From an uncultured virus (IMG/VR IMGVR_UViG_3300042860_000278) (lineage: Duplodnaviria > Heunggongvirae > Uroviricota > Caudoviricetes), in IMG/VR virus record IMGVR_UViG_3300042860_000278: a stretch of DNA of 28,377 bases; one strand, given 5' to 3'. The notes under the pieces were generated by a model. It saw nothing but the letters and a program-made list of their open reading frames with translations. It ran no database searches and was not told the DNA's origin. Shown piece by piece: positions 1-28,377 of the stretch; the stretch's first letter is position 1; the number at the start of each line of letters is the position of its first letter. The position numbers and the translations under genes were made by a program.

Positions 1-3000
1 AATTGATCACGGTAATTATCGATGATCTTGTACCAAGCTTGACGCTGGGCATCATTCTGAAACTTTAAATTGGTGTGCAGCAGCGTCCAGATATACTCAC
101 GCAGCTTAGCGGCACTTACTTGTTCGGTCGTGCCATCTGGCTTGGTGATTTGGAAGTCTTTCTTGGTGTTATCAAGCGGCGCAAACAACATGAACTTGGT
201 GCGGCGACGCTCACCAATGTGCAACGCCTTTAGCGTCTTATCCAACTTCGCCAACACTTTCTTGTATGGCAGTTTTGATTTCTTGCCATAAGCCTTGGCA
301 GCGACTTCGATAGCCTCAAAGCGCGGCATGATGCGGGACACCATGATGCCCTTGGTCAAGCCAGTCGAGACAACCATCCGGTCATAGAAGTTATTAAAGC
401 CGAGTGCGCCCACGTTTTCACGCAGCAACCGGCTAGTCATTTCCAAGCCGTTCTGAATGTCTTTCAAAACGTACCGGTAGTTCTGCAAATCGCGCGCAGC
501 TTTGAGATACGGCGTCCCGGTTAAGAATTCTTTAGCACGTTTCAATAAGCCCTGTCTGCCACCAGCCACAGAGTCGAGTTCATCGACACTCTCTTGGTAC
601 ATTTCCTCTGTGGTGCGTACCTTGGCAGGAGGTGCTTTAAACTTCTTCGCGCCACGCTGAATCAAACGTCCAACATCAACTCGACCCATAGCAATCATCT
701 TGCTTGGGGTACGGCGCAATTCAATGACAGCATCCGCAGTGTTTGCCATCTTTTCAGTGACGCTTAGAATTTGATTCAAAGCACTGTCTGCATCGGACTT
801 GAAGCCAAGCAGATTTGAGACCGTGTTAACGAACTTGCTCCACGCAGAGCGTTCGCGGCGATACGGAATCAAACGGAGCAACGCTTGTACTGAGGGATCA
901 GTCAACGCCCACGTATAGATTTCATCAATCTCATAGGTGAGCCGACCATTTCGGTCACGCTTCAATATGTTCAGCGACATCATGTCCTGAACCAAGGCTC
1001 GCATTTGATTGTTCTTGGGTAGGTTATTAGCGAGGTGCTTTAACTGCCTACCAATGTAATCACCTACTTCCTCGTACTCATCAACTGCATCGGTCAGATC
1101 GTTCTTAGTTCCAATAGCCTTTGCAGCGCGTCCAAGCTGGACGAGAGGCAACATGACGGCATGAACTATTTCATGCAACAAGGTTTTGTAATCGGCGTAA
1201 CTACTGCCAATCTCAACCTCAACACCCATGTTCAACACACCGGGCTGTCGATCTGGGTCTGCTTGCGTATAGAGCGTAGCGCGTCCTTGTGCGCCGCCCG
1301 GTAGTGACTTGACGACGCGAACCGGGAAGTCTTTCACAAGACCAGACGACACCAAGTAATCCAACACCCGCAGGAGTTGGTCAGCAACCATTCTGTAGGA
1401 TGGGCTGTCCGACGTTTTAACTACGAGGTTTAGTACCTGTACGAGTGACTTGCCATTGATCGCGTTGATCAGGGCGTCGTCGCTGAGTTCCTTACTTGTC
1501 TGCTCTGGAGTCTCTTCCAAGGCAGCGGTTGTCTGCTCAGGCGTAGCAGAGGCTTCCGACAACATGCCCGGAGTTAACTGCTCACGTTTACCTGTAACAC
1601 GCGCTTCGCGCTCAACAGACGGAGGAGCCTCGCCACCTATCTCTTTAGGTGCGCCTTCTTCCTGCGCTGCCTTAACACCGGTAGTCGCTGCGGCTTGCTT
1701 AGTGACCTTCTCAAACTGCTTGGCTTGCTTAGAAACTGCGGCGCGTTCCTTCTTTTTACCAACGCGCTCCTCAACTTCATCAGGCAGTTCGACCTTCTCT
1801 TCAACGATTGGCTTCGCCGTACCAGCCTGTATCTGTTGATAACGCTGAGCCGCTGCATTGACGATCTTAGAAGTTTCAGTCAGGTCAGGCGGGGTGACAG
1901 GATTACCCGCATCATCAACCGGGTTGGCAGCAAGATTGATGTCCGCAACAACTCGGTTGTAATCAGGCGTGGAGATTGCCCCTGCTCGGAGCAACGCTTG
2001 TGCAGCAGCCTGATATTGATCACGCTGTTCCGGTGCTAGTGCAGGGAGGACTCGACCCTTTCCAACATCAGTTGTACCAACACCTGCTCCAACACCCCCC
2101 AGTCCAGCGGACTTAGGAGGCTTAGTGGTCCCTGCGGCGGCGGCTCCTCGTTTTTGTACAACAGTTCCAGTGCCTGTTGCACCTGTTCCAGCGACAGCCT
2201 TCTGAGCAGTAGTTCGTGGGCGTAATTCACGTTTGGGTAACTCCAGTAGATACTTACGCTTTCTTGTCTTCGGGTCTGCCTTAGATACTACGCCGTTCTG
2301 TTGATAGGCATCCATCAATTCAACGGCTTGCTGACGCTCAAGCCCCGTGGCTTTTATGATCGCCGGGACGTTTACATCTTTGCGGTTCATCGCCGCTTCT
2401 TTCAGAGCCTCTGCACCTTTCTGATAAATCGGACTAGCAGGGTCTGTAAGCGGGATTGAAGGAGTGCCTTCCCCTGCTTCAAAAATTTGAGCAGAAGAGT
2501 CTGTGGGTTTGAATGTTTTTAAACCTTGATCCGTCAACGGACGTACGCCGTTGGGCATCATGTCCCCAACAAGACCCTGCGCTTGCATCTGACCAAGGAT
2601 ACGGTCAGCGTCTTCCATGCCTATGTTGAGAGCGCGTCCCAAGGCAGATGTGGAGACGCTAGCAAGAACAAAGTCCGTGCCGTCTTCTTTCTTTTCGGTA
2701 GGCGAGACCTGCCCAGACATAACAACGTTTACCGCGTTGTTATATAACTCTTCTGGTATTGGCTGCGCTTGGGGGGCCGGAGGCAGAGTTGTGGTCGTAG
2801 TTTCAGTCGTAGTTTCAGTCGTAGTTTCAGCAGGCGTGACTGTAGGCTGGGGCGTAACAGTTTTAAGCGACTGCAAACCTTCAACTCGGCCGGTAATTAG
2901 GTCAGCCTTTTTCAGTTTGCTGAGCAGAATACCCGCGCCTTTCGCATCAATATTGAATTTACTGCGAAGGATTTTGTTCCACTGATCTTTGACAGTCTCG

Positions 3001-4400
3001 TTGCCAAGGAGACGAATCGTATCTAGAGCGCGTTGCTCTAGTTCGTTAAATCCTTGGAAAGGTTCTGTTGCGGGAACAGTCTCAAATGTAGGCAGCGTAA
3101 CGTTGCCCTTGAGTTCTGTTGGTTTATCTTTCGGAGAGACAACTGTACCCGTGCCACCAGCAGGAGGCGCAGCAGTCGTAGTTACAGTAGCCGGTTCTTT
3201 CTTTTCAAGATCCGTCAGACCATAAGTCTTGACAGTATCTTTACGTATATCGTTGAGGATGCCGATTTCTTTTTCGAAGCTCTTGGCTTCGTCAATCATC
3301 TTCCTAGATTCTTCCTGCGTATACACGCCGGGAATCTTTAACTGCGCTTCAATCTGCGCGATCCGAGTCTGGTAATCGGCAACCTGACGGTCGAGTTCAG
3401 CGACGCTCTGGCGCGGCGTGAGTTCAGGTGGTTCCTGTCTTAATGCACCAAGAGCCGTAGCAGCACCGGCTTGGACACCACCGCCTACAAGCGTAGCGAT
3501 GGCAGTAACAACCTGCCTTCTGCCTTGAATAAGAGCGGCTTCGCCAGCCGACTGTGCGTTAGCAAGTTCTTCATCAAGCCCGTTTGCGTAGGCGTTGAGT
3601 GACTGCAAAAGAGTCGCAGCCTGTTCGCCCGGTATTTCACCCGCAGCAAATTTAATAAGTTCGTCTTTGACACCCTTGAGCGTCTTAACGCCAAACGCAT
3701 CGGTTAAGAATTTAGATGGGAAGTACTCCGTGCCTACTTCAATGATGGCATCAACGTTGCCGTATAGCGACGCTTGCTCAGGAGTTTTCCCTTCTTCACG
3801 CGCTTCAGCATAACTTTGCTGACGAGTGCTTAGTCCCGCTAGGGCCAAGTTTGGTAATGAACTACGTGCAGCAACAGACGCAATTAATCCCGGTGATTGA
3901 AAAATAGCACTCTCAATACCAGATCGAACGCCTTCTTCAACAACGTTCAAATCTTCTGGAGTTGCTTGACGGATGCGCTCATCGCTAGCGCGAAGCTTGG
4001 CAAGGTATTCTTGAGTTAGTTCATCTACTCGTTGCTGCGCTTCAGCGTCGTCTTTCTTTAGAATCTTCTTGGCTTCGTCAGTTTTCTCAACCATGTACGA
4101 ATAGCCAAGCTGTTTGAATCGCTCAGCTATAGACGTACCAAGTCCGGAGAAAAGCCGCCCAAATCCACGTTCTCCCACAGCAGCCATTGCTGCGGCTTCT
4201 GCGGGTTGACCCGGTTGTACTTGTGGTTGACCCGGTTGTACTTGTGGTTGACCCGGTTGTACTTGTGGTTGAGCCGGAGCGGGTTGTGCAGCATCACCCG
4301 CAACAAGTCCACGTTTGCGGGCTTCTTGAAGTAAAGCAGCTTTATCAGGTGGTAAAATCCCTCGACGCTCTGCTTCCAACAAAAGTTGGATATTAGCCAT
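1..4400 (-). CDS. Giant internal virion/ejection (polyvalent-type) protein, 3'-truncated by the window edge (>1466 aa); FtsK-gamma-like repeats and HExxH zincin domain
   Basis: ATG at 4398-4400 overlaps the upstream TAA and begins MANIQLLLEAERRGILPPDK. It is absent from the ORF track, consistent with no in-frame stop inside the window; segments translated by hand are open. TLLHEIVH with HEIVH at 1161-1175. Confidence 0.88.
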   Translation of the reverse strand, partial: MANIQLLLEAERRGILPPDKAALLQEARKRGLVAGDAAQPAPAQPQVQPGQPQVQPGQPQVQPGQPAEAAAMAAVGERGFGRLFSGLGTSIAERFKQLGYSYMVEKTDEAKKILKKDDAEAQQRVDELTQEYLAKLRASDERIRQATPEDLNVVEEGVRSGIESAIFQSPGLIASVAARSSLPNLALAGLSTRQQSYAEAREEGKTPEQASLYGNVDAIIEVGTEYFPSKFLTDAFGVKTLKGVKDELIKFAAGEIPGEQAATLLQSLNAYANGLDEELANAQSAGEAALIQGRRQVVTAIATLVGGGVQAGAATALGALRQEPPELTPRQSVAELDRQVADYQTRIAQIEAQLKIPGVYTQEESRKMIDEAKSFEKEIGILNDIRKDTVKTYGLTDLEKKEPATVTTTAAPPAGGTGTVVSPKDKPTELKGNVTLPTFETVPATEPFQGFNELEQRALDTIRLLGNETVKDQWNKILRSKFNIDAKGAGILLSKLKKADLITGRVEGLQSLKTVTPQPTVTPAETTTETTTETTTTTLPPAPQAQPIPEELYNNAVNVVMSGQVSPTEKKEDGTDFVLASVSTSALGRALNIGMEDADRILGQMQAQGLVGDMMPNGVRPLTDQGLKTFKPTDSSAQIFEAGEGTPSIPLTDPASPIYQKGAEALKEAAMNRKDVNVPAIIKATGLERQQAVELMDAYQQNGVVSKADPKTRKRKYLLELPKRELRPRTTAQKAVAGTGATGTGTVVQKRGAAAAGTTKPPKSAGLGGVGAGVGTTDVGKGRVLPALAPEQRDQYQAAAQALLRAGAISTPDYNRVVADINLAANPVDDAGNPVTPPDLTETSKIVNAAAQRYQQIQAGTAKPIVEEKVELPDEVEERVGKKKERAAVSKQAKQFEKVTKQAAATTGVKAAQEEGAPKEIGGEAPPSVEREARVTGKREQLTPGMLSEASATPEQTTAALEETPEQTSKELSDDALINAINGKSLVQVLNLVVKTSDSPSYRMVADQLLRVLDYLVSSGLVKDFPVRVVKSLPGGAQGRATLYTQADPDRQPGVLNMGVEVEIGSSYADYKTLLHEIVHAVMLPLVQLGRAAKAIGTKNDLTDAVDEYEEVGDYIGRQLKHLANNLPKNNQMRALVQDMMSLNILKRDRNGRLTYEIDEIYTWALTDPSVQALLRLIPYRRERSAWSKFVNTVSNLLGFKSDADSALNQILSVTEKMANTADAVIELRRTPSKMIAMGRVDVGRLIQRGAKKFKAPPAKVRTTEEMYQESVDELDSVAGGRQGLLKRAKEFLTGTPYLKAARDLQNYRYVLKDIQNGLEMTSRLLRENVGALGFNNFYDRMVVSTGLTKGIMVSRIMPRFEAIEVAAKAYGKKSKLPYKKVLAKLDKTLKALHIGERRRTKFMLFAPLDNTKKDFQITKPDGTTEQVSAAKLREYIWTLLHTNLKFQNDAQRQAWYKIIDNYRDQ
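2036..2230 (-). CDS. Putative nested (+1 frame) 64-aa helical protein inside the giant gene
   Basis: GTG start with GGAG at 2241-2244 (10-nt spacer); Leu/Glu/Gln-rich amphipathic product, while the host frame is a low-complexity G/T/A/V linker over the same span. Confidence 0.55.
   Translation of the reverse strand: MNYAHELLLRRLSLEQVQQALELLYKNEEPPPQGPLSLLSPLDWGVLEQVLVQLMLERVESSLH
2794..2830. repeat. 12-bp tandem repeat x3 encoding (ETTT)3 linker
   Basis: gtcgtagtttca repeated exactly three times. Confidence 0.95.
4204..4272. repeat. 21-bp tandem repeat x3.3 encoding (QPQVQPG)n
   Basis: ggttgacccggttgtacttgt exactly three times plus a partial copy. Confidence 0.97.
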
Positions 4401-5923
4401 TAGCCGCCTCCGAGCGCCGCCATAATTTCTTCATTAGTCATCGAACTAGGATCAAGCGTTGGAGATCGTGCAGCACCCGGCGCAGCCTGATTAGTTTGTG
4501 CTAAGCCCAACAGACGGTCTTCTTCGGCCTGAATCGCTGCTTCAAGTTGAGCAACGCGATTTGGATCAGCTTTATCGCGCTTGGCTTCTTCAAGCCGCTT
4601 CTGATTTCTAAGTTTATAAATCTGGCTGTTGGGGTTCTTTTCCGCGTTTTGAAGCGCAGTTACGCCTGCACGAATCTGCTCGCGATTGATACCCGCCTGT
4701 CCAGTGATGTACTGCGGTTGGAGCTTCTGCATGTTGGCAGTGACTGAATTAAACTTGGCTTGAGCAGCCGCGAGTTCTTCTGGCGTTTTAGCCGCACGAA
4801 GAGCTTTGATTGCCGCTTCGATGTCTTCCTTGAACAAGCCCAGCGGGCCGAGTTGACCCTGTGATCTTTTAAGATCATTAATCATGCGTTCACGAGCAAG
4901 CTGGACCTGCTCTCGCTGTCCGCCGTAAGTCATCATCGCTGTTCCAATACGACCTTCTTCCGCTGCTACAGCAGCCTCGTCAGCCATACGAGCAGTGCCG
5001 ATACGATCAAAGTCAGCCAACTTGGCGTTGGCATAATCACGACGCGACTTGAGTTGCTCACCCTTCACGCCGCGCTCTTCAACATCCAACTCACGGCGGG
5101 TCTTGCCAAGGCGAGCCGCAGGTTCAGCAAATCCAGTTGCTACCGCGCCCAAAAATCCCTGAGTACTCCTAGCAATCTTGTCTCCGGCCTCAAGAAAGAA
5201 CATTGCCTTGGCTTCATCGCGCCGTGCAGCAATGTTGGTAATCGCATCCTTGAACATCTTGGTCTGTTCTTTGTTGAGCTTGTCTACGCCCAGCGAATCA
5301 GCCAATGCTTTACGAGCCTTCTCTTGGCTCTCTTGGCTGGTGCGCGGACGACGCTGCAACACCATTCCAAGACCTTGAGCCTGCATCTCAGAGGGCTTCA
5401 TCTTGGCGATATTCTCTGGAGCCATCATGGGGTTCGGAGCCGGTGCAGCCGGAGCCGCCGGATAGAACGAAGCGGCGTCTACCTCTGGATACTCCTCGTC
5501 TTCATCATTCAATCCACCCGCACCAAACGCCACAATGCCACCACCTTTGGCACTGAACGTACCCGGACGAGCAAGCGTAGCCGCGCTCGTAGCCGGAAGC
5601 CCAGCGGGTGCGCCGCCCATCATAGGCGGCTGTTGTACAGGCATCTGCTGCTGCATCTGCGGGGGTGGGGCAGCGTTAGCCACGGCATTCTCAAGACGCT
5701 GACGAATCGACGGCTGCTGCATCGCTTGCTGCTGTTGCTCCGGCGACATGGCTTTACCAATCAACTCGGCGCGATTCTGCAAGTTCATCACGTAAACAAG
5801 GCTAGAGGGCAACTCTCCGCGATCTACTCGCGCCATGAGTTCCTGACGAAATGCCTGTGGGTCTTTGCCTTTTGCAGCCTGTTGCAGTGCAAGCAGTCGC
5901 GGGTCAGTAAGAATGCCATTCAT
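4400..5923 (-). CDS. Putative DNA transfer/ejection protein (507 aa)
   Basis: Helical Ala/Gln-rich ORF with AKGGGIVAFGAGG motif; lies between the pilot-like gene and the giant gene (P22 gp20-like position). Confidence 0.7.
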   Translation of the reverse strand: MNGILTDPRLLALQQAAKGKDPQAFRQELMARVDRGELPSSLVYVMNLQNRAELIGKAMSPEQQQQAMQQPSIRQRLENAVANAAPPPQMQQQMPVQQPPMMGGAPAGLPATSAATLARPGTFSAKGGGIVAFGAGGLNDEDEEYPEVDAASFYPAAPAAPAPNPMMAPENIAKMKPSEMQAQGLGMVLQRRPRTSQESQEKARKALADSLGVDKLNKEQTKMFKDAITNIAARRDEAKAMFFLEAGDKIARSTQGFLGAVATGFAEPAARLGKTRRELDVEERGVKGEQLKSRRDYANAKLADFDRIGTARMADEAAVAAEEGRIGTAMMTYGGQREQVQLARERMINDLKRSQGQLGPLGLFKEDIEAAIKALRAAKTPEELAAAQAKFNSVTANMQKLQPQYITGQAGINREQIRAGVTALQNAEKNPNSQIYKLRNQKRLEEAKRDKADPNRVAQLEAAIQAEEDRLLGLAQTNQAAPGAARSPTLDPSSMTNEEIMAALGGG

Positions 5924-5925
5924 TA

Positions 5926-7749
5926 TTAACCACCCCTACCGAAGAGATTACCCAAACCATACGCCGTCATACCTGCACCGGCAATCTGATTGACCATGCT
6001 AGGCTGCGCTGCGTAAATCGCTTGAGACGAAGTCGTTGTAGGAATACCGCGCAATACGTCAGACAAGAAGCCCAGCTGCGAGTACGGATAACGCTGCTGA
6101 GCAAGGAAGTCTTGATACTGCTGCTCCAGACGCTGCTGTTCAAGAGCCTGAAGCTGCGACCCCATGCCCATCTGCGCTTGAGCCGCTGCTTGCTGCTGAC
6201 CAAACTGTTGCTGGCCTAAGTTGCCAAGCTGACCCGCCGCAGCCAACTGCTGTTGCAATGCCTGAAGGCCAAAGTTACCACCAAACTGCCGGGACTGCTC
6301 AGCAAGCTGCGCTCCCTGCAAGCCAAACTGCGCCATCTGCTGCTGTTGAGCCAGAGCCTGTTGCTGAGCCTGAAGTTGCGCGGCCTGATTAAGCTGCTGC
6401 GCTTGCAACTGCTGACCAGAACCCAACTGCTGTACGCCAAGCAATGCAGCCAGATTCTGCTGACCTGTCGTAAGCCCCGCCTGCTGGTTGGCAAGTTGAG
6501 CCTGCATGCCCTGCTGAGCGATGAACTGACGACGCGCTTGCTCGGCAGCGAGGTTCTGCTGACCGACGTTGAAGCCCATCTGCTGATTGGCAAGCCCTGC
6601 CTGCATCGCCTGTTGAGCGCCAAGACCCTGAGTCTGCAACTGAGCAGCCAAGTTTTGCTGACCGGTCGTGAGACCAGCCTGTTGGTTAGCCAACGCAGCT
6701 TGAAGACCCGCTTGAGTGCCTAATTGCTGAACGCCAAGTCGAGCCGCCAGATTCTGCTGACCGGTGCTAAGCCCAGCCTGTTGATTGGCAAGCGCAGCTT
6801 GCATTTGAGCGGCACGGTCTGCACCGAACTGCTGCTGTGCCTGTTGGAAGGCTTGCTGACGACCTGTGGCCTCAATATCTCCAAGGCGATCCTGCAACCC
6901 GCGACGGGCTTCAGCCTGAAGCAACGCCTCACGAGTACCACCTTTAGCACCCGCACGAGCCGCAGCAGCACCCATACCGGGCAACTGACGAGCATAGTCT
7001 TGAACAGCGGCTTGCTTCTGCTGCTCCACCACATCTTGCATGTAGGGAGACATGTATTCGCGAGCTTGTTGAATACCAAACTTATCGGCACCAACCCGCT
7101 CAGCCTGCCCCATTTGATACTGTTCTAAGCCACCAATACCAACGCGCTCTGGGCCAGCCATACCAAACTGTTGCAATTCAGGAGCGCGAACCGCTTCGGG
7201 ACCACGCATCGACAACTCGCCGTACCCCTGCCCCTGCACCTGTGGGGTGGGAGCCATCTGATAATTGCGTAACTGCGGAGCCTGAACACTGCCGTAAGCA
7301 AGATCCATCGGCTGATAGAACTGCCGCTCCTGCATCGGTTGATAACCGGCTTGAGCCATCTGGTTCGCTTGTAGTCCAGCGAGTCCAGCGAGTCCTGTAG
7401 CCTGTTGAGTCTGAGCAGTCGGACCTAATTCAGCCGTACCTTGAATCGCTTGATTCTGAAGCGGGTTAAGACCCGCCATGCGCTGACCGCCGTAGACTTG
7501 GTACGGAACTTTGTTAACGTCAGTCAGTGCTTCGACACGCCCCAAAAGGCGCAGAGCAGTCGGCATCAACTGCTCGGGGATCGTGTTCTGCGTAATCGTT
7601 TGCTGAGTCGGAGCAGATGGGGCGCTACCGCCACCACCGTATGCAATGTTCGACTTCAGTTTGATGAGCGCACGGTCACCAGAATTAAAGTATGCCTCCG
7701 GCGATTCTTCATAGAAGCCAAAGTCGTGGAGCTTATTTACGCGCCTCAT
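5926..7749 (-). CDS. Gln-rich DNA pilot/ejection protein (607 aa; P22 gp7-like position)
   Basis: Follows the GNAT-like gene; leader then YGGGGSAPS; Q/A/G/L-rich repeats; C-terminal small-residue hydrophobic helix (QIAGAGMTAYGLGNLF). Confidence 0.75.
   Translation of the reverse strand: MRRVNKLHDFGFYEESPEAYFNSGDRALIKLKSNIAYGGGGSAPSAPTQQTITQNTIPEQLMPTALRLLGRVEALTDVNKVPYQVYGGQRMAGLNPLQNQAIQGTAELGPTAQTQQATGLAGLAGLQANQMAQAGYQPMQERQFYQPMDLAYGSVQAPQLRNYQMAPTPQVQGQGYGELSMRGPEAVRAPELQQFGMAGPERVGIGGLEQYQMGQAERVGADKFGIQQAREYMSPYMQDVVEQQKQAAVQDYARQLPGMGAAAARAGAKGGTREALLQAEARRGLQDRLGDIEATGRQQAFQQAQQQFGADRAAQMQAALANQQAGLSTGQQNLAARLGVQQLGTQAGLQAALANQQAGLTTGQQNLAAQLQTQGLGAQQAMQAGLANQQMGFNVGQQNLAAEQARRQFIAQQGMQAQLANQQAGLTTGQQNLAALLGVQQLGSGQQLQAQQLNQAAQLQAQQQALAQQQQMAQFGLQGAQLAEQSRQFGGNFGLQALQQQLAAAGQLGNLGQQQFGQQQAAAQAQMGMGSQLQALEQQRLEQQYQDFLAQQRYPYSQLGFLSDVLRGIPTTTSSQAIYAAQPSMVNQIAGAGMTAYGLGNLFGRGG
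6409..6804 (-). repeat. Four 33-aa (99-bp) imperfect repeats with 11-residue sub-periodicity
   Basis: MQAALANQQAG-LSTGQQNLAAR-LGVQQLGTQAG and three similar copies. Confidence 0.9.
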
Positions 7750-8189
7750 TTCGGCACCTCATCAAAATATTTTTCAAACACCACGGATTTGGCCGTGTAG
7801 CCATACTTCTTTACGTGCGGCTCCCAGCCGGGGCGACCAAAGAACTCAACCCCGTTACAGCCCATATCACGAGCGAAGCGATCAGCGGTCTCATGCATTC
7901 TGTCGGACACGTAACGCATATGCTGCGCTTCCATCGCGCAGTACTGAATCACAAAGAGTTTGCTCTTCGGGTACTGCTTAATTTCAGTTATAACGTATCC
8001 GTAAATCGTGCTGTCAGTCGGATCAAACACGACCCATAACTGCATCTGTCCGGTCAGCACAAACCGAACGATGTCATCTACACCAGAGCGTCCCTTGGTC
8101 CAACCCTCTGACTTCTCAAAGTACTTGATCAGCGACGGTACGACGTAGCTAATCTGGCCGTATGGGATTAAAGAGATGTCGAGATTCAT
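7746..8189 (-). CDS. GNAT-fold-like virion assembly protein (147 aa; P22 gp14/T7 gp13-like position)
   Basis: Alpha/beta pattern with QLWVVFD...YVITEIKQYP and FARDMGCNGVEFFGRPGW; immediately upstream of the pilot-like gene. Confidence 0.65.
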   Translation of the reverse strand: MNLDISLIPYGQISYVVPSLIKYFEKSEGWTKGRSGVDDIVRFVLTGQMQLWVVFDPTDSTIYGYVITEIKQYPKSKLFVIQYCAMEAQHMRYVSDRMHETADRFARDMGCNGVEFFGRPGWEPHVKKYGYTAKSVVFEKYFDEVPK

Positions 8190-8195
8190 CCAGCG

Positions 8196-9026
8196 TTATC
8201 CGATTAATTGTCGGGGGTCGTAGGGCTGTGAAAGTAATTGCTGTTTTTGCCGTTGCAATTCAGCCGCTCGTTGAGCTTCAGCCGTTTTCGCCATTTCCAT
8301 TTGTGCAAGAAGTTGAGGATTTTGGCCTGTGTACATGCCCGCATAGGGTTCTTGCGGAACAGGCATACGCTGCTGATTAGAATAAGTCAGTGGGCCAATA
8401 CCACTAGGAGGTGGTGACGACGGATAAGGCACGGAACCACTCATCCCACCAAACAAACTACCAAGCCCACCGCTGTAGTTAGGCTCTGGAACGACACCTC
8501 GCGTGGCTTCAACCGGCATCCGCAACTGCATATCACTCATTGGCATATCCGGCATAGGACCAACCGGATACTCTCTCCGCATATCACTCAGTTGCCCACC
8601 ATCCGCGAACGGATTGCGGCGAGTAGGATACTCAGCAGGCATTACAGCGGGACGAGCCCTAGGAGGCGTATCCGGCATCACAGCGGGAACAAAACGCATC
8701 TCATCCGGTGGCGGAGGTGCCTCGACAGGCGAACCGTACGAGCGAAACGGACGAGCGTAAGCATTACCGCCACCCATACCGCCAAGCCCGTACGACCGCA
8801 CCTGCGGCTGTCGTGGCTGCATGAATGCCTGATCGTAGAACGTCGGCTGCGACGGCGGCATATAGACTTGCGGTTGCTGCGGCTGTTGCTGCGAATACGG
8901 GTTAGGGTTGTATCCACCCTTACCACCGCTCGGAGCCGGTGCGCTTTGCGCGTATGGTGCGCTAGGCTCGGGGGCTGCGCCCGTAGCTCCGGTTGAATAA
9001 CTTGGTGCGCTGCCGCCTGAACTCAT
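8196..9026 (-). CDS. Pro/Gly/Gln-rich low-complexity protein, probably internal virion (276 aa)
   Basis: Coupled ORF (ATGA overlap); contains GGKGG and FADGG motifs. Confidence 0.7.
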   Translation of the reverse strand: MSSGGSAPSYSTGATGAAPEPSAPYAQSAPAPSGGKGGYNPNPYSQQQPQQPQVYMPPSQPTFYDQAFMQPRQPQVRSYGLGGMGGGNAYARPFRSYGSPVEAPPPPDEMRFVPAVMPDTPPRARPAVMPAEYPTRRNPFADGGQLSDMRREYPVGPMPDMPMSDMQLRMPVEATRGVVPEPNYSGGLGSLFGGMSGSVPYPSSPPPSGIGPLTYSNQQRMPVPQEPYAGMYTGQNPQLLAQMEMAKTAEAQRAAELQRQKQQLLSQPYDPRQLIG

Positions 9027-10837
9027 GATCGTCGCCCCGGTATGTATTTTTCAGGTTTGATGGCTTTGGCCTGTCGCGACGTTTTAGTCCGCGCACGACG
9101 CACCTTGTCCATCATCTTATAGAGTTGTTTTGCCCCAGCATCTGTAGAGCCGTTCCCCAAGTGGGAGACTACATCAGCCGGAACTACAAACTCACCATCA
9201 GCCAACCGCGCCGGTTGCCGCCTCGTTCGACTGCGAATTTCAGCCGGGATGTTATCGGACATACCGTCACCCGGACCACGGAGAAGTCGGCCACCGTCTG
9301 AGTAACCACCCAGCGTACTGATGCCGCCCTGATTGAACTGCATCATGCCGGGGTTCATGTCCATCAGTTCGTTTTCAGCCATGCGGTTATAAATGTCGCT
9401 AGTGTCGAATCTAAACGGTCCCGCATTAAAGTCTTGACCGAACTGCTGCCCAAACAAGGAGGCATAGTCATTACCACCACCCAAGTCAGGCGTAGTGGTC
9501 TGCTGGGCAGTTTGAGCAGGTTCAAACTTCTGGGTTTGTGGATTGTAGGTCTCACTACCCGAGGTGTACCCAGTCACAAAAGGATTAATCCCTTGCATAA
9601 ATGACGGGTCAAAACCCGCTAGTACGCTGGGGTCAAATCCTTGGAAATTATTAAAATTGTAGAGATCCTGCACATCTGGGCCGGTTCTATCTCTATTATC
9701 TCTTCTGTCATCTCTTCTGTCGTCTTTGTCCCTTCCATCATCCTTCGGAGGAGGCGTAGTTGGAGGCGGGGGCGTAGTCGGAGGAGGTGTAGTCGGAGGG
9801 GGTGCAGCCGGAGGTGCAACGTAAGTCGGTGACGTTTTAGGCGTACCCGCCGTTATGAATTTGTTCAGGTCACCCAGATACTGCCCCAAAGCCGGGTTGG
9901 CCGGAGCAGTCCGGGGCGGAGGCGTTAACATGCTCCGGTAGTAGTCTTCCATAGTAGGCGGAGGAGTAGGCGGAGGCCTAATAGGCATGGTGTCAAATAC
10001 AGGTTCATCACCTTTCGCTTTACTACTCTCAGCTTTACTACTCTCAGCCTTGCCACCTTCAGCCATGCCCAGAGGCATCTGGGTCGTAAACTGCCCCGGC
10101 GTAAACCGCTGGGTGAAGTACGCCTGACCCGGCTGGTCACGGTTCGGGTTGAGTTCCTGCTGAAACTCCGTACCGGTGTAGAACATCGGCGGAGCAGTCT
10201 TGGGGGCTTTGAGCGGATCAGGCTCAGCCAACAGCATGGGAGCCGCTGCCGCAGCCATAGCAGCCTTGCCGCCAAACATGCCACCGATACCCGGAATACT
10301 GGCGGTAACAGCTTCGCGCGCCGCAGCATCGCCAAGAGAAGCAATACCACGCCCTATATTAGCTAAGTTACCGGTGCCGGTACCCGCGCCAACGGTGGAC
10401 TTCATGATATTTCCAGCGGCGGTTTTTGAGGCTTCTTTAAGCGCCTCGCCCGTCAAACCAGCACCAGCACTTGCTCCAGTTCCGGCCAACGCCGAACCAA
10501 TTCCAGCCCCACCAAACGCGCCAAGACCGGCCAGAAGACCCTTCTTCCAGTCCTTTTCAACGAGACCCGTACCCGCACCAACGAGCAGGGCAGCACTTAG
10601 ACCGCCCGTGAACGGGGCAAGCACCGCACCAAGCACGGTCGGCAGGATGGACTTCAGGAACCCAGCCTTGGGGAGTCCAGTCTCGGGGTTAATCTCAAGC
10701 GACCCCCCATGCGCCATAGCCAGCGACTGCAACCCCTGCACTTCACTGGGGGTCATGTGGACGAGCATGGAGTCATCGCCGCCGCCCCGTGATGCAACGA
10801 GGGAGGCAAGACCACCAAGAGGATAATTGCTGTTCAT
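9023..10837 (-). CDS. Putative internal virion/ejection protein (604 aa)
   Basis: DSMLVHMTPSEV...INPETGLP N-terminal motif, Gly/Ala hydrophobic segment, Pro-rich linker, and C-terminal GPGDGMSDNIPA...RLADGEFVVPADVV motif recognised from phage virion proteins. Confidence 0.75.
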   Translation of the reverse strand: MNSNYPLGGLASLVASRGGGDDSMLVHMTPSEVQGLQSLAMAHGGSLEINPETGLPKAGFLKSILPTVLGAVLAPFTGGLSAALLVGAGTGLVEKDWKKGLLAGLGAFGGAGIGSALAGTGASAGAGLTGEALKEASKTAAGNIMKSTVGAGTGTGNLANIGRGIASLGDAAAREAVTASIPGIGGMFGGKAAMAAAAAPMLLAEPDPLKAPKTAPPMFYTGTEFQQELNPNRDQPGQAYFTQRFTPGQFTTQMPLGMAEGGKAESSKAESSKAKGDEPVFDTMPIRPPPTPPPTMEDYYRSMLTPPPRTAPANPALGQYLGDLNKFITAGTPKTSPTYVAPPAAPPPTTPPPTTPPPPTTPPPKDDGRDKDDRRDDRRDNRDRTGPDVQDLYNFNNFQGFDPSVLAGFDPSFMQGINPFVTGYTSGSETYNPQTQKFEPAQTAQQTTTPDLGGGNDYASLFGQQFGQDFNAGPFRFDTSDIYNRMAENELMDMNPGMMQFNQGGISTLGGYSDGGRLLRGPGDGMSDNIPAEIRSRTRRQPARLADGEFVVPADVVSHLGNGSTDAGAKQLYKMMDKVRRARTKTSRQAKAIKPEKYIPGRRS

Positions 10838-10861
10838 ACTTCCCCCACGGGGTCAAGTTTT

Positions 10862-10875
10862 ACGAATAGTATCAC
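10862..10875 (-). promoter_or_regulatory. Candidate extended -10 promoter (TG-n-TACTAT) upstream of the ejection module
   Basis: Minus strand GTGATACTATTCGT in one of the few intergenic gaps; no clear -35. Confidence 0.35.
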
Positions 10876-10877
10876 TG

Positions 10878-11471
10878 CTAGGCCTCGTAATTCGATACCC
10901 AGTTGACAGTCAGGATGATCGATGGGATGGCTGGAATATTGCCACTTGCCGCTACGTAAGGGATGACTACGTTAGTGTCAGCAGCCTCCCAAGCCAACTC
11001 AAAATAGTCATTGGCTTCCAATACCAACATAAAATTCCAAGCGGCCACGATCTCGTTGTTGGGGCCGTCAATGACAATCTTGGTAGCCGAGTCCGGCAGA
11101 TTGACTCCGTTGATCCGGGGCCAAATGTAGACCGCACTAGCCGAACCGCCAGTCTTGTCTAACTGAGCCGAGAACTGAAAGTTAAAAACCCCAGTCTCAT
11201 TAACAAATATCTTCGACGTTGGAACGCCGCGAGTAACTTTAAATTCAGAAACAACTGAGTTGTACGTAAACAAATTGACTGTATTGGCTACCGGATTCGT
11301 CTGCGTCGTGGTGTCAAAATACGAAGCATGAGGCGTAGGCGAGTTGACCTTGCTTGTCAGGCTTGTAAAGAAAAGTCGTAATACGCTCGACAACTGATCC
11401 TGATATTTCCGTTCGTAAGCATTCGGAGCAACAGGAAGACTTGGAGGTACGACACCGCGAGGATTTGCCAT
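10878..11471 (-). CDS. Virion tail protein (197 aa; needle/plug-like position, beta-rich C-terminal domain)
   Basis: LPVAPNAYERKYQDQLSSVLRLFF N-terminal helix followed by a beta-rich domain; directly after the nozzle-like gene. Confidence 0.6.
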   Translation of the reverse strand: MANPRGVVPPSLPVAPNAYERKYQDQLSSVLRLFFTSLTSKVNSPTPHASYFDTTTQTNPVANTVNLFTYNSVVSEFKVTRGVPTSKIFVNETGVFNFQFSAQLDKTGGSASAVYIWPRINGVNLPDSATKIVIDGPNNEIVAAWNFMLVLEANDYFELAWEAADTNVVIPYVAASGNIPAIPSIILTVNWVSNYEA

Positions 11472-13804
11472 CAGCGTCGTCCGTCTGGTCTAATATCAAT
11501 ACGCATCGCGCCTACCTGCCAAGTTTCACCTAGTGCAGTAGAAGCCACACGAAAGGCAACCTGCCTCCCTCTGATGCGGGTATAGACCTGTCCGTTATAT
11601 TGATCAGCCGCAATCGGAATAGTCGCAGTCACATACGGGCTGCTTGACGAGTTGTACGCCGAGCCTGAGTTCTGCCGAGCCTTGATAGTCAGCAACACAT
11701 TTGGCGGATTTGGGTTTGGACTCTGTTCTGTCCCTGCCGTCGATCCTGCAAACGTGAGGTCAGGCAAAATACGCCAGACGTAGGCAAAGTTATGTCCCTC
11801 GCCAATATCAAAGTCTGACGATTCGATGTATGCCTCAATAGGTTGCGGAGATGGGCCTGAGTCATCATCAAGACCAAACTCTTGCAATAACACTTGGTTT
11901 GGCACCCGCAGCGTTACATCTGAGTTGATGACATGACTTGCGGCGGTAGTTTGATTGACTCCACGAATGCAGTTCGGCAGTTCGTTTGGATTATCAATTG
12001 ATTTGCCGCTGTACGAGATTTGCTCCGAGTCAATCAAAACGGTGCCTGAATCCGGATATGACGAGCCGTTGATCAGAGTAATCGTCGTCTGAGTAGCATT
12101 AATGGCAGCATCAAGATAAGAAGACTGAACGCCAAACGCAGCTAGCGGGTATTCACGAAGACTCTGCTCAGCCCACGCTGAACGGTTCAATGTGCCGTAG
12201 TACCAGCTTTGTTCAAGGTAATTATAAATGACGTAGCTATCGTTGACCGTGCTGTTAGCAGACGGGTAGAACCACCAGATCTCGCTGAAACCTTCATTGT
12301 GTCCGCAGGCGACCTGCGCCGCTTGAGACATATTAATGTTGTTGAACACGAACGTACGCAACGTACATGGCAGCGTCTCGACACGACCAGTGTAGGCGTA
12401 GAACTTATCTCGTCCCATCCAATACGTGACGTTGTTCACAGTTCGCAGACAGTTCTGCGAGATGATGGAAATGTCTTGGTCTAGGAGGTTAAAACTCCAC
12501 ACGAACGGAGGCCCGATGTACTGCATCGAATAGATGGCAGCGTCAGTCCAGACCAGCAATTCTTGACGAGAGTTATCCGATGCAACGATGTACGAGCCGT
12601 GCGACAGACGTTGTTCACCAGACTGGTTGGTAACTTCAGGCACCCACTCCCACGGGTTATCTTGGTCAGCCCAACGCACAAGGAGCGGGTCAAAGTCAGT
12701 CGTGAAGTCAGTCGGATCGTATGGAGTTGCTCCCATGCAAACCGTGAAGTCGTTAATAGCCGAGTCGATGACCAGATTTACTTCTCGCGGAACATGACGA
12801 CCGGCGTAGCTAAAGTCCAACGTCAACGTGCCTGATGCAGTCGCAGCGGCAGACAAAGGAACGGTTAAGCCACCAGCCCAAGTTTCAAGAACGTACGCGC
12901 CAGCGGGGATGTTTGTTCCGGTTACAACCGAGCCAGTATTGATACCAGTTGCATCAGAGACAGTGATGGTCGTTGCGCCAGACGTAGTTATGCCAACGCT
13001 TGAAAATTTAACAACTGAATTGGCTTTGGTTGAAAGCGTAACTGCCCGTGCCCAAGTCGTCGTGTCACGTTCCCAATAGAAAACTTCTCCGCCACGTTCA
13101 GCGAAGATAATGTCGTTACCGTAGTTAAACGCAGACCAGATACGAAGTTGAACGCCTTCTGGAACATTTGACCCCCAGCCACCAGCGCCCCACGGGGGTC
13201 CGCCCCAACCTACACCGGTTGTATATACAGCGTTGCCAGCGTTGATATCAAACGTAGCAATTACAGCCGAACCTCCACCCGTAACAGCAGAGACGTTGAT
13301 AGATGGTGAGAAGATCGTGAATGTGTTGCCGCTAGGTATAGAGACAACTTCATACGGACCATTTATGTACAGAGGCTGACCACCGACAGTCAGCGTAGTC
13401 GCACCTGAGAACGATACATACGTGCCAAGCGACAGCCCGTGTGCTGATTTGGCGACGAATATGTTCCGAGTATTTGCTTCTGTAGTAAAAGGATTAACAG
13501 TCAGACTTGCAGTTGAAGCGGCCGGAGTGATGTCGTTGTAGTCACCGCCTAGTTCTACATAGACCTTCTGGTTGGTCCCAACGAACATCAAATTCAGTCC
13601 GTCTGTGGTGACGTAGTTCCAGAGGTATCGGGCAACACCATCATAGGTATCGCCAGTGTCAGAGGAGTTAGTCCAACCACCGATCTTCTGGGCATAGCCA
13701 GAACGAAAGCGAACCTTATCGCTGCTGTAGTAACCGCCTTCGTTGGCGTAGTTAGTGGATTCGCGGTTTACGCCAGCGCGGAATTGAAGTTTTTGCAGTG
13801 CCAT
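11471..13804 (-). CDS. Tail nozzle / tail tubular protein B-like (P22 gp10-like) protein (777 aa)
   Basis: Size, Trp/Tyr-rich propeller-like repeats (DPLLVRWADQ, ELLVWTD, EIWWFYPS) and C-terminal RIRGRQVAFRV...RIDIRPDGRR. Confidence 0.75.
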   Translation of the reverse strand: MALQKLQFRAGVNRESTNYANEGGYYSSDKVRFRSGYAQKIGGWTNSSDTGDTYDGVARYLWNYVTTDGLNLMFVGTNQKVYVELGGDYNDITPAASTASLTVNPFTTEANTRNIFVAKSAHGLSLGTYVSFSGATTLTVGGQPLYINGPYEVVSIPSGNTFTIFSPSINVSAVTGGGSAVIATFDINAGNAVYTTGVGWGGPPWGAGGWGSNVPEGVQLRIWSAFNYGNDIIFAERGGEVFYWERDTTTWARAVTLSTKANSVVKFSSVGITTSGATTITVSDATGINTGSVVTGTNIPAGAYVLETWAGGLTVPLSAAATASGTLTLDFSYAGRHVPREVNLVIDSAINDFTVCMGATPYDPTDFTTDFDPLLVRWADQDNPWEWVPEVTNQSGEQRLSHGSYIVASDNSRQELLVWTDAAIYSMQYIGPPFVWSFNLLDQDISIISQNCLRTVNNVTYWMGRDKFYAYTGRVETLPCTLRTFVFNNINMSQAAQVACGHNEGFSEIWWFYPSANSTVNDSYVIYNYLEQSWYYGTLNRSAWAEQSLREYPLAAFGVQSSYLDAAINATQTTITLINGSSYPDSGTVLIDSEQISYSGKSIDNPNELPNCIRGVNQTTAASHVINSDVTLRVPNQVLLQEFGLDDDSGPSPQPIEAYIESSDFDIGEGHNFAYVWRILPDLTFAGSTAGTEQSPNPNPPNVLLTIKARQNSGSAYNSSSSPYVTATIPIAADQYNGQVYTRIRGRQVAFRVASTALGETWQVGAMRIDIRPDGRR

Positions 13805-14292
13805 CAGGCAACTCCAGATAGATACAGCGCACGTTCATCGTTACGCCGTTTGACCAGACCCGGCAGCACTCTACCACCTGCCTTCGTCCACTTCAGAAAC
13901 TCGTCAGCCGCTTCCTCAAACTCGCCCCGATTTGTCTTCATCCGAAGGGAAGAACGCTGGAGATTGCCAAGACCCACGTTGAAGGCAAAACTAACGAGAG
14001 AATCGAAGACTCCCTGATTGCCAACAGCAGCAGGGCAAAGTCGAACCACACCACGCTCAAACCGGCCAAGGTCTTGAGAAAGTATCCGGTCCACCTCGTC
14101 CATCGTGAGAACCCGGTCCCAGCCTGCGGGTATCGGTAGATTTTTGCGCTCCTCATACTTCACCGTAGCGTGAGCGGGGTCAATCACATGGCCGACACCG
14201 ACAGTCCACAAAAGGGCAGGGCAGCGGTAAGGCTTGGTCCGTACCCCCTCGTGATGTTTGATCATGTCGATAGCAGCCTTGGAGACTTTCAC
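13804..14292 (-). CDS. Endolysin, GH24 phage lysozyme (162 aa from GTG)
   Basis: IKHHEG...PYRCPALLWTVGVGH catalytic region, FDSLVSFAFNVG and LPGLVKRR; GTG at 14292 overlaps the holin stop, so I prefer it to the ORF-track start at 14322. Confidence 0.92.
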   Translation of the reverse strand: MKVSKAAIDMIKHHEGVRTKPYRCPALLWTVGVGHVIDPAHATVKYEERKNLPIPAGWDRVLTMDEVDRILSQDLGRFERGVVRLCPAAVGNQGVFDSLVSFAFNVGLGNLQRSSLRMKTNRGEFEEAADEFLKWTKAGGRVLPGLVKRRNDERALYLSGVA

Positions 14293-14774
14293 TTCTTGCC
14301 GAACGCCTGCGTGCCGAACCAAAAGGCTATGATTGACGACAGTATGAGCATCTCGTCGTCAGAGAAAACTTCTGCCATCGCCGCAGCAAACGGAACGCCA
14401 GTGTTGTAGGCATACCAAACGCCCGCGATGTTGATAGCAACGAGTTCCAACACGAAGATGTAAGTCACGACCGGACGGACAGAAGCCCGGAGGTTGATCA
14501 TCCACTGACTCGCGCCTTTGCCGATTTCCATGTCGTGCTGATACAGGGCTTGGCGCTCTTCGCCTGCGGTCTGTGTCTGAATCTGCTCTAGTTTGATCTC
14601 TTCGACCCGAGCCTGAGCAATGAACCCACGCTCAGCCAGCGCCAACTCACGCTCCTTCTGAGCCGCAACCAAGGCTAACTCATGCTTTTTGTCTTGCCGG
14701 TCTTGGAAGATTTGCAGGATCTTAGGCAGCCCACCTGCGAGGAAAGACAAGAAGGTTGAAACCATTGTCATCAT
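14289..14774 (-). CDS. Holin-like membrane protein (161 aa)
   Basis: Hydrophobic segments, LRASVRPVVTY motif and IIAFWFG C-terminus; immediately upstream of the lysozyme. Confidence 0.75.
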   Translation of the reverse strand: MMTMVSTFLSFLAGGLPKILQIFQDRQDKKHELALVAAQKERELALAERGFIAQARVEEIKLEQIQTQTAGEERQALYQHDMEIGKGASQWMINLRASVRPVVTYIFVLELVAINIAGVWYAYNTGVPFAAAMAEVFSDDEMLILSSIIAFWFGTQAFGKK

Positions 14775-16108
14775 GGGTGCGTCCTCTTGTACTCGTCGAA
14801 CTCGGCTTTGAGTTCTTGGATAGCTTTGATTAGCGGGGCAATAAATTCGCCATACGCCAACGTAACGCGATCTTCACCGCCATCAATAGTTCCATCTTTG
14901 TATCCGCCAAAATCCGTGCCGATGCTGTCCATGACCGCTTTAACTTCTTGAGCGATCAAACCTTGATGCAAACGGTTACGCTTCTTGGAACCATCATGAG
15001 TCAGGTTTTCCAACTTACAGGCTTCATTGTACGCATCCCACTCTTCCTTGGTCGCATCCGGACCCGGCTTTGGAGGTCTGTAATCTTCGCGGTAGTCCCA
15101 GCGATACATTACTGGACGAAGAGCCATAATAAAGTTCAAGCCAAGATTAGTATTTTGTACGTCTGCCTTATCACGGATGTCAGAGGCGCGATCTACAACG
15201 GCACCATAGGCGTAAGCAGTAGTGCCAGAATTACCCAACTGCACTTGGTTACTGCCAGTAACAGCAGAGTCATAACCAAGGCAGGTAGAATTGCTGAAAT
15301 TACCTGTTAAATAGGCAGAGTCACCAAGAGCAGCATTGGTGCTTCCAGTGCTTATGTTGGTACCAGCTTGATATCCAACCAAAGTATTTGCTGGACCAGT
15401 GGTCACACTGTCTCCAGCCTGATAACCAATTAAAGTATTCCAGTTTGCGGTTGTAAGGGCTAAACCGGTGCTTCCGCCAATACAGGTATTAGACCCGCCA
15501 GTTGTAATGGCGGTACCCGCATTGTTTCCAAACACAGTATTACCGGAACCGGTCGTCATACTGTCGCCAGCGTTAGCGCCAACAGCCGTATTCTCGGTCC
15601 CGCTTCCAGCACCTTTACCAACAAGTACGCTATTGATAGAAGCGTTATTGCTTACAGTTAGACTCGTAACTGTAAGATTGGTTAGGGTTACACTGCCGCC
15701 GCCAGTAGAAATATAAGTAGTTGCTTCAATAACATCTGTGCCGTTGCTAACCAGAATCTTCTTGTCGCCTTGAGGGATGGAAATACCCGTCTGACCAGCG
15801 ACCTTCATTGTGATCGTGCCGGAGGTGCAGTTGTTGTAGACGAAATAGAGTTTCTTGTTGGACGGGACAATGACCGTGCTGCCGTTACCCGTGAACTCCA
15901 AGTACATGTTACGGGCTACGCCGGTTGAGCCATTCGGGATGGTAAGGGTTAGCGTGACTCCAGAGGTTAGGGCTTGAGTTTCGTACCCAGAAATGGCCTG
16001 CTCAAGCAGGGTTCCCAAGTTAGTATTGGTGATATCACCCCAAGTACCGGGGTTATCGTTGGTGCCCTGAAGAGTCAGAGCAAGGTTAGTTGAATAACTT
16101 GTAGCCAT
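14771..16108 (-). CDS. Tail fibre/spike with C-terminal peptidase S74 intramolecular chaperone (445 aa)
   Basis: 17-aa NTxxGxxAG..TTG repeats; SDIRDK...LRPVMYRW, HQGLIAQEV and a terminal coiled coil (PLIKAIQELK). Confidence 0.88.
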   Translation of the reverse strand: MATSYSTNLALTLQGTNDNPGTWGDITNTNLGTLLEQAISGYETQALTSGVTLTLTIPNGSTGVARNMYLEFTGNGSTVIVPSNKKLYFVYNNCTSGTITMKVAGQTGISIPQGDKKILVSNGTDVIEATTYISTGGGSVTLTNLTVTSLTVSNNASINSVLVGKGAGSGTENTAVGANAGDSMTTGSGNTVFGNNAGTAITTGGSNTCIGGSTGLALTTANWNTLIGYQAGDSVTTGPANTLVGYQAGTNISTGSTNAALGDSAYLTGNFSNSTCLGYDSAVTGSNQVQLGNSGTTAYAYGAVVDRASDIRDKADVQNTNLGLNFIMALRPVMYRWDYREDYRPPKPGPDATKEEWDAYNEACKLENLTHDGSKKRNRLHQGLIAQEVKAVMDSIGTDFGGYKDGTIDGGEDRVTLAYGEFIAPLIKAIQELKAEFDEYKRTHP

Positions 16109-16118
16109 CTTTAAGCCT

Positions 16119-16808
16119 CTACGCCGCTATTGGCGTCCAAATATCTGTATCGCCCGTACTAATCGGTGTCCAAACTGACGCTGACGGATCGGGGATTGGT
16201 GTCCACGGCCCGGTCGGAACAGGGATAATCTTACCCCAAACAGTGACTTGGCCCACAGACCCGGTAGCCGACACGCCCGTAACGAAGACTGTAGCCGACC
16301 CTGAGACTGCGACCGTACCAATCTGACCTGTGGCCGAAACCCCGGTGACAGGCACATCGACAAATACGGCGACACTAACGGTGCCTGTTTCCCCTGTCGC
16401 TTCAAGCCCAGTGACAGGGGCGTTGGCTGCGGCAGTAACATTTACGTTACCAACCTGACCGTTGGCTTCGACACCAACGGCAAAGACATCAGCGTTGGCG
16501 GCGACTTGAACCGTACCAACTTCGCCAGTCGCCTCAACTCCGGTAAGGAAGATGTAGGCTTCGCCCGTGACCGTAACCGTTCCAAGTTGGCCTGTAGCCT
16601 CAACTCCGGTGACAGAAACATTGGCTTCGCCAAAGACAAAAACCGTTCCAATCTGACCATTAGCCTCAACGCCATCAACAAAAGCGTTGGCATCAGCAAC
16701 AACAAGAACGGTACCGACAAATCCATTGCCCTGCACCCCAGTGACAACAATAGCCCCTTCCCCCAGTGCGGAGAATGGTGCTGCTGAAAGGGGTACAAAA
16801 CCGAGCAT
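16119..16808 (-). CDS. Beta-repeat virion protein (229 aa) with about 8 x 22-aa repeats
   Basis: VTGVEATGQLGTVTVTGEAYIF-type repeats; C-terminal WTPI x3. Confidence 0.8.
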   Translation of the reverse strand: MLGFVPLSAAPFSALGEGAIVVTGVQGNGFVGTVLVVADANAFVDGVEANGQIGTVFVFGEANVSVTGVEATGQLGTVTVTGEAYIFLTGVEATGEVGTVQVAANADVFAVGVEANGQVGNVNVTAAANAPVTGLEATGETGTVSVAVFVDVPVTGVSATGQIGTVAVSGSATVFVTGVSATGSVGQVTVWGKIIPVPTGPWTPIPDPSASVWTPISTGDTDIWTPIAA

Positions 16809-16830
16809 GTTAGTTAGTGATTAAAAACTT

Positions 16831-17658
16831 TTAAAACGTGATTGAGCCAGAACCAGTCCATTTATAAATACGATATCCACCAGATACCGTGTAAGTTGGT
16901 GATCCCGTTGTAGAGGCTGCTGGTCCTTTTGAGTCGGAATAACGAATAATTACAATTCCAGAACCACCGCTGATTGTTCCGCCTCTACCGGAATTGGTGC
17001 CACCACCACCGCCGCCAGTATTTGCAGTACCGGGATACCCCGGAGTGCTGCTGTAATTTGATCCATCACCACCACCACCGGTGCCGCCAACGCCAACAAA
17101 GCCAAATCCGCAACCACCACCGCCGCCAGCATAAGTTACCGATGCACCGCTAATTGAACTTGCCGTGCCATCGCCGCCGTATCCACCTTGATCGGTGTTT
17201 CCCGCTTCGCTTGCACCGCCACCGCCACCACCCCAAGCAACAACAGGGCTTCCGCCGTCATTGTAACCTTGACCGCCACCAAATCCCTGACCCGCAGTCC
17301 CCGCGCCGCCAGAGCCAAATGCACCGGAAATTTCACCGCCGCCACCGCCAGAGCCGCCACTTGATCCATTATTAGAATTAGTCGCTCCAGCGCCACCTCC
17401 AGTTGCAGTAGTGGTTCGCCAAGATGAATTAGAGCCGTTATTTCCAGCAGACCCTCCGCCGCCGACAGTAACGGTATATGAAACACCTTGAGAAATACTG
17501 CTGTCAGTTCCTGTTAAGTAACCACCAGCGCCACCGCCGCCGCCCAATCCATTGGAACTTGAACCACCGCCACCGCCCGCGACAACCAAATATTCAACAG
17601 AAGTAGGTGGGGGTAATGCATAGATACCCCCGAGAAATAATTGCTGAAGTCCACTCAT
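16831..17658 (-). CDS. Glycine-rich domain protein, putative receptor-binding tip (275 aa)
   Basis: VEYLVVAGGGGG...GGGGAGG, GGSGIVIIRY and GGYRIYKWTGSGSITF. Confidence 0.82.
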   Translation of the reverse strand: MSGLQQLFLGGIYALPPPTSVEYLVVAGGGGGSSSNGLGGGGGAGGYLTGTDSSISQGVSYTVTVGGGGSAGNNGSNSSWRTTTATGGGAGATNSNNGSSGGSGGGGGEISGAFGSGGAGTAGQGFGGGQGYNDGGSPVVAWGGGGGGASEAGNTDQGGYGGDGTASSISGASVTYAGGGGGCGFGFVGVGGTGGGGDGSNYSSTPGYPGTANTGGGGGGTNSGRGGTISGGSGIVIIRYSDSKGPAASTTGSPTYTVSGGYRIYKWTGSGSITF

Positions 17659-18146
17659 GTCAGATTGCCGGACAGGATGCAGTATGACGGATTGATAAAA
17701 AGGATGTTCGCTATACCACGAGTTGCGAGAGTAGCGCCTGTTCGATTGGTATTAGTTCCAACAACGTAAGCAGTCGTAGTGCTGATATTGATACTGACGT
17801 TGCCAGTCGTGTCGTTATAGACAGATACAGCGTTGCCAGTTGAGAAGGTGTTGTTTGGAACAAGTACCTTTCCGCTAGTACCAATCGTGATGAACTCACC
17901 GATGTCAGAAATCGTGAGGGTGTACTCAGACGTTTTAGCAGCACCGGCTGACGGGATGTTGCGGACGTTACCCACGCCATCCGATACGGTTGTGAACGTA
18001 GCATTAGTGCCAGACAAAGTAGAGATAGTGACTGACTGACCACTACCAATTCCAATGGCTGTAACACCACCAGTCTGAATGTTTAATTCGGACGTAGAGT
18101 CAGCGGTAGATACGATGCCATTCTGGGCATTGATTACGTTAGCCAT
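17655..18146 (-). CDS. Tail-fibre adaptor-like protein (163 aa)
   Basis: Thr/Ser/Gly beta-rich, with YTLTISDIG motif; coupled to the Gly-rich gene. Confidence 0.65.
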   Translation of the reverse strand: MANVINAQNGIVSTADSTSELNIQTGGVTAIGIGSGQSVTISTLSGTNATFTTVSDGVGNVRNIPSAGAAKTSEYTLTISDIGEFITIGTSGKVLVPNNTFSTGNAVSVYNDTTGNVSINISTTTAYVVGTNTNRTGATLATRGIANILFINPSYCILSGNLT

Positions 18147-18155
18147 GTCTTACTC

Positions 18156-18512
18156 CTAAAAGATCAAGACCCACAATTGCGTGGCCTCGTCCCATGAATA
18201 CATCTTGCCATCAGTTGGATGCGGAACGGGCGGTTGCCATTTAGCATCGGAATCCAAAGACCAAGATGGGTATGGCTGCGGTGCTACAAATGCATCAATG
18301 TCAGGACGGTAGATGTAACCAATACCTGCATAGTTCTTACGAATGCTGCCGTTGTATGAGGTTTGCTTCCAGTTGCCACCAAACAATTTGGCGCAAAATC
18401 CTGCGCCTACCATCTCTGATTCGTTTCCATCAGCATCAAGACAATCATTGTTGTGAACAACAATAACTCTTAAAACAATGTTGTTTTGATCCAGTTCTGC
18501 AAAGTGAGCCAT
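18156..18512 (-). CDS. Tail-fibre-associated protein (118 aa, MAHFAEL family)
   Basis: WKQTSYN...RKNYAGIGY...FVAPQPYPSW...YSWDE motifs; typically adjacent to Gly-rich genes (recalled, not searched). Confidence 0.75.
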   Translation of the reverse strand: MAHFAELDQNNIVLRVIVVHNNDCLDADGNESEMVGAGFCAKLFGGNWKQTSYNGSIRKNYAGIGYIYRPDIDAFVAPQPYPSWSLDSDAKWQPPVPHPTDGKMYSWDEATQLWVLIF

Positions 18513-18521
18513 GTTTTAGCC

Positions 18522-19436
18522 TCAAAATGTAATGGAGCCGCTGGCAGTCCATGTATAAATGCGATAACCGCCGCTTGTAGTTACAGTAGGCGATCCGGTC
18601 GTTGAAACTGCGGCTTGGTAACTTTCCAAATATCTAATAATCACGATACCAGAGCCACCATTACCACCTGACGCGGCTGTTTCAAAACCGCCAGCACCAC
18701 CACCGCCACCACCTCGGTTTGCAGTTCCTGCAGTAGCGGTGCTAGCCGGATTACCACCACCACCGTTACCACCACCGCCAGCACCACCGGTGCCGCCAGC
18801 CGAGTTGCCGCCGCCGCCACCACCACCCGCGTAAGTAACAGACGATCCAGAAATGCTAGACGCCGTTCCTGCGCCACCGTTGCCGCCCGTTGCAGGGTTG
18901 CCGGTTGCATCAGCGCCAACCGCGCTCGCACCGCCGCCGCCGCCGCCGCCAGCGCCCGGCTGTTTGCCTAGACCACCGTTATTACCTTGTCCTGATGTTC
19001 CCGCGCCGCCCGAAGTCGTTGGTGAGGAGTCGCCGCCGCCGCCGCCGCCGCCAGAACCACCACCTAAACCGTTTTGCTGGTTTGGTACGCCGTAACCACC
19101 ACCACCGCCGCCGGTGCTAGTAATAGAACTAAAAACAGAATTAGAACCATTTGAGCCATTTGTTTGCGTGGGGGACGTTCCACCTGCGCCGCCTCCACCT
19201 ACGGTCACGGTGATAGCACTGCCTGCCGTTACAGCAAGCCCCGTCGCCGTTCTGAATCCACCGGCACCGCCGCCACCGCCGGTGTTTTTACCACCGCCAC
19301 CGCCGCCACCCGCAACAACAAGATACTCCACATTTGGAGTAATTACGGTCGGCCAGTTGCTTCCCATTAACGCATTTCGGACTTCCATTAAGTCCCAGAT
19401 GCCATCTGCGCTTGTAGTACTTGGAAACTGCGCCAT
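18522..19436 (-). CDS. Glycine-rich domain protein, paralog of 16831-17658 (304 aa)
   Basis: Same VEYLVVAGGGGG and GGSGIVIIRY...SGSITF framework. Confidence 0.82.
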   Translation of the reverse strand: MAQFPSTTSADGIWDLMEVRNALMGSNWPTVITPNVEYLVVAGGGGGGGKNTGGGGGAGGFRTATGLAVTAGSAITVTVGGGGAGGTSPTQTNGSNGSNSVFSSITSTGGGGGGYGVPNQQNGLGGGSGGGGGGGDSSPTTSGGAGTSGQGNNGGLGKQPGAGGGGGGGASAVGADATGNPATGGNGGAGTASSISGSSVTYAGGGGGGGNSAGGTGGAGGGGNGGGGNPASTATAGTANRGGGGGGAGGFETAASGGNGGSGIVIIRYLESYQAAVSTTGSPTVTTSGGYRIYTWTASGSITF

Positions 19437-19789
19437 TACGATATCTCCTCGTAACTACACACAGCCTCAAGATCGCCTGACGCACTAGCGGTTAAACGTA
19501 ATGAATCGCCTTCTTCTAAATATATAGATTTTGTTAAAACATCCAGAGAACCATCTGCCGGAACGGTGACAGTTTTGGCAATGTGATACGCCGTTGATGA
19601 ACGAAACACATCAACATTGACGGTTGCATTTACCGTTCCGTCAACATTAGCAATATACAAAGCGTTAATTTTCAAAACTTTTCCGCTCGCGGCACTGTTG
19701 CTGACAATGGCAGAAGCACTTGTTGTAATCGCCTGTACGGCGGTTTTGCCGTAAATAGACGTTACATTGACAATATTTGGATTCGCCAT
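19436..19789 (-). CDS. Tail-fibre adaptor-like protein (117 aa, MANPNIVN family)
   Basis: ATG at 19789 follows GGAGG and the upstream stop, preferred to the ORF-track start at 19834; IYLEEGDSL...CSYEEIS C-terminus. Confidence 0.75.
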   Translation of the reverse strand: MANPNIVNVTSIYGKTAVQAITTSASAIVSNSAASGKVLKINALYIANVDGTVNATVNVDVFRSSTAYHIAKTVTVPADGSLDVLTKSIYLEEGDSLRLTASASGDLEAVCSYEEIS

Positions 19790-19793
19790 TTCA

Positions 19794-21266
19794 TCAACCT
19801 CCGAACACAATCGAAATTGCGATTGCCTTCCCAACCGTTGCTATCGTACCGCCGCCGCTGCCAGATGCCTGATTGATCACCATCCAAGTCTGACCTGCCG
19901 GAACTGTGACGTTGTATCCGGGTGAAATAGTCACAGGACCTACACTTAAACCATTCTTGCCGGTAGTCAGCGTGTAATTTTGATCAATCGTGATTTCCGA
20001 TTCTAAGATCGGACCATCCACAGCAGTCGAAGAAATTGTAAAACTAGGGTATCCGCCACCAACAGCGATTCCCGTTCCTGCTGAGATTGTGACTGACTGA
20101 TTCGGGGCCGTGTTGGTGATGCTAAAACTGGGATACGTTCCTGTAACACTGATTGCAGTGCTGCCCGTTAATACAACGGTTTGGTCAGGAGCCGTGTTGG
20201 TGATGGTGATGGAACCCGGCGCGTTAGCAACGCTAATTCCGGTGCCAGACTTGAGTGTATTTAAACTATATCCAGTGCCATTACCCGTCAGCAATTCACC
20301 GCTGGCTGGCGCTGTAGAAATTCCAGTACCACCGTTCGGAACTGTAACCGGAGTCTGCAACGAGATGGTAGGACCACTGATAGTGATTCCATTGCCACCA
20401 GCATAGATCTGCGTGGATGAGACTTGGACAAAGTTGATGGCGGTCGTTCCAAAGACAATCGTTCCCGTCGTGTTGCAGACGTAAGTTTCACCGGCTCCGG
20501 TGTTACCCGAAGTGATGAAGAACGCATCGCCCGAACCCAAGCCATTGGGATCTTTCAACGCATAACTGTCCGCATCAGCAGCACGAGTCAGCACCCACGC
20601 AGTTGATCCATTGCCAACCGTGGTGACCGTGTAAACGCCATTTTCAAAAGCGTTGGTCTGGTTATAGACCAGAATGCGATCACTGATCGTGGCAGTCGTG
20701 CCATCCGGAACAAACGCTGCTAGCGTTCCTGCATTCGTCAGGGTTGCGCTGACACCAGCGGTTCCGTTGTTGTAAGTCGCAACAAGATTTCCCGTGGAAT
20801 CAGGAACTTCGTACTTAACCGGAGTATGGTAGGTAATACCACTGGCTACCAGATCATCAACGTACTGCTTATTGACCGCATCGCCAGCAACAACCGGAGT
20901 TGCAACATCCGTAATCGTGCCGGAGTTCGCACTGATCGTTCCGGACTCAGTAAAGAAAACCGACTTGCCAGCAGGATAGGTAACGAAGACCTGCTTAGTA
21001 CCTGCGGAGAATCCAACCTTGGCTCCGCCTGCGCTAGAGGCTAAGACCGTATCGCGGGAAAGCGTGTCACCTACCGAGGTGTAGGTGCCGATACCGACTT
21101 CCCATTCGGTCGCGCTTTGAGAGGCTATCGTGTAATAGGTTTGGTTCCCGTTACCAACGCCTGTCGAAAAGCCTTGATATCCGACACTCGCACCGGCAAG
21201 CGAAATGGTTCCACTACCTGAGGTGGTAGTGGTTTCTAGGACGCGATCCGCAAGTACGAGGGCCAT
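19794..21266 (-). CDS. Tail fibre protein (490 aa)
   Basis: MALVLADRVLETTTTSGSG anchor, DAVNKQYVD, NQTNAFENGVY...WVLTRAAD, and AGTGISV-type shaft repeats. Confidence 0.85.
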   Translation of the reverse strand: MALVLADRVLETTTTSGSGTISLAGASVGYQGFSTGVGNGNQTYYTIASQSATEWEVGIGTYTSVGDTLSRDTVLASSAGGAKVGFSAGTKQVFVTYPAGKSVFFTESGTISANSGTITDVATPVVAGDAVNKQYVDDLVASGITYHTPVKYEVPDSTGNLVATYNNGTAGVSATLTNAGTLAAFVPDGTTATISDRILVYNQTNAFENGVYTVTTVGNGSTAWVLTRAADADSYALKDPNGLGSGDAFFITSGNTGAGETYVCNTTGTIVFGTTAINFVQVSSTQIYAGGNGITISGPTISLQTPVTVPNGGTGISTAPASGELLTGNGTGYSLNTLKSGTGISVANAPGSITITNTAPDQTVVLTGSTAISVTGTYPSFSITNTAPNQSVTISAGTGIAVGGGYPSFTISSTAVDGPILESEITIDQNYTLTTGKNGLSVGPVTISPGYNVTVPAGQTWMVINQASGSGGGTIATVGKAIAISIVFGG

Positions 21267-21278
21267 GTAAACCCCCGA

Positions 21279-21734
21279 TTAAGCAATACGCAGGATCGCA
21301 GTCGAAGCGGCAGCGGCAGGGAACTGAATCGTGAAGTTACCAGCGGTAGAGGTTTTATCTCCACCGAACGCCAGCACCGCCACAGCCTTGTTGCTCTGGG
21401 TAGCGTTGTAGATCAACGCGCCATTCGCCGTCAGGGTAGCACTGGGGAACGTCAGGTCATCAAAGTCCAAGAACGCCGTCGTGCCAGTCGAAGTCGGCAC
21501 CTGCGAGATCGTCAGCGTCAAGCCGCCAGCCGGGTAGTTCGTGCCAGACGAGGAGACCTCATCCGTAACCGTATACGCCGTGGTCGAAGCGCCAAGAGTT
21601 GCCGACGAAGTGTACAGCGCAAGCTTGAACGTATCCGCAGCCGCCGAAGCGCGAATCACGCCTGAACCAAAGTTGTGTACCCCATCAAGGATTTCTACCT
21701 TGAACGAAGTCACCATTGCTTGAGTGATAGCCAT
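21279..21734 (-). CDS. Conserved virion structural protein (151 aa)
   Basis: MAITQAMVTSFKVEIL...FKLALYTSSATL...GALIYN...FGGDKTST...FTIQFP motif set. Confidence 0.75.
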   Translation of the reverse strand: MAITQAMVTSFKVEILDGVHNFGSGVIRASAAADTFKLALYTSSATLGASTTAYTVTDEVSSSGTNYPAGGLTLTISQVPTSTGTTAFLDFDDLTFPSATLTANGALIYNATQSNKAVAVLAFGGDKTSTAGNFTIQFPAAAASTAILRIA

Positions 21735-21982
21735 TAGAGGTCTCCAATTAAGTGTGCGATTTCCGCATAGCCCTGTTTATCTAACTTCTTGCATATCGTC
21801 TCACGTTCAGCCATTTGAGCCTCAGTGAGGTATTTTACCAACCAATAGTGCAGGGCTTCCTTCGTATCTACGCGAAGAATACGGTTAGCCGCACGCTCCG
21901 CAATCTCTTCTACAGTGTGTTCCCGATGATTAGTCGTCTGCACCAGAACCTGCCCAATTTGAACTTCTGCGCTAAACATCAC
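21734..21982 (-). CDS. Hypothetical phage protein (82 aa)
   Basis: Coupled on both sides; VQTTNHREHTVEEIAE motif. Confidence 0.75.
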   Translation of the reverse strand: MMFSAEVQIGQVLVQTTNHREHTVEEIAERAANRILRVDTKEALHYWLVKYLTEAQMAERETICKKLDKQGYAEIAHLIGDL

Positions 21983-22620
21983 GAAACCACCGGAATTCTA
22001 ACCTGACCAGAACGGTATGCATCCTGACGGTTCAAGCCATCACCCAGTCTCATCAACTGTTGTAAGGCTTCCTGATACTTCTGCTCGTAGTACTGCATCA
22101 TGTCCTGTTCACCCTTGAGGTAGATATAACCTTCACGGATTGCACCGTAGAGCAGAACAGTTTCAAAGTTAGTACCGAGCCAAGACGTACCAACGTCCAC
22201 AATCGAAGCCGGGTAATAGTAATAATGCAACTCGGCTGTGTACGCGAGATCTGGCGCAGGGCCAAGAATCATCGTGTTGTCATCCCAAATCGCATAGTAC
22301 TCAGGCAACCCAGTATCGTCCGCGTCGGGATACGACTGGCGAATGAAGTTCACATCCTTATTCAGCAGGTATGTGTACTCGTTGTTTGCTGGGTTGAACA
22401 CAGCCAAAGAGAATGTCGAAAGCCAGTCAGACGGCAAGGACATGTACTTGTTCCCAATCGTCATCGTGGCAGTCGAGTTCTTACGGATGGCCGGAATCTG
22501 AACGGAGTTATAAATCCGTTCTTCAGCTAACTGCACGAACGTAGGAATATTGGCTACGAAGGAGGTCTCCGTAGACTCGCAATATTGCTGAATCAGTGTA
22601 GAAAGCTGAGAGTAATTCAC
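21979..22620 (-). CDS. Head-tail adaptor-like protein (213 aa)
   Basis: NYSQL...FVQLAEERI, LPSDW, GLPEYYA, GPAPD...ELHYY and LLYGAIREG motifs. Confidence 0.7.
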   Translation of the reverse strand: MNYSQLSTLIQQYCESTETSFVANIPTFVQLAEERIYNSVQIPAIRKNSTATMTIGNKYMSLPSDWLSTFSLAVFNPANNEYTYLLNKDVNFIRQSYPDADDTGLPEYYAIWDDNTMILGPAPDLAYTAELHYYYYPASIVDVGTSWLGTNFETVLLYGAIREGYIYLKGEQDMMQYYEQKYQEALQQLMRLGDGLNRQDAYRSGQVRIPVVS

Positions 22621-22814
22621 GGAGACCAGCCCGACCGGTATTTCATGTTGGTATCAAGGTTAATCTGCGACACAAACTTTTTACCCTTCGTCGCAGCACC
22701 GGCACCCTTCATATCCATGTGGGTGACGCCCTTGTTCACATCCTTCTCCGGGTAACCATTACGTCCCGTCGAATCGGTGTTCGGCCGGATCTTGCCGGGA
22801 TTTAATTCTTTCAT
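22617..22814 (-). CDS. Small basic protein (65 aa) with KGAGAATKG motif
   Basis: Coupled ORF; motif resembles the C-termini of the basic-protein cluster. Confidence 0.7.
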   Translation of the reverse strand: MKELNPGKIRPNTDSTGRNGYPEKDVNKGVTHMDMKGAGAATKGKKFVSQINLDTNMKYRSGWSP

Positions 22815-22819
22815 GGCAC

Positions 22820-22999
22820 TTACCTCGGGCCAGAAGACTTACGAACCGGGCTACGCTGATTCATGACTTTCGCCATGTTGCGCCCGTATTTCTTCATCTC
22901 AAGATTGGTTTTACCGCCAGCACGAAGGCTGACTCGCCCCGGACCGTGAGCCTTATTCGCCGGAAGCTCTGCGTGTTTTTCAAGTTTGCTCTTAGCCAT
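22820..22999 (-). CDS. Small basic protein (59 aa), not in the ORF track
   Basis: Hand translation MAKSKLEKHAELPANKAHGPGRVSLRAGGKTNLEMKKYGRNMAKVMNQRSPVRKSSGPR*; AGGAG SD; fills the intergenic gap. Confidence 0.8.
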   Translation of the reverse strand: MAKSKLEKHAELPANKAHGPGRVSLRAGGKTNLEMKKYGRNMAKVMNQRSPVRKSSGPR

Positions 23000-23008
23000 C
23001 TCAATCTC

Positions 23009-23386
23009 CTAGGTCGTAACGACCGTTACCGTTCCTACTTCGCCAGCCGGAGCCAGCGTGTTCGGAGTTAGTTCCGCATCGAAGGCTCTTGACCCACCGA
23101 CCGGTGCCCAACCCCATTGTATCTGACGACTACCATTGGCACCGTCATTGCCGACCGCAAAGTAGCTCGTATCCGGTCTTGGATTCCGAAGTGCTTGCGG
23201 GTCGTCCACCGGGTACAAACCCAGCGACAACTGCGGCTGATCGGGTTCCCAACACTCGGGGCAGACCAAGATATTCACGTTCTTGGTCTTGATCACAATC
23301 GACTTCAACTGGCGCAGTTTGTATTGAAAACCGCACCGGTCGCACATGGAGATTGCGTTCTTGCCACTTGCAAACCTGTTTGGCAT
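23009..23386 (-). CDS. Zn-ribbon (CxxC...CxxC) phage protein (125 aa)
   Basis: CDRC and CPEC, followed by DPQALRNPRPD. Confidence 0.8.
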   Translation of the reverse strand: MPNRFASGKNAISMCDRCGFQYKLRQLKSIVIKTKNVNILVCPECWEPDQPQLSLGLYPVDDPQALRNPRPDTSYFAVGNDGANGSRQIQWGWAPVGGSRAFDAELTPNTLAPAGEVGTVTVVTT

Positions 23387-24111
23387 TAGTAGCCACCCAA
23401 GAAACTCTCACGTGGGACAAACCGCACCGCTGCCTTTTCTCGGTCCTCGCCAGCCGCCAAATCCCAAGCTTCGTCGTACTGGGCTTTCAACACCTGAGTA
23501 CGTGCATCAGCATTTGGAATTTTCATCGACAACATGTAAGACAGACCTGCGACCAAACACGGTAAGAATCGGAACGGGATATCTTGTCCGTTCACGCCAT
23601 TACCGGGGTCAAACATCCGACGCAAACGGGTGTAGTACAGCGTCCACGTAGTCGAGTTGTCAGGCTTCGGCCAAACCGTAAACTGCGGTTTGACTACCTG
23701 CCCCGCTGCATCCGTAGCACCCGTACGCCGATTGATCCAAATCTGAATCGGGCGACCCGTCGCGTTCTTGTTCGGGATCGACACGTAGGTGCTGGACGAG
23801 ATACGGCTGATGTTGATGTCCTGCTGGTTTGTGCCAGAGCCAGTCCGGATCACATGGTCAAGCAGGTCAACCGTGTCAGCATCAAGATCGTACGTACCGA
23901 CGTTGTAAGTCAGCGTCTTGGTGCCTTCCTCTAGCGTCCAGAGGTTAATGCCTCGGTTTGACCAGTCCATCAGGAGCAGGGCAAGACTACGCTTAGCCGT
24001 ACGGAAGTCGTAACCCGTACGGAGTTCAGCACCGCACCGCTCGAACGCCTCTTCGATAATCGTGTTGAGGTCGAGGTTAAAGTCGGTGGTAGCAGTAGTC
24101 TTGTAGGCCAT
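23386..24111 (-). CDS. Head-tail adaptor / tail tubular protein A-like (241 aa)
   Basis: IIEEAFERCG...RSLALLLMDWSNRGINLW, IPNKNATGRP, and DIPFRFLPCLVAGLSY motifs. Confidence 0.7.
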   Translation of the reverse strand: MAYKTTATTDFNLDLNTIIEEAFERCGAELRTGYDFRTAKRSLALLLMDWSNRGINLWTLEEGTKTLTYNVGTYDLDADTVDLLDHVIRTGSGTNQQDINISRISSSTYVSIPNKNATGRPIQIWINRRTGATDAAGQVVKPQFTVWPKPDNSTTWTLYYTRLRRMFDPGNGVNGQDIPFRFLPCLVAGLSYMLSMKIPNADARTQVLKAQYDEAWDLAAGEDREKAAVRFVPRESFLGGY

Positions 24112-24524
24112 TACTTCCTCGCTGTCACTACGTCGTCACCTTTGGTGACGGTGACATGATCGCCTTCTACATCAACCCGCATCGGCTGTTCCTTTCGGTC
24201 CAGCTTATCGAGCTTCTTGATGAGTTCGTTAATAACTGCAAACTCAGGCTTCTCTTCTTTCTCAACCGTGCCTGCAATCCCGTTCAGCATCGAAATCAAC
24301 GCAGTCAAAGACGCGCCAAGCAAGCCCATCACGGCGGCAATCTTGTCGTTGTCCAAGAAGAGACTAGAAACAACACCAATCACGACGATAGCCGTAATGT
24401 ACTTCAGGCCGTCTTTGCCGATAGCTTTACCAGCAACAGTCTTCGCAGACGCCTTGGCTTCAAGCCGATTTAACTCGGCCTGAACCTGCTCTTTGAACAT
24501 TTCGATGTCGTGTGGCTCAGTCAC
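24111..24524 (-). CDS. Two-TM membrane protein (137 aa)
   Basis: YITAIVVIGVVSSLFL and IAAVMGLLGASLTALISML hydrophobic segments. Confidence 0.72.
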   Translation of the reverse strand: MTEPHDIEMFKEQVQAELNRLEAKASAKTVAGKAIGKDGLKYITAIVVIGVVSSLFLDNDKIAAVMGLLGASLTALISMLNGIAGTVEKEEKPEFAVINELIKKLDKLDRKEQPMRVDVEGDHVTVTKGDDVVTARK

Positions 24525-24527
24525 TTC

Positions 24528-24773
24528 TTACTTGCCCCTTTGACGATACGCACGGGTTTTTTGCGAGATGCCTTTGGGCTGCGCGACGAACTGCTTGCCT
24601 TGGGCTTTTCCTTTTCGCTTGGCGGCAGTGGTTCGGGCGTACTCAGTAGGGCTGAGAGCTTTAATCGCAGCCTCTGGTAGATATCTTTCACCCGTGTCAG
24701 AAGATCGTTTACCACTCTTTGTCCTCCACTTCTGGGCAGTCCATGCCTTTAACGACTGCTGCGGAGCCTTCAT
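24528..24773 (-). CDS. Small basic protein, DUF5872-like C-terminal half (81 aa)
   Basis: QQSLKAWTAQKWRTKSG...GERYLP...KQFVAQP; family recalled from memory. Confidence 0.65.
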   Translation of the reverse strand: MKAPQQSLKAWTAQKWRTKSGKRSSDTGERYLPEAAIKALSPTEYARTTAAKRKGKAQGKQFVAQPKGISQKTRAYRQRGK

Positions 24774-25234
24774 GACTTGTACCCGCCGCCTTTTTCCTTG
24801 TACCGCTTAGCCAGTAACTGCGCTTTTCTCGCGCTCCACTGCCCTGCTGCAGTACCCTGAACCGCGCTATTTTTAATACTGTTGAACAAAGCTTTACGCA
24901 TTCCGGGCTTGGTGTAATTACCGGCTTCATTGACTTTGCTCTTAACTTTACCGCCTTTGGCGTAAGACGACTCTTCTTCTCTCATGACCTTGAGAAGCTC
25001 ACCACCACCCATCGTCCGCATCATCTCTCTGGCAGTATCTTCGTCGCCATATCTTTTAATTAAAGCCTTTAGGATGCGGGCGTTGTATTGAGTGTAGTCA
25101 TCTTTTGCGGTTCCGCCTTCCTTGAAAGTGCGGATGGGCTTACCCGTCCCGATCACAGGCTTGCTATCCCCACGGCGCTTGGCCCTAGGGACTTTGTTTT
25201 TAGCAATCGCGCCCATGCCTCGGGAGGGGAGCAT
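24770..25234 (-). CDS. Basic protein with DUF5872-like N-terminal-half motif (154 aa)
   Basis: NYTKPGMRK...GQWSARKAQLLAKRYKEKGGGY; also FKEGG and YAKGG motifs. Confidence 0.7.
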   Translation of the reverse strand: MLPSRGMGAIAKNKVPRAKRRGDSKPVIGTGKPIRTFKEGGTAKDDYTQYNARILKALIKRYGDEDTAREMMRTMGGGELLKVMREEESSYAKGGKVKSKVNEAGNYTKPGMRKALFNSIKNSAVQGTAAGQWSARKAQLLAKRYKEKGGGYKS

Positions 25235-26052
25235 TAGACGTACTTCCCTCGGGTCTTGCCACGAAGTGCGATGCCGTCAGCGCGACGTGAAGCGGATGAG
25301 CGAACTGAGCCGCCCTTCTTGTATCCCCCCGCCATATCCGCCGCCAACTTATCGTCGAGCATCTTCTCGACCTTCTCCCGCATACGCTTGGGCGACTTTT
25401 CACGCGCCGCTGCTGCAGCTTCTCGTGCGCGGTAACGCTCAGAGAACGAAGGAATGCCCTTCTGGGCAGCACTGCGACCAGCCGACTCAGAAGCCTTGTC
25501 AGCAGCCGTACGGAACTGTCCCGCCGTTCTACGATACGGAGCACCTAAAGTAGCACCCAGCTTCGCTGCACCCGCAGTCATGGCAATATCTTTGGCGTAG
25601 CCACGAGCCTTTTCAGCACGCTCATCAGCAGACATACCCGTCTGCTCAGCCTGACTGCGGTAGCCCGAAGCACGGTCGCTCGGCAGCTCACCGCTACGGG
25701 AAGCCCGAGAAATCGCTGCGCTGGCCCGCTTAGCCGTCACCTGCTCGCCAATCCGGCGATTGCTGGCTTCGGTCTCTTCTGCCGACGCACGGCGACCACC
25801 ACGAGTAGAAGGCCCTCGCGAAGAAGGCATTGAGGTGTCGCTCATCACACGACGACTCGTAGGCGACATGAACTCGTCCGGAGTTAACTGACGCGCAGGC
25901 GTTTCTGCCGACCGGCCGCGCAACTGCTCCAGTAACTTTAAATTGCCTTCCATCGTCTTAGGACGATTTTTGTAAGCCTCCGGATCAAGTCGGCGGATTT
26001 CCGCACCAACTTTGCCGTACCGCTCTTCGTCAGTCATTCTCTTTGAAGCCAT
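25234..26052 (-). CDS. Arg/Ala/Ser-rich basic protein (272 aa)
   Basis: Ends YKKGGSVRSSASRRADGIALRGKTRGKYV. Confidence 0.8.
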   Translation of the reverse strand: MASKRMTDEERYGKVGAEIRRLDPEAYKNRPKTMEGNLKLLEQLRGRSAETPARQLTPDEFMSPTSRRVMSDTSMPSSRGPSTRGGRRASAEETEASNRRIGEQVTAKRASAAISRASRSGELPSDRASGYRSQAEQTGMSADERAEKARGYAKDIAMTAGAAKLGATLGAPYRRTAGQFRTAADKASESAGRSAAQKGIPSFSERYRAREAAAAAREKSPKRMREKVEKMLDDKLAADMAGGYKKGGSVRSSASRRADGIALRGKTRGKYV

Positions 26053-26054
26053 GA

Positions 26055-26423
26055 TTACACCATTTTGCCTCGGGTTTTACCGCGAACGGCGATGCCATCA
26101 GCTCGCTTAGAAGCTGAAGACTTAACAGCGCCACCCTTTTTAAAGACCCCTCGGCCTTTCAGAACGTCAGCGCGAGTAATCTTGCCGTCGCCCGTTAGGT
26201 CTGGCATTCCCCCCTTAGCCATCTTTTTAACGTTGCCGCCATGCTTCATGCCGATAGTGTCGGCTTCCGGACTCTTCTGAAAGTTCTCGTAGGCTTCGCG
26301 CATCTTCTTAGCCATGTCTTGATCTTTGACGGCTTGAATAGCGGCGGTCTGCTTCTGAGCCGCAGCCTGACCACGAGGACTGGTCGGACCATACGATCCG
26401 CGAGTTTTTGGGCCACTGCTCAT
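26055..26423 (-). CDS. Basic protein (122 aa) with an EF-hand-like loop
   Basis: ATG at 26423 in an ATGA overlap with a GGAG SD, preferred to the TTG at 26429; ends SSASKRADGIAVRGKTRGKMV. Confidence 0.8.
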   Translation of the reverse strand: MSSGPKTRGSYGPTSPRGQAAAQKQTAAIQAVKDQDMAKKMREAYENFQKSPEADTIGMKHGGNVKKMAKGGMPDLTGDGKITRADVLKGRGVFKKGGAVKSSASKRADGIAVRGKTRGKMV

Positions 26424-26956
26424 TTGCAAACTCCGCCCATCATCATCTTGACCATCTTGCCTTTGGTTTTGCCCTTGCTGGCAACGCCGTCAGCGCCCTT
26501 GCGATAGACAGAGCCACCGCCCGAATAAGCCATGCCGCCACCGGCCATCTTCTTGACCATCGCACGACCCATCTTGTCAGCCGTACGGTTCTTCATGGCG
26601 CGACCGGCCTTATCAGCCATCTTGGACTTAGCCATGCCGCCTTTACGCATACGGGGGCCGCTAACGCGCTCCTCACCGACTTCCTCAATATAAGAAGGAT
26701 ATTCAAATGGACCGGGAATTACCGGGTCTTTACTAACTCCAGAATATCCTAGGTCTTTTTCGTTATACGGCTCTTGCGAGGTTTTACCGTAACGAGGGTT
26801 TGGAGGCGGTTGCATGGACCCTGAACCCATACCTCTTTTAGCCGGTACTTGACCGCCAGCGGCCATATTCTTAACCATCGCACGACCTACTTTATCGGCG
26901 GTGCGGTTCTTCATGGCACGACCGGCTTTATCAGCCTTACCTCTGCCAAATTTCAT
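26420..26956 (-). CDS. Lys/Met/Gly-rich basic protein with internal duplication (178 aa)
   Basis: Two ADKAGRAMKNRTADKxGRAMVKxMAxGG copies; ends GADGVASKGKTKGKMVKMMMGGVCK. Confidence 0.8.
   Translation of the reverse strand: MKFGRGKADKAGRAMKNRTADKVGRAMVKNMAAGGQVPAKRGMGSGSMQPPPNPRYGKTSQEPYNEKDLGYSGVSKDPVIPGPFEYPSYIEEVGEERVSGPRMRKGGMAKSKMADKAGRAMKNRTADKMGRAMVKKMAGGGMAYSGGGSVYRKGADGVASKGKTKGKMVKMMMGGVCK
26534..26935 (-). repeat. 84-bp imperfect direct repeat (26534-26617 and 26852-26935)
   Basis: 28-aa duplicated segment with mostly synonymous differences. Confidence 0.9.
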
Positions 26957-27102
26957 TTCGATTTGCTCCTAAATTTGCGACCCTTGTCAGCCTTCATAAA
27001 CTCTTTCCCGACCTTTTGCGGGATACCAATTCGTTTGGCTGCTTTCGGGTCGTTAGCAACCAAGGCCATCAAACGATGTTGCTTACCGGATTTACTTGGC
27101 AT
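26953..27102 (-). CDS. Small basic protein (49 aa), not in the ORF track
   Basis: MPSKSGKQHRLMALVANDPKAAKRIGIPQKVGKEFMKADKGRKFRSKSK*; stop overlaps the next ATG. Confidence 0.82.
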   Translation of the reverse strand: MPSKSGKQHRLMALVANDPKAAKRIGIPQKVGKEFMKADKGRKFRSKSK

Positions 27103-27331
27103 TTTTAGCTATCAGTTGATCAATCTTCTGGTCCATTTTCTCCAGTCGATCAATCAACTGCCTCATGTCCTCTCGTACTTCCGCCCGTGTGATGTGGTCA
27201 CGTGCCACCTCTTCACGAGTCCTATTTAGCAGAATGCCGAGCCTTTGTAGCTCGGCAAACTTTTCTTTAACCACAAAACCCAATATCGCCACGATCCCAG
27301 TCAGGACCATATTCCAGATGAGCATTTCCAT
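27092..27331 (-). CDS. Single-TM coiled-coil protein (79 aa)
   Basis: N-terminal hydrophobic helix, then LLNRTREEVARDHIT and a heptad tail. Confidence 0.78.
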   Translation of the reverse strand: MEMLIWNMVLTGIVAILGFVVKEKFAELQRLGILLNRTREEVARDHITRAEVREDMRQLIDRLEKMDQKIDQLIAKNAK

Positions 27332-27334
27332 GAC

Positions 27335-27589
27335 TTAACACTTCCATGCCCGTAAGGATTTATTGATCCGACTGTTAGGGTCGTTTGCCGTTTTGGCGCT
27401 AGTAAGCTTCTTTTTCATTCCAGACATTCTCGCGCAGAACGACTTCTTGCGAGGCCCGCCTTCAGGCTGTGGAGCCTTTAGACCCGGCTTGCCGGGATTG
27501 GCGCGGTTATAGGAAGCACGGCCTTTGGCATTTAAACCGCCGGACGGAGACTTTCCTTCTTTCCGCTGCCAAGCGGGGGTTTTAGCCAT
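27335..27589 (-). CDS. Conserved basic phage protein, DUF6321-like (84 aa)
   Basis: GGLNAKGRASYN...RKKSFCARM...DPNSRINKSLRAWKC; family recalled from memory. Confidence 0.72.
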   Translation of the reverse strand: MAKTPAWQRKEGKSPSGGLNAKGRASYNRANPGKPGLKAPQPEGGPRKKSFCARMSGMKKKLTSAKTANDPNSRINKSLRAWKC

Positions 27590-27887
27590 AAATCACCATC
27601 GTCGAGACTACGGCTGACGGGACGATGTAAATGTTGTTCTGAAAAAGCAAACCCTCGCCCGGCATCAGGATGTAATCCGCCGAAGTCGAACTTGCCTTGG
27701 TGTTAACAACAATTTTGGTAGCGCCGCTTGCGCCGCCGTCGATAAACGTAACGGTGCCAGCACCCGAATCAGGAACGATGTAAATCGCCTTTACACGGGC
27801 ACGGCCAATAACGAGGCTATTCTGGTCCAACAACTGACCTGCATCAGTGCGGACCTTACTAGCTAAGACATCTGTTTGCATACCCAT
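27582..27887 (-). CDS. Conserved beta-rich virion protein (101 aa)
   Basis: AGGAG SD; MQTDV...RARVKAIY...MPGEGLLF motif. Confidence 0.78.
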   Translation of the reverse strand: MGMQTDVLASKVRTDAGQLLDQNSLVIGRARVKAIYIVPDSGAGTVTFIDGGASGATKIVVNTKASSTSADYILMPGEGLLFQNNIYIVPSAVVSTMVIYG

Positions 27888-27908
27888 CTGAGTCTCCTGT
27901 AATGAGTG

Positions 27909-27928
27909 AAGGGGGCTAACGCCCCCCT
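27909..27928 (-). terminator. GC-rich stem-loop (weak terminator or mRNA-stabilising hairpin)
   Basis: Minus strand AGGGGGGC-GTTA-GCCCCCTT; lacks a long U-tract. Confidence 0.5.
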
Positions 27929-27936
27929 ACGAAATC

Positions 27937-28128
27937 TTACGGAGTCAGGCTGGAATACAGCGCGATGTACTTCGTGGTGCCGCCAATGCTAACCGGGATA
28001 TAACCGGCTTGAGCCGAAACCGTGCCCGTGGCAACGCCAGCCGTAACAACCGTCGTACCGATCACGAGAGTGTTGGACTGAAAACCGTTCTGCGAAACAA
28101 CCGGGCCGGAAAACGTAGTAGTAGCCAT
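27937..28128 (-). CDS. Small capsid-associated (decoration-like) protein (63 aa)
   Basis: MATTTFSGPVVSQNGF N-terminus, GAGGA SD, first gene after the capsid gene. Confidence 0.75.
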   Translation of the reverse strand: MATTTFSGPVVSQNGFQSNTLVIGTTVVTAGVATGTVSAQAGYIPVSIGGTTKYIALYSSLTP

Positions 28129-28134
28129 TTCAAA

Positions 28135-28217
28135 TCCTCACATGCGAGTAAGTGTTTACCAGTCTGCATGTCGTCAGTCGGGGCTGTCTGGTAAACAAAA
28201 TTTTTCCCGATAACGAC
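28135..28217 (-). ncRNA. Structured RNA downstream of the capsid gene, Mu-gpT-DE-like candidate
   Basis: Perfect 10-bp stem (28153-28162/28188-28197) plus two crossing pairings (28170-28182/28206-28217 and 28140-28145/28166-28171). Confidence 0.6.
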
Positions 28218-28228
28218 TGTATATCACC

Positions 28229-28268
28229 AAAAAAGAGGGGCTACAAGCATTGCTACTTGTAACCCCCC
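28229..28268 (-). terminator. Rho-independent terminator after the major capsid gene
   Basis: Minus strand GGGGGGTTACAAG-TAGCAATG-CTTGTAGCCCCTC-TTTTTT. Confidence 0.85.
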
Positions 28269-28296
28269 AATCACTAGCCCTCTAGGGAGAAAGCTA

Positions 28297-28377
28297 TTAG
28301 GACGCGCCCGGCGAAGCGAACATGCCCAGCGGATCCGACCAGCCGAAGCTATAACGCTCGCGGCTCTTGTACCGGAC
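28297..28377 (-). CDS. Major capsid protein (Mu gpT-like family), C-terminal 26 aa only
   Basis: VRYKSRERYSFGWSDPLGMFASPGAS*, followed by a second stop (TAG) and a terminator. Confidence 0.85.
   Translation of the reverse strand, partial: VRYKSRERYSFGWSDPLGMFASPGAS

Follow-up and report, generated by a model that had tools for sequence, protein, structure and literature searches.

Three predicted winged helices, two of them FtsK-gamma-like, in a giant and probably ejected phage protein

A giant gene of an uncultured short-tailed phage encodes a protein of 2355 amino acids that is predicted to carry three winged helices in tandem, two of which (copies 2 and 3) fit the label FtsK-gamma-like. 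The likeliest role of this array is DNA binding or tethering without a motor, by an ejected protein. With modest confidence, we regard the gene product as a polyvalent internal virion protein that bears a DNA-tethering winged-helix array and leaves the capsid together with the DNA to enter the host. FtsK gamma is the DNA-reading domain of FtsK, the bacterial chromosome pump. Few phage proteins are as poorly understood as those of this giant internal virion class, whose function is unassigned over most of their length.

The window, meaning the whole stretch of DNA that was analysed (28,377 nucleotides), holds the first part of the gene, which leaves it at the left edge. The full-length sequence of 2355 amino acids was taken from a virus record (G001) whose overlap with the window is identical at 24,233 of 24,233 bases. 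A preliminary description of this DNA had proposed three FtsK-gamma-like winged helices joined by Pro/Thr linkers. The three peptides on which it relied map exactly at all six ends, on the minus strand, to residues 453–504, 550–622, and 653–719. Three winged helices are indeed predicted, with a gamma-like character for copies 2 and 3, whereas copy 1 is generic; likewise, linker 1 is Thr/Pro-rich, but linker 2 is only mildly enriched in Pro/Thr/Ser. The features are as follows, in the order of translation.

4400..7749, minus strand: two same-strand genes directly upstream of the giant gene, encoding 507 and 607 amino acids (ORF list)
3..4400, minus strand: first 1466 codons of the giant gene, a putative internal virion or polyvalent protein (ORF list and translation)
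2865..3044, minus strand: copy 1 (res. 453–512; peptide res. 453–504 at 2889–3044), predicted generic winged helix, basic
2760..2864, minus strand: linker 1 (res. 513–547), Thr/Pro-rich, pLDDT below 50
2535..2753, minus strand: copy 2 (res. 550–622), borderline FtsK_gamma winged helix by sequence (Pfam PF09397)
2445..2534, minus strand: linker 2 (res. 623–652), low pLDDT at model residues 194–208
2208..2444, minus strand: copy 3 (res. 653–719; 2244–2444) with its basic tail (res. 720–731), predicted FtsK-gamma-like by fold comparison
1161..1175, minus strand: HEIVH (res. 1076–1080), the single HExxH of the giant protein (motif scan)

Genomic setting and layout of the giant protein

The giant gene lies in a virion module that includes a lysozyme, a tail spike, SU10-type adaptors, and virion structural proteins (PHROGs, Pfam), the late-virion-gene location that characterizes phage-type polyvalent proteins. 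It sits directly downstream of, and on the same strand as, a gene whose 607-residue product matches phrog_4287 'DNA ejection protein' (PHROGs, E 6.1e-6). The 507-residue upstream product has no match in PHROGs, and neither upstream protein matches a Pfam family; the two are probable ejection-protein partners of the giant protein. Genes for a DNA polymerase, a helicase, and a primase are also present in the phage.

The giant protein is laid out as a variable N-terminal region followed by the three winged helices and a conserved HExxH/LPD38 body. LPD38 was found in the full-length protein at residues 2039–2216, outside the window (Pfam, E 8.4e-10; 39.5 bits, with the cut-off at 27), and also occurs in two relatives, P0004 and P0005. 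The product is thus a large multidomain protein with a polyvalent-protein-associated domain, one that the survey of Iyer et al. 2017 (PMC5512222) describes as phage-only. The HEIVH motif is kept in all five aligned homologues, in which Glu1110 and Glu1111 downstream are also invariant. It is probably a zincin-like metallopeptidase motif, and the giant protein matches no peptidase family in Pfam. The region around HEIVH matches PDB 9sfn_G, 'Internal virion protein' (profile E 2.2e-7), a chain of 1337 amino acids; the match spans the HExxH helix and the next helices, covering only ~145 profile positions. A literature search found no paper on entry 9sfn.

A homologous body is found in the short-tailed Stx phage vB_EcoP_24B, whose giant vb_24B_48 protein (2807 aa) shares the C-terminal body (aa 1711–2207, 24% identity, E 4e-12), including LPD38. 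Upstream of this body, vb_24B_48 has LPD5, LPD1, and MuF_C, with no FtsK_gamma match at E ≤ 0.01.

FtsK/SpoIIIE translocases couple gamma to an alpha/beta motor that is RecA-like and contains a Walker A motif; the giant protein has no such motor. A motif scan found no G....GK[ST] in any of its 2355 residues, and Pfam gave no FtsK_SpoIIIE or other ATPase family at E ≤ 1 over the same length, so the earlier remark that no ATPase motif was seen holds for the complete protein. Without an FtsK motor, the array does not translocate DNA. Pfam likewise found no polymerase or primase domain in the giant protein. LPD38, the homology to 9sfn_G, and the position after the phrog_4287 gene agree with the initial proposal of a giant injected protein: homology and gene order suggest that the product is probably packaged in the virion and then injected.

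Prediction of three tandem winged helices

AlphaFold2 (AF2) modelled the array as three separate domains, each a winged helix, so the structure prediction suggested beforehand came out positive for every repeat. The mean pLDDT was 63 for the array and 69 for copy 1 modelled alone, from alignments of only five sequences, and we accordingly accept the three tandem winged helices with moderate model confidence. Foldseek found no PDB match to the three-domain model at E ≤ 0.001; its top rows were the tandem winged helices of SelB, DtxR, and O-methyltransferase N-domains.

Linker 1 contains a 12-nt tandem DNA repeat (3.1 copies, positions 2794–2830), is longer in the 92–94% identical relative L007, and varies in length among close relatives; the conservation of linker 2 is 0.40. 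A recent internal duplication was considered as the origin of the copies and rejected, since a BLASTP comparison of copy 2 with the other two gave no match at E ≤ 100 and hhalign between copies gave non-significant values (E 0.027 to 0.47).

Copy 2 is the one domain that the family profile recognizes. Its score against PF09397 is 34.3 bits as an isolated domain (E 2e-8) and 31.6 bits within the fragment that the window encodes, above the gathering cut-off of 30.6 bits, and falls below it in the full-length protein (29.7 bits) and in a six-frame search (28.4 bits); by sequence, copy 2 is therefore a borderline FtsK_gamma member. The alignment covers profile positions 19–58 of 63, and phmmer aligned copy 2 to E. 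coli FtsK gamma (2j5p_A) at E 0.034. In the AF2 model, copy 2 has a pLDDT of 71–85. Its best listed fold matches are MarR-type winged helices (Z 8.0) and not FtsK gamma, in lists mostly occupied by copy 3. Copy 2 differs from FtsK gamma in a β insertion of ~17 residues after helix 1 and in an acidic composition (pI 4.2).

Copy 3 resembles FtsK gamma in its predicted fold. It has a pLDDT of 76–82, and the first three ranks among 999 chains are all FtsK gamma (2ve8_F, Z 10.2; 2ve9_F, Z 10.0; 2j5o, Z 9.4), the next family following at Z 8.3. Among 48,161 representative chains, 2ve8_A ranks first (Z 9.4). On 2ve8_F, copy 3 superposes with an rmsd of 1.8 Å over 65 of 65 residues, and the whole chain fits P. 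aeruginosa FtsK gamma with an rmsd of 1.7–1.8 Å over 63–65 residues (Z 10.0–10.2). A language-model comparison pointed to an FtsK_gamma cluster with a score of 0.85, under the tool's 0.9 line. Neither copy 3 nor copy 1 matches FtsK_gamma at E ≤ 10, and the six-frame profile search of the record found copy 2 alone, so that the Pfam search suggested earlier for each repeat succeeded, at the cut-off, for one of the three. Copy 3 may thus be described as an FtsK-gamma-like fold whose sequence shows no recognizable resemblance to the family. It differs from FtsK gamma in an extended wing rich in Lys/Arg and is basic overall (pI 9.85).

Copy 1 is by predicted fold a generic winged helix. Modelled alone, it has the topology H-S-H-H-S-S, and the 50 fold matches listed for it are all winged helices (Z 7.5–9.5, the best at 9.5–9.0), among which the FtsK gamma chain 2ve8_A appears only at rank 39 (Z 7.8). 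Many of them are protein-binding winged helices, such as NLR WHD, cullin WHB, and RPA32C. No Pfam family matches copy 1 up to E 10, and its pI is 9.6.

Conservation among relatives

Searches for relatives returned few sequences. Megablast of window positions 1–8000 and tblastn of copies 2 and 3 (E ≤ 0.01) found no match in 50,697 phage records. Copy 2 also found nothing in a word index of proteins of 140–2000 aa, a range that excludes giant homologues. Scans of viral contigs and of metagenome contigs gave one locus each. HMMER with residues 441–736 gave three matches among 1.84 billion representatives, of which only P0005 is genuine; the other two, P0007 (7872 aa) and P0008 (450 aa), were rejected as repetitive proteins in which weak repeated matches sum up. 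The assembled family has six members (P0002, L007/L009, P0003, P0004, P0005, and P0006), and the winged-helix array is specific to this small family of the window. P0003 is probably the same contig as L010.

The three copies differ sharply in conservation. Copy 3 is present in all six relatives with a mean identity of 0.83, rising to 0.96 in its basic tail, and residues 661–730 have a mean identity of 0.864 against 0.62 overall, the second among non-overlapping 70-residue windows; this block is conserved to the same degree as the structural C-terminal body. The mean identity is 0.40 for copy 1, which is replaced by a different sequence variant in two of the six relatives, and 0.44 for copy 2, which is missing from P0005 and P0006. 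Relative P0004 scores 22.4 bits against the FtsK_gamma profile.

Conservation bears on the possibility that the winged helices work inside the capsid, in assembly or condensation, where they would bind the DNA packaged there, the portal or core, or further ejection proteins and thereby position the giant protein. We consider both this role and these candidate partners possible, although we doubt them. The copy 3 block is conserved like a structural element, the gene lies within the virion module, and protein-binding winged helices are frequent among the best fold matches of copy 1; moreover, the text of Iyer et al. 2017 (PMC5512222) states that N4 vRNAP requires the region around its metallopeptidase for encapsidation. 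However, relatives that are otherwise 59–67% identical have exchanged or lost copies 1 and 2, which suits accessory effectors better, and the long disordered linkers suggest reach and not a rigid core.

Ligand-facing residues and target-site searches

In E. coli numbering, the residues of FtsK gamma that read KOPS are R1300, E1303, and E1306 (PMC2680272). Copy 2 has R/G/Q at these positions, keeping one of three, consistent with the preliminary description, which correctly called its basic reading helix degenerate. Copies 3 (E/D/Q) and 1 (I/S/K) keep none of the three, as read from weak hhalign alignments. XerD is contacted through Q1288, R1289, R1292, I1293, G1294, and N1296 (PMC5052618, Table 1). 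Copy 2 has G, R, N, I, G, and E there, keeping R1289, I1293, and G1294 (3/6) and one of the four side-chain hydrogen-bond donors, and the glutamate in place of N1296 would face XerD Glu119. Copy 3, with I, K, G, L, E, and Q, keeps none of the six.

In the search for target sites, the best dif-like candidate mismatches at 7 of 22 arm positions, compared with 6–8 in 20 shuffles. Across 46.8 kb of phage sequence, the motifs GGGNAGGG (three times, one on the plus and two on the minus strand), GAGAAGGG (three times), and GAAGAAG (36 times, 20/16) show no polarity past the coding-strand effect and no KOPS enrichment. The search suggested earlier thus brought no dif-like site better than those in shuffled sequence and no KOPS skew. 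No over-represented or polar 8-mer emerged as a possible target, and the commonest ones are codon repeats, GGCGGCGG among them.

These data bear most directly on the use first proposed for the array, the engaging or decoying of host XerCD/FtsK. A gamma-like domain, or several, would bind host XerD or compete with FtsK gamma, and Xer recombination or chromosome segregation would be triggered or blocked as a result; we judge such binding, and such an effect, very improbable. Copy 2 is apparently a true FtsK_gamma relative that retains R1289, the residue whose change reduced XerD activation most, the acidity of its surface points to protein more than to DNA as its partner, and FtsK gamma is reported to contact KOPS and XerD through one common surface (PMC5052618). 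Against this, copy 2 keeps only one of four side-chain hydrogen-bond contacts and has Glu at N1296, copy 3 keeps none of six contacts, and two of the six relatives do without copy 2 altogether. The best dif-like site falls within the shuffle range, there is no KOPS skew, and the phage has its own replication genes (DNA polymerase, helicase, and primase). An XerCD decoy role for the array is, on this evidence, unlikely.

A related reading divides the labour between captured FtsK gamma domains, with copy 3, diverged past recognition by sequence, as a clamp on duplex DNA through its Lys/Arg wing, and the acidic, swappable copy 2 as a trap for a host partner of FtsK gamma, the dual DNA/XerD surface of gamma now given over to protein alone; we find it quite improbable. 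XerD would be one possible target of copy 2, a related recombinase or a segregation factor another. If it were true, the injected protein would disturb host chromosome resolution or division at entry.

For each of the three copies, most fold neighbours belong to transcription factors (MarR, IclR, DtxR/IdeR, LexA, and MotA), which raises the idea of a sequence-specific regulator delivered with the genome. Such a regulator would bind early promoters or another phage or host site and start or redirect transcription or replication; jump-starting these processes is a polyvalent-protein theme in the text of Iyer et al. 2017 (PMC5512222). The absence of a repeated or over-represented 8-mer in the 46.8 kb, the giant protein's lack of a polymerase or primase domain in Pfam, and the acidity of copy 2 speak against it, and both the binding and its effect appear improbable to us.

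A DNA tether as the likeliest role

In the reading that we prefer, DNA tethering by an ejected protein, the giant protein would travel inside the capsid and enter the host alongside the DNA, carrying three independently folding winged helices on flexible Thr/Pro linkers. Copy 3, kept in every relative, may be the core module, binding double-stranded DNA via its Lys/Arg wing, and the basic copy 1 would probably contribute extra DNA affinity. Copy 2, with its reading helix turned acidic, could be a dispensable accessory and is more likely a protein-contact module. During entry, the array would hold the ejected protein on duplex DNA, whether the phage's leading DNA or host DNA, and such tethering would place the rest of the giant protein on that DNA.

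DNA binding, which the preliminary description had offered as an alternative, is argued here from fold and charge: it is plausible for the basic copies 3 (pI 9.85 and very conserved) and 1 (pI 9.6). Counting against the tether are the absence of all three KOPS-reading residues from copy 3, the lack of a candidate target 8-mer in the 46.8 kb, and the fact that winged helices serve as protein-protein modules too.

Comparison with known systems

Phages are already on record as carriers of FtsK-type winged helices. The text of Iyer et al. 2017 (PMC5512222) lists the FtsK wHTH as a rare domain of polyvalent proteins and a predicted binder of double-stranded DNA, with Cupriavidus WP_029307715 as an example. 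The proteins described there are likewise giant and multidomain, encoded by late virion genes, and equipped with HExxH and LPD38. Compared with the FtsK-wHTH proteins as that text describes them, the giant protein has three tandem winged helices, two of them gamma-like, one of which is invisible to sequence profiles. Since rare DNA-binding modules of the FtsK winged-helix type were on the list of the 2017 survey, the array is no new kind of system; an FtsK winged helix in an ejected phage protein is a rare, yet previously described, delivery of DNA-binding modules to the host.

A gamma domain without a motor also occurs at the N-terminus of the small terminase of Bacillus phages Sam46 and Sam112 (PMC8190038). 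As reported there, the match is strong (~2e-27), the DNA-binding residues are conserved, and the authors propose DNA recognition. The Sam46/Sam112 domain is fused to a packaging protein, unlike the domains here, which belong to an ejected virion protein. FtsK/SpoIIIE gamma itself (PF09397; 2ve8, 2ve9, 2j5o, and 2j5p) is a further close reference, as copy 2 matches the profile and aligns to the E. coli domain and copy 3 resembles the P. aeruginosa fold.

The array indicates that winged helices of the FtsK gamma type can stack, motor-less, in a giant virion protein. Because one gamma-type copy is visible by fold alone, sequence-based censuses probably undercount such domains. Close relatives mix the accessory copies and hold one basic copy constant, and residues 645–735 around it offer a small, concrete target for learning how an ejected protein grips DNA during genome entry.

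Organization of the probable giant virion protein

The longest reading frame in the window, 3..4400 (−), is open at its 3' end and encodes 1466 residues of a putative giant internal virion protein. The virus record G001, which overlaps the window and extends it leftwards (completeness 67% by CheckV), is identical to it at 24,233/24,233 overlapping bases, and in this record the gene terminates after 2355 codons. Together, the two sequences provide 46,848 bases of one phage. The array (aa 441–736) contains three successive domains, and the six peptide ends quoted for them in the preliminary description match the following coordinates exactly:

2889–3044 (−), copy 1, aa 453–504
2535–2753 (−), copy 2, aa 550–622
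2244–2444 (−), copy 3, aa 653–719

Conservation along the protein is lowest over the N-terminal 440 residues (mean identity 0.44). Near the N-terminus, a 21-nt tandem repeat (4204–4277 (−), x3.5, 98% matches) encodes QPGQPQV repeats at aa 42–66. Linker 1 carries a 12-nt x3.1 repeat encoding ETTT units (2794–2830 (−)), and the Thr-rich linker is longer in a 92–94% identical relative (L007:3001–3921). Even near-identical phages thus differ in the length of this linker.

Fold of the three copies

Scanned alone, copy 2 matches Pfam FtsK_gamma with E 2e-8 and 34.3 bits over profile positions 19–58 of 63. The score depends on context and falls on either side of the family cut-off of 30.6 bits: the window fragment gives 31.6 bits, the full protein 29.7 and a six-frame search 28.4. 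Judged by sequence, membership is real but borderline. A phmmer comparison with E. coli FtsK gamma (2j5p_A) gave E 0.034. The best fold matches of copy 2 among those listed are MarR-type winged helices (Z 8.0), probably because of an additional β-hairpin that AlphaFold2 predicts between helices 1 and 2.

Copy 1 has no Pfam match at E ≤ 10, and copy 3 gives chance-level HTH matches only (E about 0.1). The copies are not detectable as repeats of one another: BLASTP of copy 2 against copies 1 and 3 returned nothing at E ≤ 100, and hhalign gave E 0.027 (2 vs 3), 0.21 (1 vs 2) and 0.47 (1 vs 3), although a helix-turn-helix register is common to all three. An AlphaFold2 model of aa 441–736, built from a 5-sequence alignment (mean pLDDT 63), displays three separate domains (pLDDT 56–67, 71–85 and 76–82 for copies 1, 2 and 3) joined by disordered linkers. 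With this model, Foldseek returned no PDB match at E ≤ 0.001, and tandem winged helices headed its list.

When 48,161 representative chains were searched independently of Foldseek, the closest structure to copy 3 was P. aeruginosa FtsK gamma (2ve8_A, Z 9.4, 67/67 residues aligned). Re-comparison with Foldseek's top 999 chains placed 2ve8_F first (Z 10.2, rmsd 1.8 Å, 65/65), KOPS-bound 2ve9_F second (Z 10.0, rmsd 1.7 Å, 63/63) and 2j5o third (Z 9.4), followed by MntR as the next family (Z 8.3); E. coli 2j5p scored Z 8.0. A language-model look-up for copy 3 ranked an FtsK_gamma cluster third; its score of 0.85 falls short of the tool's 0.9 threshold, which makes it no more than a lead. Predicted alone, copy 1 adopts the canonical H-S-H-H-S-S topology (pLDDT 69) and resembles many winged-helix families (Z 7.5–9.5), among which FtsK gamma comes no higher than 39th (Z 7.8). 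The array, described earlier as three FtsK-gamma-like winged helices, is thus predicted to hold three winged helices: copy 2 is gamma-like by sequence, copy 3 is gamma-like by fold, and copy 1 is generic.

Residues and sites of the Xer/FtsK system

R1300, E1303 and E1306 of E. coli FtsK contribute to KOPS reading (PMC2680272), and FtsK gamma contacts XerD through Q1288, R1289, R1292, I1293, G1294 and N1296, with R1289 the most sensitive (PMC5052618). Equivalent residues were mapped from a HMMER alignment for copy 2 and from weak hhalign registers for copies 1 and 3.

Residues of the copies at functional positions of E. coli FtsK gamma
KOPS reading (R1300/E1303/E1306): copy 2 R, G, Q; copy 3 E, D, Q; copy 1 I, S, K
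XerD contacts (Q1288/R1289/R1292/I1293/G1294/N1296): copy 2 G, R, N, I, G, E; copy 3 I, K, G, L, E, Q

Copy 2 keeps the sensitive arginine, and the array as a decoy for XerD or FtsK, as first proposed, is very improbable. The suggested search for a dif-like site or KOPS skew revealed neither, in tests that have little power for want of a known host or phage-specific motif. The best dif-like site has 7/22 arm positions mismatched, within the 6–8 of 20 shuffles. Across 46.8 kb there are 3 copies of E. coli-type KOPS (1 plus, 2 minus) and likewise 3 of B. subtilis-type SRS. No 8-mer in the 46.8 kb is both over-represented and polar, the commonest being codon repeats; that the array is a delivered sequence-specific regulator appears unlikely.

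Conservation and proposed role of the array

Relatives of the array are very few: four proteins in 5.8 billion clusters, one genuine cluster in an exhaustive HMMER search of 1.84 billion representatives, one locus each in scans of viral and metagenome contigs, and none in 50,697 phage records. Two further HMMER matches were rejected as repetitive-protein artefacts. Among the six family proteins, copy 3 is present in all, copy 2 in four (missing in P0005 and P0006), and copy 1 occurs as two unrelated-looking variants, type A in 4/6 and type B in 2/6; all four combinations of copy 1 type and copy 2 presence or absence occur. Averaged over four database homologues, identity to the query is 0.62 for the protein; copies 1, 2 and 3 reach 0.40, 0.44 and 0.83, respectively, and the basic tail 0.96. 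Among non-overlapping 70-residue windows, residues 661–730 rank second in conservation, and automated pattern choice over the whole 2355-aa alignment selected two copy 3 peptides as most conserved.

The copies also differ sharply in charge. In copy 2, acidic residues outnumber basic ones by 11 to 5 (pI 4.2). Copy 1 is basic (pI 9.6), and so is copy 3 taken together with its tail (pI 9.85; 16 basic, 10 acidic), whose wing reads KTRKRK. As the most likely reading, we somewhat favor a putative module, lacking a motor, by which an ejected polyvalent protein would bind DNA or be tethered to it. Copy 3, conserved and basic, would form its core, copy 1, also basic, would add affinity, and copy 2, acidic and dispensable, would play an accessory part, probably in protein contact.

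Carrier protein and known relatives

The full 2355-aa protein has no Walker A motif in a motif scan, extending the earlier remark that no ATPase motif was noticed in the visible part. LPD38 was found at aa 2039–2216 (E 8.4e-10). In Iyer et al. 2017 (PMC5512222), polyvalent proteins are defined as packaged and delivered with DNA, LPD38 is restricted to those of phage type, and the FtsK wHTH is an infrequent domain of such proteins, predicted to bind dsDNA. A phage small terminase likewise has FtsK_gamma without a motor (PMC8190038). Both FtsK wHTH in polyvalent proteins and motor-less FtsK_gamma in a phage protein are already known. Our literature search found no tandem array with a cryptic gamma-fold copy described in an internal virion protein; the figures and supplements of Iyer et al., which it did not cover, may show one. 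The short-tailed Stx phage 24B encodes a 2807-aa protein, with Pfam architecture LPD5-LPD1-MuF_C-LPD38, that shares 24% identity with aa 1711–2207.

The only HExxH motif, HEIVH (aa 1076–1080, 1161–1175 (−)), is invariant in 5/5 homologues, as are Glu 1110 and Glu 1111 further downstream, and the five-homologue profile matches PDB 9sfn_G, 'Internal virion protein', around it (E 2.2e-7). This region is probably the zincin-like peptidase that polyvalent proteins typically carry for autoprocessing. The protein has one hydrophobic stretch, transmembrane-like in character (MLSTMAMLGLGYFIYMMAA, aa 1989–2007). It lies just before LPD38, outside the window (locus L005 of G001), and could allow the C-terminal body to insert into the host membrane on ejection.

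Gene neighborhood and phage type

The giant gene directly follows genes for 507-aa and 607-aa proteins, the latter matching phrog_4287 'DNA ejection protein'. The same module encodes a phage lysozyme, a tail spike, virion structural proteins and two SU10-type adaptors, which point to a podovirus tail of SU10/phiEco32 type:

21979–22620 (−), SU10 adaptor family match, E 8.9e-24
23386–24111 (−), second SU10 adaptor family match, E 2.4e-7

In this structural setting, the array might instead work within the capsid and serve assembly or DNA condensation, a possible but rather doubtful alternative to a role after ejection. One structural protein has only distant podovirus relatives (~30% identity), among them Pelagibacter phage HTVC027P as well as Pseudomonas phages, the latter including two Bruynoghevirus-named records. 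A paralogous Gly_rich_2/phrog_2295 pair lies close together in the module (16831–17658 (−), 275 aa; 18522–19436 (−), 304 aa). An 84-aa protein (27335–27589 (−)) matches DUF6321, as well as eight PHROG families of unassigned function at their C-terminal ends; some of these families have much longer members. The other arm of G001 carries DNA polymerase, exonuclease, helicase and primase genes, and this replication arm, outside the window, also encodes an HNH endonuclease (locus L002, 1–1143 (+), phrog_1314, E 4.7e-73) and a second small endonuclease (L002, 5814–6122 (+), phrog_93).

Follow-up and report, generated by a model that had tools for sequence, protein, structure and literature searches.

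A probable small gene overprinted in the +1 frame on a spacer of a giant phage virion-protein gene

The locus and its giant host gene

The window analysed here is the whole of a 28,377-nucleotide stretch of DNA from an uncultured virus of the Caudoviricetes (IMG/VR record IMGVR_UViG_3300042860_000278). Its relevant features, with positions counted from the first letter of the window, are the following:

3..4400, minus strand: host gene, 5' 1466 codons of a predicted giant virion (polyvalent/ejection-type) protein, 3'-open where it leaves the window end
2541..2660, minus strand: FtsK-gamma winged-helix domain, host-protein residues 581-620 (Pfam, 31.6 and 33.3 bits; cut-off 30.6)
2226..2453, minus strand: HTH-like segment of the host protein, residues 650-725, directly upstream of the nested start (HTH_28 and MarR_2, weak, E ~0.1)
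2241..2244, minus strand: Shine-Dalgarno (SD) core GGAG, with 10 nt (TTACCCAAAC) between it and the GTG
2228..2230, minus strand: GTG start of the nested gene, aligned with the ATG of equal-length homologues, e.g. P0013 and L064
2036..2230, minus strand: probable nested +1-frame gene, 64 aa plus TAG, product predicted to be acidic, Leu/Glu/Gln-rich and helical
2036..2104, minus strand: C-terminal family motif [DE]W.h L..hL..Lh.E[KR]....[LV]H-stop, which served as the DNA search pattern
2031..2213, minus strand: main-frame Gly/Thr/Ala/Val spacer under the nested gene, giant-protein residues ~730-790

In the relative L001, the giant protein has a full length of 2350 aa. Judged by its domains, the host gene is of the phage-type large polyvalent protein class, with packaging of its product into the virion being putative. 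In addition to FtsK-gamma, the Pfam domain LPD38 was detected in L001, P0003 and P0005 (41, 42.1 and 35.2 bits, respectively; cut-off 27), and tblastn returned weak matches between the host protein and internal virion or ejectosome proteins of podoviruses. The neighbours of the host gene are structural genes, and the endolysin lies 9 kb off. A blastn search with distant settings of the 4.4-kb gene part against GenBank phages gave no match. According to passages of Iyer et al. (2017; PMC5512222), LPD38 is limited to phage-type polyvalent proteins, of which the FtsK wHTH is an infrequent DNA-binding module; both are present in the host protein here. The words 'overlapping' and 'frameshift' do not occur in those passages on polyvalent proteins, and the present +1 ORF lies inside such a gene. 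The first-pass annotation had placed this ORF directly after a third gamma-like domain. That description holds in part: residues 581-620 score above the FtsK_gamma cut-off, whereas residues 650-725 gave only the HTH-type matches listed above, and Pfam had no match for the first putative gamma-like segment.

Around the nested start, the main frame reads CTG GAG TTA CCC AAA CGT GAA on the minus strand, and the coordinates bear out the earlier description of a GGAG located 10 nt ahead of a +1-frame GTG that opens a 64-aa ORF. The peptide runs MNYAHELLLRRLSLEQ...ERVESSLH, and its TAG stop occupies 2038-2036. Translation of the main frame across the same span gives TTAQKAVAGTGATGTGTVVQKRGAAAAGTTKPPKSAGLGGVGAGVGTTDVGKGRVLPALAP, a Gly/Thr/Ala/Val-rich sequence in agreement with the linker that had been described there.

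The length of the nested ORF alone is unremarkable and within chance. The stop-to-stop open stretch that holds it has 83 codons, and other +1 stretches of the same gene reach 90, 80 and 72 codons. Its Leu/Glu richness is likewise a mechanical effect of reading GCT/ACT/GGA-type codons shifted. The ORF could thus be a by-product of a Gly/Ala/Thr-rich spacer read one base later, with any conservation coming from main-frame or nucleotide constraint. Such a reading is favoured by the frequency of +1 stretches of 72-90 codons in the gene, by the mechanical origin of CTG/GAA/CAG codons from ACT-GGA or GCA-type codons, and by the low recognition scores of ESM Atlas (2017 and 1787, under the 2300 mark and so not protein-like). 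Codon usage scored -0.30 for the nested frame, below the coding norm of this phage though among the best 6% of +1-frame windows, vs +0.24 for the main frame; since it favours the main frame, we left it out of the support for a nested gene.

A nested family and frame-specific selection

A phmmer search of 1.84 billion representative proteins retrieved six homologues of 57-74 aa with 43-57% identity (E 4e-7 to 5e-4), all of which end in ..LH. From small homologues, we made a degenerate DNA motif by hand and ran it over IMG/VR and GTDB genomes. The C-terminal motif matches once in the window and in none of 100 shuffles. In the 24 of 64 IMG/VR parts scanned, it identified 119 loci, from which we estimate ~320 overall. 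In 596 Gb of GTDB genomes there were seven matches; two were seemingly due to chance and five were real, all in MAGs, where the small ORF and the frame -1 to it are open. The family is therefore estimated to occur in more than 300 IMG/VR viral contigs, yet it is almost absent from protein databases. It is known from about a dozen called proteins among ~15 billion, because gene callers omit genes nested in longer genes of the same strand.

Nesting was a constant feature of these loci. The frame -1 to the small ORF was open for 514-2394 codons in all 80 IMG/VR loci with long flanks, and for at least 1000 codons in 78 of them, the remaining two being cut by the contig end. Complete giant ORFs (n = 44) have a median of 2037 codons, and all 83 giant ORFs form a single blastp component. 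Divergence among the giant homologues is such that they lack a conserved block of nine columns (best majority fraction 0.41). The question raised in the first-pass annotation, whether the nested peptide recurs inside large genes, is thereby answered by motif loci nested in giant ORFs; a tblastn search of three family peptides against 50,697 GenBank phage records found no match. Alignment scans for the giant protein in IMG/VR, JGI-metagenome and GTDB data returned two close relatives or nothing, and none of the DNA of P0003-P0009.

As the family loci were ascertained with a nested-frame motif, conservation of the last 22 codons is inflated, and the fair test is the N-terminal block together with the flanks. 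In the block outside the search motif, mean pairwise identity was 0.421 for the nested frame, 0.223 for the main frame and 0.250 for the third frame. Family-wide, over the nested span, the corresponding values were 0.42-0.47 for the nested frame and 0.22-0.28 for the main frame, which is no better than the third, non-coding frame; conservation of the nested peptide is thus about double that of the main-frame peptide from the same DNA. Conservation extends beyond the motif to L12, A20, L24, L36 and L39, each of which is shared by 90% or more of the 119 sequences. Nucleotide entropy at nested positions 1/2/3 was 1.29/0.88/1.45, which makes the main-frame third position the least variable, whereas the upstream flank showed the normal pattern at main positions (1.60/1.61/1.86).

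Substitutions in relatives followed the same division. Over 24 close pairs, the nested span holds 419 differences, of which the nested frame reads 213 as synonymous and the main frame 43; in the flanks, the main frame reads 199 of 404 as synonymous and +1 reads 74. In L001 and L006, the 64-aa peptide is identical despite five substitutions within the ORF. Read in the nested frame, all five are synonymous; in the main frame, four of them replace an amino acid, and none falls at main position 3. In the flanks, by contrast, main position 3 accounts for 19 of the 25 variable sites, and three of the 25 are synonymous in +1. The difference between nested span and flanks in close relatives was significant (Fisher p=0.0032 and p=0.00039). 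As an internal control, all other scorable alternative-frame stretches of at least 45 codons in the gene behaved as main-frame coding only, one of them with 10/11 changes synonymous in the main frame and 0/11 in +1. For the distant relatives P0003-5, known as proteins only, the main-frame replacements permit 80-81% identity of the nested peptide; similar windows taken from that gene permit 67-70% (sd 5).

The frame-specific selection check suggested in the first-pass annotation thus found an excess of nested-frame synonymous changes both in the 24 close pairs and in L001/L006. A mere shifted reading of the spacer would leave unexplained why main-frame identity falls to the level of the third frame, why the main-frame third position varies least, why synonymous changes accumulate in the nested frame and why the other long +1 stretches of the gene are free of this pattern; the retention of start, SD and stop across more than 100 diverged loci speaks against it as well. 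We consider it very improbable.

A further alternative is that what is conserved is a signal in RNA or DNA rather than a protein, e.g. a structure, a promoter or a site for packaging or regulation. It could draw on the 160 nt just upstream of the nested start, where three close sequences have zero substitutions; this invariant stretch points to low local diversity for reasons outside the nested gene. Against such a signal, variation shows a three-base periodicity in the nested phase (position 2 < 1 < 3), nested amino acids in close relatives are preserved through synonymous codon changes, including Leu TTG/CTG, and the start and stop codons are conserved. Moreover, a promoter/terminator scan of 1800-2700 was empty on the coding strand. 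Of the explanations weighed here, we find this one the hardest to believe. Positions 1700-2900 were found in 20 lake-water sequencing runs with a word share of 1.00; contigs from four lake-water runs were identical, with no other letters, and therefore contributed no extra variants.

Initiation signals and the frameshift alternative

In the family, the best start of the nested ORF is ATG in 90 of 117 members and GTG in the other 27. An SD core precedes it in 114 of the 117; 62 have a 6-nt spacing, the family mode, which the 10 nt of the window exceeds. For comparison, an SD core accompanies 5.9% (456 of 7754) of the remaining ATG/GTG codons that the giant genes have in +1. Each chosen start was the best of ~5 candidates per ORF, so that an SD-linked start is expected by chance in roughly a quarter of ORFs, vs the 97% seen.

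These signals bear directly on the alternative proposed with the first-pass annotation, in which a prfB-type programmed +1 frameshift at CCC-A, stimulated by the GGAG, would yield a truncated isoform of ~790 aa ending in the helical tail. Programmed +1 frameshifts are known from prfB and from Listeria phage PSA, and the present site resembles them in having an SD-like element 3 nt upstream of CCC and an open +1 frame downstream. The GGAG-TTA-CCC-A geometry was looked at in the clade of the window, where it is present. Ahead of the GTG, the window also has 19 open codons in +1, and the main-frame KRKYLLELPKRELRPR over the site, which belongs to residues 650-725 of the host protein, is invariant in an alignment of five homologues. 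Unlike in prfB and PSA, however, the A site here holds AAA (Lys), neither a stop nor a hungry or rare codon, as the first-pass annotation had itself cautioned. Independent ATG or GTG starts with an SD core are retained as described above, and a +1-frame stop adjoins the start codon in 8 of 122 members and lies at most three codons away in 13, which makes entry by an upstream frameshift impossible there. Finally, the upstream flank is poorly conserved family-wide (mean identity 0.155), and therefore no shift site is common to the family. The conserved SD and start, the upstream +1 stops and the AAA at the A site together disfavour the frameshift, and we regard it as highly unlikely.

Throughout this large family, whose members are uncultured aquatic phages, the frame, the start signals, the selection pattern and the nesting are conserved. 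Because of its own start signals and the conservation of its frame, we conclude that 2036-2230 is very probably a genuine gene, overprinted in +1 on a spacer of the giant virion-protein gene and independently initiated. The earlier proposal that the nested frame carries the constraint is strongly supported by the substitutions in relatives, the homologues, the frame identities and the start signals, and the frame was open and conserved in the family loci. We infer that the ORF is translated. In the proposed mechanism, the internal GGAG and GTG would recruit ribosomes independently on the late mRNA of the giant protein; purifying selection in the nested span would act mainly on the nested frame, and the main frame would need only to remain open and encode a flexible Gly/Ala/Pro/Thr-rich spacer. 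As the main frame keeps normal codon usage and the nested frame does not, the nested ORF was presumably born de novo in a tolerant spacer.

Predicted product, possible role and comparison with known overlaps

The family product is predicted to be an acidic (median net charge -5), Leu/Glu/Gln-rich, all-helical protein of ~57-69 aa without a membrane segment. With the 119-row alignment, AF2 gave a model with a pLDDT of 83.9 and helices at 3-11, 14-26, 35-38 and 41-61. Searches of AF2 models against BFVD and PDB folds yielded no match with E < 1, and the small protein had no match in Pfam, PHROG, NCBIfam, PDB or BFVD. Its ESM Atlas neighbours were unrelated short eukaryotic 'hypothetical' clusters or offered no usable match. 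A homodimer prediction with two copies and the family alignment scored 0.01, which speaks neither for nor against a dimer.

NblA (PF04485), a small helix-loop-helix phycobilisome adaptor, was considered as a candidate relative; the two have in common a size of ~60 aa, a pair of long helices and an N-terminal motif like LSLEQ. In Pfam, four of the 119 members matched it at E <= 0.1 (best 0.0019), whereas 115 members and the window peptide had no match. The family profile against PDB had a best E of 0.3, to unrelated chains and with no NblA among them. We took the four matches as chance.

With regard to function, the small protein may serve the giant polyvalent protein as a cis-encoded partner, either an assembly chaperone or an inhibitor. 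This is a guess held with low confidence; co-synthesis of both products from one mRNA would favour it. As an inhibitor, the candidate would hold an embedded activity, e.g. that of an HExxH region around residue 1076, silent until packaging. A bolder version, which we put forward as speculative and rather doubtful, is that it acts as an obligate cis-encoded regulator, holding the giant protein, or the HExxH-type activity embedded in it, silent and competent for assembly within the producing cell, and that small genes in spacers of giant polyvalent genes form a general unannotated coding layer. If this were true, such hidden genes would represent an unannotated layer of phage coding capacity. 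No other element in this stretch of the giant gene is conserved as well as the nested gene, which therefore likely matters to the phage and to the biology of polyvalent virion proteins. It would also offer a clean natural case in which an overlapping gene dictates the sequence of a 'linker', with relevance for the annotation of phage metagenomes, for de novo gene birth by overprinting and for the recoding or truncation of giant genes.

Two well-known overlaps can be compared with this arrangement. Rz1 of phage lambda sits inside Rz in the same orientation but shifted to +1. As in that pair, we find a small +1 gene that lies wholly inside a larger same-strand gene and has a ribosome-binding site and a start of its own, probably on one late transcript. 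The host here, however, is a polyvalent virion protein of ~2000-2400 aa, whereas the host of Rz1 is an inner-membrane spanin from a lysis cassette, and the overlapped part here is a spacer that is itself under almost no constraint. An Rz1-like o-spanin was rejected as an identity for the product: the window peptide has no Cys, no lipobox and no lipoprotein signal, and runs free of charged or polar residues are at most 12 long in the 122 members. In phiX174, with its tiny ssDNA genome under size pressure, gene B is overprinted in A and E in D, and K is overprinted too. Out-of-frame overlap, independent initiation and constraint of the host frame by the nested frame are shared with the present case, which differs in belonging to a dsDNA phage of at least 43 kb and in that its overlap is placed specifically where a giant gene encodes a disordered spacer. 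The nearest record, G001, is 42.7 kb long and estimated to be 67% complete.

The nested frame and its giant host gene

Comparison of sequences leads us to infer that the 64-codon ORF nested in the giant gene is a genuine overprinted gene that is widely conserved and had escaped annotation. The first-pass annotation had suggested overprinting, and the suggestion is borne out by a conserved frame, the ORF's own start signals and nesting in 80/80 loci. Its description of the ORF, the GTG, the GGAG and the main-frame linker also proved accurate when the coordinates were re-read on the minus strand.

Features of the window and of two close relatives, L001 (IMG/VR) and L006 (JGI metagenome)
2036-2230, minus: nested ORF, 64 codons, in the +1 frame of the giant ORF
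2230-2228, minus: GTG start codon of the nested ORF
2244-2241, minus: GGAG, 10 nt 5' of the nested GTG
2038-2036, minus: TAG stop of the nested ORF
3-4400, minus: giant-protein ORF, 1466 codons, open at the window end
L001 2848-9900: giant gene in L001
L006 2083-9129: giant gene in L006
13804-14322, minus: endolysin (phrog_7, E 2e-47)
14771-16108, minus: tail spike with C-terminal Peptidase_S74 intramolecular chaperone domain

Across the nested span the main frame reads as a Gly/Thr/Ala/Val-rich spacer, and the Leu/Glu richness of the nested ORF is a mechanical outcome of shifting ACT/GCT/GGA-type codons by one base. The open stretch around it measures 83 codons from stop to stop; since other +1-frame stretches in the giant gene reach 90, 80, 72, 55 and 51 codons, openness alone is unremarkable.

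The giant gene, complete in L001 at 2350 codons, shows no DNA-level resemblance to any GenBank phage. Its protein carries an FtsK-gamma winged helix (residues 581-620; 31.6-33.3 bits, cut-off 30.6) and, near the C-terminus of full-length relatives, LPD38 (35-42 bits; cut-off 27); tblastn gave weak matches to internal virion/ejectosome proteins of phiKMV-like Pseudomonas phages. Iyer et al. (2017; PMC5512222) describe LPD38 as occurring solely in phage-type polyvalent proteins, of which the FtsK wHTH is an occasional module; the passages concerned make no reference to overlapping or frameshifted ORFs. The third gamma-like domain that had been placed upstream of the nested start is plausible and not established, as residues 650-725, directly before that start, gave weak HTH matches only. 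The genes of the window all lie on a single strand and have phage-like content, including the endolysin, the tail spike, virion structural proteins and an 'ejection protein' PHROG.

Conservation of the nested frame

A phmmer search of 1.84 billion representatives with the 64-aa peptide returned six proteins of 57-74 aa (43-57% identical, E 4e-7 to 5e-4), all ending in ..LH, five of them on contigs of 21-48 kb. From their C-terminal columns we derived a degenerate DNA motif, [DE]W.hL..hL..Lh.E[KR]....[LV]H-stop, which matched once in the window and never in 100 shuffles. Scanning 24 of 64 parts of IMG/VR with it gave at least 119 loci, or an estimated 320 or so for the whole collection. Of seven matches in 596 Gb of GTDB, five clearly belong to the family and lie on MAG contigs, and the other two resemble chance hits, which puts chance well under one motif match per 100 Gb. 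An alignment of 119 rows (112 distinct IMG/VR peptides, the window peptide and the six database proteins) was near-invariant also at non-motif columns L12, A20, L24, L36 and L39, each conserved in at least 90%. A 5.8-billion-cluster database held only three further called proteins; with so few in the databases, the family is nearly invisible to gene callers. The giant genes of loci L127, L128, L129, L130 and L132 carry the nested family in MAGs labelled Polaromonas, Nanopelagicales, Saccharibacteria, an unnamed bacterium and Legionella. These contigs are probably mis-binned phage, so the labels are unreliable as host assignments.

Where long flanks were available, the frame lying one base 5' to that of the small ORF was open for 514-2394 codons in 80/80 loci, and for at least 1000 in 78 of them; the other two end at a contig edge. 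Among the 44 loci in which both bounding stops are present, the host ORF had a median of 2037 codons. The nested stop lay at median codon 592 (range 432-813). When blastp links required E 1e-10 or better and an HSP of 100 or more residues outside the nested span, the 83 giant ORFs all fell into one component. The window-clade protein directly detects only 13 of 80 giants, at 22-33% identity; the small gene thus remains recognisable across giants that can barely be aligned.

Mean pairwise identity in the three same-strand frames
19-codon block outside the motif (78 unique sequences): nested 0.421, main 0.223, third 0.250
C-terminal block: nested 0.466, main 0.279, third 0.295

Across the nested span, the main-frame peptide is conserved no better than a non-coding frame. 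Nucleotide entropy at nested positions 1/2/3 was 1.29/0.88/1.45, so that the least variable position is the main-frame third position, while the upstream flank had the usual main-frame pattern (1.60/1.61/1.86). We then counted differences in 24 closely related pairs, taken as a spanning forest with each edge counted once. Among the 419 differences in the nested span (130/78/211 at nested positions 1/2/3), synonymous changes numbered 213 for the nested frame and 43 for the main frame; among the 404 in the flanks they numbered 199 for the main frame and 74 for +1. The earlier idea that the nested frame carries the constraint is therefore strongly supported, both in identity (0.421 vs 0.223) and in synonymous changes (213 vs 43).

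The two distinct relatives with DNA, L001 and L006, are mosaic with respect to the window: nucleotide identity drops to about 50% over parts of the giant gene but is 96-99% at gene positions 1800-2700, nested ORF included. In L006 the first ~1500 nt are about 50% identical, positions 1800-2700 98-99% and later parts 44-86%; the pattern of L001 is different. The nested gene lies in the middle of a shared module of ~1.2 kb, and its 64-aa peptide is identical in all three. The ORF contains five variable sites (window 2225, 2186, 2177, 2144 and 2065), each a transition that leaves the nested peptide unchanged, one of them a TTG/CTG Leu change. In the main frame, four of the five replace a residue (T/A, T/A, A/T, V/A) and none falls at position 3. 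Of 25 variable sites in the flanks, 19 occupy the third main-frame position and only three are synonymous in +1 (Fisher tests, p=0.0032 and p=0.00039); five randomly placed transitions would all be synonymous in +1 with a probability of about 0.01. As an internal control, every other scorable alternative-frame open stretch of at least 45 codons in the giant gene behaved in the opposite way (for example, 7/8, 10/11 and 6/7 synonymous in the main frame vs 1, 0 and 1 in the alternative frame). As a caveat, the 160 nt directly 5' of the nested start (window 2231-2390, minus) carry no substitution among the three, main-frame third positions included, which could reflect either a recent shared recombination tract or extra constraint, such as a translation-initiation region.

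Just downstream of the nested gene lies a 73-aa ATG-started +1 ORF (1637-1858, minus). All differences except one are non-synonymous in its frame, and in L001 its stop is lost and it extends to 94 aa. We rejected it as a second nested gene and regard it as a by-product.

Three distant homologues known from protein sequence, P0003-P0005, are 47-56% identical to the giant protein over the nested span. The main-frame segment KRKYLLELPKRELRPR, which spans the nested SD and start, is invariant, the 'spacer' differs in length by a single deleted residue before the nested stop is reached, and an 8-residue insertion follows directly after the stop position; together these main-frame features point to extra constraint. 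The best nested peptide that each homologue could encode, an upper-bound test and not proof, reached 80-81% identity to the window peptide, compared with 67-70% (sd 5) for comparable 64-codon windows elsewhere in the giant gene, fractions of 0.022, 0.009 and 0.000 of which reached the observed value. Shuffling the replaced residues among changed positions gave P=0.02, 0.02 and <0.0005, and BLOSUM-drawn replacements P <=0.001; the same test in the +2 frame gave no signal.

Probable initiation at the nested start

Among 117 unique nested ORFs (median 59 aa), the best start was ATG in 90 and GTG in 27, and an SD core (AAGGAG, AGGAGG, GGAGG and similar) preceded it in 114; spacings included 6 nt (62 ORFs), 7 nt (17) and 9 nt (19). 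Such a core precedes 456 of 7754 (5.9%) other +1-frame ATG/GTG codons in giant genes; with about five candidate starts per ORF, roughly a quarter would have one by chance, vs 97% observed. The first-pass alternative, a prfB-like +1 frameshift, would have ribosomes enter the nested frame from upstream. A +1-frame stop directly abuts the nested start in 8/122 members and lies within three codons in 13/122, so that this entry is closed in those members; together with AAA as the A-site codon, these stops disfavour the frameshift, although some slippage may occur in the window phage itself.

The predicted nested protein and its setting

Family members are rich in Leu (24%), Glu (12%) and Gln (10%), have a median net charge of -5 (negative in 94%) and contain no hydrophobic run of more than 12 residues; the window peptide has no Cys. 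AF2 predicted helices at 3-11, 14-26, 35-38 and 41-61 (pLDDT 78.5 for the peptide alone, 83.9 when the family alignment was supplied). There was no significant match in Pfam, PHROGs, NCBIfam, PDB sequences, PDB folds or BFVD, and a weak lead to NblA in 4/119 members was discarded as unsupported by a PDB profile search.

Classical embedded phage genes include lambda Rz1, in the +1 frame of Rz, and phiX174 B, E and K. The nested gene shares this known working arrangement and encodes a protein family without known relatives. Unlike an Rz1-type spanin, its peptide has no lipobox and its host gene is different, and we rejected that identity. Our literature search found no paper that describes such nesting within genes for polyvalent or internal virion proteins. 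Given its obligatory co-synthesis with the giant polyvalent protein, our guess is that the product would be a cis-encoded chaperone or inhibitor partner of it.

Elsewhere in the giant protein, an HExxH sequence, HEIVH (window 1161-1175, minus; residues 1076-1080), is invariant in 5/5 aligned giant proteins. The region, which has no Pfam match, may hold a zincin-type peptidase of the kind described as embedded in polyvalent proteins. Near the N-terminus, a PQVQPGQ repeat (window about 4200-4290, minus; residues 38-66) shows short-repeat copy-number variation, with about 3-4 copies in the window and about one in L001. Finally, 20 lake-water metagenome runs (2020, 2023 and 2024) contain window 1700-2900 unchanged, with a word share of 1.00, and the four examined further carried identical contigs of 9.6-13.6 kb. 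This points to a persistent, clonal phage population, although the runs may include the source sample.
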